NCBI GenBank assembly: GCA_964291285.2 | Contig: OZ219786.1 | Location: 1,024,001 to 1,088,000, forward strand | Direction of reading: 5' to 3' | Source of the DNA: Alphaproteobacteria bacterium | GTDB lineage: Bacteria > Pseudomonadota > Alphaproteobacteria > Bin95 | DNA length: 64,000 bases | Position numbers and translations under genes: made by a program | The notes under the pieces: model-generated | Database searches by the model: none | What the model saw: only the letters and a program-made list of their open reading frames with translations | Told to the model about the DNA's origin: nothing | Part shown: piece after piece, positions 1 to 64,000 of the stretch | Position numbering within the stretch: position 1 is the first letter of the stretch | Layout: each line of letters starts with the position of its first letter

Positions 1-499
1 CGATGGCGCCGAGATCGGCTGCGAAGGCGGCGGCGAGCGCCGTTCTGGCGAGACGGGGGGTGACGCCCTTGGAACGGCGCCCGGCGGCAAGCTGCCCGAG
101 CGCCAGCCGGACCGGTGCGTCCGAACGGTCGAACCATCCGGCGAGCAGGCCCGGCGCCGCCTGCCGGGAGCTGGCGGCAAGGGCAGGCAGGGCCTCGGCG
201 AGCGCAGGCGGGCGGGGTGCGGTTCCGCTCTCCGGCCATATGAGCGCCGCCGTCTCGACCGGGTCGCCGACGAAATCGAGCGAGAGCCGCAGCATTTCGC
301 CGTCGGCGCGCTCCGCAGCAAGCGCCAGCAGGGTTGCCGGGCGGACGCGGGCGGTATCGAGGCCGCCGCCGAGCACGGCGAGCACCCAGCCCCGATCCGG
401 GTCCGGCGCCCGCTCCAGATAGTCCGCCATGAGACGGACCCGGACGGCGGGCGCGGGCGCAAACGCCAGCCGGTCCAGCAGTTCGGCGAAAGCCCTCAT
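1..499 (-). CDS. ATP-dependent DNA ligase, ligase-associated DNA damage response cassette (N-terminal part; runs off the window)
   Basis: Manual translation from ATG at 499: MRAFAELLDRLAFAPAPAVRVRLMADYLERAPDPDRGWVLA...SLDFVGDPVETAALIWP, the typical N-terminus of this ligase family. ATGA overlap with the upstream exonuclease stop. Context: Lhr helicase, PdeM and MBL exonuclease. Confidence 0.85.
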   Translation of the reverse strand, partial: MRAFAELLDRLAFAPAPAVRVRLMADYLERAPDPDRGWVLAVLGGGLDTARVRPATLLALAAERADGEMLRLSLDFVGDPVETAALIWPESGTAPRPPALAEALPALAASSRQAAPGLLAGWFDRSDAPVRLALGQLAAGRRSKGVTPRLARTALAAAFAADLGAI

Positions 500-1484
500 C
501 CGCCGCTCCCGGCCGGCGGTTCGAGCGGCCGGGCGTCGAGGCCCGGGCCCCGCGCCCAGCGGATCAGGGCTTCCGGGGCCCCGTGCGTCACCCGGATTTC
601 CGGAGCGCCGGTGTCGGCAATGGTGGCTGTCAGGGCGGTCCAGTCCGCATGGTCGGAGACGGCGAGCGGCAGCTCGACGCCGCGCCGGCGGGCATGGGCG
701 CGAACCTGCATCCAGCCCGAAGCGAACACCCGCACCGGCTCGGCGAAACGGTCCGTCCGCTGCTCCGGGCCCGGCGGTTGCAGCACGATCTCGCCGGCAA
801 GGCCGCCGGCGGCGCCGAGCGGCCGGGTTTCGCCGAGCTCCACGCCGAAGTCCCGGTAGAGCGCAGTCATCTCGTCGAGCGCCGGGTGCAGCCAGACCGG
901 CCGGTCGTAGCCTGCGCGCCGCAGCAGGCTCAGCATGCGCTGGCACTTGCCGAGGCTGTAGACCCCGACGACATGGCAGCGGTCCGGGAAGGTCTCGACC
1001 GAGCGCAGCAGGCGGACGGTCTCCCCCCGTCGTCCGGCAGGCGGAACACGGGCAGGCCGAAGGTCGCCTCGGTGATGAAGACATCGCACGACACGGGCTC
1101 GAAGGCGGCGCAGGTCGGGTCCGGCGTCCGCTTGTAGTCGCCCGAGACGACGACCCGCCGCCCGCGATATTCCAGCACCGCCTGGGCCGAGCCCAGCACA
1201 TGGCCCGCCGGGGCCAGCCGGACGGAGACCTCGCCGGCCTGCACGGTCTCGCCGTAACGGAGCGGCTGTCCGGCCGGGCGGTCCCTTGGATAGCGGAGCG
1301 CCATGATCGCCAGCGTCTCCGGCGTCGCCAGCACCGCGCCGTGGCCGGGGCGCGCATGGTCGGCATGGCCGTGAGTGATGAGCGCGCGTTCCACGGCCCG
1401 TTGCGGGTCGATATGGAAGCCGCCCGGCTCGCACCAGAGGCCCGCCGGCGTCGGCCGCAGCCAGTCTTCGAGCGCATCCGCCAT
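496..1484 (-). pseudogene. Ligase-associated MBL-fold exonuclease, split by a frameshift in a G6 run (real lesion or sequencing error)
   Basis: N-terminal half in ORF 930..1544 (LWCEPGGFHIDP, ITHGHADH, PAGHVLGSAQ, SGDYKR, EATFGLPVF). C-terminal half in ORF 496..1434 (VGVYSLGKCQR, ASGWM, SDHADW, VTHG). The frames switch at the C6 run 1023-1028. Confidence 0.85.
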
Positions 1485-1530
1485 CGCGCTACTATGGCCT
1501 CCCTGGGCCGGAGGAAGAAAGCGCGGCGGC

Positions 1531-3990
1531 ATGGAGGCAGGCATCGGGGTTCCGCAACCCGCCGCGATCCGCGACTGGTTCCGGGCGCGCGGCTGGCGGC
1601 CCTATGCACACCAGTTGGAAATGTGGCGCGCGGCCGAGGCCGGGCGTTCGGCGCTGCTGGTGGCGCCGACGGGCGGCGGCAAGACGCTCGCGGGTTTCCT
1701 GCCGAGCATCGCCGAACTCGCCGGGGCGCCGCGTCCCGGCCTGCATACGCTCTATATCTCGCCGCTGAAGGCGCTTGCCGTCGATATCCACCGCAATCTG
1801 GAAGCCCCGATTGCGGAAATGGGCCTCGATATCGGCGTCGAGACCCGGACCGGCGACACGCCGCAGAGGAAGCGCGAGCGCCAGCGCCGGAAGCCGCCGC
1901 AAATGCTGATGACCACACCCGAATCGCTGGCGCTGATGCTGTCCTGGCCCGACGCGCCGGCGCTGTTCGGTCCGCTGCGTTGCGTCATCGTGGACGAATT
2001 GCATGCGCTCGCGGACAACAAGCGCGGCGACCTGCTGTCGCTCGGCCTGGCGCGGCTCGGCGGCATGGCGCCCGGTGTGCGGCGGACGGCCCTGTCCGCC
2101 ACAGTCGCCGACCGGGACTACCTCGCCGCCTGGCTCTCGCCCAGCGCCGGGCAGGAGCCTGATGTCGAGACCGTGGTCGGCCGCGGCGGCGTCGCGCCGG
2201 AAATCGCCATCGCCCGGATGCAGGGGCCGATGCCCTGGTCGGGCCATATGGCGGTCTATGCGCTGGGCGAGATCCACGATGCGATCCGGGCGCACCGCAC
2301 CACCATCGTGTTCGTCAACACCCGCGCCCAGGCCGAGCTCATCTTCCGCGGGCTCTGGGACCTCAACGAGGACGGGCTTGCCATCGCGCTGCACCACGGC
2401 AGCCTCGCCCCGGAGCAGCGCCGCAAGGTGGAGGCGGCGATGGCGGCGGGCCGGCTGCGGGCGGTCGTCGCCACCTCCTCGCTCGATCTCGGCATCGACT
2501 GGGGCGATGTGGACCTTGTGGTGCAGGTGGGCGCGCCGAAGGGCGCCGCGCGGCTGCTCCAGCGCCTCGGGCGCTCCAACCACCGCCTCGACCGGCCGAG
2601 CAAGGCGCTGCTGGTGCCGGCCAACCGTTTCGAGGTGCTGGAATGCCATGCCGCCATCGACGCGGTCCGGGCGGGCACGCTCGACGGCGATGGGCCGGAG
2701 CCCGGCGGCCTCGACGTGCTGGCCCAGCATATCGCGGGCGTCGCGGCGTCCGGCCCGTTCGAGGAAGAGGCGCTTTTCCAGGAGGTGCGCCGGGCATTCC
2801 CCTATCGCGGCCTCACCCGCAAGACCTTCTCGGAAGCGGTCGATTTCGTGGCGACCGGGGGCTATGCGCTCGGCGCCTATGAGCGCTACCGGCGGCTGAA
2901 GCGCGACGCCGCCGGCCGGCTCCGGGCGGCCAATGCCGATGTCGTCCGGCGCTACCGCATGAATGTCGGCACCATCGTCGAGGCCGTGACCCTGAAGGTC
3001 CGGCTCGGCGGGCGCGTGCTCGGAGAGGTTGAGGAGTATTTCGCCAATACGCTCACGCCGGGCGACACCTTCGTCTTCGCCGGGCGGATGCTGCGCTTCG
3101 AGGGCATCCGGGAGATGACCATCCGCACCTCGGCCGCCACGGGCGAGGCGCCGCGCATTCCCGCCTATGGCGGCGGGCGGCTGCCGCTGACCACGCATCT
3201 CGCCGAGCGGGTGCGCGGCCTGCTCGCCGACCGGCGGCGCTGGCGGGAGTTCCCGCCCGACGTGCTGGAATGGCTCCGCGCGCAGGACCGGCGCTCCGTG
3301 CTGCCGCGCCCGGGCGGGCTGCTGGTGGAGACCTTCCCGCGCGGCGGCAAATGGTATCTCGTCGCCTACTGCTTCGAGGGGCGCAACGCCCACCAGACGC
3401 TCGGCATGCTGCTGACCCGGCGCATGGAGCGCGCGGGGCTCGGCCCGCTCGGCTTCTGCGCGTCGGACTATGTGCTCGCCGTCTGGAGCCTGCGCGAGGC
3501 TGAGGAGGTGGACGAGCTGTTCTCCGAAGACATGCTGGGCGACGACCTCGAGGACTGGATGGCGGACTCCACCCTGCTCAGGCGCACCTTCCGCAATGTG
3601 GCGGTCGTGGCGGGGCTGATCGAACGGCGCCATCCGGGCCGGGAGAAGACCCGCCGCCAGGTCACCTTCAATGCCGACCTCATCTATGACGTGCTGCGCC
3701 GGCACGAGCCGAACCACCTGCTGCTGCGCGCGACCCGCCGCGATGCAGCGCGGGGCCTGACCGACATCCGCCGCCTCGGCGGGATGCTGGCGCGGGCCAA
3801 GGGCAGAATCGAGCTGCGCCGGCTCGACCGCGTGTCCCCGCTCGCCGTGCCGGTCCTGCTCGAGATCGGCAAGGAGTTCGTCTATGGCGGCGCCATCGAG
3901 GAGCTGCTGGTGGAGACGGCAGCCGAAAGCGAAAGCGAACTGGTGGCCGAAGCCATGAGCGGCGCGGACATGGCGGAACTGCCGCTTTGA
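1531..3990 (+). CDS. lhr: Ligase-associated DEXH-box (Lhr-like) helicase
   Basis: APTGGGKT Walker A, DELH, LSAT, HHGSL, ATSSLDLGIDWG, QRLGRSNH motifs; start placed at ATG 1531. Confidence 0.93.
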   Translation: MEAGIGVPQPAAIRDWFRARGWRPYAHQLEMWRAAEAGRSALLVAPTGGGKTLAGFLPSIAELAGAPRPGLHTLYISPLKALAVDIHRNLEAPIAEMGLDIGVETRTGDTPQRKRERQRRKPPQMLMTTPESLALMLSWPDAPALFGPLRCVIVDELHALADNKRGDLLSLGLARLGGMAPGVRRTALSATVADRDYLAAWLSPSAGQEPDVETVVGRGGVAPEIAIARMQGPMPWSGHMAVYALGEIHDAIRAHRTTIVFVNTRAQAELIFRGLWDLNEDGLAIALHHGSLAPEQRRKVEAAMAAGRLRAVVATSSLDLGIDWGDVDLVVQVGAPKGAARLLQRLGRSNHRLDRPSKALLVPANRFEVLECHAAIDAVRAGTLDGDGPEPGGLDVLAQHIAGVAASGPFEEEALFQEVRRAFPYRGLTRKTFSEAVDFVATGGYALGAYERYRRLKRDAAGRLRAANADVVRRYRMNVGTIVEAVTLKVRLGGRVLGEVEEYFANTLTPGDTFVFAGRMLRFEGIREMTIRTSAATGEAPRIPAYGGGRLPLTTHLAERVRGLLADRRRWREFPPDVLEWLRAQDRRSVLPRPGGLLVETFPRGGKWYLVAYCFEGRNAHQTLGMLLTRRMERAGLGPLGFCASDYVLAVWSLREAEEVDELFSEDMLGDDLEDWMADSTLLRRTFRNVAVVAGLIERRHPGREKTRRQVTFNADLIYDVLRRHEPNHLLLRATRRDAARGLTDIRRLGGMLARAKGRIELRRLDRVSPLAVPVLLEIGKEFVYGGAIEELLVETAAESESELVAEAMSGADMAELPL

Positions 3991-4697
3991 AGGCAGCGTC
4001 CTTCCGGTTGAACGGGGCATCGCTCGCCGCCGACCCTTCGGGCGCGCTCTGGTGGCCGGAGATGCGCACGCTGGTCGTGGCGGACCTGCATTTCGAAAAG
4101 GGCTCGGCCTTCGCGGCGGAAGGGGGCGCGCTGCTGCCGCCCTATGACAGCCATGCAACCCTGGAGAGGCTGGAAGCGCTCGCCCGGCGCTACGATCCGG
4201 CGCGCTGGGTGTCGCTCGGCGACGGCTTCCACGACCGGCATGCGGACCTCCGCCTCGACCCGGATGCGGCGGGCCGCCTCGACCGGATTGCGCGACGCTG
4301 CGAGTGGCTCTGGCTTCGCGGCAACCACGATCCCGAGGCGCCCCGGGGTTTCGGCGGGCGGGCGCTTGGCGAATGGCGGGCCGGGCCGCTCGTCTTCCGC
4401 CATGAGCCGCATCCGCATCCGGCGCCGGGAGAGGTCGCGGGCCATCTGCATCCGCGCGCGACGGTTTCGACCGGCCGGCGGCAGGTTTCCGGCCGGGTAT
4501 TCGTCACCGACGGCCGGCGCCTGCTGCTCCCGGCCTTCGGCGCCTATGCGGGCGGGCTCGATGTCCACGACCCGGCGGTCCGGATGCTGTTCGCCCGCCC
4601 GCCGCGCGTCCTGATGCCGGGCCGCGAGCGGGTCCATGCCTTCCCCTGGAGCCGCCTCGCCGTGCCGGACCGGCTGAGGAACGCAGGCGGCGGGTAG
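3987..4697 (+). CDS. pdeM: Ligase-associated metallophosphoesterase/endonuclease PdeM
   Basis: ADLHFEKG, LGDGFHD, GNHD, FRHEP, GHLHP, PAFGAYAGG motifs; overlaps the helicase stop. Confidence 0.9.
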   Translation: MKAASFRLNGASLAADPSGALWWPEMRTLVVADLHFEKGSAFAAEGGALLPPYDSHATLERLEALARRYDPARWVSLGDGFHDRHADLRLDPDAAGRLDRIARRCEWLWLRGNHDPEAPRGFGGRALGEWRAGPLVFRHEPHPHPAPGEVAGHLHPRATVSTGRRQVSGRVFVTDGRRLLLPAFGAYAGGLDVHDPAVRMLFARPPRVLMPGRERVHAFPWSRLAVPDRLRNAGGG

Positions 4698-4765
4698 GCG
4701 GACGGGCCTATGCCGCGGCCGTCGGGTCGGGTAACGTCGTGTCCACCGACCGGCGCCCACCCGCC

Positions 4766-6037
4766 ATGCGCACGCTGCTCTTTCTCGAACCCGGCCATTT
4801 CCACGCCGCCCTCACCCTGCGCGCGGCGAATCCCCGGATCGACCCTACCGTCCATCTCTATGCCCGCCCCGGCCCCGAGCGCGACGCCTTCACGGCCCTG
4901 GTCCACTCTTTCAACGCCCGGGACGACCGGCCGACGGGCTGGGATATCCGGATGCACGAGTCGGCCGACCCGGAACGGGCGCTGGTCGAGCAGCGGCGCG
5001 GAGACGTCGTCGTCCTTGCCGGGCGCAACCGGCCCAAGCTCGGCACCATCGCGCGCCTGCACGCGGCGGGGCTGCACGTGCTCGCCGACAAGCCCTGGCT
5101 TACCGACAGCGCGGCCCTCCCGGACCTGGAGCGGGCGACGGCGGGCCGGCCGCTCGCGATGGACATCATGACCTTCCGCCACGAGGCGACGGCGCGGCTC
5201 ACGCAGAAGCTCGCGGCCGACCCGGACCTGTTCGGCGTCCTCGACGGGCAGGCGGACGAGCCGGCGATCGACATCCGGTCCGTCCACCATCTGCTCAAGA
5301 CGGTGAACGGCGAGGCGCTGCGGCGGCCGGCCTGGTATTACGACACCCGCATCCAGGGCGACGGCCTCGTGGACATCCAGTCGCACATGGCGGACCAGGC
5401 GCAATGGCTCCTCGGCGACGGGCCGGGCTTCCTGTTCGAGCGCGACTACGAGCTTGAGGACGCGCGCTTGTGGAGCACCCCGGTGCCGTGCGCGCTCTTC
5501 CGCGCCAGCACCGGACTCGACGGGTTCCCAGAGGCTCTGGAGCCGCATGTGGACGCCGGGGTGCTGCATCTCGCCTGCAACGGCGAGATCCGCTACCGGC
5601 TCAGGGGTGTGCCGGTCCGCCAGCGGGCGGAGTGGGGGCAGCACGAGCCGGACGGAGGCGGCGATGCGCACCGGACGACGGTCCGGGGCGAGCGGGCGGC
5701 GGTCATCGCGCGCCGCGGGCCCGAGACGGGCTTCCGGAGCGAAGTGCATATCGCGCCGCGCGAGCCAGGACCCCGCTTCGAGGCCCGCCTCTCGGAGACG
5801 CTCGCCGCCTGGGAAGCGGAGATGCCCGGCCTTTCGCACCGCCCGTCCGCGATCGGGCGCGAGATCGTCGTCCCGGCCGCGCTCCGCACGCCGCACGAAG
5901 CGCATTTCGCGATGGCGCTCGACAGCTTCCTCGACCTGCTCGACGCGGGCGAGTGGCCGGCCGCGCTCGCCGCACGCATCCGCGCGCGTTACACGCTCCT
6001 CGCGCGGGCGCGCGAACGCTGTGCGCAAGACCGCTGA
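4766..6037 (+). CDS. Putative Gfo/Idh/MocA-like oxidoreductase
   Basis: LEPGHFHAAL N-terminus, HVLADKPW, DIMTFRHE, QGDGLVDIQSH motifs. Confidence 0.7.
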   Translation: MRTLLFLEPGHFHAALTLRAANPRIDPTVHLYARPGPERDAFTALVHSFNARDDRPTGWDIRMHESADPERALVEQRRGDVVVLAGRNRPKLGTIARLHAAGLHVLADKPWLTDSAALPDLERATAGRPLAMDIMTFRHEATARLTQKLAADPDLFGVLDGQADEPAIDIRSVHHLLKTVNGEALRRPAWYYDTRIQGDGLVDIQSHMADQAQWLLGDGPGFLFERDYELEDARLWSTPVPCALFRASTGLDGFPEALEPHVDAGVLHLACNGEIRYRLRGVPVRQRAEWGQHEPDGGGDAHRTTVRGERAAVIARRGPETGFRSEVHIAPREPGPRFEARLSETLAAWEAEMPGLSHRPSAIGREIVVPAALRTPHEAHFAMALDSFLDLLDAGEWPAALAARIRARYTLLARARERCAQDR

Positions 6038-6049
6038 CGAGGCGCCGGC

Positions 6050-6484
6050 CTATGCCGCGGCCGCCGGGTCCCGGATTTCGATACGGCCGGCATAGCGGCG
6101 GAAGTCGCGGATATTGAAGGTGAGCAGCCGCCGCTCGCCATGCGCCAGCATGGTGGCGACGATATTGGCGTCGTGGACCTGCTTGCCGCTGACCGGTATC
6201 TCGCGGCAGAGTTCTGCCAGCGCGCCCATCACATGCGGTCCGTCTCCCAGCACCTCATACGTCTTCTCCATCCATGAAAGGTCCGCGAGCGCCATTGCCG
6301 TCGGCAAGGGAGCGGACCATGCCTGCGGTCGGGTCGCGGCCGCCAGATATTCGCGCATGATCTGGCGACTGATGCGCAGAACCTCGCCGGACCGCTCGGC
6401 CCGGTTCAGCGCCGCCCTTGCCAGGGCGTGGGCCGGGGCCGCGTCGAACCGGGCGGGGATGAAGAGATTGGTATCGAGGAACAC
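6050..6484 (-). CDS. vapC: PIN-domain (VapC-like) toxin
   Basis: FLDTN, QIMREY, HDANIVATML, LLTFNIRDF PIN motifs. Confidence 0.88.
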   Translation of the reverse strand: MFLDTNLFIPARFDAAPAHALARAALNRAERSGEVLRISRQIMREYLAAATRPQAWSAPLPTAMALADLSWMEKTYEVLGDGPHVMGALAELCREIPVSGKQVHDANIVATMLAHGERRLLTFNIRDFRRYAGRIEIRDPAAAA

Positions 6485-7012
6485 GCGGGTCAGCAGTCGG
6501 ATCCGGAACCGTCCTCCGGCCCGCCGGTCAACCGGCCCATGTCGTCATAGATCTGTTCGCGGCTTACCGTGAAGCCTTCCGGCCAGGGACCGCCGTTCCA
6601 AGGCGGGAAATCGCGGTCCAGGTTGAAATCGCGCTTGGCCCGCCGCGGCGGCAGGCCCATTGTTGCCGGAGCCTCCCGAAGGCTGTCCGTCACGCTCATA
6701 CCGTCTCCTCCCTCCTCTGCGTAGCGAAGCGGCGCGGTCTCCGCCGGCGGTTCCGCCTCTCTCTCGAACACCAGCGTCTCCGCCTCCAGATCGACCCGCG
6801 CCGTCCTCCAGCCCGCCGCCTGCCAGGCGAGCGCGTGGGAGTGGCCGCTTCCCTTGCGGGAGTTGGCCCACCAGGGCCGGTGCAGGCGCGCCGAATCGGG
6901 CAGGCGGAAGCCCAGAACGCGCTCGACCTCGCCGAAACCGGCGATCGTGCCCCCGCGGGTGGTGTAAGAGCCTGGCGTCCGTAGCGGTGTCCGGCGGGTA
7001 GGGCCGGAACGC

Positions 7013-8254
7013 TCAGGCTGCCACGGCGGGCAACTTGACGGTTGTATTGTCGCTCACGGGAGCGATGGATTCCAGCGTCATGTATCTGGCTCTCTGGACT
7101 GCCCATTCATCGTTCTGCTCGAGCAGGATTGCGCCGATCAGCCGGGTGATGGCGTCCTCGTTGGGGAAGATGCCGACGGTGTTTGTGCGCCGCTTGATCT
7201 CGCCGTGGAGGCGTTCGAGCGGGTTTGTCGAGTGCAGCTTGGCGCGGTGCGCGGCCGGGAAGGTCATGTAGGCGAGAACATCGTGCTCGGCCTCGTCCAT
7301 GATGGCGGCGAGCTTTGGCGCCTTGGGCCTGAGCTGGTCGGCGACCTGGCGCCACTGGGCGGAGGCGCTGTCTGCATCCTCCTGGGCGAAGGCGGTAGTG
7401 ACGAAGGCGGAGACGACGCGCCGGCCCTGCTTGCCGGCATGGGCGAGCAGGTTGCGCATGAAGTGGACGCGGCATCTCTGCCAGGTGGCGCCGAAGATGC
7501 GGGTGGCGGCGGCCTTCAGGCCCTTGTGGTCGTCGGAGATCACCAGCTTGACGCCGCGCAGGCCGCGGCGGGCGAGCGAGCGCAGGAAGTCGGTCCAGAA
7601 GGTCTCGGCCTCGGACGCGCCGATCGCCATGCCGAGCACCTCGCGCCGGCCCTGATCGTTGACCGCCACCGCGATGGTGACCGCGACCGAGACGACGCGC
7701 CCGGCCTCGCGCATCTTCACATAGGTCGCGTCAAGCCAGAGATACGGCCAGTCGCCCTCCAGCGGCCGGTCGAGGAAGTCGCGGATCTTGTCGTCGATCT
7801 CGCCGCACAGCCGCGACACCTGGCTCTTGGAGATGCCCGACATGCCCATCGCCTGCACCAGGTCGTCCACCGAGCGGGTCGATACGCCCTTGATGTAGGC
7901 CTCCTGGATCACCGCCGTCAGCGCCTTCTCCGCCATCCGCCGCGGTTCAAGGAAGCCCGGGAAGTAGCTCCCCTTGCGCAGCTTCGGGATCTTCAGTTCG
8001 ACCGTGCCGGCCCGCGTCTCCCAGACCCGGTCCCGGTAGCCGTTGCGCTGCGTGATCCGGTCCGGCGAGCGCTCGCCGTGCGCGGCGCCCGCAAGGCCCT
8101 CAACCTCAAGCGCCATCAGACGCGCGGCCGTGAACCCGATCATCTCGCGAAGCAGGTCGGCGTCGGAACTCTTCTCCAACAGCGCCCGCAGGGTCATCAT
8201 GTCGGTGGTGGTCATCGTGGTACTCCTCCGGTCAGGTGGACTGTGACAGCCCAA
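7013..8254 (-). CDS. IS256-family transposase
   Basis: [51 protein letters not shown] motifs; true start probably a few codons downstream (MTTTDMM). Confidence 0.95.
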
Positions 8255-8280
8255 CCCTAACCGGCACCGCGATGGCCTCC

Positions 8281-8348
8281 GCTGTGGGTAAGTGGCCCGC
8301 CGCCGCCTGACTCCAGACGGTCGCGGCGGCGGCCCACTTACCCACAGC
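8281..8348. repeat. 26-bp inverted repeat (one mismatch, 16-nt loop) in the IS256 leader; also present in copy 2 (~17157-17224)
   Basis: GCTGTGGGTAAGTGGCCCGCCGCCGC ... GCGGCGGCGGCCCACTTACCCACAGC. Confidence 0.85.
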
Positions 8349-8545
8349 TACCACCGGAAGCTTCAGCTCCTACACCACCCCTGGGGACACGACCAAACCG
8401 GCCCGCCACTCGGTCTCCGGCCGGAGCGACAGCAGATGCCTGTAGAGCGGCGCGTATTTGCCGCGCGCCGCCGCTTCCCTCACCAGCTTTTCCCGGTCCG
8501 TCGCCATCCGCTCATCGGGCCCGTAAAGTTCTTACTTACCTGAGT

Positions 8546-8572
8546 ATTGTATGTCCTGCCCCGGCATGTCAA
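8546..8572 (-). promoter_or_regulatory. Possible sigma70 promoter of the interrupted antitoxin-PIN operon
   Basis: Minus strand TTGACA-N15-TACAAT, ~40 nt upstream of ATG 8507; the spacer is short. Confidence 0.45.
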
Positions 8573-8643
8573 CAGGTTTCTCATGCCGTGAAGCCTTCCC
8601 ATTTCCGCATCCGCATAGAACAATGGCGCCCGGGAGGCTTGCG

Positions 8644-10347
8644 ATGCAGTACGACTACATCATCGTCGGCGGCGGGTCCGCCGGCTCGGTCATGGCGAAC
8701 CGGCTTTCGGCCCGGAGCGCCAACAGGGTCCTGTTGCTGGAGGCGGGCATCGACACGCCGCACGGCGCGATTCCGCCCGATGTGCATTCGAGCTATCCCG
8801 GCACGGCCTATTTCAACCCGAACTACACCTGGAACAAGCTCCGGGTGCGGCTCCAGCCGGTCAACAAGAACCTGCCCGAAAGCGAGAAGCCGGAGCTGCG
8901 CAATTACGAGCAGGCGCGGATCATGGGCGGCGGGTCATCGATCAACGGGCAGATGGCCAACCGGGGCGCGCCCAACGACTATGACGACTGGGGGCGCCAG
9001 GGCGCGAAGGGCTGGAGCTGGGAAGCCTGCCTGCCCTTTTTCCGCAAGCTCGAACGCGACGTGGACTATGACGGCGCGCTCCACGGACAGGAGGGGCGCA
9101 TCCCCATAAGGCGCGTCTTCCAGCAGGAATGGACGCCTTACGCCAGGGCGGTGGCGGAGGCGATGACCGAGCTCGGCTACCCCTATCTCACCGACCAGAA
9201 CGGCGCCTTCGAGGACGGGCATTTCCCGGTCACGGTGTCGAACCTCTACGACCGCCGGGTCTCGACGGCCATCGGCTATCTCGATCCGCCGACGCGGCTG
9301 CGCGAAAACCTGGAAATCCGCTCCGAGACCCAGGTGAGCGAGATCCTGTTCGACGGCCTGCGCGCCGTGGGCGTAAAGGCCGAGCGGAACGGCAGGTCGG
9401 AGACCTTCATGGCCGGCGAGGTGGTGCTGTGCTGCGGGGCGGTGCATTCGCCCGCGCACCTGCTCCGCTCCGGCATCGGCCCGGCCGGCCATCTGGCGGA
9501 CATGGGCATCGAGGTCCGCCACCACCTGCCCGGCGTCGGGCAGAACCTGATGGACCATCCCTCGGTCGCCTGCTCCACCTGGCTCCCGGACGAGGCGCGG
9601 ATGACGCGCAAGGACGCCCGCCACATCCATGTCGGCGCGCGCTATTCCTCGGGCCTGCACGGTGCGCCGCAGGGGGACATGTTCATCGTCCAGGTGTCGA
9701 AGTCCGGCTGGCACGCGGTCGGCGAGCGGCTCGGCTCGCTGCTGGTCTTCGTCAACAAGTCCTATTCCCAGGGCGAGGTCCGCCTCGCGTCGAAGGACTG
9801 GCGGGAGGAGCCCGAGGTCGAGTTCAACCTGCTCTCGGACGAGCGCGACCTGGACCGCCTGAAGGACGCCTTCCTGCGCGCTTCCACCATCAACCTGCAT
9901 CCCGCCGTGGCGCGCGTCGCCGGCTACACCTTCCCCTCCTCCTACAGCGAGAAGGTGCGCGCCATCGGGCGCGTGACCAAGCGCAACGAGATGATCTCGA
10001 AGGCGGTCGGCGGCGTGCTGGACATGGCCGGCGGCATGCGCGGCATGCTGATCGACCGCCTGATAACCGGCGGCTTGCGGCTGCGTGACATGATGGAAGA
10101 CGACGGGGCGCTGGAGGGTTTCGTGCGCGCCACGGCCGTCGGGGTCTGGCACGCCTCGTGCACCAACCGCATGGGAAGCGACGACGACCCGATGGCGGTG
10201 ACGGACGAGCAGGGCCGGGTGCGCGGGCTCGCCGGGCTCAGGGTGGTGGACGCCTCGATCATGCCGTCCGTGCCCTGCGCCAACACCAACATCCCGACCA
10301 TCATGATGGCCGAGCGCATCTCCGATACCGTGCTTTCGGACGGCTGA
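8644..10347 (+). CDS. GMC-family (choline dehydrogenase-like) FAD oxidoreductase
   Basis: YDYIIVGGGSAG, GGGSSING, LLRSGIG, GVGQNLMDH, WHASCTNRMG, LRVVDASIMP, NTNIPTIMMAE. Confidence 0.93.
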   Translation: MQYDYIIVGGGSAGSVMANRLSARSANRVLLLEAGIDTPHGAIPPDVHSSYPGTAYFNPNYTWNKLRVRLQPVNKNLPESEKPELRNYEQARIMGGGSSINGQMANRGAPNDYDDWGRQGAKGWSWEACLPFFRKLERDVDYDGALHGQEGRIPIRRVFQQEWTPYARAVAEAMTELGYPYLTDQNGAFEDGHFPVTVSNLYDRRVSTAIGYLDPPTRLRENLEIRSETQVSEILFDGLRAVGVKAERNGRSETFMAGEVVLCCGAVHSPAHLLRSGIGPAGHLADMGIEVRHHLPGVGQNLMDHPSVACSTWLPDEARMTRKDARHIHVGARYSSGLHGAPQGDMFIVQVSKSGWHAVGERLGSLLVFVNKSYSQGEVRLASKDWREEPEVEFNLLSDERDLDRLKDAFLRASTINLHPAVARVAGYTFPSSYSEKVRAIGRVTKRNEMISKAVGGVLDMAGGMRGMLIDRLITGGLRLRDMMEDDGALEGFVRATAVGVWHASCTNRMGSDDDPMAVTDEQGRVRGLAGLRVVDASIMPSVPCANTNIPTIMMAERISDTVLSDG

Positions 10348-10430
10348 CGAGCGCGATACATACTGTCGCATATCCCGAATCGCGGCGAATTCGGGAACGG
10401 TATCAACAGCTTGTCCGGCCCTGCGGTCGC

Positions 10431-10460
10431 TTGACACCCGCGGCGGCGCGCCCCTAGTGT
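10431..10460 (+). promoter_or_regulatory. Probable sigma70 promoter of the atp F0 operon
   Basis: TTGACA (10431-10436)-N18-TAGTGT (10455-10460), 50 nt upstream of atpI. Confidence 0.5.
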
Positions 10461-10510
10461 CCGGGCGCTTCCGGGGCGGGCTTCGCGCCGGACCGCGTTT
10501 CGTGGCGAAA

Positions 10511-10849
10511 ATGGGCGAAGACGACAGGGACGGCCCCCTTCACGATTTCTCCGACAGGCTCGACGATGCACGGCGTCGCCGGGACGTTGCCGCGCCGAAG
10601 CCGGCCCCGAAGGAAGGGCTGGGCGCGGCGATGCGGATCGGGGTCGAACTGGTGGCGGCGCTGGGGGTCGGCGCGGCGATCGGCTGGGGGCTGGACCGCT
10701 GGCTCGACACGGCGCCTTGGCTGATGGTGGTCTTTTTCGTGCTCGGGGCGGCGGCCGGGGTGATGAACGTATACCGGTATATGAGCGGCATGGACGCTTC
10801 GCCCGGCTGGCGCCGGGGGCGGCCGCCGCAGGACGGGCAGGAAGGCTAG
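10511..10849 (+). CDS. atpI: ATP synthase protein I (AtpZ/AtpI family)
   Basis: ELVAALGVGAAIGWGLDRWLDTAPW..FFVLGAAAGVMNVYR; first gene of the F0 operon. Confidence 0.88.
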   Translation: MGEDDRDGPLHDFSDRLDDARRRRDVAAPKPAPKEGLGAAMRIGVELVAALGVGAAIGWGLDRWLDTAPWLMVVFFVLGAAAGVMNVYRYMSGMDASPGWRRGRPPQDGQEG

Positions 10850-10861
10850 AGGGGGAACCCG

Positions 10862-11596
10862 GTGGCGGGAGACGCGCACGGTCCGCTGGAGCAGTTCCGG
10901 ATCAAGGAGCTGGTCGATATCCCCGTGGCCGGAGTCCAGCTCGACATCACCAATTCCACCGTCTGGATGGTGGTTGCCGCTGCCGGCGTGATCGCCGTGA
11001 TGGTCGGCGGCACGCGCAAGCGCGCCCTGGTGCCGGGGCGGCTGCAGTCGATCGCCGAGCTCTCCTACGAGTTCATCGCCGGGATGGTGCGCGACACGGT
11101 GGGCGACGAGGGCCGGAGATATTTCCCGCTCATCTTCACCCTCTTCATGTTCATCCTGTTCGGCAACCTCGCCGGCATGATCCCCTACAGCTTCACCTTC
11201 ACCAGCCATATCGCGGTCACCTTCGCGATGGCGGCGGTGGTCTTCGTCGGCGTCACCGTGCTGGGTTTCGTCAAGCACGGCTTCCGCTTCTTCAGCTTCT
11301 TCGTGCCGCCGGGCGTCTCGGTGTTCATGTGGCCGCTGCTGATCCCGATCGAGATCATCTCCTACCTCTCGCGGCCGATCAGCCTCTCGGTGCGCCTGTT
11401 CGCCAACATGCTGGCCGGCCACACGCTGCTCAAGGTCTTCGCCGGCTTCGTGCCCGCGCTCGGGGTGGCGGGCATCCTGCCGCTCGCCTTCGTTTCGGCG
11501 CTGACCGGGCTCGAGATCGTGATCGCCTTCCTCCAGGCCTATGTGTTCGCGATCCTCACCTGCCTCTACATCAACGACGCGCTTCACCTCCACTAA
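10862..11596 (+). CDS. atpB: F0 ATP synthase subunit a
   Basis: VPGRLQSIAE, SRPISLSVRLFANMLAGH, LQAYVFAILTCLYINDA. Confidence 0.97.
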   Translation: MAGDAHGPLEQFRIKELVDIPVAGVQLDITNSTVWMVVAAAGVIAVMVGGTRKRALVPGRLQSIAELSYEFIAGMVRDTVGDEGRRYFPLIFTLFMFILFGNLAGMIPYSFTFTSHIAVTFAMAAVVFVGVTVLGFVKHGFRFFSFFVPPGVSVFMWPLLIPIEIISYLSRPISLSVRLFANMLAGHTLLKVFAGFVPALGVAGILPLAFVSALTGLEIVIAFLQAYVFAILTCLYINDALHLH

Positions 11597-11632
11597 CCGG
11601 CTATCCGCCCACGCGAAGAAGGAACCAACCCC

Positions 11633-11857
11633 ATGGAACTTGAGGCCGCCAAAGTCATCGGCGCGGGTCTTGCCGTCATCGGCGTCATCGGCGCCGGTAT
11701 CGGCATCGGCAACATTTTCGCTTCCTTCATCCAGGCGGTCGGGCGCAACCCGTCGGCGCGGGGCGAAGTGTTCCCGATGACGATGCTGGGCTTCGCCCTC
11801 GTCGAGGCGATTGCGCTCTTCGCCCTCGTCGTGGCGCTCGTCATCCTGTTCGGCTGA
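11633..11857 (+). CDS. atpE: F0 ATP synthase subunit c
   Basis: GAGIGIG...GRNPSA...GFALVEAIALFA; 74 aa. Confidence 0.97.
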   Translation: MELEAAKVIGAGLAVIGVIGAGIGIGNIFASFIQAVGRNPSARGEVFPMTMLGFALVEAIALFALVVALVILFG

Positions 11858-11877
11858 GGCCGGCCCCGCGCCCGCCC

Positions 11878-12372
11878 ATGCCGCAACTGGAGCAAATCTC
11901 CACCTATGCGAGCCAGATCTTCTGGCTGGTGGTGGTATTCGCCGTCCTGCTGGGCGTGATGCTCAAGGTCGCCCTGCCGCGCGTGCAGGGCATCCTGGAA
12001 GAGCGGCGGAAGCGGATCGACGACGACCTCGCCCGGGCCGCGGCGCTGCGCGACGAGGCCGGGGGCGTGCTGCGCGCCTATGAGCAGGCGCAGGCGGACG
12101 CGCGGGCCGGGGCGCGCCGCCTCATGCGCGGGCAGCAGGAAGCGGCCGCGGCAGAGGCGGCGGCCCGCCATGCCGCGCTCGGCGAACGCCTCGCCGGGGA
12201 CACGGCGGCGGCCGAAGCCCGGATCGCCGAGGCGCGCCGCGAGGCGCTCGCCGGCATCGAGGCGGCGGCCGGAGAGGTCGCGCAGGCCATGACCGCAAGG
12301 CTGATCGGCGTCGAGGTGGACGCGGCGGAGGCCGCCGCCGCGGCAGCCGGCACCGGCCGGGCAGGCGCGTGA
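11878..12372 (+). CDS. atpF2: F0 ATP synthase subunit b'
   Basis: MPQLEQISTYASQIFWL, one TM helix then an Ala-rich coiled coil. Confidence 0.9.
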   Translation: MPQLEQISTYASQIFWLVVVFAVLLGVMLKVALPRVQGILEERRKRIDDDLARAAALRDEAGGVLRAYEQAQADARAGARRLMRGQQEAAAAEAAARHAALGERLAGDTAAAEARIAEARREALAGIEAAAGEVAQAMTARLIGVEVDAAEAAAAAAGTGRAGA

Positions 12373-12854
12373 TGTTCTCCGACCCGACATTCTGGACCGC
12401 CGTCGGCTTCGTCATCTTCGTCGCCGCGGTCGCGCGCGCGGTCTGGCGCATGGCGACCAAGGCGCTCGACGACAGGGCGGCCGGAATCAAGGCGTCCATC
12501 GACGACGCCGCCGCGCTTCGCGAGGAGGCCCAGGCCATGCTTGCGGAGTACAAGCGCAAGCAGCAGGGCGCCGAAGAGGAAGCCGAGGCCGTGCTCGCCC
12601 ACGCGCGCGAGGAGGCGGCGCGCATCGCCGGCGAGGCGGAGCGCGCGCTCGAAGACGCGCTCAGGCGCCGCGAACAGCAGGCGCTCGCCAAGATCGCCCA
12701 GGCCGAGCAGGAAGCCCTTGCAGACGTGCGCGCCCACGCCGTCCGGCTGTCGGCCGCCGCCGCCCGGACCCTGATCGAACGCCACCTGGACAAGCCCCGC
12801 GCCGACGCCCTGGTCGCCGAATCCGTAGAGAGCTTGCCCCGGCACCTGAACTGA
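12369..12854 (+). CDS. atpF: F0 ATP synthase subunit b
   Basis: DPTFWTAVGFVIF...ALDDRAAGIKASIDDAAALREEAQ. Confidence 0.92.
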   Translation: MMFSDPTFWTAVGFVIFVAAVARAVWRMATKALDDRAAGIKASIDDAAALREEAQAMLAEYKRKQQGAEEEAEAVLAHAREEAARIAGEAERALEDALRRREQQALAKIAQAEQEALADVRAHAVRLSAAAARTLIERHLDKPRADALVAESVESLPRHLN

Positions 12855-12929
12855 GTCTCCGCCGGGGGCCGGGGCGACACCGGCCGCGCGATGCGCCAGG
12901 CTGCCGCGGACGGAACCGGAGCGCTTCGC

Positions 12930-13196
12930 ATGGAACCTCCCGGCTGGAACTGGCCCGCGGTCGCCGCGCTGGCGACGGTGGCGGTTACCGTCGTAACGGT
13001 AGCCTACGCTGTTGCGACCTGCTTCTTTATCCGCTCAGGCTTCCGGAAGATGGACCGGGCCTTCGACGAGCGCGCAGCGGACCGCCAGCGGGCTTGGGCG
13101 GCTCTGGAAGCGGAACAGCGCCGCCACGAGGAGGCGATGGAGGACAGCCGCCGCCGCGAGGAGGCGATGCCGGTGCGCGCCGCGCCGGCGGAGTAG
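12930..13196 (+). CDS. Small hypothetical protein, one TM helix plus charged helical tail
   Basis: GGAG upstream of ATG 12930; hydrophobic stretch then EQRRHEEAM/RRREEAM. Confidence 0.5.
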   Translation: MEPPGWNWPAVAALATVAVTVVTVAYAVATCFFIRSGFRKMDRAFDERAADRQRAWAALEAEQRRHEEAMEDSRRREEAMPVRAAPAE

Positions 13197-13338
13197 CGGC
13201 GGGGCGGGTCCGGGAGTTCTTTGCCAAGCAGGCGGGAGTGAGGGCAAGGAAGGTCAAGTAATCCTCTAAGGGACCGTCGCCGGTATGGCCAACAGGTTCG
13301 ACGACTTTCTCCTTTGGACCTTTATACCCGCACTAAAT

Positions 13339-14646
13339 TTAGAACTTGGATGCCTCGCTCGCGCTGCTTACCACGGAATTGAGATTTCCAGCGTCACTCG
13401 GTGATGCGCTAGATTGTTTGGATCGGGGTTTCGGGCCACGTCCTGCACCCGGATGAGGATCATAATGGCCCACGAGTGCCATGTACTCAGCTGCTATAGG
13501 CTGAGGGGGCGTGGGCGCAGGCACGAACTCCGAACGAGCAATCGCAAGCGCGGGATTACCACGAATTTTCGTCCCGGAGAGTTGTGCCTTAATTGACCGG
13601 CCGAGAATCTCCGCGAGAAGAGGAGGAGTAGCATTACCGGCTTGCCGCACTTGTTCTCGGTAAGTTCCGTCAAGTTTCCAGAAACTCGGAAAAGTTTGTA
13701 GCCGAAGAATCTCTTCAGGTGCTAGAGGTCGATTGTTCCAATGAAAAGGACCTGTCGCCGGGCCGGGGTTCGCCGGCACCGTCCAAGCGGGCTCAGCCTT
13801 TGCAAGCTTGAGAAGGAATGACCAGAATCGACGTCGATACCCGAAAAGCGGCGGTCCTTTCCCTCGTTCAGTGAAAAACTGATAATTCTGACCTTCGGGT
13901 ATCGACGGAAGCAAACCTGCAAATCGTCCGCTCGAAGCTGGCGGCGTCGCCGGGCACATGTCGTGAAGCGCATCCCAAGCCCGTACTGGATAATCACGAT
14001 GTGTCGTGGCAGGCCATACGGGAATTGCCCCGTTGCGAAACGCAATAATTATTGCGCGCCTGCGTCGCTGTGGAACTCCGAACTCTGCAGCGTTGAGTAT
14101 CCTACAAACTAGCTTATAACGTGTACCGCTTTGACAATTAATGTCGGCAAGGCGCTCTTCTAGAATCGGCAGCGCTGAACGACTGCCCTTCACGAACCCT
14201 GGCACATTCTCGATCAAGATCGCATGGGGGAGCAGCCGCTCTACCAGTGTCAGCAAGCTGTGGAGGGTCCCTGCCCGATGATCGTTGAGCCCGAGAGCAC
14301 CGGTCTGGGACCACTGAGCCGCGTTCGAGAAGGGTTGACAGGGCGGTCCAGCAGCGAGCAACGCAAGTTCCCCCTCGGCGATTCCAAGGTCTCTTGGGAG
14401 CAGATTACTTGCAACTTCGTTGATATCGTGAGGTTTCAGATACTTTCGCCTAGGGCGATTGAGCGCTAGGGACTGCCGCGCTGCTGTATCGTTTTCGATT
14501 CCTCCAATGATACTGAACCCCGCGTGTTCCAAGCCAAGGTCCAGCCCACCGATTCCAGAGAATGCTGACAGGCAGAGAAGCTGCCCGTTGGCAATGCCCT
14601 GTTGCCTGTGGCCCCTCACCATCCACCCCTGCCGAGACTCGCGCAT
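13339..14646 (-). CDS. DNA (cytosine-5)-methyltransferase
   Basis: Motif I FSGIGG, motif IV GPPCQPFS, motif VI ENVPG, motif VIII PQRRRR, motifs IX/X RLQTFP...QAGNATPP. Confidence 0.95.
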   Translation of the reverse strand: MRESRQGWMVRGHRQQGIANGQLLCLSAFSGIGGLDLGLEHAGFSIIGGIENDTAARQSLALNRPRRKYLKPHDINEVASNLLPRDLGIAEGELALLAAGPPCQPFSNAAQWSQTGALGLNDHRAGTLHSLLTLVERLLPHAILIENVPGFVKGSRSALPILEERLADINCQSGTRYKLVCRILNAAEFGVPQRRRRAIIIAFRNGAIPVWPATTHRDYPVRAWDALHDMCPATPPASSGRFAGLLPSIPEGQNYQFFTERGKGPPLFGYRRRFWSFLLKLAKAEPAWTVPANPGPATGPFHWNNRPLAPEEILRLQTFPSFWKLDGTYREQVRQAGNATPPLLAEILGRSIKAQLSGTKIRGNPALAIARSEFVPAPTPPQPIAAEYMALVGHYDPHPGAGRGPKPRSKQSSASPSDAGNLNSVVSSASEASKF

Positions 14647-14881
14647 GATTCGACCATTCTACTGATACCAAGAGGCACGACCAGCATAAGCTAGCAGCTT
14701 GAGACTCGCTCTTGGGGCATATCGGATACAAGTCAAGGTTACGCCTCGAAGGTCATGGTTCTGAGAAGGCTTGGGGGTCGCTTCACACTACCATAGTTGC
14801 TGATGGCCGGGGACGATGTCCTAGCAGGGATACCAAACTCGGAACACGACATAATTGTTGCCCCCTGTTCGACGGCTGGTG

Positions 14882-15832
14882 CTAGCCCGCGAGCGGCTCC
14901 ACATCCGCCCCAATCATGGCTTGGATTAGATCCCGCTCGTTAGCGCCAATTTCGTATTTGAACCCCACAAGGCGAAGTCTATCCAAAACGATAGCACCAC
15001 TCTTGGTTGTCAAGAATTCCGTCGTCGGACGCTCGACATGATGGGGTACGGCGAGAAATGGCGACGGTGGAACCCTGGTACCCGTGAAAAGCCTCCATTG
15101 ATCTTGGCTAGGTTCGTTGATTTTGTCCATCCAACTGTCGCTACGACCCACCGTGACTTGGCCGATGAATCCCCAAGTGCCGGGACGCAGTTCCTCTTCC
15201 CAACCGATGTGGCAAAGAATGTCAACTCCTTCGTCATGGGCATTTACACGTCGTGCCGCTGCATTCGGGGCTGCCTTGAGACCAACTTTTTCGCAGGCGA
15301 TTCGCAAGGCGTCTTCAAAAGAACTACCTTTGCGGCGGTGCATAGCTATCCCAGCAGACAGCAAGCCACGACCTTGTAGTACCTTTAATACGATTTGCTC
15401 GAACATCTCGACCGGCCGATGTATCGAATTCAGGCCAAATGCGTGTGTGATGGTCAGGGCGAGAACCGCCGCGTATGCGCTCGCTTCAAGGTCAACGCCG
15501 CACTCAAGTGTGATTGCGTCATTCGTGATCTCGAAAGGATAGCGTTCCGCAAGTACCGCACGACGCTCACCAATCTGCCGAAACACAACTGAGGCCGCTT
15601 CGTGGGCCTTATCCTGATGCTCAGACAAATGTCTCGAATCACCATCAAGGTAATCACCTTCTGGCAATTGAATTAGCTCAAGATCCCAGTCAGCATCAGC
15701 CAAAAAATCGGCGAGAGTTGCCCGCTTCACCGGCTTTCCCTTCAGCGCTAGAAGCTCGACATAGTCCGCCAGTAGCGAAGCTCGCGCATATGGACCATAG
15801 GCGTTAGGTTCAGGCGTCCCGATCACGCTCAT
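14882..15832 (-). CDS. Hypothetical protein, putative PD-(D/E)XK-type restriction-endonuclease-like
   Basis: 316-aa ORF in lower-GC DNA; EMFE...DEGVDIL...GQVTVG..W..K resembles an Mrr-like/PD-(D/E)XK core; overlaps the upstream ParB-like gene by 23 nt. Confidence 0.6.
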   Translation of the reverse strand: MSVIGTPEPNAYGPYARASLLADYVELLALKGKPVKRATLADFLADADWDLELIQLPEGDYLDGDSRHLSEHQDKAHEAASVVFRQIGERRAVLAERYPFEITNDAITLECGVDLEASAYAAVLALTITHAFGLNSIHRPVEMFEQIVLKVLQGRGLLSAGIAMHRRKGSSFEDALRIACEKVGLKAAPNAAARRVNAHDEGVDILCHIGWEEELRPGTWGFIGQVTVGRSDSWMDKINEPSQDQWRLFTGTRVPPSPFLAVPHHVERPTTEFLTTKSGAIVLDRLRLVGFKYEIGANERDLIQAMIGADVEPLAG

Positions 15833-16925
15833 CTATCCCGTCTTTAACGATAGCTCGCGCAGAGCGGACCATACGTGACAACTCTTCCATAGCCTGAAAT
15901 AGACTGCTCGACATATCGACGGCTTCTGCTCGCTGAAGGGTCTCCAAGAACAATGCCAAGCTCTTGACAAGCCGCTGAGCGCGCGACTCCAGATCTAGCT
16001 CTTCGACAACCTGTCTTGCTAGACTAAGGTCAGCTGTCCCACGCAGTGTTGTGCGCGCTCGTTCGTTTGCAAGGACTCGTCCGTAGATTGTGACGTCTCG
16101 TGAATCGCCCAACACAGCTCGGCTTCGCTCTGCGGTGCCCCCCAAATCTCCAAGCACTTCTGCCAACTTTTCTCGGTTGATCCCTTCTAATGCTTGTTCG
16201 ATTTCCTGATATGTTCTTGCTCGGCTGAGCTCGACATAATTCCTAATGTCAGCGGAGTTCATGCAACGCAACCAGACTCCGAACCGTTGATCTTGAACAT
16301 AAGTGACGCTTATGCCAAACTCCTCCCGAGCGTAGAGGAGGATACGGATCGCAAGATAAGGATTCCTGACCCCTTGGGCATTACTGCCAACCCGCCGGCC
16401 GAGCTCTCGAAAGGGATCAGTAAATCCCTCGCTTACGAGACGATGGACCCCGGCAAGGATGTAGCGGGCCTTTGCCTCCGGCGGCCATGTTTTCAGTCCG
16501 CCGATATGCCTGAATCCGATATATGCACTTATCTGGTTACGGTTCGCTACAACGATGCAAGGGATCTCTCGGAGCTGTTCTAGGCGTTCCGGCGACAGCT
16601 CAAGGCCGACAAAATCAATGTCGTCAGCTTCCGGAGTTCCATGTAGTATCATGAGCGCCGCCAGTCGTCGATTTCCCTCGACGACTGTATATGTGTCCTC
16701 TTCGCCTTCCCGGACCACCAAAAGCGGCTCTTGCGGAAAGAAGCCGTTGTCTTGGTATGAGTACGCAAGCTCCTCAAGGGCCCCCTGATTATAGAGATAC
16801 CTTAGAATTTCGGACTGTGGCTGTCCGTGAAGCTGTTCTGGAAGCCGCGGATTCTCTTTATCGAGAATTAGGCTGTTTATGGGGAACCACTCAGTAGTTC
16901 GTTCTCTCGGGTCCGTGGCACTCAT
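15810..16925 (-). CDS. ParB/Srx-like N-terminal domain protein
   Basis: LILDKENPRL...NGFFPQEPLLV...YTVVEGNRRLAAL is a ParB/Srx-type GxxR motif; uncharacterised helical C-terminus. Confidence 0.8.
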   Translation of the reverse strand: MSATDPRERTTEWFPINSLILDKENPRLPEQLHGQPQSEILRYLYNQGALEELAYSYQDNGFFPQEPLLVVREGEEDTYTVVEGNRRLAALMILHGTPEADDIDFVGLELSPERLEQLREIPCIVVANRNQISAYIGFRHIGGLKTWPPEAKARYILAGVHRLVSEGFTDPFRELGRRVGSNAQGVRNPYLAIRILLYAREEFGISVTYVQDQRFGVWLRCMNSADIRNYVELSRARTYQEIEQALEGINREKLAEVLGDLGGTAERSRAVLGDSRDVTIYGRVLANERARTTLRGTADLSLARQVVEELDLESRAQRLVKSLALFLETLQRAEAVDMSSSLFQAMEELSRMVRSARAIVKDGIDERDRDA

Positions 16926-17110
16926 TGAAAATGTTCCCTTACGAGGCGAGTAGAAACGATGATCCAAGCCAAAAGGCTTAGCCTGAAAAAGCCCAGACCC
17001 AGTAGCGGATCACGTAGCCTCCTATGCACGGCTGGTTGGGCCCAACTTCCAGAAGATTGACCCGCCTGACCTGAACGTCAATGCAGTGAGTGTCTGCAGG
17101 AGCCTTTCCT

Positions 17111-18562
17111 GGTCGTGTCCCCAGGGGTGGTGTAGGAGCTGAAGCTTCCGGTGGTAGCTGTGGGTAAGTGGGCCGCCGCCGCGACCGTCTGGAGTCAGGC
17201 GGCGGCGGGCCACTTACCCACAGCGGAGGCCATCGCGGTGCCGGTTAGGGTTGGGCTGTCACAGTCCACCTGACCGGAGGAGTACCACGATGACCACCAC
17301 CGACATGATGACCCTGCGGGCGCTGTTGGAGAAGAGTTCCGACGCCGACCTGCTTCGCGAGATGATCGGGTTCACGGCCGCGCGTCTGATGGCGCTTGAG
17401 GTTGAGGGCCTTGCGGGCGCCGCGCACGGCGAGCGCTCGCCGGACCGGATCACGCAGCGCAACGGCTACCGGGACCGGGTCTGGGAGACGCGGGCCGGCA
17501 CGGTCGAACTGAAGATCCCGAAGCTGCGCAAGGGGAGCTACTTCCCGGGCTTCCTTGAACCGCGGCGGATGGCGGAGAAGGCGCTGACGGCGGTGATCCA
17601 GGAGGCCTACATCAAGGGCGTATCGACCCGCTCGGTGGACGACCTGGTGCAGGCGATGGGCATGTCGGGCATCTCCAAGAGCCAGGTGTCGCGGCTGTGC
17701 GGCGAGATCGACGACAAGATCCGCGACTTCCTCGACCGGCCGCTGGAGGGCGACTGGCCGTATCTCTGGCTTGACGCGACCTATGTGAAGATGCGCGAGG
17801 CCGGGCGCGTCGTCTCGGTCGCGGTCACCATCGCGGTGGCGGTCAACGATCAGGGCCGGCGCGAGGTGCTCGGCATGGCGATCGGCGCGTCCGAGGCCGA
17901 GACCTTCTGGACCGACTTCCTGCGCTCGCTCGCCCGCCGCGGCCTGCGCGGCGTCAAGCTGGTGATCTCCGACGACCACAAGGGCCTGAAGGCCGCCGCC
18001 ACCCGCATCTTCGGCGCCACCTGGCAGAGATGCCGCGTCCACTTCATGCGCAACCTGCTCGCCCATGCCGGCAAGCAGGGCCGGCGCGTCGTCTCCGCCT
18101 TCGTCACTACCGCCTTCGCCCAGGAGGATGCAGACAGCGCCTCCGCCCAGTGGCGCCAGGTCGCCGACCAGCTCAGGCCCAAGGCGCCAAAGCTCGCCGC
18201 CATCATGGACGAGGCCGAGCACGATGTTCTCGCCTACATGACCTTCCCGGCCGCGCACCGCGCCAAGCTGCACTCGACAAACCCGCTCGAACGCCTCCAC
18301 GGCGAGATCAAGCGGCGCACAAACACCGTCGGCATCTTCCCCAACGAGGACGCCATCACCCGGCTGATCGGCGCAATCCTGCTCGAGCAGAACGATGAAT
18401 GGGCAGTCCAGAGAGCCAGATACATGACGCTGGAATCCATCGCTCCCGTGAGCGACAATACAACCGTCAAGTTGCCCGCCGTGGCAGCCTGAGCGTTCCG
18501 GCCCTACCCGCCGGACACCGCTACGGACGCCAGGCTCTTACACCACCCGCGGGGGCACGATC
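17111..18562 (+). mobile_element. IS256-family insertion sequence, copy 2 (1452 bp, inverted relative to copy 1)
   Basis: Same IRs and identical transposase; 8-bp TSD CCTTTCCT at 17103-17110 and 18563-18570. Confidence 0.95.
17251..18492 (+). CDS. IS256-family transposase (identical protein to copy 1)
   Basis: Identical 413-aa translation in the ORF track. Confidence 0.95.
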
Positions 18563-18875
18563 CCTTTCCTTAGCCCTAGAAACTCCAAACAGGTCAACGC
18601 GTTGCCGCACTACGCAGCGTCGAATCTGCCTACTCAACGACACTTCCGCCCCCCTGCTTTCCCGATGCCAGACAATAATGCCGCTCATCGTGCTTTTTCG
18701 TCAACGCCCGACGCCACAGGATGGCCGCGTGCCAGCATCAGGAAACAAGTCTCGATATCTCTCTTAGTGCTTTGTCAGGTGCAGAGCCACGCGAGGACGG
18801 GGCGGCTGGACGAGGCAGGACAGGCTCCCTACTTTCGATAGCTTCGGGACGACAGCCGTCGAAGGAGGGAGCGCC

Positions 18876-19142
18876 ATGGAAGCCGAGCCCAGGGAGCGAC
18901 TGCATCAGCTGGTGGACGCGCTTCCCACCGGCGAACTCCCGGTCGCCGAGCGCTATCTCGAATTCCTGTCCGGGGTCGGGCATCCGTTCGTTCGCGCGCT
19001 CTTTACCGCCCCCGAGGCTGACGAGCCGCTGAGCCACGGGGACCGCGACGCCCTTGAGGAGGGACGCCGCGCCCTTGACGCCGGCGATACCGTCTCCGAT
19101 CGCGAGTTGCGCAGCCGGGCCTGCCAAGCCGCCCGCCCGTAA
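18876..19142 (+). CDS. Small antitoxin-like protein with no adjacent toxin
   Basis: RERLHQLVDALP...APEADEPLS...EEGRRALDAGDTVS resembles helical antitoxins found before RelE/ParE toxins; strong RBS GGAGGGAG. Confidence 0.55.
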   Translation: MEAEPRERLHQLVDALPTGELPVAERYLEFLSGVGHPFVRALFTAPEADEPLSHGDRDALEEGRRALDAGDTVSDRELRSRACQAARP

Positions 19143-19151
19143 GGCGCGCCG

Positions 19152-19418
19152 CTATTCGCCCGCTTCGGGCGCCGGCTCCCTGCGGCGTATCGAGCCTTCA
19201 AGCAGCCCCTCCACCCGCGCCACACGGTCGGAAAGGCCGCGCAGGTCCGTCGAAACGCGCGCCGAAAGCTCGCTCATATCCTTTGCCAGGCGCTCGGAAA
19301 GGTCCCTGTTGTCCTTCGCCGCGCGCTCGGAGAGGCTGCGCATGTCCCGGTGGATGGTCCACAGGAAACCGATCACGCCGAGCATGAGCCCCGCCAGGAT
19401 GTAAACGCCTTCGTCCAT
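19152..19418 (-). CDS. Small TM plus coiled-coil hypothetical protein
   Basis: MDEGVYILAGLMLGVIGFLW then internally repeated LSER..KD..DLSERLAKD, ending RVARVEGLLEG. Confidence 0.6.
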   Translation of the reverse strand: MDEGVYILAGLMLGVIGFLWTIHRDMRSLSERAAKDNRDLSERLAKDMSELSARVSTDLRGLSDRVARVEGLLEGSIRRREPAPEAGE

Positions 19419-19469
19419 GGTCCCACCGTACCCGCCCTGCGGCTCCCCACGCAAGCTCCGGCCCCCCGG

Positions 19470-21124
<1,655 letters not shown>

Positions 21125-21261
21125 CCGACAACACAGTCGCTCTCCCGTGCATCGGCGGGGGCTCCGGTCGCCGGCCCTCACGCCTTCGGATTGGGGATTA
21201 TCCGTTTGACTAAATATCAGCCCGTCTCCTAGCCTGTGCTCTTCACAGCGGGAGATCAAGC

Positions 21262-22642
21262 ATGGCGAGGAAATCTGATAGGGTAGAAGGCAGGCGACGC
21301 AGCGGCGACGCAGCGGCGACGCAGCGGCGACGCAGCGGCGACGCAGCGGCGACGCAGCGGCGACGCAGCGGCGACGCAGGAAGCCAACTGGCGCAACCGC
21401 ACCATCTGGACGCGCGACAATCTCCATGTCCTGAGAGGCATGAACAGCGCCACGGTTGATCTCATCTATCTCGACCCGCCCTTCAACTCCAACCGCACCT
21501 ATAGCGCACCCATAGGCTCGGAGGCGGCCGGGGCTGCCTTCAAGGACTCATGGACCTTCGACGACGCGGACCGCGTCTATCTGGCACTGCTGCAAGAGCG
21601 TGACCCGACGACTTTCGCCATAATCGACGCGGCCCGGCTGGCGCACGGGCGCGGCATGGCGGCCTATCTCGGCATGATGGCGCAACGCCTCGTCGAAATG
21701 CGGCGTGTCCTGAAGCCGACCGGCAGCATCTATCTGCATTGTGACCCGTTCGCGTCGCATTATCTCAAGATGCTCATGGACGCGATTTTCGGACGCCTTA
21801 ATCACCGGAACGAGATTATCTGGTGCTATACTGGCCCCGGCTCACCGCATATGCGCCAGTTCAACCGAAAGCACGATACAATCCACTGGTATTCAGTCGG
21901 CGAGACATGGACCTTCAATGCCGACGCCGTGCGTATTCAGCACCATGGCAAGACCAAGGCGAATTTCAAAGACGGTTTGCGCGGTTCTGGATTTATCGAG
22001 GGCGAATATGGGCTGACGGACGGCAAAGTCCCTGAAACATGGTGGCCGCAAGAGAAAGGAAATGGACTCGCCATAGCGCCCCGCCAAAAGGCGCAATATG
22101 TCGGCTATCCGACGCAGAAGCCGCTTGCCCTTCTGGACCGCATCATCAAGGCGTCGAGTAACGAGGGCGATGTCGTGCTGGACCCATTTTGCGGTTGCGC
22201 GACGGCCGCCGTGGCGGCGGAGCGGCTACAGCGCCAGTGGATCGGCATCGACATTTCCGCGAAGGCGGCCGAGCTCGTCACGACGCGCCTGCAAGGCATC
22301 CTCGACGAAATCCCGCTCTACAAGACCGGCGATGTTGTCCACAGGACGGACCAGCCGGGCCGCACGGACCTGGGAGACCTTCCCCACTACCGGACGCACC
22401 TGGACTTGCTCTACGGCCAGCAGGAAGGCTTTTGCGGCGGTTGCGGGGAGCATTTCCGCAAGCGCAATCTGACGGTGGACCATATCGTCCCGCAAGCGCA
22501 TGGCGGGACCGACCACCTTGAGAACCTTTGGCTGCTGTGCGGCGCCTGCAATTCGTCGAAGGGAACGCGCTCGCAAGAGCAATTCCTGAAAGAGCGTATG
22601 CAGAAGCGCGCCGCCCTGTTCCCGTGGCTGATAGAGGCGTGA
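21262..22642 (+). CDS. N6-adenine/N4-cytosine DNA methyltransferase (beta-type motif order) fused to a C-terminal HNH domain; currently frameshifted at the repeat tract
   Basis: DLIYLDPPF, SIYLHCD, RNEIIW, YPTQKP, VLDPFCGCAT, WIGID; HNH domain CGGC...VDHIVPQAHGGTDHLENLWLLCGACNSSKG. The conserved N-terminal NWRNRTIWTRDNL lies upstream of ATG 21440, and the RBS-preceded ATG 21262 is out of frame. Confidence 0.85.
21293..21379 (+). repeat. Perfect 11-bp tandem repeat (GGCGACGCAGC) x7 plus a 10/11 partial copy, inside the 5' coding region of the MTase
   Basis: Read directly from the sequence; no spacers; no stop codon in any frame. Confidence 0.97.
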
Positions 22643-23611
22643 CTAGTATGGCCGCGCCCCGCTCGCCAGCCCGTTCTCGGCAATCAGCCGGGCGTAGGTC
22701 AGGCGCTTCCCGACCATGCCGGCCGCCAGTCCCGCCATTTGTGCCAGCGTCCCGGCTTCGCGGATGTTGTGCCGCCCGGCGAACTCCGCGATGTAGCGGT
22801 GAAGGTGCTTCGGCGAGAACTTGTGATAGACGCCCTTGTGCGCCCGCTTCAACATGGCCCAGAAGCTCTCGATCCCGTTGGTATGCGCCTGCTGGCGGAC
22901 ATACTCGCCAGCGGAGTGATTGACCGCTTCATGCTGAAACCACACTTGCAGCGCCCGATAGACCGTCGCCTCGTCCGAATAGACCGTCGTGCCGATGCGG
23001 GCGTTGTGAGCGGCGAAGCCTGCCAGCGACGGCGCGTCCGCGTGCTGGACATGGCGGGCGCGAACCTGCTTCGTGCCCCGGTCCTTCACGCCAACGACAA
23101 TGTCCTTGCCGACAGCGCCGCGACCCTCAAGGCTCTCCCGCTTCGCCTTGTGCATGTTCTTGCGCAGCCCGCCCAGATAGACCTCGTCCACCTCTACCGG
23201 CCCGTCCATGGGCGGCTCGTCGTCGCGCTTGAAGGCTTCGCGGATGCGCTGGAGCATGAACCATGCGGTTGCCTGCCGGACGCCTATGTCCCGGCTCAGC
23301 TTCACGCTGGAGACGCCCTTGAGCGAAGTCAGGTGCAGGTAGATCGCCCAAACCCACTTGCGGAACGAGAGCTTGGACCGCTCCATGACGGTGCCGATGC
23401 GGACGCTGAAATGCCGCTTGCAGCCGGGGCAGTAGTAGGGCATCGGCGGGTTGCCGGTGCATTCAATCGTCTCGGTATGGCCGCAGCGCGGGCAATGGCG
23501 ACCGTTCGGCCAGACCTTCGCCTCAAACCATTCGCGGGCGCTTTCCTCGGTCGGGAACATCTCTCCCAACTCCATGATGGTCACGCCTTCGCGGTAGTGC
23601 TTGCCAGCCAT
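22643..23611 (-). CDS. IS1595-family transposase
   Basis: Zn finger CPRC...YYCPGC, VEVDEVYLGG, VYSDE, VNHSAGEYV, HTNGIESFWAMLKR, HLHRYIAEF. Confidence 0.95.
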   Translation of the reverse strand: MAGKHYREGVTIMELGEMFPTEESAREWFEAKVWPNGRHCPRCGHTETIECTGNPPMPYYCPGCKRHFSVRIGTVMERSKLSFRKWVWAIYLHLTSLKGVSSVKLSRDIGVRQATAWFMLQRIREAFKRDDEPPMDGPVEVDEVYLGGLRKNMHKAKRESLEGRGAVGKDIVVGVKDRGTKQVRARHVQHADAPSLAGFAAHNARIGTTVYSDEATVYRALQVWFQHEAVNHSAGEYVRQQAHTNGIESFWAMLKRAHKGVYHKFSPKHLHRYIAEFAGRHNIREAGTLAQMAGLAAGMVGKRLTYARLIAENGLASGARPY

Positions 23612-23683
23612 GACGGCCTCCGTTCCGACTGCTTGAGTCAGAATATGGGGACTCGCCGTCATTTAGTCAAGCGGATAATCCCC

Positions 23684-25058
23684 CAGTAATGCGCGCCAGA
23701 ACCGTATCCGGCCCGACGATCCGGGCGACATAGCTCAGGCCGAAGCCCGACGAGACCGTGCCAGGCGTCAGCGACACCGACTCGCGTCCTTCGCCCAGCG
23801 TCGTGCTGATCTCCTTGAGATAGGCTCGATCCAACAGGTCGTAGAACTGCGACGGTCTACCTGCGAGGCTGGCAAGCTCGAACGACTTGACCCGCCAGAC
23901 CTTGCCGACGCTGTTCATCGCATCGACCGTTGCCTGCAGGCTCGAACTATTCCGGAAGGACGGCGTGACTACCGACACGCCGCCCCCGGAGATCACGACG
24001 TCTACCGACGAACCGAACAGCTTCGGCAATACGCCCGACAGTCCGATCTCGAAATCATGCGCCCGGTCGAACTGCACCGAATAAAGGTAGATCGAGAGCG
24101 ACACCGGCCGCAGCGTGTGCCGGTCCAGATGCTGCAGATAGTCCCGGACTCTGGCAACCGCCCTCGGAGCGCCCCGCACGCTTACCGTCCCGGACGACTC
24201 CGATACCAGCACCTCGGCGCCATCCCCGGCCGCGTCGCAAACGAGATCGGTAATCTCCTCCCACGGCTTGTATTCCATGGAAGCGTCCAGCGACTGCTTC
24301 GTGCCCCCCGAAGTCTCCTCGCCCGCCTCGGCCTCCGTCGACACCTTCACATCGTATTTTTGCGTTCCGACCAGTGCATTGATGCTGAAGGTGCGGCTCT
24401 CGGAGCGCACGATGTCGATCGCCCCTGAAACCTCGTCGTATCGCCAGAACCAGCCCAACTCCCCGGTCCACACTTCAAGCAGACGATCCAATGGCCCCGT
24501 CCACACGCCGCTGTCCGGCACCAGCTCGTCCGTCAGCGATTGCATCCATTCGGAGCTCTCGCCCGACCGCCGCAACGCAGCACTTTCGCAAGAGCCGTGG
24601 CCTTCCGCCCTCGGCTTGTCTTCCTCTCCGACCCACCGGACAACCAGCCCGGAGGCTACAGCGATCCGACGCCGCAACACCTCCGTAGCCTCCTCCGGAG
24701 ACACCTCTGGAGACACCAAGTCACCCACCGGCACAGTCACGCCGACTTCGCTGACCAGATCCTCGGGTAGTGGTGCCGCTTCGGTCTGCACCGCCGACAG
24801 CGCGAGATAAGGCGCCGCAGACTCCCGAAGCGACCGAAAGCCGGAACGGTCGGGACCAGAGGGCCGCAGCTCCCTTACTTTCTGCTCGATGGCTGCCTTG
24901 TTTTCCGGGTCCCCCTCAGACTCCGCCCAGCCGCAGCCTGCCACCCACCAGCACGCCGCAAGAAGCGCAGCAAACTCAATTCCGCGACGCCCACAAATCC
25001 CGCCACCGAATGACAGACTGTTGACAACTCTCGGCGAATCCAACAGTACCTCTCCCAT
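23684..25058 (-). pseudogene. Type IVB pilus secretin (PilN/BfpB-like), C-terminally truncated at the IS1595 end
   Basis: WTGPLDRLLE...WRYD...SRTFSINAL...SESSGTVSVRG...RPVSLSIYLYSVQ...AYLKEISTT...LTPGTVSSGF; the reading frame runs into the IS IR; no other pil genes nearby; start uncertain. Confidence 0.65.
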
Positions 25059-25082
25059 GTCCACTGCCGGGAAAGGTGTGGT

Positions 25083-25108
25083 GGTAGGAAAATGCTGTAT
25101 TTCCTACC
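25083..25108. other. att-like site: 9-bp inverted arms around an 8-bp spacer at the island/host junction
   Basis: GGTAGGAAA-ATGCTGTA-TTTCCTACC, exactly at the truncation point of the downstream hydratase gene. Confidence 0.5.
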
Positions 25109-25790
25109 GCGCTTCGAGCAGGCGGAGCTGGGGCCGGACGGGGCGCCCGCCTCCTCCGGCGTGATCCCGGAAATGCCGTTCCCGCGCCGCATGTACGCCG
25201 GCACGCGCCTCGCCTTCCACGAACCCATCCGCATCGGCGACCGGCTGCACCGGGAGACGGAGCTTGTGGAGCTCGCCGTCAAGGACGGCAGCACCGGCCG
25301 CCTCGCCTTCGCAACGGTCGAAAGCCGCATCTCGACGCCGCGCGGCCTCGCCGTGGTCGAGCAGCGCGACACGGTCTATCGCGAGGAGACGCCGGCCGGC
25401 GCCACGAACAGGGCGCCCAAGCGCGCCGCGCCGCCCGACGACATCGCATGGGAGGCAGAGGAGCGCCCGGACGAGGTCACGCTGTTCCGCTTCTCGGCGC
25501 TCACTTTCAACGCCCACCGCATCCATTACGACGCGGTCTGGGCGAAGGAGGTGGAGGGCTATCCGGCGCTGGTCGTCCACGGGCCGCTCTCGCAGTCCTA
25601 CCTGATGAACTTCGCCCGCGACTGCATGGCCCCGAGGCGCATGACCTCCTTCGACATGCGGGCGCGCGCGCCGCTCTTCATCGACAGGCCGGTGCGGCTG
25701 GTCGGCAAGCCGGTGGACGGCGGCTGCGAGGTCTGGGCGGTGACGCCGGAGGGGACCATCGCGATGAGCGCCTCGGCGGGTTTCGCCTGA
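25092..25790 (+). pseudogene. MaoC/FAS1-type hydratase (mesaconyl-C4-CoA hydratase-like), apparently lacking its N-terminus
   Basis: LYFLP...LGPDG...PRRMYAG...LFRFSALTFNAHRIHYD...GYPALVVHGPL; family members normally have roughly 50 or more residues before LYFLP. Confidence 0.7.
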
Positions 25791-25831
25791 GGCCCGGCGA
25801 GGGGAACGAGGAACGGTTGGGAGAGAACGAC

Positions 25832-26680
25832 ATGGCAGAACAGCTTCAGACCCGTCCGCTCGGCGGCGCGCTGGGCCTCGAAGTGACCGGCGTTGACCTG
25901 TCGGGGCCGGTCTCCGACGACGTGTTCGGCGAGATCAAGGAGAATTTCTGGCGGAACCCGGTTCTTGTGTTCCGCGACCAGGACCTCGACGCGCACAGCC
26001 TGGCGGCGCTGGGCAAGCGCTTCGGGCCGCTCCAGCTTCATGTGCTGGTCGATTACCGCCATGAGGAGGTGCCGGAAGTCTCCTGGCTCACCAACGTGAA
26101 CAAGGACGGCTCGCTCGACCCGGCCGGCTACAAGCGCGCGACGACCTGGCATTCCGACGGCACCTTCGAGGAGCGCCCGCCGGCGGTCGCCATCCTGCAC
26201 GCCAGGGAAATCCCGTCGAAGGGCGGCGGCACCGTGTTCTGCAACATGATCCGCGCCTATGAGACGCTGTCGGACGAGGTGCGGGAGCGCATCGACGGGC
26301 TGACGGGTCGGCATTTCTACGGCGCCGGCCCCGGCGGAACCGGCGCGCTTCCGCTCAAAGACTATCAGGAGGGAACGCTGCCGGAAGTGCATCACCCGGT
26401 CGTGCGCACGCATCCGGAGAGCGGACGCAGGATGCTCTATGTCAACGCCATCCACACCTTCGGCTTCGTCGAGGTCGAGGGCGAGGAGGGCGAGACGCTG
26501 CTGAACGGCCTGCTCGACCACGCCACGCGGGACGAGTTCGTGTACCACCACCGCTGGAACCACGGCGACGTGGTGATGTGGGACGAGCGCGCCACCATGC
26601 ACCGGGGCGCGGGCGACTACGACCCGAACGAACGCCGGGTGATGCTGCGGACCATCTCCTACGGGGAACGGCCCCGGTGA
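25832..26680 (+). CDS. TauD/TfdA-family 2-oxoglutarate/Fe(II) dioxygenase
   Basis: WHSDGTF, GGGTVF, HPVVRTHPESGR, WDERATMHRG. Confidence 0.9.
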   Translation: MAEQLQTRPLGGALGLEVTGVDLSGPVSDDVFGEIKENFWRNPVLVFRDQDLDAHSLAALGKRFGPLQLHVLVDYRHEEVPEVSWLTNVNKDGSLDPAGYKRATTWHSDGTFEERPPAVAILHAREIPSKGGGTVFCNMIRAYETLSDEVRERIDGLTGRHFYGAGPGGTGALPLKDYQEGTLPEVHHPVVRTHPESGRRMLYVNAIHTFGFVEVEGEEGETLLNGLLDHATRDEFVYHHRWNHGDVVMWDERATMHRGAGDYDPNERRVMLRTISYGERPR

Positions 26681-27540
26681 ACCCGGCCTTCGCCAAGGCC
26701 GTCCTGCTGACCGGGGCGGCCGGCGGGCTCGGCGCGGCGATGGCCGAGGCGCTTGCCGGCGACGGGCACCGGCTCGCGCTGGTGGACCGCGACGAAGAGC
26801 GCCTGCAGGCGCTGACGAACCGTCTCTGGCAGAAACACGGCGACGGCGTGGTATTGCCGCTGGCGCTCGATCTCACCGACGAGGAGGCCTGCGCGGAGGC
26901 CGCCGGGCGCGCGGCGGAGCATTTCGGGCGCCTCGACATGCTGGTGAACAATGCCGGCATCGGCATGAGTACGCTGCGCCCCGACTACCATCTGCGTCCG
27001 CTCGCCGCGTTCAGCGAGGTGTCGGTCGAGGACTGGCAGCGCTTCGTCGCGGTCCATGCCACCGCGCCCTTCGTCTTCATGCGCGCCGCCGCGCCCTTCA
27101 TGCAGGAGCGCGGCTGGGGCCGGATCGTCAATGTCACCACCTCGCTCTCGACCATGCTTCGGCCGCAGTTCTTCCCCTATGGCGCGTCGAAGGCCGCGCT
27201 CGAGGCGATGTCGTCCCAGTTTGCCGGCGAGCTGGAGGGAACCGGCATCACCGTGAATGTACTCACACCCGGCGGCCCGACCGACACGCCGATGGTGACG
27301 GAGGAGAGCGCGCCGGACAGGAGCGCCCTGCTCTCCCCCGCGGTCATGGCCCCGCCGATCCGCTTCCTCGCCTCGGAGATTTCTGACGGCTTCACCGGCC
27401 GGCGGATCATCGCCGCGCTCTGGGACAAGCGCATCGCGCCGGTGGACTCCGCCATGAACGCCGGCGGCCCGATCGGCTGGCCCGGCACGGGCCCCGCCGC
27501 CATCTGGCCGGAGAGCTTGCCGGGAGCCGAGCGCGCCTGA
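26677..27540 (+). CDS. SDR-family oxidoreductase
   Basis: TGAAGGLG, LVNNAG, YGASK; GTG start overlapping the TauD stop. Confidence 0.88.
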   Translation: MNPAFAKAVLLTGAAGGLGAAMAEALAGDGHRLALVDRDEERLQALTNRLWQKHGDGVVLPLALDLTDEEACAEAAGRAAEHFGRLDMLVNNAGIGMSTLRPDYHLRPLAAFSEVSVEDWQRFVAVHATAPFVFMRAAAPFMQERGWGRIVNVTTSLSTMLRPQFFPYGASKAALEAMSSQFAGELEGTGITVNVLTPGGPTDTPMVTEESAPDRSALLSPAVMAPPIRFLASEISDGFTGRRIIAALWDKRIAPVDSAMNAGGPIGWPGTGPAAIWPESLPGAERA

Positions 27541-27651
27541 TCCGGCGCGGCGGATTGCTGCACCGCAAAAAGGCCCGCGCCGCTTGACTTGCCCGGCGCC
27601 GCAACCCTAAAAGCCGCCCTTGCCCTTCAACCCGAGCCTGCGGAGGTCCCC

Positions 27652-28401
27652 TTGAAGGTCCTCGTCCCCGTCAAGCGCGTCATCGACTACAATGTGAAGA
27701 TCCGGGTGAAGCCGGACGGCACCGGCGTCGAGACCCGGAATGTGAAGATGTCGATGAACCCGTTCGACGAGATTTCCGTCGAACAGGCCATCCGGATGAA
27801 GGAAGCCGGCTCGGCCGAGGAGATCGTCGCGGTCTCCATCGGCGTGCAGCAGTGCCAGGAGACGATCCGCACGGCGCTCGCCATGGGCGCGGACCGGGGC
27901 ATCCTGGTCGTCACCGAGGACGAGGTGGAGCCGCTCGCCGTCGCCAAGATGCTGAAGGCGATCTGCGAGAAGGAAGAGCCGGGCATGGTCATTCTCGGCA
28001 AGCAGGCCATCGACGACGACTGCAACCAGACGGGCCAGATGCTCTCCGCGCTGCTCGGCTGGTCGCAGGCGACCTTCGCATCCGAGGTCGCGATAGACGG
28101 CGGCAAGGCCCGCGTCACCCGCGAAGTCGATGGCGGGCTGGAGACGGTCGAGGTCACGCTGCCGACGGTGGTGACGGTGGACCTGCGCCTCAACGAGCCG
28201 CGCTACGCCTCGCTGCCGAACATCATGAAGGCGAAACGCAAGCCCATCGACCGCTTCGAGCCGGCCGACCTCGGCGTCGATACCGCGCCGCGCCTCAAGG
28301 TGCTGCATGTCGGCGAGCCGGAGAAGCGCGCCGGCGGCGTGAAGGTCGAGACCGTCGAGGAGCTCGTGCAGAAGCTCTCCACCGAAGCGAAGGTGATCTG
28401 A
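27652..28401 (+). CDS. etfB: Electron transfer flavoprotein beta subunit
   Basis: [54 protein letters not shown]. Confidence 0.96.
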
Positions 28402-28405
28402 TCCC

Positions 28406-29359
28406 ATGAGCGTTCTCGTCATTGCCGAACACGACAACGCCACCCTGAAGGCGGCCACGCGCAACGCCGTCGCCGCAGCGGCCGAGATCGACGCGGATGT
28501 GCATGTGCTGGTGGCCGGACAGGATTGCGGCCCGGCCGCCGAGGCGGCCGCGCAGGTCGCGGGCGTCGCGAAGGTGCTTGTCGCCGAGGACGGGGCCTAT
28601 GAACACGCGCTGGCGGAGAATGTGGCGAAGCTGGTAGTCGATCTCTCCGGCAGCTACAGCCATGTGCTCGCGCCGGCCACCGCGAACGGCAAGAACATCC
28701 TGCCCCGCGCCGCGGCCCTGCTCGACGTGGCGCAGATTTCGGACATCACCGAGGTCGTCTCCGCCGACACCTTCGTGCGGCCGATCTATGCCGGCAACGC
28801 CATGGCGAAGGTGCAGTCCGCCGACCCGGTCAAGCTCATCACGGTGCGCATGACGGCGTTCGACGCGGCCCCGGCCGAGGGCGGGTCGGCACCGGTCGAG
28901 GCGGCGTCCGGGGCCGGCAGCGTCGGGCTCTCCAGCTTCGTCGGGCGCGAACTCACAAAGTCCGAGCGCCCGGAACTCACCACCGCCGGCATCGTCGTCT
29001 CCGGCGGGCGCGGCATGGGCTCGGGCGAGAACTTCAACATACTGGAGGCGCTCGCCGACCGGCTGGGCGCGGCCGTCGGGGCCTCGCGCGCGGCGGTCGA
29101 TGCGGGCTATGTGCCGAACGACTACCAGGTCGGGCAGACGGGCAAAGTGGTCGCCCCGGACCTCTACATCGCGGTCGGCATTTCCGGCGCCATCCAGCAT
29201 CTCGCCGGCATGAAGGACAGCCGGGTGATCGTCGCCATCAACAAGGACGAGGAAGCGCCGATCTTCCAGGTCGCCGATTACGGGCTCGTGGCGGACCTGT
29301 TCAAGGCGGTGCCGGAACTCACCGGCGCCATCGAAGACTACAAGGCGGAAAACGATTGA
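28406..29359 (+). CDS. etfA: Electron transfer flavoprotein alpha subunit
   Basis: [55 protein letters not shown]. Confidence 0.96.
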
Positions 29360-30258
29360 CCGCCATGCCGAGGGGTCACGACAGCGGCATCCGCAAGGTC
29401 GGCGTCATCGGCGCCGGTCAGATGGGCAGCGGCATCGCGCATGTCGCCGCGCTTTCCGGCTTCGATGTGCGCCTTGTGGACATCGCGGACGCAGCGCTGG
29501 AACGCAGTCTCACGGTCATCGACCGCAACATGGACCGGCAATTGCGCCGGGGCCTGTTCGACGAGGCGGCGAAGGCCGAGGCGCTGGCGCGGATCGACAC
29601 GGGCTCGGACTATGCCGGCTTCCGGGACTGCGACATCGTGATCGAGGCCGCCACGGAGAACGAGGCGGTGAAGCGCGAGGTGTTCAAGGCGCTGCTGCCG
29701 CATCTCGCCGAGGGCGCAATCGTCGCGTCCAACACCTCCTCGATCTCGATCACGCGGCTGGCCTCCACGACGGATCGTCCGGAGCGGTTCATCGGCCTGC
29801 ATTTCATGAACCCGGTGCCGATGATGTCCCTGGTCGAGCTCATTCGCGGCATCGCGACCGGGGACAACACCTTCGAGGACGTGAAGGAGTTCGCCGTCTC
29901 GCTCGGCAAGACGCCGGTGGCGGCGGAGGACTTCCCGGCCTTCATCGTCAACCGCATCCTGCTGCCGATGATCAACGAGGCCGTCTATACGCTCTATGAG
30001 GGCGTGGGCTCGGTGGACGCCATCGACACCGGCATGCGCCTTGGCGCCAACCACCCGATGGGGCCGCTGGAGCTCGCGGACTTCATCGGCCTCGACACCT
30101 GCCTCGCCGTGATGCAGGTGCTCTATGACGGGCTCGCCGACAGCAAATACCGCCCCTGCCCGCTGCTGGTGAAATATGTCGAGGCGGGCTGGATCGGCCG
30201 CAAGGCCGGCCGCGGCTTCTACGACTATTCAGGCGACCACCCCGTCCCGACGCGGTAG
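29356..30258 (+). CDS. hbd: 3-hydroxybutyryl-CoA dehydrogenase
   Basis: [43 protein letters not shown]. Confidence 0.92.
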
Positions 30259-30268
30259 GGCCGACCGG

Positions 30269-31444
30269 CTACAGCACGCCGTCGATTGCCCGAAGGTAGA
30301 GGCGCTCCAACGCGCCCGTATCGAGGGGAACCGGGTTGGTTGCAGCGGACGGGTCCACCGCCGCCATCGGCGCCATGCGCCTTGCGAACGAGGCGTCCAC
30401 GCCTATGTCCCTGAGCGTGTGCGGAATCCCGATTTCCTCGCGCAGGGCAAGGATCCAGTCGAGGACGCCCGAGAAGGACGGGTCCGGCAGGTCGAGGTAG
30501 CGCGCGAGGGCCGCCATCTTCGTCTCGATAGCCGGCCGGTTGAAGACGAGCACATAGGGCATGACCACCGCGTTCGTCAGGCCGTGGTGGGTGTCGAGCA
30601 GCGAACTGCAGGGGTGGCTGAGGGCGTGCATCGCGCCCAGCCCCTTCTGGAAGGCGGTCGAGCCCATCGCGGCCGCCACCTGCATGCGGCTCCGCGCGGC
30701 AAGGTCGGAGGGGTTCTTCACTGCGACGGGAAGCGCGTCGCGGACGAGCCGCATCGCTTCGAGCGCGATCCCCTGCGCCAGCGGATGGAAGACGGGGCTC
30801 GAATAGGCTTCGAGGCTGTGGGAGAGCGCATCCATTCCGACCGCCGCGGTGAGGTGGGCGGGAAGCCCCACAGTGAGTTCGGGGTCCAGGATCACGCGGC
30901 CCGGCATCATCCGGGGATGGAAGATGATCCGCTTGGTGTGCTCGGCGCGGGCGTCGGTGATGACCGAGGCGCGTCCCGTCTCCGAACCGGTGCCGGAGGT
31001 GGTGGGAACGGCGACGACCGGCGCCAAGCCGTCCTCCTCGGCCCGGGTCCACCAGTCCTCGCGGTTCTCGAAATCCCAGATGGGCCGCGATTGGGCCGCC
31101 ATGAAGCCGATCGCCTTGCCGGTATCCAGGGCGCTGCCGCCCCCGAAGGCAATGATCCCGTCGTGATCTCCCTCCCGCAGCGCCGCTACCCCGTCATGGA
31201 CATTGGCCTCGACCGGGTTCGCGCGCACGTCCGAGAAGACCGCACATGCGAGTCCTGCCTGCGCACAGGCCTCCACCGCTTCGCTCACCATGGGCAGCGC
31301 CGCCAGCCCCGGGTCCGTGACCAGCAGGGGCCGGTGGATGCCGAGCTCCAGACACGCCCGGGGAAGCTCGCTGATGCGCCCGGCGCCGAAGCGGATCGGA
31401 GCAGGGAAGCTCCAGTTGCCAATCGCGTCCGTCGGCTTGTCCAT
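30269..31444 (-). CDS. Iron-containing alcohol dehydrogenase
   Basis: GGGSALDTGK, PTTSGTGSE, GMDALSHSLE, HALSH...HHG. Confidence 0.92.
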   Translation of the reverse strand: MDKPTDAIGNWSFPAPIRFGAGRISELPRACLELGIHRPLLVTDPGLAALPMVSEAVEACAQAGLACAVFSDVRANPVEANVHDGVAALREGDHDGIIAFGGGSALDTGKAIGFMAAQSRPIWDFENREDWWTRAEEDGLAPVVAVPTTSGTGSETGRASVITDARAEHTKRIIFHPRMMPGRVILDPELTVGLPAHLTAAVGMDALSHSLEAYSSPVFHPLAQGIALEAMRLVRDALPVAVKNPSDLAARSRMQVAAAMGSTAFQKGLGAMHALSHPCSSLLDTHHGLTNAVVMPYVLVFNRPAIETKMAALARYLDLPDPSFSGVLDWILALREEIGIPHTLRDIGVDASFARRMAPMAAVDPSAATNPVPLDTGALERLYLRAIDGVL

Positions 31445-31557
31445 AGGGTGCACCTCCCGGCATGAGCATCGGGAAAGACCGGATAGGACCCTTGCAGGCA
31501 GGAAGGCAAGCCCGGCGAGCGGCGTTGCCGGACTATGGCCCCGGTGATAGTTCCCGG

Positions 31558-32748
31558 CTAAATCACTCCGTCCGCGCGGAGCGCCTCGACCGCCGCACCG
31601 TCATAGCCGAGGGCGGCCAGAACTTCCGCCGTGTGCTCGCCCTGGTCGGGGGTGTGGAGGCGGACATCGGGCCGGCCGCCGCTGCGCGAGAGGGTCGCCG
31701 CCTGGCCGACGACGCCGACATCGCCGAGTTCCGGGTGGGCCATCGGCTTCTCGATGCCGAGATGACGAACCTGCGGGTCGGTCATGGTCCTGTCGATGCT
31801 GTTGATCGGCCCGCAGGGCACGCGCGCCTCGTTCAGCACGACCACCCACTCCTCGCTCGGGCGCCTCGCCGTGTATTCGCCGAGCACCCTGTTGAGCGCG
31901 GCGCGGTTCTTCGACCGGCTCCCGTCGTCGGCATAGTCGGGGTGGGAGACGAGTTCCGGACAGCCGAGCGCGTTGCAGAGCCGCTCGAACATGGTGTTGC
32001 CGGAGGCGGCGATGTTGATATGCCCGTCCGAGGTCGGGAACACGCCGGTCGGGATCGAGGTCGGGTGGTCGTTGCCGGCCTGCGGCGCCACCTCGCCGGA
32101 GACCGTCCAGCGCGCCGCCTGGAAGTCCAGCATCATGATCTGCGCTTCCAGCAGCGAGGTATGCACCCACTGCCCCTCGCCGGAGCGTTCGCGTTCGTAG
32201 AGCGCCAGCAATATGCCCTGCGCCAGATGCAGCCCGGCCGTCAGGTCCGCGATCGGGATGCCGACCCGGACCGGCCCCTGCCCCGGCAGGCCGGTAATCG
32301 ACATGAGGCCGCCCATGCCCTGTGCGATCTGGTCCACGCCCGGCCGGTCCCGGTAGGGGCCGGACTGGCCGAAGCCCGAGATCGAACCGTAGACGATGCG
32401 CGGATTGACGGCCTTGACGGCCTCGTAGTCGATGCCGAGCCGGTGCTTCACGCCGGCGCGGTAGTTCTCGACCACCACATCGGCATGTTTCGCCATCTCC
32501 AGGAAGATCTCCCGGCCCTTGCCGGCCTTGAGGTTGAGCGTCATCGACCGCTTGTTGCGGTGAAGATTCTGGAAGTCGAAGCCGTGGCGGCTGCCGGACA
32601 CCACCGAACGCGCGTCTTCGCCGGGCGGCGCCTCGATCTTGACCACGTCGGCGCCCCAGTCGGCAAGCTGGCGCACGGCCGTCGGCCCGGCGCGGGCGCG
32701 GGTGAGGTCGAGGACCCTGATATGGGCGAGAGGCAGCGTGGCGGACAT
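31558..32748 (-). CDS. CaiB/BaiF family III CoA-transferase
   Basis: IRVLDLTRARAGP, WGADVVKIE, HRNKRS, DVVVENYR, SISGFGQSGP. Confidence 0.92.
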   Translation of the reverse strand: MSATLPLAHIRVLDLTRARAGPTAVRQLADWGADVVKIEAPPGEDARSVVSGSRHGFDFQNLHRNKRSMTLNLKAGKGREIFLEMAKHADVVVENYRAGVKHRLGIDYEAVKAVNPRIVYGSISGFGQSGPYRDRPGVDQIAQGMGGLMSITGLPGQGPVRVGIPIADLTAGLHLAQGILLALYERERSGEGQWVHTSLLEAQIMMLDFQAARWTVSGEVAPQAGNDHPTSIPTGVFPTSDGHINIAASGNTMFERLCNALGCPELVSHPDYADDGSRSKNRAALNRVLGEYTARRPSEEWVVVLNEARVPCGPINSIDRTMTDPQVRHLGIEKPMAHPELGDVGVVGQAATLSRSGGRPDVRLHTPDQGEHTAEVLAALGYDGAAVEALRADGVI

Positions 32749-32824
32749 GGCGGCTCGGGCTTTCGTTCCGGGAAAACAGGCGTCATTCAAGCACACGCGG
32801 CGGCTGGCCCGCCAGACCGCCGGT

Positions 32825-32859
32825 TTGACGCAAGGCGCAATCATCACATATATATGTGA
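32825..32859 (+). promoter_or_regulatory. Promoter with a perfect 16-bp palindromic operator TCACATATATATGTGA
   Basis: TTGACG at 32825-32830; palindrome 32844-32859 covers the -10 position, upstream of the RHH-like gene. Confidence 0.65.
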
Positions 32860-32876
32860 CCTGTTGGGAGCGGAAC

Positions 32877-33209
32877 ATGGCGAACCGAAATACCACTCTG
32901 AACCTCCCGGAGTCCCTCATAGCGAAGACAAAGGCGTATGCGGCTGCTCACGGCACCAGCATGACGGCGATTATCCGGGAGCATCTCGAAGCCGTTACGG
33001 ACGAGGTAGAGGTTCCCGAAAGCGACCCTCTCCAGGCCTATGCCGCAGGACTGCTCTCGCGGCGCGCGGCGATCCGCGACGCCGGCGTACGGGATTATGC
33101 GGAGCTTCTCGTCGCCCTGGGCGATGCGGGTCTGACGCCGCCCTGGCCGCCGGAGCACGAAATCGAAAACCAGGCGGCCATGTTCGTCCGGATATGGAAC
33201 GCGGCGTGA
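32877..33209 (+). CDS. Ribbon-helix-helix (CopG-like) antitoxin-type protein
   Basis: NTTLNLPESLIAKTKAYAAAHGTSMTAIIREHL is an RHH pattern; GTGA overlap with the next gene. Confidence 0.7.
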   Translation: MANRNTTLNLPESLIAKTKAYAAAHGTSMTAIIREHLEAVTDEVEVPESDPLQAYAAGLLSRRAAIRDAGVRDYAELLVALGDAGLTPPWPPEHEIENQAAMFVRIWNAA

Positions 33210-33802
33210 AGCGCTGCACGCTGCTGATCCCCGACGCCGGGCCGCTGAACAGCCTCTGGGTTGCCGACCGGCTCGACCTGCTTCTGCGGCTCGACATGCC
33301 GATCGCGGTGGTGGACGCGGTTTACGACGAAGTCACGAGCGACCCGCGCTATCCTAAGGATGCCGAGGTCAAGGCGTTCATCGAGCGCCACAACCCGCCC
33401 TTCACGATCGAGGAAACCGAAGTCGGGGCCGAGGAGCGCAGGAAAAGGAATGCCGGCAAGCCTCCCAAGAGGAACGCCGGCGAGTTGGCGATGGTGGACT
33501 TCATAAGCGAGGAAGGCGGCGTGCAGCGTTACCTCCGGTCCGGCGACCCGCTTCTGGTGTTGTTCGAGGACCGCGGGAGCCTCCGCGTGTTCGGAAAGCC
33601 TCCGAACATGCACCTCCTGTCCACAGTCGGACTGCTCAGGGGGCTGCAACGCGCGGGGATCGTCCCGTCCGCCGACGAGGTCGTCCGCGAGATGTTGCAC
33701 CCTACCGCTCCGGGACGCCGCCCCGAAGACCGGCGGGCGTTCGCCGATCTGCCGGGAGGAACCGACGAACCGGCGGAAATCGGGAGCGCCTGGGAACCCT
33801 GA
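33206..33802 (+). CDS. Divergent PIN-like protein
   Basis: LLIPDAGPL...VVDAVYDEV...NAGELAM...LFED acidic PIN-type pattern. Confidence 0.62.
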   Translation: MKRCTLLIPDAGPLNSLWVADRLDLLLRLDMPIAVVDAVYDEVTSDPRYPKDAEVKAFIERHNPPFTIEETEVGAEERRKRNAGKPPKRNAGELAMVDFISEEGGVQRYLRSGDPLLVLFEDRGSLRVFGKPPNMHLLSTVGLLRGLQRAGIVPSADEVVREMLHPTAPGRRPEDRRAFADLPGGTDEPAEIGSAWEP

Positions 33803-33835
33803 CAGGGACGACTGTTTCGTGAAAGCCGATCGGGC

Positions 33836-34591
33836 TCAGTGGAAGTAGGCGCCGCCGTCCACGACAAGGGTTTGTCCGGTGACGAAGTCGGATTCCCCGG
33901 ACGCGAAGAAGACCACCGCGCCCACGATGTCCGCCGGGTGCTGGTCGCGCTGGATGACGCGCGCCTGAAGCGAGATGTCCCGAAGCGTTTCAAGCTGGTG
34001 GGGATTTGCGAGCACGCCGTCGGAGAGCGTGAATCCGGGCGCCACCGCATTGACCCGAATGCCCGCGCCGCCGAGTTCCTTCGCGAGCGCCTTGGTCATC
34101 GCGTTCACGGCGCCCTTGCTCGCCACATAGTGCAGCAGGAACGGAACGCCCTTGAACGGCGTGCCCGACGAGAAGTTGACGACCGACCCGCCGCCCTGCC
34201 GGCGCATGGCCGGGACGACCGCGCGGGTCGCCATCGCCTGCCCGATGACGTTCACATCGAGGATGCGCCGCCACTCCTCGACATCGAGGTCCTCGAAGGG
34301 CCCGGTCTTCAGCGAGGAGTAGATGCCGGCATTGTTGACCAGCACGTCTATGCGGCCGAACGCCTCCAGCGCGGCCCCCGCCATGGCCTCGGTGTCGTCC
34401 CGGCTCGACACGTCGCAGGCGACGCCGATGACGGCGTTCCCCGCATTGTCCAGCGCCTTTGCGGCTTCCGCCGCGCCCGCGCGGTCGGCAATGACGACAT
34501 TCGCGCCTTCCGCGAGCAGGCCTTCCGCGACGACGCGCCCGATACCCATCGCCCCGCCGGTGACGATTGCAACCTTTCCCTTGCAACGCAT
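33836..34591 (-). CDS. SDR-family oxidoreductase (FabG-like)
   Basis: TGGAMGIG, LVNNAG, YVASK, VNAVAPG, VTGQTLVVDGG. Confidence 0.92.
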   Translation of the reverse strand: MRCKGKVAIVTGGAMGIGRVVAEGLLAEGANVVIADRAGAAEAAKALDNAGNAVIGVACDVSSRDDTEAMAGAALEAFGRIDVLVNNAGIYSSLKTGPFEDLDVEEWRRILDVNVIGQAMATRAVVPAMRRQGGGSVVNFSSGTPFKGVPFLLHYVASKGAVNAMTKALAKELGGAGIRVNAVAPGFTLSDGVLANPHQLETLRDISLQARVIQRDQHPADIVGAVVFFASGESDFVTGQTLVVDGGAYFH

Positions 34592-34663
34592 GTCCCTTCT
34601 CCTCCCGCTTGCCCGCGCTCCCGACCCGCCCGGCTTGGCGACTTCTCTATGCCGGCGCCGGAC

Positions 34664-35080
34664 TTATGCGGTTGCGGGCGTATCGACTCCGGCCGCCCGC
34701 GCCGCTGCCGCCAGCGCCCGGTCCAGCGTGGCGAGCGGCAGCCGCATGCGCAGCGCGAGTTCGAGATAAGTGGCGTCATAGACGGACAGGTCGTGGCGGT
34801 CGGCGAGCGCGAGCGCCGGCCCCCACGCGCAGGATGTGGACACCTGCTCGATTTCGATGGGAAGCGCGTCCAGGCTGGCGCAGATTACCGGCCACTCGCC
34901 GACCCCGATGCGGCGGCGCCGGGTTGCTGCAAGCAGCACGCTACCGACTTCGACGGGCCAAAGCGACGGGACGAACGCGCGGTCGTCGACGAGCGAATCG
35001 CGCAGCCGGTCCGTCGCCTCCGAGGCCTCGTCGGGAAACACCCAAGCCATGGCGACTGAGCAATCGAGAACGAAAGGCAT
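34664..35080 (-). CDS. vapC: VapC PIN-domain toxin
   Basis: FVLDCS...LWPVEV...LSVYDATYLELA...LATLD. Confidence 0.92.
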   Translation of the reverse strand: MPFVLDCSVAMAWVFPDEASEATDRLRDSLVDDRAFVPSLWPVEVGSVLLAATRRRRIGVGEWPVICASLDALPIEIEQVSTSCAWGPALALADRHDLSVYDATYLELALRMRLPLATLDRALAAAARAAGVDTPATA

Positions 35081-35322
35081 CAGTGTTTACGTGCTTCCTC
35101 GACCATCTGCCGGACCGGGGTCCCGCCGAGGGAGTGAGTTCGCTGGAACTCCTTCAACGTATCGATCGCGGATTGCACCTTGCCGGAATCCCGTGAGCGG
35201 AACGGGACCAGTTCGGCCAGCGGCCGGCCGTGCCTGGTGATGACGAACCGTTCGCCTGCTTCCACCCGCCGAAGCAATTGCGGCAAGTGGGTTTTTGCCT
35301 CGAACGCCCCGATTTCCGACAC
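35080..35322 (-). CDS. Phd/YefM-family antitoxin
   Basis: IGAFEAKTHLPQLLRRVEAGERFVITRHGRPLAELVP; GTG start after GAGGAGG. Confidence 0.92.
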   Translation of the reverse strand: MSEIGAFEAKTHLPQLLRRVEAGERFVITRHGRPLAELVPFRSRDSGKVQSAIDTLKEFQRTHSLGGTPVRQMVEEARKH

Positions 35323-35426
35323 TGCGCCTGCCTCCTCTGCGACCCCGCCGCCAATCAACCAGTCTCAGTCTGGTCTTAACAGCAAGCCGGGTCAAGGACA
35401 CCGACGGCTGCGGGCGCGCGAACCGG

Positions 35427-36077
35427 CTATGCCGGCCCCGGGTTTATGGGCATCTCGGCGAACACCCGGTAGCTCTGCGACTTCGGCCTGTCCCGGTCTT
35501 CGTCCCTGACATAGCGGATGGACGAGGCGCCGAGCAGGGATCGCGGCAGGACCATCGCGCGGATGAAGCGGCTCGGGACATCGAACGACGCCCGCGCGAA
35601 GACGGGCTCCGGTCCGCCCTCGAACCAGGCGCCGCCGGGCCCGTAGGACGAGGAGCGGCCTTCCGTGTCGATCCTGATCTCCCCTTCCCGCAGGCACCTG
35701 ATTCCCGGGCCTTGGTGCGTGTGAAGCAGCGCCGTTCCGCCGGGCGGGAAGGCGACGCTGTCGAGCCGGAGCAGCAGCTCATCGGCGATTGCGGCAAGGT
35801 CGATCGGGCCGGCGAGGCGAAGCGCCGTCCGATGGCCGTATGCGGCGGTGTCGGCATCAGAGGCCGCGACCTCCCAACGCCAGACCGCAGCGCCGCCGCC
35901 GCCGGCGCACAGCCGCACCGGCCCTGCCAGGACAACGCCCCCGTCGGCCGGAACCTCCTCCCCGTTCACCGATACCCCGCCGGCCGGGACATAGAGCGCC
36001 CTCGGCGCGGGACCGTCGAACCGGACCTCCTCGCCGCCGAACAGCACATCTTCGAACAGCCGGATTTCGTACGGCAT
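35427..36077 (-). CDS. Cupin-domain protein
   Basis: DSVAFPPGG..LLHTHQGPGIRCL..G....GGAWFE; downstream of the dihydropyrimidinase. Confidence 0.7.
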   Translation of the reverse strand: MPYEIRLFEDVLFGGEEVRFDGPAPRALYVPAGGVSVNGEEVPADGGVVLAGPVRLCAGGGGAAVWRWEVAASDADTAAYGHRTALRLAGPIDLAAIADELLLRLDSVAFPPGGTALLHTHQGPGIRCLREGEIRIDTEGRSSSYGPGGAWFEGGPEPVFARASFDVPSRFIRAMVLPRSLLGASSIRYVRDEDRDRPKSQSYRVFAEMPINPGPA

Positions 36078-36088
36078 GCCCGGCAGCC

Positions 36089-37549
36089 TCACTTCTCCAG
36101 CTTCCGGAGCGCGATGGGGTCGAAGGGGGCGGTGAAACGGCCGGTGGGGCGGATGAAATCGTATGGCTCGCGCTTCAGCCATCGGCCGCGCCCCGGCTCC
36201 GCCGTCACCTCGCCGTCGTTCCACAGCACCTCGCCGCGCGAGAGCGTCATCACGGGCCAGCCCGTCACCGTCATGCCCTCATAGGGCGTGTAGTCGGTCA
36301 GCGTGTGCAGGTCCTCGCTGCGGATGGTGACCTCCCGTTCCGCATCCCAGATCGCGATGTCGGCATCGGAGCCGACGGCGATCGTGCCCTTTTTCGGGTA
36401 GAGGCCGAACAGCCGGGCCGGGTTGGCGGAGGTCAGCGCCACGAATTCGCAAGGACCGATCCTGCCGGCCGCGACGCCCTCGGAGAACACCAGCGGCAGG
36501 CGCGTCTCCAGCCCCGGCACGCCGTTCGGGATTTCGCTGAAGCGCGCATTGGCGCCGTGCAGCGCCTTGCCCCTCGGATCGTCGAAGCTGTAGGGCGCAT
36601 GGTCCGAACTCACGATCCCGAGCGTCCCGTCGGTGAGCGCCCGCCAGATCGCTTCGTGGTCGTCTTCTGTGCGGGGCGCAGGCGAGCAGATGAACTTGGC
36701 GCCCTCGAAGCCGTCCCGGTCCATGTCGTCCGCGGTCAGGGTCAGATATTGCGGGCAGGTCTCGCCGAACACCTTGATGCCGCGCGCCTGCGCCCGGCGA
36801 ATTTCTTCTGCCGCCTCCGCGCAGGTGACGTGGAAGACCTGGATCGGCAGGTCCAGAAGCTCGGCGAGCGCGATCACCCGGTGGACGGCCTCGCGCTCGA
36901 CGACCGGCGGCTTGGACCAGGCGTGATAGCGCGGCGAGGTCAGACCCGCCTCCAGCAGCCGGTCGGTCATCCACATGATGGCGTCGTGGTTCTCCGCATG
37001 GACGCACACGAACGCCCCGTGCTTCTTCGCGCAGGCGAACACCTTGAGCAGCTGCGCATCGTCCATCCGGTTCGACGGATAGGTCATGAAGACCTTGATC
37101 GAGCGGTGGCCCTCGGCGATCAGTTCCGGCAGCTCCTGCTCGATCACCGCCTCGGAGGGGTCGTTGACGATGATGTGGAAGCAGTAGTCGATGACCGCTT
37201 TGCGCGCGAGTGCGGCATAGCCGTCCATCGCCTCCCGCACGCCCCGGCCCCGGACCTGGGGCGAAAAGCTGATCGTGGTGGTGGTGCCGCCGCAGGCCGC
37301 GGAGATCGAGCCGCTGGTGAAGGTGTCGGCATTGGTGCCCCCGGTCGAGCCCGGCTGCTCGATGTGGCAATGGCTGTCCACCCCGCCCGGCATGACCAGC
37401 CGGCCGCCGGCATCGATTTCATGCGCGCCGCCCTCAAGGTTCTCGCCGAGCGCGGCAACGCGCCCCCCGGTGATGCCGATATCGGCCCGGACCATGTCGG
37501 ACGCCGTGACCACCGTGCCGCCGCGAATGACCGTGTCATATGCCGCCAT
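36089..37549 (-). CDS. hydA: Dihydropyrimidinase / D-hydantoinase
   Basis: PGGVDSHCH, GGTTT, SIKVFMTY, VHAEN, ETCPQY, SSDHAP, PNGVPGLE. Confidence 0.93.
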   Translation of the reverse strand: MAAYDTVIRGGTVVTASDMVRADIGITGGRVAALGENLEGGAHEIDAGGRLVMPGGVDSHCHIEQPGSTGGTNADTFTSGSISAACGGTTTTISFSPQVRGRGVREAMDGYAALARKAVIDYCFHIIVNDPSEAVIEQELPELIAEGHRSIKVFMTYPSNRMDDAQLLKVFACAKKHGAFVCVHAENHDAIMWMTDRLLEAGLTSPRYHAWSKPPVVEREAVHRVIALAELLDLPIQVFHVTCAEAAEEIRRAQARGIKVFGETCPQYLTLTADDMDRDGFEGAKFICSPAPRTEDDHEAIWRALTDGTLGIVSSDHAPYSFDDPRGKALHGANARFSEIPNGVPGLETRLPLVFSEGVAAGRIGPCEFVALTSANPARLFGLYPKKGTIAVGSDADIAIWDAEREVTIRSEDLHTLTDYTPYEGMTVTGWPVMTLSRGEVLWNDGEVTAEPGRGRWLKREPYDFIRPTGRFTAPFDPIALRKLEK

Positions 37550-37566
37550 GTGCGTGTCTCCCGCCT

Positions 37567-38286
37567 TCAGCTTGCCCCGAGAATAACCGAACGCGCGCGC
37601 AAGGCTTCGCCCGAATCGACGAAAAGCGTCTCGCCGGTGACCGAGGGCGTCTCAATGAGATAGGCGAGCGCGGCGGCGACCTCTTCCGGCCGCACCGCGC
37701 GCCGGAGCGGCAGCCTTTCGCCCAGTGTCTCCAGCCGGCCGGGTTTCATGCCCGCGCTCTCATAGACGATGCCGGGCGCAATCGCCGCGATCCGCAGCCG
37801 GGGCGCGAGCTCCGCCGCGAGCGTCCTGACGGCGCCTTCCAGCGCGATCTTGCTGAGTGTGTAGGAGAGGTAGCCGGCCCCCGGATGGCGGATTTTCTGG
37901 TCCACGATATTGACCGCGAGCCCCGTTCCGTCCTCCCCGAGCACAGCCGCAAAAGCCTGGATCGCAAGCAGCGGCGCGCGCAGATTGGTCGCCATGTGGG
38001 CATCGAAGGAGGCGGCGTCCAGCGTGTCGATCCGGTCCGGCTCAAACCGCGCGGCATTGTTCACCAGCACCGAAAGCCCGCCGAGACGCTCATGCGCCTC
38101 GCCGACGATCCGCGCCGGCGCTGAGGGGTCGTCCAGGTCGCCCTGCAGGACCACTGCGTCCAGGTCCGCCGGCGGCCCGGTCATGCGCGTGTGGACGGCG
38201 ACCCGATGCCCGGCCGCCAGCATCGCGCGGGCAAGCGCCAGCCCCAGGCGCCGCGCGCCGCCGGTAATCAGAATGCGTTCCGCCAT
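37567..38286 (-). CDS. Pteridine reductase / FolM-like SDR
   Basis: ITGGARRLG, LVNNAA, NLRAP, NIVD, YTLSK. Confidence 0.8.
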   Translation of the reverse strand: MAERILITGGARRLGLALARAMLAAGHRVAVHTRMTGPPADLDAVVLQGDLDDPSAPARIVGEAHERLGGLSVLVNNAARFEPDRIDTLDAASFDAHMATNLRAPLLAIQAFAAVLGEDGTGLAVNIVDQKIRHPGAGYLSYTLSKIALEGAVRTLAAELAPRLRIAAIAPGIVYESAGMKPGRLETLGERLPLRRAVRPEEVAAALAYLIETPSVTGETLFVDSGEALRARSVILGAS

Positions 38287-38490
38287 GCCCCTGCCCCGGC
38301 CGGTCGAACCCGACCCATCCTAGCCGCATCGGAACGCCCGCGCTCCGGGCCGCAGAATCGTTGCGACCAACCGTCCCGCCGTCTTCTACCCGGCCCTGCA
38401 ATGCTCTATATCGGCTTTCCTTTGGGCGGCGTCCGCCCGGCTCGAGAGGCTGCGGCTCTTTGCCAACGAAACCTGCGGAGGTGACATATC

Positions 38491-44506
<6,016 letters not shown>

Positions 44507-45017
44507 ACTTCCGGGGACGAAACGGCGGGCGCCGGTCGTCTTTCCTCCATCAGTCCAGAAGCCCGCCCGCCCGGAGCCGGTCCAGGAAATGCCGCCAGGG
44601 CAGCAGGTCGAAACGAGCCGAATCCGGAATGGTCTGGTTGGCAAGCCTGCCGGAGTCCGGTCCGGCCGGAGCGGTGCCGAAGGGATGCGACAATATCGTT
44701 CATGAAATTTAGGTAATATTTCTCCTTTCAGGGCTTGCATCTGATAAAACAGTGATATGATAGGTCCGAGGTAAGCGGAGTCCGCGCGGACCGCTTCCCG
44801 CCCGCGCCGGCCCGGTGCGGAACGACCCCGATTCAGCCGACAGGCGAAGTGCGTCCTGCGCCTGCCTCGCGCGCGGGCAATCAGGCGCGCGAACCGCGCC
44901 GGCGCCGACACCCGCCCGCGCCGGCACAGGCGCCCGCGCAGGATACGCGCGAATAGGGGTCGCTCCGATGCCGGTACGGCATGGCCGTCGAACCGAAACG
45001 GAATGAAGGAGCCGCAC

Positions 45018-45173
45018 ATGACATTTCCCGACCCGACCGTCGCCCTCTCCACCCGCCAGGAAGCCTTCTGCCGCCACTACACAGCCTCGACCGGCTCCAG
45101 AGGACCGGCTTCTTCAACCCGCCCGGAGACGTGGAGTTCACCCCCGACCATGACAAAACATGACATTCCATGA
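45018..45173 (+). pseudogene. 51-aa ORF with a terminase-small-subunit-like N-terminus (remnant)
   Basis: AAGGAG RBS then MTFPDPTVALSTRQEAFCRHY...; LSxRQEAFCRHY resembles the TerS first helix; below the ORF-track size cut-off. Confidence 0.4.
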
Positions 45174-45371
45174 CACGGCGCGAAGGGTCATCGTCGCCCC
45201 GGACCCCGATCCGGGGCGACGGCGGGGAGAAGCGCATCGTCCGGCCGGGGCGGGAACCGGCTCTCAAACACCGTTATGCCGGGACAGGGCTTCACATCGG
45301 CGCGCTGGATTCGCGCCGCCGGTTCCGGTTTACTTTGGCGCGGCAGCGGAACGGAGGCGGCGGCGGACCCC

Positions 45372-46562
45372 ATGGATGCGATGAACGATGCGAGCCCCAT
45401 CACGATGGAGGTCGGCGAGACCTGGCCCGAGATCCGCGAGGCGGTGCGCCGGCTCTGCGCGAACTATCCGGGCGACTACTGGCGCGAGCTCGACCGCAAC
45501 CGCGAATATCCCGAGACCTTCGTCAAGGCGCTGACCGACGCCGGCTACCTTGCGGTGCTGATCCCCGAGGAATATGGCGGCTCGGGCCTGCCGATCTCGG
45601 CCGGAAGCGCCGTTCTGGAGGAAGTCAACGCCTCGGGCTGCAATGCCGGGGCCTGCCACGCGCAGATGTACATCATGGGCACCCTGCTCCGCCACGGCAG
45701 CGACGAGCAGAAACAGCGCTACCTGCCGAAGATCGCGACGGGCGAGCTGCGGCTCCAGGCCTTCGGCGTGACGGAGCCGAGCAGCGGCACGGACACGCTG
45801 AGCCTGCGCACGACCGCGGTGCGCGAGGGAAACGGCTATGTGGTGAACGGCCAGAAGATCTGGACGAGCCGCGCGCAATATTCCGACCTCATGCTGCTGC
45901 TGGCGCGCACCACGCCCAAGGACCGGGTGGCGAAGCGGACGGACGGACTGTCGGTCTTTCTCGTCGATATGCGCGAGGCGCTCGGCAACGGGCTGGAGAT
46001 CCGCCCGATCCGCACGATGATCAACCACCAGACCAACGAGCTCTTCTTCGACAATATGCGCATTCCGGCCGATGCGCTGATCGGCGAGGAGGGCCGCGGC
46101 TTCCGCTACATTCTGGACGGCATGAATGCCGAGCGCATCCTGGTGGCCTCCGACGCGCTGGGCGACGCCAGGTTCTTCATCGACCGCGCCGTGGCATACG
46201 CCAACGACCGCAGCGTGTTCGGTCGCCCGATCGGGCAGAACCAGGGCATCCAGTTCCCCATCGCGGAAGCATACGCCCAGACCGCCGCGGCGGAGCTTAT
46301 GATGCGCAAGGCGGCCGCGCTGTTCGAGGCGGGCGAGCCCTGCGGGCCGGAAGCCAACATGGCCAAGCATCTCTGCGCCGAGGCCTCCTGGAAGGCGGGC
46401 GACGTGTGCATGCAGACCTATGGCGGCTTCGCCTTCGCGGAGGAGTACGACATCGAGCGCAAGTTCCGCGAGGCGCGCCTCTACCGCACGGCGCCGATCT
46501 CGACCAATCTCGTGCTGGCCTACCTCGCCGAGCATGTGCTCGGCCTGCCGCGCTCCTACTGA
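45372..46562 (+). CDS. Acyl-CoA dehydrogenase
   Basis: IPEEYGGSG, FGVTEPSSGTD, NGQKIWTS, NAERIL, FGRPIGQNQGIQF, YGGFAFAEEYDIERKFRE. Confidence 0.93.
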   Translation: MDAMNDASPITMEVGETWPEIREAVRRLCANYPGDYWRELDRNREYPETFVKALTDAGYLAVLIPEEYGGSGLPISAGSAVLEEVNASGCNAGACHAQMYIMGTLLRHGSDEQKQRYLPKIATGELRLQAFGVTEPSSGTDTLSLRTTAVREGNGYVVNGQKIWTSRAQYSDLMLLLARTTPKDRVAKRTDGLSVFLVDMREALGNGLEIRPIRTMINHQTNELFFDNMRIPADALIGEEGRGFRYILDGMNAERILVASDALGDARFFIDRAVAYANDRSVFGRPIGQNQGIQFPIAEAYAQTAAAELMMRKAAALFEAGEPCGPEANMAKHLCAEASWKAGDVCMQTYGGFAFAEEYDIERKFREARLYRTAPISTNLVLAYLAEHVLGLPRSY

Positions 46563-46849
46563 TCCGGCAAACGAACCGGCTGTCCGTGCGGCGTCTCCGC
46601 GTGGACGTCCCGCCAGGCTTCCTGCCGGTCGTCCAGTTCGGCGGCGCCTGCGAGGCCGGTTGTCGCCGCCAGTTCCTCCAGCGCGGCGAGCCAGCTTTCC
46701 CAATAGGGACGGTCGGGCTCGGCGCGGAGCGCGCGTCCGAGATGTTCGGACCAGACGGGCCAGGTGAAATACCCCGCCTCGTGCAGCCGGACCGTCATGG
46801 CGAAGGCCCGCGCCTGCCAGGGCTCATCGAACGGCGTGTCCGGCGTCAC
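46556..46849 (-). CDS. Nitrile hydratase accessory/activator protein
   Basis: FDEPWQARAFAMTVRLHEAGYFTW...YWESWLAALE; GTG overlapping the nthB stop. Confidence 0.85.
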   Translation of the reverse strand: MTPDTPFDEPWQARAFAMTVRLHEAGYFTWPVWSEHLGRALRAEPDRPYWESWLAALEELAATTGLAGAAELDDRQEAWRDVHAETPHGQPVRLPDQ

Positions 46850-47472
46850 GCCGGCTCCAGATAAGGTTCCCAGAGGTCGATCATGACCGAGTCCGCCGCC
46901 GACGCTGACGGTCCCCAGAGTTCGCGCGCCGCGAACCGCACGCTGTAGAGGTGGCGCGGGTCCTGGTCTCCGGTGGCAGCGTGGGAGTCCGGATAAACAT
47001 GCGCGCCCCAAAGCCGCTCGACCGTGCCGATACGGCCGCGGCAATAGCGCGGCAGGCGGGTGTGGCCAACGGGGTGGATGTTCAGCGCGCGCACCCTGTC
47101 GCCGGGCGCGAAGGCCGGGGCGGTTTCGGTCTCGCGCTCCGTCGGGCCGCCGGTCTTCAGCGCCTTCTCGACGTTGCCTGCATCCAGCCGCCGGAGCTTC
47201 GCCGGCGCGCCTTCCAGCAGGCGGCGCTCCGCCAGCAGCGCGTCCAGCCCGAACAGCCAGTGCTCGTAATAGGAGGTCGCCAGATAATCGGCGGGCGCCA
47301 TGGTCTCGCGCGCGTGGCGGGACTTGTCGAGGTTCCATTGCCCGGTGAAGCCCATGGCGAGCGTGAGGGCAAAGGCGCGCCGCTCCCACTCCGCGTGGAA
47401 GACCGGCTCGTCCGCCGCCGGCCCGACCGGGCCGAAGCCGTGCATCCCGCCGAGGTCGTGCGCGCCGTTCAC
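46846..47472 (-). CDS. nthB: Nitrile hydratase beta subunit
   Basis: [51 protein letters not shown]. Confidence 0.93.
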
Positions 47473-48056
47473 GGGGCCGCAACCCTGGCCGTGCCGATCA
47501 TGGCGTCGCGCGTGACCAGCCCGGCCAGCGCGTCTGCGCCCCAGCCTTCCGTGCCGGCGGGCCGCTCGGGCAGCACCAGGTAGCGGATCTCGGCGGTCGA
47601 ATCCCAGACGCGGACCTCGACATCCTCGCCCACCTCCATGCCGAACTCGGCGAGCACGGCGCGCGGTTCGATCACCGCGCGGGCGCGGTAGGGCGGCGCC
47701 TTGTACCAGACCGGCGGCAGCCCCAGCACCGGCCACGGATAGCAGGAGCAGAGCGTGCAGACGACGAGGTTGTGGACCCGGCCCGTGTTCTCGACGACGA
47801 CCATGTGCTCGCCCTGCCGGCCGGTGAAGCCGAGCTCGGCAATGGCGGCGGAGCCATCGGCGAGCAGGCGCGCCCTGTATTCCGGGTCGGTCCAGGCGCG
47901 TGCCACCACCCGCGCCCCGTTATGCGGCCCGACCTCATGCTCATAGGTCTCGATCAGCCGGTCCATCGCCTCCGGATCGACATAGCCCCGTTCCACCAGC
48001 AGTGATTCCAGCGCCTGCACCCGGAGTTCGAGAGCATCCGGACCGTGGTCGTGCAT
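47469..48056 (-). CDS. nthA: Nitrile hydratase alpha subunit (cobalt-type)
   Basis: VCTLCSCY Co-type metal-binding motif, [25 protein letters not shown]. Confidence 0.96.
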
Positions 48057-48208
48057 TTCCGCTCTCCCGACATCCCGTCATGCGCGGTGAATATAACCCG
48101 CCGCCGCCCGGCCGGCATACCCAACCGCCTTCCGCCCCGCCGCGCCGTGGCCTAAAGTGGTGGGCAACCTCTCCGCACAGCACCGCAACACCGGGAGACG
48201 ATTGTCCC

Positions 48209-49942
48209 ATGCCACTCGACGAAGGGTCACGCTTCGACAAGAACCGGCTTCCGAGCCGGCATGTCACCGAAGGGCCGTCCAAGGCGCCGCACCGCTCCTT
48301 CTACTACGCCATGGGCATGACGGAGGAGGAAATCCACGCCCCGCTCGTCGGCGTCGCCACCTGCTGGAACGAGGCCGCGCCCTGCAACATCACCCTCTCC
48401 CGCCAGGCGCAGGCGGTGAAGGCGGGCGTCAAGGCCGCCGACGGCACGCCGCGCGAGTTCACCACGATCACCGTCACCGACGGCATCGCCATGGGCCACC
48501 AGGGCATGAAGGCCTCGCTCGTGTCACGGGAAGTGATCGCCGACTCCGTCGAGCTCACAATGCGCGGCCACTGCTACGACGCGCTGGTCGGGCTCGCCGG
48601 CTGCGACAAGTCGCTGCCCGGCATGATGATGGCGCAGGTGCGCCTCAACGTGCCGTCCATCTTCCTCTACGGCGGCGCGATCCTGCCCGGCAATTTCCGT
48701 GGCCAGAACGTCACCATCCAGAATGTCTTCGAGGGCGTCGGCAAGCATGCGTCGGGCGAGTTCTCGGATTCGGACCTCAAGGAGCTGGAAGAATGCGCCT
48801 GCCCCTCCGGCGGGGCCTGCGGCGGCCAGTTCACCGCCAACACCATGGCGACCGTGGCCGAGGCCATCGGGCTCGCGCTCCCGCATTCCTGCTCGGCGCC
48901 CGCTCCCTACCTTTCGCGCGACGCCTATTGCGAGGAGGCCGGCAGGCAGGTGATGAACCTCATCGAGCTGGGCCTGCGCCCGCGCGATATCGTCACCCGC
49001 AAGTCGCTGGAAAACGCCGCCCGCGTGGTCGCGGCATCGGGCGGTTCCACCAATGCCGGCCTGCACCTGCCGGCCATCGCGCATGAGGCGGGCATCGACT
49101 TCGACCTGCTGGAGATCGCCGAGATCTTCCGCACGACGCCCTATATCTGCGACCTCCAGCCCGGCGGGCAGTATGTCGCCAAGGACATGTACGACGCCGG
49201 CGGTATCCCGATCCTGCTTAAGGAACTGCTCGACAACGGCCTCCTGCACGGCGACTGCATCACGGTCACCGGCAAGACCATGGCCGAAAACCTCGAGGAC
49301 ATCAGCTTCCCGACCGACCAGAAGGTCGTCTATCCGGTGAAGACGCCGCTCAGCGAGACGGGCGGCGTGGTGGGCCTCCAGGGCAGCCTCGCCCCGGACG
49401 GCGCGATCGTGAAGGTCGCGGGCATGGACGTGCTGCAATTCGAGGGCCCGGCGCGCTGCTTCGACCGCGAGGAAGAAGCCTTCGACGCCGTGATCGACGG
49501 GCGCATCCAGGCGGGCGATGTCATCGTCATCCGCTATGAAGGCCCCAAGGGCGGGCCCGGCATGCGCGAGATGCTGGCCACCACCTCCGCGATCTACGGG
49601 CGCGGCCTCGGCGAGTCGGTAGCGCTGGTCACTGACGGACGGTTCTCCGGCGCGACGCGCGGATTCTGCATCGGCCATGTCGGGCCGGAGGCGGCCGAGG
49701 GCGGCCCCATCGGGCTGCTGCGCGACGGCGACACGATCCGCATCGACGCCGTGGCGGGCACGCTGGATGTGGACCTCTCCGAGGCCGAAATGGCGGAACG
49801 CGCGAAGACCCGGGTCTCGCCACCGGCCGAATTCGGCTCCGGTTCGATCTGGAAATACGCCCAGACCGTCGGCTCCGCGCGCAAGGGCGCCGTCACCCAT
49901 CCGGGCGGCAGCGGCGAAGTCTCGCAATACGCCGACATCTGA
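48209..49942 (+). CDS. ilvD: Dihydroxy-acid dehydratase
   Basis: [55 protein letters not shown]. Confidence 0.96.
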
Positions 49943-51421
49943 GGGCTGGGAGAGGGGTGGCGCACAGTTCCCTGTCGCCGGCGCGCGTTTGCGCCAGCGG
50001 CGGGACTTTTACAAACTCGCCCGGTTCTCGGAGGAGCCGCCCATGCTCGCCAACCTGCGGAACGAGAAGCGGCCGCCCTATACACGCGAAACCTTCTGGG
50101 CGGACCTGAGGGCCAGCATTACGCTCGCGGCCTCCAATGTCCCCACCACGATGGCGCTTGGCGTCATTTCCGGAATGGGAGCCCTCGCGGGGCTCTGGTG
50201 CGGCGTGATAGTCGGGATCATCGCGGCGCTGTTCGGCGGCACGCGCGCGATCGTAAGCGGCGCGAGCGCCGTACTCGCGGTCATCACCGCAACGCTGCTC
50301 ACGGGCAACGAGTTCACGCTGGCGGAGCTTGCCGTCATCATCATCATGGCCGGGGCCATCCAGATCGCGCTCGGGCTTGCCGGCGTCGGCCGCTTCGTCT
50401 CCTACATGCCGCATATCGTGCTCGCGGGGTTCATGTCGGGCATCGGCGTGCTCCTCCTCTGGACGCAGGTGGAGAAGCTGGTCCATCTGGGCATAAGCAA
50501 CCTCGCCGTAGCGGGCGTCTGCCTGGTGCTGCTGCTTGCCTGGCCGGCCCGCGTCGGCAAATTCCTGCCGGCGGCGCTTGCGGTCATCGCCATCGGCTGG
50601 CTCTTGGCGCAGTTCCTGCCCGGCGTTGAGCGGCTGGGGCCCGTACCGACGGGACTGCCGGTTCCCGTCCTGGAGATGCCGCCGCTCGCCTTCCTGCCCG
50701 AAGCCGTCGGACCGGCGGTGCTGGTTGCGCTCATCAGCTCGATCTACACGCTGATGTGGGCACTCATCGCCGACAGCTTCACCGGCGGGCAGCACAATCC
50801 CAACCGCGAGCTGTTCGGCGTCGGCCTCGGGAACCTGGCGGCTGGAATCCTCGGCGTCATGCCCGGAGGGGCGACCATCGCCACCATGACGTCGCGCCGC
50901 TTCGGTGGGAAGACCGTCGTCGCGAGCATAATCTGCATGGTCATCGTCGCGGTGCTCATCCTCGGCCTCGGCCGGTATGTCGCGCCGCTTCCGCTCGCGG
51001 CGCTCTCCGCCATCGTCATGCTCGTCGGCTGGAAGATGATCGACTTCTCCTTCCTGCGGAAGGTGCCCCGAATGGACCCGCGGCACTCTACGGTCATGCT
51101 GCTCATCATGGGCGTGACGATCTTCGTCGATCCGCTCTTCGCCATCGTCTTCGGCGTCATCGCCGCGAATATCGTCAGCGCTACGCAGCTGGAATCGCTG
51201 GAGCTCGACAGCGTGATTTCCACACCGCTTCTCGACGCCACTTTCGATGCGGAATCGTCCGATGACTACACCGCACGCATAGGCCTGCTGGCCTTCCGCG
51301 GTTCGTTCACGGTGTCGTCGTCGCGCAAGCTGATCCGCCTGATCGGCGACGACATCCGCGACCATGAGGTCGTGATTTTCGACCTGTCCAACGCCACCCA
51401 TATCGACGACAGCGCCGCTAA

Positions 51422-53435
51422 CCCGACTTCCGCAACTCGGCTTGAGAATCGACTGATTTGACGGTTTTCCGGCGCGAGAAGTGTCGGATTTCGGTGCAGT
51501 ACCTCTCGGGACCGGCTTGTAGTGCCGACCTACCCCCTTGATCGGGCTGGCGAAGATCCGGACGCTGCGCTGATGTTCGTGCGCTGCAAGAGACGCTTCA
51601 AGGACGGCAAGGAGCACCGCTACTGGAGCGTTGTGGAGAACGTCCGGGTCCACGGCAGTCGGGTTGTTCAGCGTCAGGTGCTCTATCTCGGGGAGATCAA
51701 CGACAGCCAGCGAGCGGCGTGGTGCCGCTCGATCGAGGTGGTGGAGGGCAAGTCGCGATCACGGCAGATGGCGCTGTTTCCCGAGGACCGGGAGGCGCCG
51801 GCGCTGACTTGCGAAGTGGTGAAGATCGACCTCTCGCAGGTGGCGCTTCACGACCCGCGCCAGTGGGGGGCGTGCTGGCTGGCGCTGTCCTTGTGGGACC
51901 GCCTGGACCTGGACCGCTTCTGGGAAGAGCGGCTGCCGGCGAGCCGGCAAGGCACGCGGTGGCTGGACATCCTGAAGATCCAGGTCTGCTACCGGCTGAT
52001 CGACCCGGGCAGCGAGTGGCGCCTTCACCGTCACTGGTATGAGCACAGCGCGCTTCGCGATCTTCTGGGTGGCGAGCGGGCGATCGCCGACGACACACTC
52101 TATCGCTGTCTCGACAAGCTGCTGGCGCACAAGCAGGGCTTCTTCTCGTTTCTGCGCGACCGCTGGGCGACGCTGTTCGAGGCGCGCTTCGACGTGCTGC
52201 TCTACGACCTGACCTCGACCTACTTCGAGAGCGATCCGCCGTTCGATGACAAGCGCCGCTTCGGCTACAGCCGGGACAAGCGGCCCGACTGCGTGCAGGT
52301 GGTGATCGCCCTGATCGTTACGCCGCAGGGCTTTCCGCTGGCCTATGAGGTGATGCCGGGCAACACCTCCGACGACACCACGCTGGCGGCGTTCCTCAAG
52401 AAGATCGAGGATCAGTATGGCCGCTCCGAGCGGGTGTGGATCATGGACCGCGGCATCCCCACCGAGGAGACGCTGGCCGCGATGCGCGAGGGCGAGGCGC
52501 CGGTGCGCTACCTGGTGGGCACGCCCAAGGGCCGGCTGACGCGGCTCGAGAAGGTGTTCCTGGGCCTGCCCTGGCAGGAGGTGCGCCAGTCCGTGACTGT
52601 CAAGCTTCTGGTCGAGGATGGCGAGCTCTACGTCCTGGTGCGCAGCGAGGGGCGGCAGGTGAAGGAACGCGGCATGCGCCGGCGCCGGCTGAAGAGGCTG
52701 TGGCGTCGATTGGCCGAGTTGCAAGGGCAGTCGAACAGCCGGGATCAGTTGTTGCTCAAGCTCGGCGCCGCCAGGAAGGAGGCCGGCCGGGCCTGGAGCC
52801 TGGTCGACATCACCGTGCCCGGGACCGACAGCGAACTCGCCGCCAACGGCTTCTCATTCCGCCTGCAGCGCGACCGGCTGCGCCAGGTCCGCCGCCGCGA
52901 GGGCCGTTACCTGCTGCGATCCAACATGGTCGCCGAAGACCCCGCCACGCTGTGGCATCTGTACATGCAGCTCGTCGAGATCGAGCAGGCGTTCAAGGAA
53001 CTCAAGCACGACCTCGCGATCCGCCCCATCTTCCATCAGCGCCAAGAGCGCATCGAGGCGCATATCTTCGTCTCGTTCATCGCCTACTGCCTGCTGGTGA
53101 CCCTGAAGAACCTCGCCCGGCCGCGCGCCCCGGGCCTCACCCCACGCGCCATCCTTGAGGCCTTCGCCACCATCCAGATGGTGGACGTCCATCTGCCAAC
53201 CACCGACGGCCGGCACCTCGTCCTGCCGCGCCACACCCGGCCGAACAAGGAGCACGAGCTACTGCTGCAACAGCTCGGCATGACCTGGCCGCAGCAACCC
53301 GCACCCCGGATCTCCGCCTGACGGCACACGGCGCCGCCTCTCCGTTCGCCGCCTTGTAGTGCCGACCCTCGGGGAGACGATCAAGGCTATTCAATGAGTT
53401 AGCATCCTCATGACCCCCGAGTTGCGGAAGTCGGG
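51422..53435 (+). mobile_element. IS1634-family insertion sequence
   Basis: Perfect 19-bp IRs CCCGACTTCCGCAACTCGG / CCGAGTTGCGGAAGTCGGG; CTAA duplicated at 51418-51421 and 53436-53439. Confidence 0.93.
51573..53321 (+). CDS. IS1634-family transposase
   Basis: KDGKEHRYWSVVEN, LYDLTSTYFE, GYSRDKRPD, WIMDRGI, IEQAFKELK, RPIFHQ...IEAHIFV. Confidence 0.95.
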   Translation: MFVRCKRRFKDGKEHRYWSVVENVRVHGSRVVQRQVLYLGEINDSQRAAWCRSIEVVEGKSRSRQMALFPEDREAPALTCEVVKIDLSQVALHDPRQWGACWLALSLWDRLDLDRFWEERLPASRQGTRWLDILKIQVCYRLIDPGSEWRLHRHWYEHSALRDLLGGERAIADDTLYRCLDKLLAHKQGFFSFLRDRWATLFEARFDVLLYDLTSTYFESDPPFDDKRRFGYSRDKRPDCVQVVIALIVTPQGFPLAYEVMPGNTSDDTTLAAFLKKIEDQYGRSERVWIMDRGIPTEETLAAMREGEAPVRYLVGTPKGRLTRLEKVFLGLPWQEVRQSVTVKLLVEDGELYVLVRSEGRQVKERGMRRRRLKRLWRRLAELQGQSNSRDQLLLKLGAARKEAGRAWSLVDITVPGTDSELAANGFSFRLQRDRLRQVRRREGRYLLRSNMVAEDPATLWHLYMQLVEIEQAFKELKHDLAIRPIFHQRQERIEAHIFVSFIAYCLLVTLKNLARPRAPGLTPRAILEAFATIQMVDVHLPTTDGRHLVLPRHTRPNKEHELLLQQLGMTWPQQPAPRISA

Positions 53436-53651
53436 CTAATCTGCTGGCTCTGCTCATCGACCGGGCGAAACAGACCGGCACGCAGATCGTCATGGTCGAC
53501 GCGAGCGACCGTGTCCGAAAAACCCTCTACGCCTTCGACGTCCTCGACCGGATTCCCGACGACCGGATTGTCGGGACCCCGGAGGAGGCCCGGGACCTGG
53601 CCTGGTCGCTGCTGTAGACGCCTTCCGCGCCGCAATGCGCCGGCGGGTCGA

Positions 53652-54293
53652 TCAAGTGTAGCGGCGCACGCCGCCTGTCAGCGCGGGAAAGGCATCTTCC
53701 GGCCGGTAATCGGCGAAACTCGACAACATCTGGGCATCGCACTCCCGCTGCCAATGCGAGCCGGGCAGAACCGCGGAAACGCACCGGTATTTCTCACGGA
53801 ACGCTGCGCTGCGCTCCGTGCTCTCGATGGCGACGGCGGCCAGGCCGGCGACGCCGCCCTGCTGGCGCTCGACGAGGGCGATGGCGCCTTCCATCGTCCC
53901 GCCGGTCTCGATCCACTGGTCAACCAGCAGGACCCGCGTTCCCGGCGCAAAAGCCGGCAGGCGCATCTCCATATGCTGGGTCCGGCCGGAATAGTTCGTG
54001 AACGCCACCCTGTCCGTATCGACGCAGAGCTTGCCGGCCTTGCGGATCGGCAGGAACCCGACGCCCAGCCTCACCGCCAGAGCGGTTCCGAGAACGAACC
54101 CCATGGCGTCGAGGCCCGCAACGACATCGACATCGACGCCCTCCAGATCGGCGTGCAGGTCGTCAAGCAGATCGTGAAACGCCCCTCCATTGATGTAGAT
54201 GGACGTAGGGTCCAGCCAGGCGAACCCGCCGCCCTTGGTGTTCGGCGCCATCAGCCGCAAGTACCAGCGGTCGTCGCGGGGGCCTTTATCCAT
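53652..54293 (-). CDS. Type I phosphoribosyltransferase (adenine PRTase-like)
   Basis: VVAGLDAMGF, PIRKAGKL, VLLVDQWIETGGT (atypical PRPP loop, DQ instead of DD). Confidence 0.8.
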   Translation of the reverse strand: MDKGPRDDRWYLRLMAPNTKGGGFAWLDPTSIYINGGAFHDLLDDLHADLEGVDVDVVAGLDAMGFVLGTALAVRLGVGFLPIRKAGKLCVDTDRVAFTNYSGRTQHMEMRLPAFAPGTRVLLVDQWIETGGTMEGAIALVERQQGGVAGLAAVAIESTERSAAFREKYRCVSAVLPGSHWQRECDAQMLSSFADYRPEDAFPALTGGVRRYT

Positions 54294-55029
54294 GGCTACC
54301 GATCTCCCGGGCAATCCGCATTAGACGCGCCAGTCGGGCGGGGTCGATATTGTAGAAGTCATCCGGCCGGTTGACCCCGGTTGCCACCAGGAAAGCGTCG
54401 GAATCGGCATAGATTCGCGCGTTCTCGGGCGTAATGCCGGAGGCCAGCGCAAGCGGCGCGTCGCCAACGCCGGCCCTGAAGCGCCGGAGCTTTTGCAGAC
54501 CGGCTTCCTCCCCGGTCGCTGCGCCCGACGTTGTGACGACATCCATGAAGGGGGCTGCCTCGCGCGCGGCGTCCTGCCAGTGTGCCGGATCGACGGGGCG
54601 CTGCTTCTTGAATGCCGTGCCGCCGAAATAGAGTCCGGACCATCCGCTCGCCGCCCGCGCGGCGGCAATCTGCCGGGCTTCGGAGGGGTCCCGCCCGGTC
54701 TCGTCGATCCGCGCGTCGTCTCCCCAGTAGGCATCTATCCGGCAACCGGCCTTCCCGAGTTCGCCCAGGAGCGGGAAGGCGTCGCGGCCCGTGACGGCCA
54801 GGAAGTTGACACCCATCCAGAGCGCCGGCCACGCGCTCCGGACCTCGCTGATGACAGGCAGAAACGGCTCGACGCCGAAGTCATGGTTGATCAGGAAACA
54901 GCCCGGTGCGCCTTCGCCGACCAGAATGCGGATGTTCTCGTTTACCTGTCCCGCGTCCAGTGCATGGATCACGGGCAGGACGACCGGGCCCGGCGCCTTG
55001 AAGAGCTTATGGAATTCCCGAAGCGTCAC
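54286..55029 (-). CDS. BtpA/SgcQ-like TIM-barrel protein
   Basis: VVLPVIH, GVNFL, FGGTAFKKQ, VVTTSGAATG, LASGITPEN, LVATG; overlaps the PRTase start. Confidence 0.65.
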   Translation of the reverse strand: MTLREFHKLFKAPGPVVLPVIHALDAGQVNENIRILVGEGAPGCFLINHDFGVEPFLPVISEVRSAWPALWMGVNFLAVTGRDAFPLLGELGKAGCRIDAYWGDDARIDETGRDPSEARQIAAARAASGWSGLYFGGTAFKKQRPVDPAHWQDAAREAAPFMDVVTTSGAATGEEAGLQKLRRFRAGVGDAPLALASGITPENARIYADSDAFLVATGVNRPDDFYNIDPARLARLMRIAREIGSHG

Positions 55030-55129
55030 GGCGGGAAACTTGCGGCCGATTGGCTGTGCAGTCAAAGATGTTCCTTGCTGCAATGTTCAATTCGGGTTTG
55101 GATACCGCGAGCAGCCAACGGGAGGTCAT

Positions 55130-56254
55130 ATGATGAGCGAAAAGGTGAACCTGACGCGCCGCAAGGTGCTTATGGCAACAGGCGCGACGGCGCTCAGCGC
55201 CCCGTTCGTCGGCCGCGCATGGGCCTCGACGACCGAGATCAACATGCTTGCCTGGTACGGCCATGGCGAGCCGGACATCGTCGGCGCCTTCGAGGAAGCC
55301 AACAATGTCAAATTCAAGCCGAAATACTACGCCGGCGGCGACAACATGCTGGCGCTTATCGCCCAGTCGCCTCCCGGCACCTACGACGTGATCCTCTCGG
55401 ACGCCGAGTTCGTGCAGCAGCTGAATGCGGCGGGCTATATCGAGGCTCTGGACGCAAACGACTATCCGTTCGACGACATGCTGCACGACGACTTCACGAA
55501 GTTCCCGGGACATTGGGACGGCGACACGCTGTTCTCGATGATGGTGCGGTTCGGGCATCTGGGCGTCAGCTACAACACGACCGCGATCTCGGCCGAAGAG
55601 GCCATGAGCTACAAGTGCTTCTGGAAGCCCGAGGTGAAGGGCAAGGTCGGGCATTTCGACTGGCACCTGCCGTCTCTGGGCATGATGAGCCTCTATAACG
55701 GCAACGGTGCGGGACTCTGGGACCTAGACGACGCCGAATGGGAGGCGGTGCAGAAGACGACCATGAGCCTGCGCCCGCAGGTCGGCGGCTACTTCGACTA
55801 TGGCGGCACCTTCAACAGCCTGAAGAACGGCGAGATGCTGGCCATGTGCGGGATCGGCGACTGGATCACGGGTGTGCTGGAAAAGGACGGCGCGCCGGTG
55901 GCCTCGGTCATTCCGAAGGAGGGCGGCATACAGTGGACGGAGAGCTACTGCATCGGCAAAGGCTCGTCCAAGGCGGATATCGTCAAGAGCTTCATCCAGT
56001 ACATGCTGAGCCCCGAGGGACAGGTGAAGTCGGCCCAGATGGCCGCCTATCCGGGCAACTGCATCACCAAGGGCGGACGCGCGGCCCTAGTTGCCGCCGA
56101 CAGCGCCGAGGCGGAGCGCTCCAACCAGACGGACGGGAACCCGATGGACCCGATCGCGCTCATCAATGAAGGCCGCATCCACTACCGCAACATCCCGGTC
56201 AACCAGACGCTTGAGGACTGGAACGACTTCTGGTCCGAGTACAAGAACGCCTGA
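55130..56254 (+). CDS. ABC transporter substrate-binding protein (PotD/PotF-like), Tat signal
   Basis: LTRRKVL twin-Arg signal; YDVILSD; IPKEGGIQW. Confidence 0.88.
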   Translation: MMSEKVNLTRRKVLMATGATALSAPFVGRAWASTTEINMLAWYGHGEPDIVGAFEEANNVKFKPKYYAGGDNMLALIAQSPPGTYDVILSDAEFVQQLNAAGYIEALDANDYPFDDMLHDDFTKFPGHWDGDTLFSMMVRFGHLGVSYNTTAISAEEAMSYKCFWKPEVKGKVGHFDWHLPSLGMMSLYNGNGAGLWDLDDAEWEAVQKTTMSLRPQVGGYFDYGGTFNSLKNGEMLAMCGIGDWITGVLEKDGAPVASVIPKEGGIQWTESYCIGKGSSKADIVKSFIQYMLSPEGQVKSAQMAAYPGNCITKGGRAALVAADSAEAERSNQTDGNPMDPIALINEGRIHYRNIPVNQTLEDWNDFWSEYKNA

Positions 56255-56377
56255 TGCCGGGGCGAGCGCGTCCGGGGCCACCCTTCCGGTCCCGGACGCT
56301 GACCTGCGGGACCCCGGCGCCAGAGCCTTGACGGCGCGGGGTCCGTTACGCCCTCCCTGCATGTCCAAGCGCGCGCC

Positions 56378-57214
56378 ATGAACCGTTTTGCGTTCGCCTT
56401 CCGGCTGCCGGTCATCGTCTGGCAGGGGCTGTTCTTCCTCGGGCCCCTGTTCTTCATGATCGCGATGAGCTTCTTCCTGGTGAAGAACTACCGGATGGAG
56501 GAGGCGTTCGAGCTCAAGAACTGGGCGCGGATGCTCACCAGGGGCTATGTGTGGGACAGCTACTGGTACACCTTCGGCATGGCGGGCCTGGCGACGCTGG
56601 CGGCGACGCTGGTGGCCTTTCCCGCAGCCTACGCCCTGGCATTCCGGGTGTCGGAGGCGACACGGCGCTGGGCGATCTTTCTTCTCATCATCCCGTTCTT
56701 CACGTCCTATCTGGTCCGCACGTTCTCCTGGTACGTGATCCTGGCGGAATCGGGCGTAATCAATGCCGGGATCGGCGCCGCCGGGCTCGGTCCCTACACC
56801 ATGCTCAACACGCCCTTCGGCACGGTCGTCGGCTACCTGACCCTGACATTGCCGCTGGTCGTCATCCTGCAGACCGTCTCGCTCGCCAATATCGACCGGA
56901 ACCTCGTCCAGGCCGCCCGGAACCTCGGCTGTCCGCCCCGGCGCACGCTGTTCGCCGTGATCGTGCCGCTCGCGAAGGCGGGGCTCATCATCGCGGCGCT
57001 GTTCTGCTTCATCCTGTCCTTCGGCGACTTCGTCGCGCCCTATTACCTGGGCGGGTCGAAACCGCCCACTCTGCCGATACTGATCATCGACACCACGAAA
57101 TCCGGCCAGCAGTGGCCGCGTGCGGCCGTCGTCGCGGTCATGATGATGCTCACGCTGTTCACCATCGCCGCCACCGCCATCTGGCTGGCCTATCGCAAGC
57201 GGTTATCGTCATGA
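56378..57214 (+). CDS. ABC transporter permease (PotB-like)
   Basis: IPFFTSYLVRT, QAARNLG EAA loop, SFGDF. Confidence 0.9.
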   Translation: MNRFAFAFRLPVIVWQGLFFLGPLFFMIAMSFFLVKNYRMEEAFELKNWARMLTRGYVWDSYWYTFGMAGLATLAATLVAFPAAYALAFRVSEATRRWAIFLLIIPFFTSYLVRTFSWYVILAESGVINAGIGAAGLGPYTMLNTPFGTVVGYLTLTLPLVVILQTVSLANIDRNLVQAARNLGCPPRRTLFAVIVPLAKAGLIIAALFCFILSFGDFVAPYYLGGSKPPTLPILIIDTTKSGQQWPRAAVVAVMMMLTLFTIAATAIWLAYRKRLSS

Positions 57215-57999
57215 GCGCGCGGATCGCGACCGTCCTACTGCTCGGCTGGCTGCTACTGGTGTTCGTCTTCATCTTCGCGCCGATCGTCGCGTCGGTCGTC
57301 TTTTCCTTCAACTCGGACCGGTTCCCGACGATCCCGCTGGGCTCCTTCACCACCCACTGGTACGACACGATTTTCGCCGACGCCGAGATCGGCGAGGCAG
57401 CCCGCAACTCGATCATCGTCTCGCTCTCGACCTCCGTTATCGCGACAACGCTGGGTTTCGCGACCGCCTATACCGACTATCGCTACAGCTTCCGCCTCAA
57501 GGGGCCGTATCTGGCGCTGATCCTGCTGCCGCCGACGATCCCGCTGATCATCATGGCGCTTGCCATGCTCGCCTGGCTGTCCTGGATCGGGGCGTCGGGC
57601 CAGCTCTGGTCGATCGTCATCGCTCATTCCGTGCTGACGGCGCCCTTCGCCATGGCGATCATCCGCCTGCGCCTGAACCAGATCGATCCGAACCTGGAGG
57701 CCGCGGCCTGGAATCTGGGCTCCTCGGAATGGCGGGCGCTGCGGTCGGTCATACTCCCGTTCTGCCGGCCCGCCATTGTCTCCGCCGCCTGCCTCACCGC
57801 CGCCGTTTCCTTTGACGAGTTTGCGGTAGCATGGTTCGTAAGCGGGCTGAACAAGACCGTGCCGGTGATCGTCCTCGAGATCGTCCAGGGCAATATCGAC
57901 CCGCAGGTCAACGCCATCGGGTCGCTTGTGTTCCTGACCTCCATCACGCTGGTGGTCCTCGCTCAACTCTTCTTCATCGCCAGGGTTGGTCGCACATGA
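57211..57999 (+). CDS. ABC transporter permease (PotC-like)
   Basis: FSFNS, FTTHWY, LEAAAWNLG, VSFDEF, PQVNAIG. Confidence 0.9.
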   Translation: MSARIATVLLLGWLLLVFVFIFAPIVASVVFSFNSDRFPTIPLGSFTTHWYDTIFADAEIGEAARNSIIVSLSTSVIATTLGFATAYTDYRYSFRLKGPYLALILLPPTIPLIIMALAMLAWLSWIGASGQLWSIVIAHSVLTAPFAMAIIRLRLNQIDPNLEAAAWNLGSSEWRALRSVILPFCRPAIVSAACLTAAVSFDEFAVAWFVSGLNKTVPVIVLEIVQGNIDPQVNAIGSLVFLTSITLVVLAQLFFIARVGRT

Positions 58000-59051
58000 A
58001 GGATCCGCTCGTCATTCTCTCAGGCGTGGTAAAGCGGTTCGGGACCTTCACGGCCGTGCATCGCCTGGACCTGGAAATTGCGGCGGGCGAGTTCATCGCG
58101 ATCATGGGCCCGTCGGGCTGCGGCAAGACGACGACGCTGCGGATGATCGCCGGACTGGAAGCGCCGACCGAAGGCGAGGTCCGCATCAGCGGGCGCTTGA
58201 TGAACGACGTGCCGGTCCACGAGCGCGACACGCCCATGGTCTGGCAGTCCCTAGCCCTGTTCCCTTTCCTGAATGCCCGGGAGAATGTCGAGTTCGGGCT
58301 GAGAATGCGCGGGATCGATGCCGGCGAACGGCGCAGGCGCGCCGTGGAATGGCTGGAGCGGCTCGAGATCGGGGAGTTCGCCGAGCGCAATGTCGACACG
58401 CTGTCCGGCGGCCAGCGCCAGCGCGTGGCGCTGGCGCGCTCACTGGTGACGGAGCCCCAGATCCTGTTGCTGGACGAACCGTTGTCGGCGCTGGACGCCC
58501 ATCTGGTCATCCGCATGCAGGGCGTGCTGACGCGCCTGCAGCGCGAGCTCGGCATCACCTTCGTCTATGTCACCCATTCGCAATCCGAGGCCTTCGCCAT
58601 GGCCAACCGGATCGTGATCATGTCGGAGGGCCGCGTCGTCCAGGTCGGCCAGCCGCGCGAGATTTACCGCACGCCCGAAAACCGCTTCGTGGCCGAATTC
58701 GTGGGCCGTAACAACATTCTGGCCGGTATCAGCAGAGGCGACGCGATTGAAACGCCGCTCGGCGCCTTCCCTGCTGCCGGCCTGCCCGCGGCAGGCAGCC
58801 CCGCCGCTCTTGTCGTGGCCGCCGACCTCGTCGAAATCGGCCGCACGCCGTCCGAAGGCGCGATTCCGTGCTCCCTGATCTCCGAGGAATTCGTCGGCGC
58901 GACAGTGACCCTGTTCCTCGAGGCGAAGGACGGGACCGAGCTCAAGGTCCAGTTGCCCGAACGCGCGCTGGGCGACCTGGACCCGCATGCCGGCGGCGAC
59001 TTCCATCTCAGCTGGCCGGCCGATGCCGGTCATGTCCTGCCCGAAAGCTGA
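57996..59051 (+). CDS. ABC transporter ATP-binding protein (PotA-like)
   Basis: GPSGCGKTT, LSGGQRQR, LLLDEP, VTHSQ. Confidence 0.93.
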   Translation: MKDPLVILSGVVKRFGTFTAVHRLDLEIAAGEFIAIMGPSGCGKTTTLRMIAGLEAPTEGEVRISGRLMNDVPVHERDTPMVWQSLALFPFLNARENVEFGLRMRGIDAGERRRRAVEWLERLEIGEFAERNVDTLSGGQRQRVALARSLVTEPQILLLDEPLSALDAHLVIRMQGVLTRLQRELGITFVYVTHSQSEAFAMANRIVIMSEGRVVQVGQPREIYRTPENRFVAEFVGRNNILAGISRGDAIETPLGAFPAAGLPAAGSPAALVVAADLVEIGRTPSEGAIPCSLISEEFVGATVTLFLEAKDGTELKVQLPERALGDLDPHAGGDFHLSWPADAGHVLPES

Positions 59052-59063
59052 CCGGAGGCGCAG

Positions 59064-59945
59064 ATGATCCGGAACCCGATTCCCTGGCCGGACGGCGCAA
59101 GGTGCGCCGTCGCAATCACCTTCGACATGGACGCCGACAGCCTGATCCACATTGCGCGGCCGGAGGACGGGTTCGACCGGCTCTACCCGGTCTCGATGGG
59201 CCGCTACGGGCCGACGGTCGCAATTCCCCGCATCCTCGCGACCTACCGGCGTCTCGGGATCAGGCAGAGCTTCTTCATCCCCGGCTGGTGCCTGGAGACC
59301 TACCCGGACGCCGTCGAGGCGATCCTGAGCGACGGGCACGAGATCGGACATCATGGCTGGATCCACGAGGATCCGGTAGCGACGCGCGGCCCGTCCCAGG
59401 CGGAAGCTTTCGAGAAGGCACTGGACGCCCACCGCCGCATCTGCGGAGGCCCCCCGCGCGGCTACCGCGCGCCGGTTTACAACGTCACGCAGCAGGTCAT
59501 CGACCTGATGATCCGTCACGGGCTGCGCTACGACAGCTCCCTGATGGCCGACGACATTCCCTACCGGATTGCGACCCCGGAAGGCGCGCTCTGGGAGATG
59601 CCGGTCCACTGGGCCACCGACGACTGGCCGCCCTTCGCGCACTATGCCGAGATCGGCTACATGATGCAGGTGCGCGAGCCCTCCGCGGGATTGGCCGGCT
59701 TCTGGGAGGAATTCGAGGCGCAGTACGAGGCGGGCGGCTTCTTCATGCCGATCGTCCACCCGTTCCTGACCGGCCGGCTGGCCCGCTGGCGGCTGGTCGA
59801 GCGCTGGCTTGAGGAGACCATGGCGACCCGCAAGGTCTGGGTCGCCCGGCTCGAGGACATTGCCGATCATCTGGATGCCGTCTCCGCCAGGGGCCACGAC
59901 ATCCGTACCGAACGGCTTCCCTATTACGGAGGACCGCAGAGATGA
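59064..59945 (+). CDS. Polysaccharide-deacetylase-family amidohydrolase (PuuE-like)
   Basis: WPDGARCAVAITFDMD, HEIGHHGWIHE, GYRAP, YDSSLMADD, HPFLTGR. Confidence 0.85.
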   Translation: MIRNPIPWPDGARCAVAITFDMDADSLIHIARPEDGFDRLYPVSMGRYGPTVAIPRILATYRRLGIRQSFFIPGWCLETYPDAVEAILSDGHEIGHHGWIHEDPVATRGPSQAEAFEKALDAHRRICGGPPRGYRAPVYNVTQQVIDLMIRHGLRYDSSLMADDIPYRIATPEGALWEMPVHWATDDWPPFAHYAEIGYMMQVREPSAGLAGFWEEFEAQYEAGGFFMPIVHPFLTGRLARWRLVERWLEETMATRKVWVARLEDIADHLDAVSARGHDIRTERLPYYGGPQR

Positions 59946-60394
59946 GCCTGACCGAGACCGACCGCCGGATGCTGCGCATCGCCTATGAGGAAGCCCTGAC
60001 CGGGTTCGAGGAGGGCGGTTGCCCCATCGGTGCGGTTCTCGCGCGCGGCGATACGGTGGTCTCGCAGGGCCGGAACCGGCGCGTGCAGCAGGACGACCCC
60101 ATCGCGCATGGCGAGATGGACGCGCTGCGCAGGGCGGGCCGCCAGCGGACCTACCGCGACACGACCCTCTACACCTCGCTCTCCCCCTGCATGATGTGCT
60201 CGGGCACCATCGTCCAGTTCGGCATACCCCGCGTCGTCATCGCGGAGAATACGAACTTCGGCGGCAACGAGGCGTTCCTGCGCGAGCGCGGCGTCGAGGT
60301 GATCGTCGCCGACGACCCGGACTGCATCGCGCTCATGACCCGCTTCATCGAGGAACGGCCCGAACTCTGGGCCGAGGACATCGCCGAGGACTGA
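59942..60394 (+). CDS. Zinc-dependent nucleobase/nucleoside deaminase (fungal-type cytosine deaminase-like)
   Basis: EGGCPIG, HGEMD, LSPCMMC, W.EDI.E C-terminus. Confidence 0.88.
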   Translation: MSLTETDRRMLRIAYEEALTGFEEGGCPIGAVLARGDTVVSQGRNRRVQQDDPIAHGEMDALRRAGRQRTYRDTTLYTSLSPCMMCSGTIVQFGIPRVVIAENTNFGGNEAFLRERGVEVIVADDPDCIALMTRFIEERPELWAEDIAED

Positions 60395-60422
60395 CCGCCG
60401 GCCGTTCGCCGGGCGGGCCCTG

Positions 60423-61175
60423 TCAGCAGGTATAGTTCAGCCCGAGCCGGCCGCCGTCGACATAGATCGTCTCGCCGGTGATGTAGCCCGCCTTTTCCGA
60501 GGCGAGGAAAGCGACGACATCGCCGATCTCGCGCGGCGAGCCCAGGCGCTTGAGCGGCGTGCGCGACATGGCTACCTGCATCGCCTCGGGATTGGCGTTC
60601 ACGCCCGCCATCATCTCCGTGTCGATGGAGCCGGGCCCGACGGCATTGACCCTGATGCCGTGCGGCGCAAGCGCGAGCGCAGCCGCCTTCGTGATCTGCA
60701 TCACACCGCCCTTCGAGGCGCAATAGGCCGGAATTGCCGGGATCGCGACCTGGGCGTTGATCGAGGACATGCTGACGATCGCGCCCCGGATGCCCTTCTC
60801 CACCATCGTCCTGGCCGCGCGCTGCGTGGCGGCGAAGACGCCGACGAGATTGACGCCGATCACGCGCTGGAAGTCGCCCAGATCGTAGGCGAGGAAATCG
60901 CCCGGAAGCGCGATGCCGGCATTGTTCACCAGCGTCGAGACCGGCCCGTAGTCGTTCTCGATCCTGTCGAACAGCGCGGCGATGGCAGCCGGGTCGCCCA
61001 TGTCGCAGATGAGGCCCGCTGCCCCGTCGCCAAGCCTTTCGGCGGCGTCCCGCACGCCATCCTCCTTTATGTCGGCAAGGATCGTGCGGTGGCCGTCTTC
61101 GGCAAGCGCTTCGGCGCATGCGTAGCCGATTCCCTGCGCGCCGCCCGTCACCAGGGCGATGGGTCTCTCAGGCAT
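60423..61175 (-). CDS. SDR-family oxidoreductase
   Basis: TGGAQGIG, LVNNAG, YCASK, YITGETIYVDGG. Confidence 0.9.
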   Translation of the reverse strand: MPERPIALVTGGAQGIGYACAEALAEDGHRTILADIKEDGVRDAAERLGDGAAGLICDMGDPAAIAALFDRIENDYGPVSTLVNNAGIALPGDFLAYDLGDFQRVIGVNLVGVFAATQRAARTMVEKGIRGAIVSMSSINAQVAIPAIPAYCASKGGVMQITKAAALALAPHGIRVNAVGPGSIDTEMMAGVNANPEAMQVAMSRTPLKRLGSPREIGDVVAFLASEKAGYITGETIYVDGGRLGLNYTC

Positions 61176-61216
61176 GGCTTTCCTCTCAGGTCTTCCGGAA
61201 ATTAGCGTTCCCGCCG

Positions 61217-62164
61217 CTATGCGGTACCGGCCGGCAGCCGCGCCAGGCGCTCGGTCAGCAGCGCGAAGAAGCCGTCGGCGTCGATGCGTTCGAGCACGCG
61301 GGCATTGGCGGGCCTGCCGCTCCGCCCGCGCGCATCGCAGACCGTGCGCCCGAAGCAGGGGCCTTCGGCAATGTCGATATCGACGCGCATCTCCCGGCCT
61401 TCGAAAAGCTCCGGCTGCAGCAGGCAAGCGATCACGCAGGGGTCGTGCAGCGGCGCGCCGTGGTGGTAGGCCGCCATGTTCTTCGCGCCGTAGAGGTCGA
61501 GCATGCCGCAGACCGCCGCCGCCGGCGCCGTGCCGAGCGCGCGGACCGCCTCCAGCCTCGGCGGCGTCGCAATCGCCTGGTGGGTCACGTCGAGCCCGAT
61601 CATGGTGAGCGGCGCGCCCGCCTCGAACACGACATGCGCGGCGTGCGGATCGGCAAAGATGTTGAACTCGGCGGACGCGGTGACATTGCCGGTGCCGATG
61701 GCCCCGCCCATCGCCACGATCTCGCGCACATTCGCGAGCACCGCCGGGTTCTTGACGATGGCGAGCGCGATATTGGTCAGCGGCCCAAGCGTGGCGAGCG
61801 TGACGGGCTCCGGCGCCGAGAGGAGTGTCTCGACCAGGAAATCGACCGCGTGGGTTGCTTCGGCCGGGCGGCCCGGCTCCGGCAGGTCCGCGCCGTCGAT
61901 GCCCGTCGGCCCGTGGATGCGCTCGGCGGTGACCGGCTCGCGCACCAGGGGACGCGGGCAGCCGGCATAGACCGGTACCTCCGGTCGGCCGCCGAGGTCC
62001 CTGACCCGGCGCGCATTGCTCTCGGTCAGCGCCAGCGGGACATTGCCGGCAACGGCCGTGATGCCCAGAAGGTCGAACTCTTCCGGCGCGGCGAAGGCCA
62101 TCAGCAGGGCGACGGCGTCGTCCTGACCAGGGTCGCAATCGACGATCAGCGGTCGGGGTCTCAC
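61217..62164 (-). CDS. Inosine/uridine-preferring nucleoside hydrolase
   Basis: DCDPGQDD, AGN, IHGPTG, GPLTN, AEFNIFADP, LHDP. Confidence 0.92.
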   Translation of the reverse strand: MRPRPLIVDCDPGQDDAVALLMAFAAPEEFDLLGITAVAGNVPLALTESNARRVRDLGGRPEVPVYAGCPRPLVREPVTAERIHGPTGIDGADLPEPGRPAEATHAVDFLVETLLSAPEPVTLATLGPLTNIALAIVKNPAVLANVREIVAMGGAIGTGNVTASAEFNIFADPHAAHVVFEAGAPLTMIGLDVTHQAIATPPRLEAVRALGTAPAAAVCGMLDLYGAKNMAAYHHGAPLHDPCVIACLLQPELFEGREMRVDIDIAEGPCFGRTVCDARGRSGRPANARVLERIDADGFFALLTERLARLPAGTA

Positions 62165-64000
62165 AGCGCCCGCCCTGCCCGATGCCCGTCCACGACCGCG
62201 ACCTCGATATCGCGGGGCTGGAAGCAGTCGCCGATGAGCCGCAGACCGTCCCTGTGCGCCGAAAGCTCCCTGTAGAGGCTAGTATCGGCCTTGCCGCCCG
62301 ACCCGAACACGACGCTGTCGAACCCCTCTATCGTCCGCGGCTCCCAGGTTACGACATTATACGCCTCGACGCTGGTTTCCCCGATTTCCCAGAGCGCCGT
62401 GTGGGTGGTCAGGGCCACGCCGGCCTTCATCAGCTTTTCCAGCAGGTGGTGGCGCGCCGGCGACGGCATGAAGGGCGCGATCGTCTCCAGCCCTGTCAGC
62501 AGTTCGACCCGGTGCCCGCGGCTCGCAAGGTAATCGGCGGTCGTGGCGGCCTCGGCCCGGCCGAGCGTATCGACCACGAGCACGGCTTCGCCCGGCGCGG
62601 CATGGCCCGACAGGACATTGCGGGCGGAGAAGACATGCGGCCGGTCCGTTCCCGCGACTTCCGGCAGCCAGGCGGTGGAGCCGGTCGCCAGCACGATCTC
62701 GTCGGGCCCGGCGGCCAGCACGGTTTCCGCCGCGGCCTCCGTTCCGAGACGGATATCGACGCCGAGCTTCCGCAATTGGCGCTCGAACCAGAGGATGATC
62801 TCCTCGAAATTACCCCGGTCGGGCGTCTTCAGGATCAGGCCGATCTGGCCGCCGAGCCTCCTGCCCCGCTCCATCAGGATGACCTCATGGCCCCGCTCGC
62901 CTGCCACGCGCGCGGCCTCCATGCCCGCCGGGCCCCCGCCGACGATGACGACGCGTTTCCTCGCCTTTGCCGGCCGGAGTTCGGCCCACTCCTTCTCCCG
63001 CCCCGTGACCGGGTTGTAGATGCAGCCGACGCCGAGCCCGAGATCGACATGCCCCACGCAGGACTGGGTGCAGGCGATGCAGGGCCGGATATCCGCGACC
63101 CGGCCCTGCCGGACCTTGTTCGGAAAATGGGGATCGGCGATCAGGGTCTTCGCCATGCCGGCAATGTCGGCCTTGCCCTCGGCGAGAAGGCGCTCGGCCA
63201 CCGCCGGCGAGTCCATCCGCCCCGTGCCGACCACGGGCCGCGTGACGACGGCCTTCACCGCCGCCGGCAGATAGGTGAAGGCACCCGGCCCGTAATAGTG
63301 GCTCGGCCAGTGCGCGCGGCCCTGCCTCGGGCTCGGCACGATCCCGTGCCAGATGTTGAAGTAATCGACCAGGCCTTCGCGGTCGAGGAGCCGCGAGAGA
63401 CCGACGAGGTCCTGCAGCCGCAGGCTGTAGTCCATGACATCATCATAGAGGCGGACGCCGAGCAGCCGGTCCGCCCCCAGCTCGGAGCGGACCGCCGTGA
63501 GCGCCTCGCGCAGGAACGTCATACGCTCCTCAATCGTCCCGCCGCCATATTTGTCCGTCCTCCGGTTTCCGTGCGGGTGGAGGAAATTGGCGAACAGGTA
63601 GTCCATGCCCACCGCCAGTTCGACGCCGTCGAAACCGCCCTGGCGCACGCGGCCCGCGGCTTTCGCGAAGCTCTCGACAATGGCCTCCGCCTCGGCGGTG
63701 GAGAGTTCGTGCGGCATGTAGACCGGCACCGAGAAATCGGGCGGCGGCACGGCCGAGGGCGCAGTGATCGGCCGGCCCAGAAAGGCGGAGACATCGGCCA
63801 CGCGGCGCCCGCGATGCCCGAGCTGGGCAAGGACCGGCACGTCGAACTCATGCACGGCGTCGGCAATCCGCCGATAGACCGGGACGATGCCGTCATGGAA
63901 ATTCGTGAAGGCCAGCGTCGTCTCGCCGTCATACACGGGCACGGTATGCCCGGTGACGATGATGCCGGCACCACCTTTCGCCCGCTCCCTGAGATAGTGG
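62161..64000 (-). CDS. NADH:flavin oxidoreductase (OYE barrel plus FAD domain; 5' end outside the window)
   Basis: AQLGHRG, GFDGVEL, NRRTDKYGG, RPCIACTQSC...CIYNP, VIVGGGPAGMEAA. Confidence 0.9.
   Translation of the reverse strand, partial: HYLRERAKGGAGIIVTGHTVPVYDGETTLAFTNFHDGIVPVYRRIADAVHEFDVPVLAQLGHRGRRVADVSAFLGRPITAPSAVPPPDFSVPVYMPHELSTAEAEAIVESFAKAAGRVRQGGFDGVELAVGMDYLFANFLHPHGNRRTDKYGGGTIEERMTFLREALTAVRSELGADRLLGVRLYDDVMDYSLRLQDLVGLSRLLDREGLVDYFNIWHGIVPSPRQGRAHWPSHYYGPGAFTYLPAAVKAVVTRPVVGTGRMDSPAVAERLLAEGKADIAGMAKTLIADPHFPNKVRQGRVADIRPCIACTQSCVGHVDLGLGVGCIYNPVTGREKEWAELRPAKARKRVVIVGGGPAGMEAARVAGERGHEVILMERGRRLGGQIGLILKTPDRGNFEEIILWFERQLRKLGVDIRLGTEAAAETVLAAGPDEIVLATGSTAWLPEVAGTDRPHVFSARNVLSGHAAPGEAVLVVDTLGRAEAATTADYLASRGHRVELLTGLETIAPFMPSPARHHLLEKLMKAGVALTTHTALWEIGETSVEAYNVVTWEPRTIEGFDSVVFGSGGKADTSLYRELSAHRDGLRLIGDCFQPRDIEVAVVDGHRAGRAL

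What the first reader, a model, noticed from the sequence alone, without database searches (positions are those of the whole stretch)
21262..21459. 11-bp tandem repeat acts as a translational ON/OFF switch for an MTase-HNH gene (currently OFF)
Seen in sequence: RBS GGGAG and ATG 21262 are followed by ~8 copies of GGCGACGCAGC. The ATG frame stops at 21459. The MTase frame contains the conserved N-terminal segment NWRNRTIWTRDNL just after the tract, has an in-frame TAG at 21284, and has no ATG/GTG/TTG before 21440. The distance 21262 to 21440 is 178 nt, so gaining one unit (189 nt) or losing two (156 nt) fuses the ATG in frame. The unit has no stop in any frame (cycle RRRSGDAAATQ). Established: slipped-strand repeats switch type III mod genes (phasevarions), mostly with short 1-5 bp units in host-adapted pathogens. 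Inference: this is a phase-variable methyltransferase/nuclease with an unusually long GC-rich 11-mer unit, ON at one copy number in three.
Basis: partly seen in the sequence, partly recalled or inferred. Interest (0 to 1): 0.85.

Follow-up and report, generated by a model that had tools for sequence, protein, structure and literature searches.

The report
Repeat-switched methylase gene on a transposon
A perfect 11-base tandem repeat sits between the start codon and the conserved body of a DNA methylase-nuclease gene carried by a jumping gene, and it most likely works as a slippage-driven on/off switch that is currently off in all four copies in this genome.

Summary
GGCGACGCAGC x7.9 (21293-21379, 100% perfect) lies between SD+ATG 21262 and the N6_N4-MTase/HNH frame. 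That frame has no start codon before ATG 21440.

New context: the gene is the passenger of a 2,491-bp IS1595-family element (21193-23683, 37-nt terminal inverted repeats, 8-bp target duplications). The genome holds four copies.
- Three copies are identical outside the array, yet they carry 8, 2 and 2 units. The fourth copy has 8 units and two private substitutions.
- All four are out of frame. The gene would be ON at 3, 6 or 9 units.

Support for a real switch:
- Relatives start with the same "MARK(S)" codons fused in frame.
- The 20 codons between the array and ATG 21440 show 6 synonymous and 0 non-synonymous changes against another OFF allele.
- Whole-gene dN/dS is 0.1-0.3 among the pairs of OFF alleles compared.
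- Relatives carry other non-triplet repeats at the same spot: 8-mers, 5-mers, poly-C and a near-identical 11-mer. Copy number varies between paralogues, and both ON and OFF alleles occur.

Not shown:
- No ON allele of this 11-mer was found.
- Switching within a clone could not be tested, because only assembled contigs of reads were available.
- Enzyme activity was not tested.
- OFF alleles are in unexplained excess.

Verdict: a new variant of a known kind, an SSR phase-variable methylase that is IS-borne, HNH-fused and uses long repeat units.

The parts
21193..23683 (.). Whole mobile element, 2,491 bp: an IS1595-family IS carrying a passenger MTase-HNH gene. Four copies in the genome.
   Evidence: blastn against the window's own genome finds C3:1312203-1314693 at 99.92% over 2,491 bp. 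It also finds C3:664915-662489 and C3:2119244-2121671, each 66 bp shorter. The alignment shows sharp boundaries and 8-bp target duplications: TAACCAAA at copy B and GCTTTTTT at copy C.
21193..21229 (+). Left terminal inverted repeat (begins GGGGATTATCCG...). It contains a TTGACT that could serve as a -35 box for the MTase gene (inferred).
   Evidence: the repeat finder pair I1: 37-nt arms, 81% complementary. The same end sequence lies upstream of the relative L052.
21250..21264 (+). Shine-Dalgarno GGGAG plus start codon ATG 21262, the ancestral start of the MTase-HNH gene.
   Evidence: Sequence. P0004 starts MARKSSGLERGQSGSPAVREEASRNW..., in frame. L179 starts MARKRTTVEEGQSGS....
21262..21459 (+). 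The 65-aa reading frame actually opened by ATG 21262 in the present OFF state.
21293..21379 (+). Tandem array GGCGACGCAGC x7.9, the proposed slippage switch.
   Evidence: There are 2 units in copies C and D and 8 in copies A and B.
21380..21439 (+). Twenty conserved codons (EANWRNRTIWTRDNLHVLRG) of the MTase N-terminus. In this allele they are not connected to any start codon.
   Evidence: 6 synonymous and 0 non-synonymous codon differences against L052. Amino-acid differences are 0 of 19 in this frame, against 7 and 6 of 19 in the other two frames.
21440..22642 (+). Remainder of the MTase-HNH reading frame from the first in-frame ATG (400 aa). The N6_N4_Mtase domain covers about 21455-22276 and the HNH domain about 22433-22570.
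   Evidence: The closest solved relatives are beta-class MTases such as M.RsrI, M.MboIIA and CcrM. The HNH domain is most like the IscB/Cas9 HNH.
22643..23662 (-). IS1595-family transposase (339 aa), convergent with the MTase gene.
   Evidence: Pfam DDE_Tnp_IS1595 133.1 bits and Zn_ribbon_IS1595 33.1 bits. NCBIfam transpos_IS1595 185 bits, cut-off 75. A promoter-like TTGACT-17-CATATT lies at 23670-23642.
23647..23683 (-). Right terminal inverted repeat.
   Evidence: (pair I1)

Best explanation
The 11-bp array is a simple-sequence-repeat frameshift switch (contingency locus). It lies in the short leader between the start codon (ATG 21262) and the conserved body of a beta-class DNA methyltransferase with a C-terminal HNH nuclease.

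One unit is 11 bp (2 mod 3), so gaining or losing a unit by slipped-strand mispairing moves the start codon in or out of the enzyme's frame.
- At 3, 6 or 9 units the cell would make the full protein: MARKSDRVEG-(RRRSGDAAATQ)n-EANWRNRTIW...
- At 2 or 8 units, the present state of all four copies, translation from ATG 21262 ends after 65 aa (8 units) or 43 aa (2 units), and the enzyme is not made.

The gene is not a chromosomal resident. It is the passenger of a 2.49-kb IS1595-family insertion sequence, so each copy of the element carries its own switch.

Shown here:
- the anatomy of the locus
- copy-number polymorphism between otherwise identical copies
- the ancestral start codon
- purifying selection on the disconnected coding sequence
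- recurrence of non-triplet repeats with ON and OFF alleles at the same position in relatives

Inferred:
- that slippage occurs at a useful rate in living cells
- that the ON protein methylates and cuts DNA
- that OFF is the favoured resting state because the enzyme is costly
For: (a) Hypermutable array. Copies B, C and D are identical over the whole element except for a 66-bp (6-unit) difference in the array. Copy A has 2 private substitutions.

(b) The start codon is conserved. P0004 (74% identical) starts MARKS and continues in frame into NWHNRTIW. P0121 has an in-frame GQSGSPAVRQ followed by EANWRNRTIW.

(c) The segment between the array and ATG 21440 is under protein-level constraint in the MTase frame. 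Against L052 it shows 6 synonymous and 0 non-synonymous codon differences of 20.

(d) OFF alleles keep long open frames of 420-495 aa (window, L052, L119, L179, L081). dN/dS was computed for five pairs of these OFF alleles: window-L052 0.18, window-L119 0.20, L052-L119 0.25, window-L179 0.24, L119-L179 0.30. L081 entered no pair. Against L039, which I read as ON, dN/dS is 0.10.

(e) Perfect non-triplet repeats lie in the same leader in relatives:
- GGCAGTCC x8.4 (L052), x12.1 (L119), x7.6 (L179)
- GACAGTCC x1.6-5.6 in 15 paralogues of one genome (G038)
- CAGTC x14.6 (L253)
- poly-C of 8-14 (L039, L067, L071/L072, L088, and this genome's own C3 paralogues)
- an 11-mer one base different from this one (GCGGCGAAGCA x2.8 in L063, x1.9 in L079)

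(f) ON and OFF pairs occur within single genomes. L071 (C13, in frame) and L072 (C14, out of frame) are one pair. In this genome's C3 paralogue family, two copies have C10 and are in frame, and one has C9 and is out of frame. In G038 the 3.6-unit copy is in frame and the others are not.

(g) Enrichment. 12 of 154 loci have an SSR in the 160-nt leader window, against 100 of 5,378 background windows (Fisher p=6e-5). Among loci at least 50% identical the figure is 10 of 49 (p=3e-8).

(h) The array occurs only at the left end of the element and nowhere else in it.
Against: - Both alleles seen for this 11-mer (8 and 2 units) are OFF and in the same phase. The observed change has therefore not switched anything.
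- No protein with an in-frame GDAAATQ-type leader was found among 5.8 billion proteins. That search returned 3 hits from 1,007 candidates, none with the peptide.
- Across the repeat-bearing alleles I read by eye, about 5 were ON and about 26 OFF, below the 1 in 3 expected from random phase. In G038, 1 of 15 is ON. Kin are not independent, so this excess could also mean one-way inactivation.
- Only assembled contigs of reads were available. They show the 2-unit form plus a pure-repeat unitig and no other length, so slippage within a population is untested.
- Pfam's MTase domain begins just after ATG 21440. A truncated product containing the whole Pfam domain cannot be excluded on domain grounds alone.
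Confidence: 0.68

Rival explanations
1. One-way decay. The leader is simply a slippage-prone spot. The host, or drift, has inactivated a selfish and possibly toxic passenger gene there. The arrays are mutational debris, with no adaptive reversible switching.
For: All four copies are OFF. No ON allele of the 11-mer was found. There is a marked OFF excess in relatives, about 26 OFF to 5 ON, with 1 of 15 ON in G038. The only ON alleles with an 8-mer array found are short: 3 units in P0004 and P0121, and 3.6 units in L247. L066, a close relative without a repeat, has a premature stop after 139 aa.
Against: OFF alleles in different lineages keep 420-495-aa open frames, with dN/dS 0.18-0.30 in the five OFF-OFF pairs computed. 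The 20 codons cut off from any start are still constrained. The arrays are 100% perfect, which points to ongoing slippage. The repeat units differ in sequence, but every tract found in the leader at DNA level has a unit length not divisible by three, and all lie at the same position.
Confidence: 0.17
2. The array has another function, and the frame relation is incidental. It could be a binding site near the IS end for transposase or a host factor, a spacer that tunes a promoter, or part of a leader ORF whose termination at 21459 couples translation to ATG 21440. On the last reading the 400-aa product is the normal form.
For: The array lies about 100 bp from the left IS end. The leader ORF stops 20 nt after ATG 21440. 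Pfam's MTase domain starts after residue M of ATG 21440. The 8->2 unit change preserves the phase of the leader ORF.
Against: The unit sequence is not conserved among relatives: poly-C, 5-mers, 8-mers and 11-mers all occur. Only the position and the non-triplet length are conserved. The array is absent from the right end of the element. The N-terminal 20 codons are conserved as protein. OFF alleles fall in both wrong phases, roughly 17 in phase 1 and 10 in phase 2 by my reading, so no single programmed frameshift or coupling geometry fits. The spacing between GAGAGG and ATG 21440 is only 1 nt.
Confidence: 0.1
3. Assembly artefact. The true array length gives a stable in-frame gene.
For: Tandem repeats can be miscounted. 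The exact count of 8 could not be checked with 31-mer unitigs.
Against: Two copies independently assembled with 8 units and two with 2 units. A Logan contig of run X1 carries the 2-unit form exactly, with the joint 21292->21359 skipping 66 bases, and a 41-nt pure-repeat unitig shows that a longer array also exists. The error would have to be one whole 11-bp unit at every locus.
Confidence: 0.03

Closest known systems
Phase-variable Type III mod genes (phasevarions), surveyed in Atack et al. 2018, PMC5909438 (passages read)
   Same: A simple sequence repeat sits in the 5' coding part of a Mod-like, beta-class DNA methyltransferase gene. Unit lengths are not divisible by 3, tract length varies between copies or strains, and expression is switched ON/OFF by frameshift. 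PADLOC MTase_III models match residues 3-308 of this protein.
   Different: The unit here is 11 bp, and 8 bp in relatives; that survey analysed units of 1-9 nt. There is no res gene: the neighbours are a transposase and another IS. The MTase is fused to an HNH nuclease. The gene rides on an insertion sequence and is multi-copy. The host has a 6.1-Mb genome and its relatives are marine or sponge-associated, not small-genome pathogens.
Phase-variable Type IIG restriction-modification enzyme of Campylobacter jejuni (PMC4889913; search listing and abstract only)
   Same: A single polypeptide combines nuclease and methylase and is switched by a repeat tract.
   Different: From recall, not tested here: a homopolymeric tract, and a different domain order and different classes (N-terminal PD-(D/E)XK nuclease with a gamma-class MTase). 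Here the protein is a beta-class MTase with a C-terminal HNH, and it is IS-borne.
IS1595-family 'transporter IS' with passenger genes (Siguier, Gagnevin & Chandler 2009; seen only as cited in PMC3129680 and PMC7986276; the paper itself was not readable)
   Same: A DDE transposase with an N-terminal zinc ribbon, terminal inverted repeats, 8-bp target duplications, and an extra non-transposition gene inside the element.
   Different: The passenger is a repeat-switched MTase-HNH. My searches found no paper that names such a passenger. The 2009 paper's tables could not be checked.
Stand-alone beta-class MTase-HNH fusion family noted earlier in this scan (e1-3563321, a Dehalococcoidia genome)
   Same: The same domain architecture. 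That note reads the family as a one-protein restriction-modification enzyme.
   Different: That note mentions neither repeats nor an IS context. The function is untested in both.

Membership tests
SSR-mediated phase-variable DNA methyltransferase (contingency locus / phasevarion type) | A perfect simple sequence repeat inside the coding region or promoter, long enough to slip (at least 3 units for units of 3 nt or more, the criterion of PMC5909438) | tested here: met
   7.9 perfect units at 21293-21379. Criterion text read.
SSR-mediated phase-variable DNA methyltransferase (contingency locus / phasevarion type) | Unit length not divisible by 3, no stop codon in any frame of the tract, and a start codon upstream | tested here: met
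   11 bp. All three frames are open across the array. SD+ATG 21262 is conserved in relatives.
SSR-mediated phase-variable DNA methyltransferase (contingency locus / phasevarion type) | Tract length differs between strains or copies that are otherwise near-identical | tested here: met
   8, 8, 2 and 2 units in four copies. Three of them are identical elsewhere.
SSR-mediated phase-variable DNA methyltransferase (contingency locus / phasevarion type) | Both ON and OFF alleles of the same gene exist | tested here: not met
   For this 11-mer only OFF alleles were found. The feature is met for related genes with poly-C or 8-mer tracts: L071/L072, this genome's C3 paralogues, and L247 against its paralogues.
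SSR-mediated phase-variable DNA methyltransferase (contingency locus / phasevarion type) | Switching observed within a clonal population; methylome and regulon change with the state | not testable with these tools
   Only Logan contigs were available, no raw reads and no RNA holder.
IS1595 family insertion sequence | DDE transposase of the IS1595/ISXO2 type with an N-terminal zinc ribbon | tested here: met
   PF12762 133.1 bits (cut-off 27), PF12760 33.1 bits (cut-off 25.4). NF033547 185 bits (cut-off 75).
IS1595 family insertion sequence | Terminal inverted repeats, target-site duplication (8 bp for this family, from recall), and multiple identical copies at different sites | tested here: met
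   37-nt inverted repeats at 81%. 8-bp duplications at copies B and C. Four copies.
Type III restriction-modification system | A mod gene paired with an adjacent res (helicase-nuclease) gene | tested here: not met
   The gene is flanked by an IS110 transposase upstream and the IS1595 transposase downstream, inside a 2.49-kb element. There is no res gene.
Beta-class N6/N4 DNA methyltransferase (PF01555) with HNH (PF01844) | Pfam domains above the gathering scores; DPPF motif and CxxC...DH...N...CxxC HNH motif present | tested here: met
   157.7 and 52.5 bits. The motifs are visible in the translation. The closest solved structures are M.RsrI, M.MboIIA and CcrM. Catalytic activity was not tested.

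The most novel reading that the evidence does not exclude
A whole group of IS1595-type mobile elements, both autonomous ones and transposase-less cassettes bounded by the same GGGGATTAT... ends, carries a single-chain methylase-HNH nuclease. A built-in non-triplet repeat keeps that gene silent but revivable.

In genomes where the elements have multiplied, each copy has its own switch. One sponge-type alphaproteobacterial genome (G038) holds at least 15 copies with diverged enzyme bodies. Together they would form a mobile, combinatorial epigenetic or defence repertoire: a 'jumping phasevarion'.

The default-OFF state would let the element enter unmethylated genomes without killing them. The methylase might also mark the element's own ends and so time transposition, as host Dam does for IS10 (recalled, not tested).
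Probability: 0.3. Interest if true: 0.85.

Novelty: new variant of a known kind. Interest (0 to 1): 0.66.

Why it matters
Repeat-driven ON/OFF switching of DNA methylases is well established, but mainly for Type I and Type III systems of host-adapted pathogens with repeat units of 1-5 bases.

This case differs in four ways:
- The same logic appears with 8- and 11-base units.
- The enzyme is an uncharacterised methylase-HNH fusion.
- The gene sits inside an insertion sequence.
- The hosts are large-genome marine or sponge-associated bacteria, and one genome can hold many independently switched copies.

If it is functional, three things follow. Mobile elements can carry their own stochastic epigenetic or restriction switch. 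Annotation pipelines systematically mis-call these genes as N-terminally truncated: several database relatives begin at the internal Met. Repeat surveys limited to units of 9 nt or less miss such loci.

Tried and rejected
- Reads. One run (X1, probably the source sample) holds the stretch, but only as Logan contigs. They show the 2-unit form and a 41-nt pure-repeat unitig and no other lengths, and contigs drop rare variants. Slippage within a population therefore could not be tested. No RNA holder is listed. Runs X2 and X4 (same organism label) cover only the IS110 end and the conserved DPPF region. X3 (coral reef metagenome) has a 41-nt unitig identical to the array. I draw no conclusion from either.
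- Close copies of the element in other genomes. None of 36 other genomes of the same family has one; the best hit is 72% identical over part of the query. The plasmid collection gives only 6 weak partial hits. The viral contigs give only distant MTases without HNH.
- Protein searches for ON alleles. The search with the window leader region gave 3 hits, none with the 11-mer peptide. The search with the L119 leader gave 2 hits. One is unrelated. The other (P0123) is L179 called from an in-frame GTG that overlaps the ribosome-binding site of the MARK start. I read that GTG as incidental, but it cannot be excluded.
- Programmed ribosomal frameshifting or a single coupling geometry. Rejected because OFF alleles occupy both wrong phases.
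- Promoter scan. No consensus promoter was found for the MTase. The TTGACT in the left inverted repeat with a weak TAGCCT box is my own reading.
- Literature. No paper was found on an IS1595 element with an MTase passenger, on phase-variable MTase-HNH genes, or on sponge symbionts with phase-variable methylases. Siguier et al. 2009 is not in the library.
- A script error. In one search the script labelled L242 as ON, but its leader contains stop codons, so I count it as OFF.
Full report
OBSERVATION.
- Tandem Repeats Finder gives one array at 21293-21379: period 11, 7.9 copies, 100% matches, unit GGCGACGCAGC.
- The exact unit occurs 7 times on the + strand in the array, against 0.26 occurrences expected per window from shuffles.
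- GGGAG (21250-21254) lies 7 nt before ATG 21262.
- The ATG frame reads MARKSDRVEG followed by the cyclic peptide RRRSGDAAATQ, and stops at 21457-21459 after 65 aa.
- The other frame has TAG at 21284 and then stays open to 22642, with no ATG, GTG or TTG before ATG 21440.
- That frame encodes N6_N4_Mtase (157.7 bits) plus HNH (52.5 bits).
- The distance 21262 to 21440 is 178 nt, which is 1 mod 3. In-frame states are therefore 3, 6, 9 and 12 units, and 2 and 8 units are out of frame.

The gene is not a chromosomal resident.
- A blastn of 18500-25500 against the window's own genome (6.1 Mb, 5 contigs) shows that 21193-23683 is a discrete 2,491-bp unit present four times. Copy A is in the window. 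Copy B is C3:1312203-1314693. Copies C (C3:664915-662489) and D (C3:2119244-2121671) are each 66 bp shorter.
- The alignment shows sharp ends: GGGGATTATCCG(T/C)TTGACTAAAT at each end in inverted orientation, with 37-nt arms at 81%. It also shows 8-bp target duplications: TAACCAAA at copy B and GCTTTTTT at copy C.
- The unit holds two convergent genes. One is the MTase-HNH gene. The other is a 339-aa transposase on the minus strand (22643-23662) that passes the Pfam and NCBIfam cut-offs for IS1595.
- This is therefore an IS1595-family insertion sequence with a passenger gene, and the array lies about 100 bp inside its left end.
- Immediately upstream, 19995-21148 is an unrelated multi-copy IS110.

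COPY NUMBER. The 66-bp difference is exactly six repeat units. Copies A and B have 8 units, and C and D have 2.
- Outside the array, B, C and D are identical over the whole element. A has two private substitutions.
- The array has thus changed by six units on a time scale over which about 2.4 kb accumulated no point change. That is the signature of a hypermutable tract.
- A contig of public run X1 reproduces the 2-unit form exactly, with the joint 21292->21359 skipping 66 bases. A 41-nt pure-repeat unitig shows that a longer array also exists in the reads.

IS ATG 21262 THE REAL START, AND IS THE OFF FRAME STILL A GENE?
- Of the 120 best homologues, at least 94 begin a few residues before the near-invariant NWxNRTIWTGDNL segment.
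- P0004 (74% identical) begins MARKSSGLERGQSGSPAVREEASRNWHNRTIW. That is the same MARKS start, fused in frame through a leader about as long as a 3-unit version of the window's.
- L179 begins MARKRTTVEE followed by an 8-mer array. P0121 has GQSGSPAVRQ followed by EANWRNRTIW.
- Several close relatives (P0001 at 93%, P0002, P0005, P0015, P0017) were called from the internal Met that corresponds to ATG 21440. That is what a gene caller does with an OFF allele.
- The 20 codons between the array and ATG 21440 differ from those of L052 at 6 codons, all synonymous. L052 is another allele with no connected start. Read in the other two frames, the same DNA gives 7 and 6 amino-acid differences of 19.
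- Over the whole gene, OFF alleles keep open frames of 420-495 aa. dN/dS is 0.18-0.30 for the five OFF-OFF pairs computed (window, L052, L119, L179; L081 entered no pair) and 0.10 against L039.
- The disconnected N-terminus is therefore still selected as protein. That requires translation to enter, at least some of the time, from upstream through the array.

THE SAME DEVICE IN RELATIVES. I fetched 160 related loci: 80 from species-representative genomes and 80 from metagenomes. They are mostly sponge- or coral-type symbiont MAGs.

In the 154 loci whose match starts within the first 15 residues, I scanned the 160 nt around the start of the conserved segment for perfect repeats.
- 12 of 154 loci have one, against 100 of 5,378 background windows of the same size in the same loci (Fisher p=6e-5).
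- Among loci at least 50% identical the figure is 10 of 49 (p=3e-8). These loci are not all independent.

The units found:
- GGCAGTCC x8.4 in L052, which carries the same IS end motif
- GGCAGTCC x12.1 in L119 and x7.6 in L179
- GACAGTCC x5.6 in L081
- poly-C of 8-14 in L039, L067, L071, L072 and L088
- GCGGCGAAGCA x2.8 in L063 and x1.9 in L079

That last 11-mer differs from a rotation of the window's unit by one base, and the L079 version by two. It occurs in a Dehalococcoidia genome, so the 11-mer is not unique to this lineage.

Every tract found in the leader at DNA level has a unit length not divisible by three. The only triplet-compatible leader repeats I saw are 7-aa (21-bp) repeats in proteins P0013 and P0023.

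ON/OFF pairs occur within single genomes:
- Genome G039. Two copies of one element differ only in C13 (MMTEAPPPPIHRANF..., in frame) against C14 (out of frame).
- The window's own genome. A paralogous MTase-HNH family (45% identical, three copies on C3) has a poly-C tract after its start MPKRST. Two copies have C10 and are in frame, and one has C9 and is out of frame.
- Genome G038. Fifteen paralogues share a conserved leader but have diverged enzyme bodies. They carry 1.6 (2 copies), 2.6 (2), 3.6 (1), 4.6 (3) or 5.6 (7) units of GACAGTCC. Only the 3.6-unit copy (L247) is in frame. One copy (L235) has lost its start. L242 was labelled ON by the script, but its leader contains stops.
- A further G038 paralogue has pentamer arrays, CAGTC x14.6 plus AGTCC x8.6.

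LINK TO IS1595.
- A tblastn hit to the window's transposase lies within 3 kb of the MTase in 34 of the 80 genome loci (2 of the 80 metagenome loci). Usually the order is Tnp then MTase, co-directional.
- L044 and L045 show a complete element: IR, Tnp, MTase-HNH, IR, with the same GGGGATTAT ends.
- L071 has the two ends around the MTase alone, 1,385 bp with no transposase.
- The window's genome holds further Tnp-MTase pairs: three copies of a Tnp->MTase unit, and one on C5.

MECHANISM (shown versus inferred).

Shown:
- the anatomy: promoter-proximal IS end, SD, ATG, about 10 codons, non-triplet array, conserved enzyme body
- array-length polymorphism between identical copies
- conservation of the start codon
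- protein-level constraint on the cut-off segment
- recurrence of the device, with ON and OFF alleles, in relatives

Inferred:
- slipped-strand mispairing changes the unit number at an appreciable rate
- 3, 6 or 9 units give a full-length active enzyme
- the enzyme acts as a one-protein methylase-nuclease, a reading also made in earlier scan note e1-3563321 and untested there too
- OFF is the favoured resting state

The HNH domain is most similar to IscB/Cas9-type HNH domains. The MTase is closest to the solved beta-class enzymes M.RsrI, M.MboIIA and CcrM.

WHAT SPEAKS AGAINST.
- No ON allele of this 11-mer exists in the four copies or among 5.8 billion proteins.
- The one length change seen keeps the phase.
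- OFF alleles are over-represented: about 26 OFF to 5 ON among the repeat-bearing alleles I read by eye. Random phase would give one third ON, though kin are not independent.
- Within-clone slippage could not be examined.

The OFF excess fits either counter-selection of a costly enzyme or one-way decay. The selection data favour the former, but the question stays open.

COMPARISON AND NOVELTY.
- The device works like the SSR switches of Type III mod genes and of a Type IIG enzyme (PMC5909438, passages read; PMC4889913, abstract only).
- It is not a Type III system, because there is no res gene.
- It differs in unit length. The Type III survey analysed units of 1-9 nt.
- It also differs in enzyme architecture, in being multi-copy, and in being carried by an insertion sequence.
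- IS1595 elements with passenger genes are known as a class (Siguier et al. 2009, seen only as cited). My searches found no report of this passenger or of its switch. The 2009 paper and ISfinder could not be consulted.
- I class it as a new variant of a known kind.

Noticed in passing
window 21185-21192 and 23684-23691; G000:C3 flanks of 2119244-2121671: The 8-bp flanks of copies A and D are swapped. A-left (TTCGGATT) equals D-right, and D-left (CAGTAATG) equals A-right. The two IS copies, on contigs C2 and C3, have therefore recombined, either as a reciprocal exchange between replicons or as an assembly chimera.
   Followed up: partly
window 19995-21148 (+); also 7013-8254 (-) and 17251-18492 (+): The region is packed with other insertion sequences. 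An IS110-family element directly upstream has at least 13 near-identical copies in the genome. Two IS256/Mutator-type transposase genes have ends that recur at least 17 times.
   Followed up: partly
G000:C3:12448, C3:786194, C3:1271566: A second three-copy MTase-HNH family in the same genome has a poly-C switch (C10, C10, C9). It also has a (CG)n tract of 6, 5 and 6 units inside the upstream ORF, so there are two variable tracts per copy.
   Followed up: partly
G000:C1:811308-813214, C2:1112344-1114250, C3:1207931-1209837; C5:334571-336865: Further IS1595-type transposase genes are followed co-directionally by N6_N4 MTase genes. One is a three-copy unit whose MTase is 27% identical to the window's. 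One, on C5, has an MTase-HNH 50% identical.
   Followed up: no
G038 loci L234-L248: One alphaproteobacterial MAG holds at least 15 MTase paralogues. They share an 86-89% identical leader and N-terminus, but their enzyme bodies are only 40-63% identical to the window's. This suggests that a common switch cassette sits in front of diversified specificities.
   Followed up: partly
L071 (G039:C1), about -105 to +1279 relative to the MTase start: The MTase-HNH gene alone is bracketed by the GGGGATTAT... / ...ATAATCCCC ends with no transposase. This looks like a transposase-less mobile cassette of 1,385 bp.
   Followed up: no
window 21295-21335: A coral-reef metagenome run (X3) contains a 41-nt unitig identical to the pure 11-mer array, so the same unit occurs tandemly in at least one other sample.
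   Followed up: no
L063 (-75 to -36 relative to the MTase start): A perfect 20-bp duplication copies the ribosome-binding site and start codon just upstream of the 11-mer array. This gives two candidate starts in different frames.
   Followed up: no
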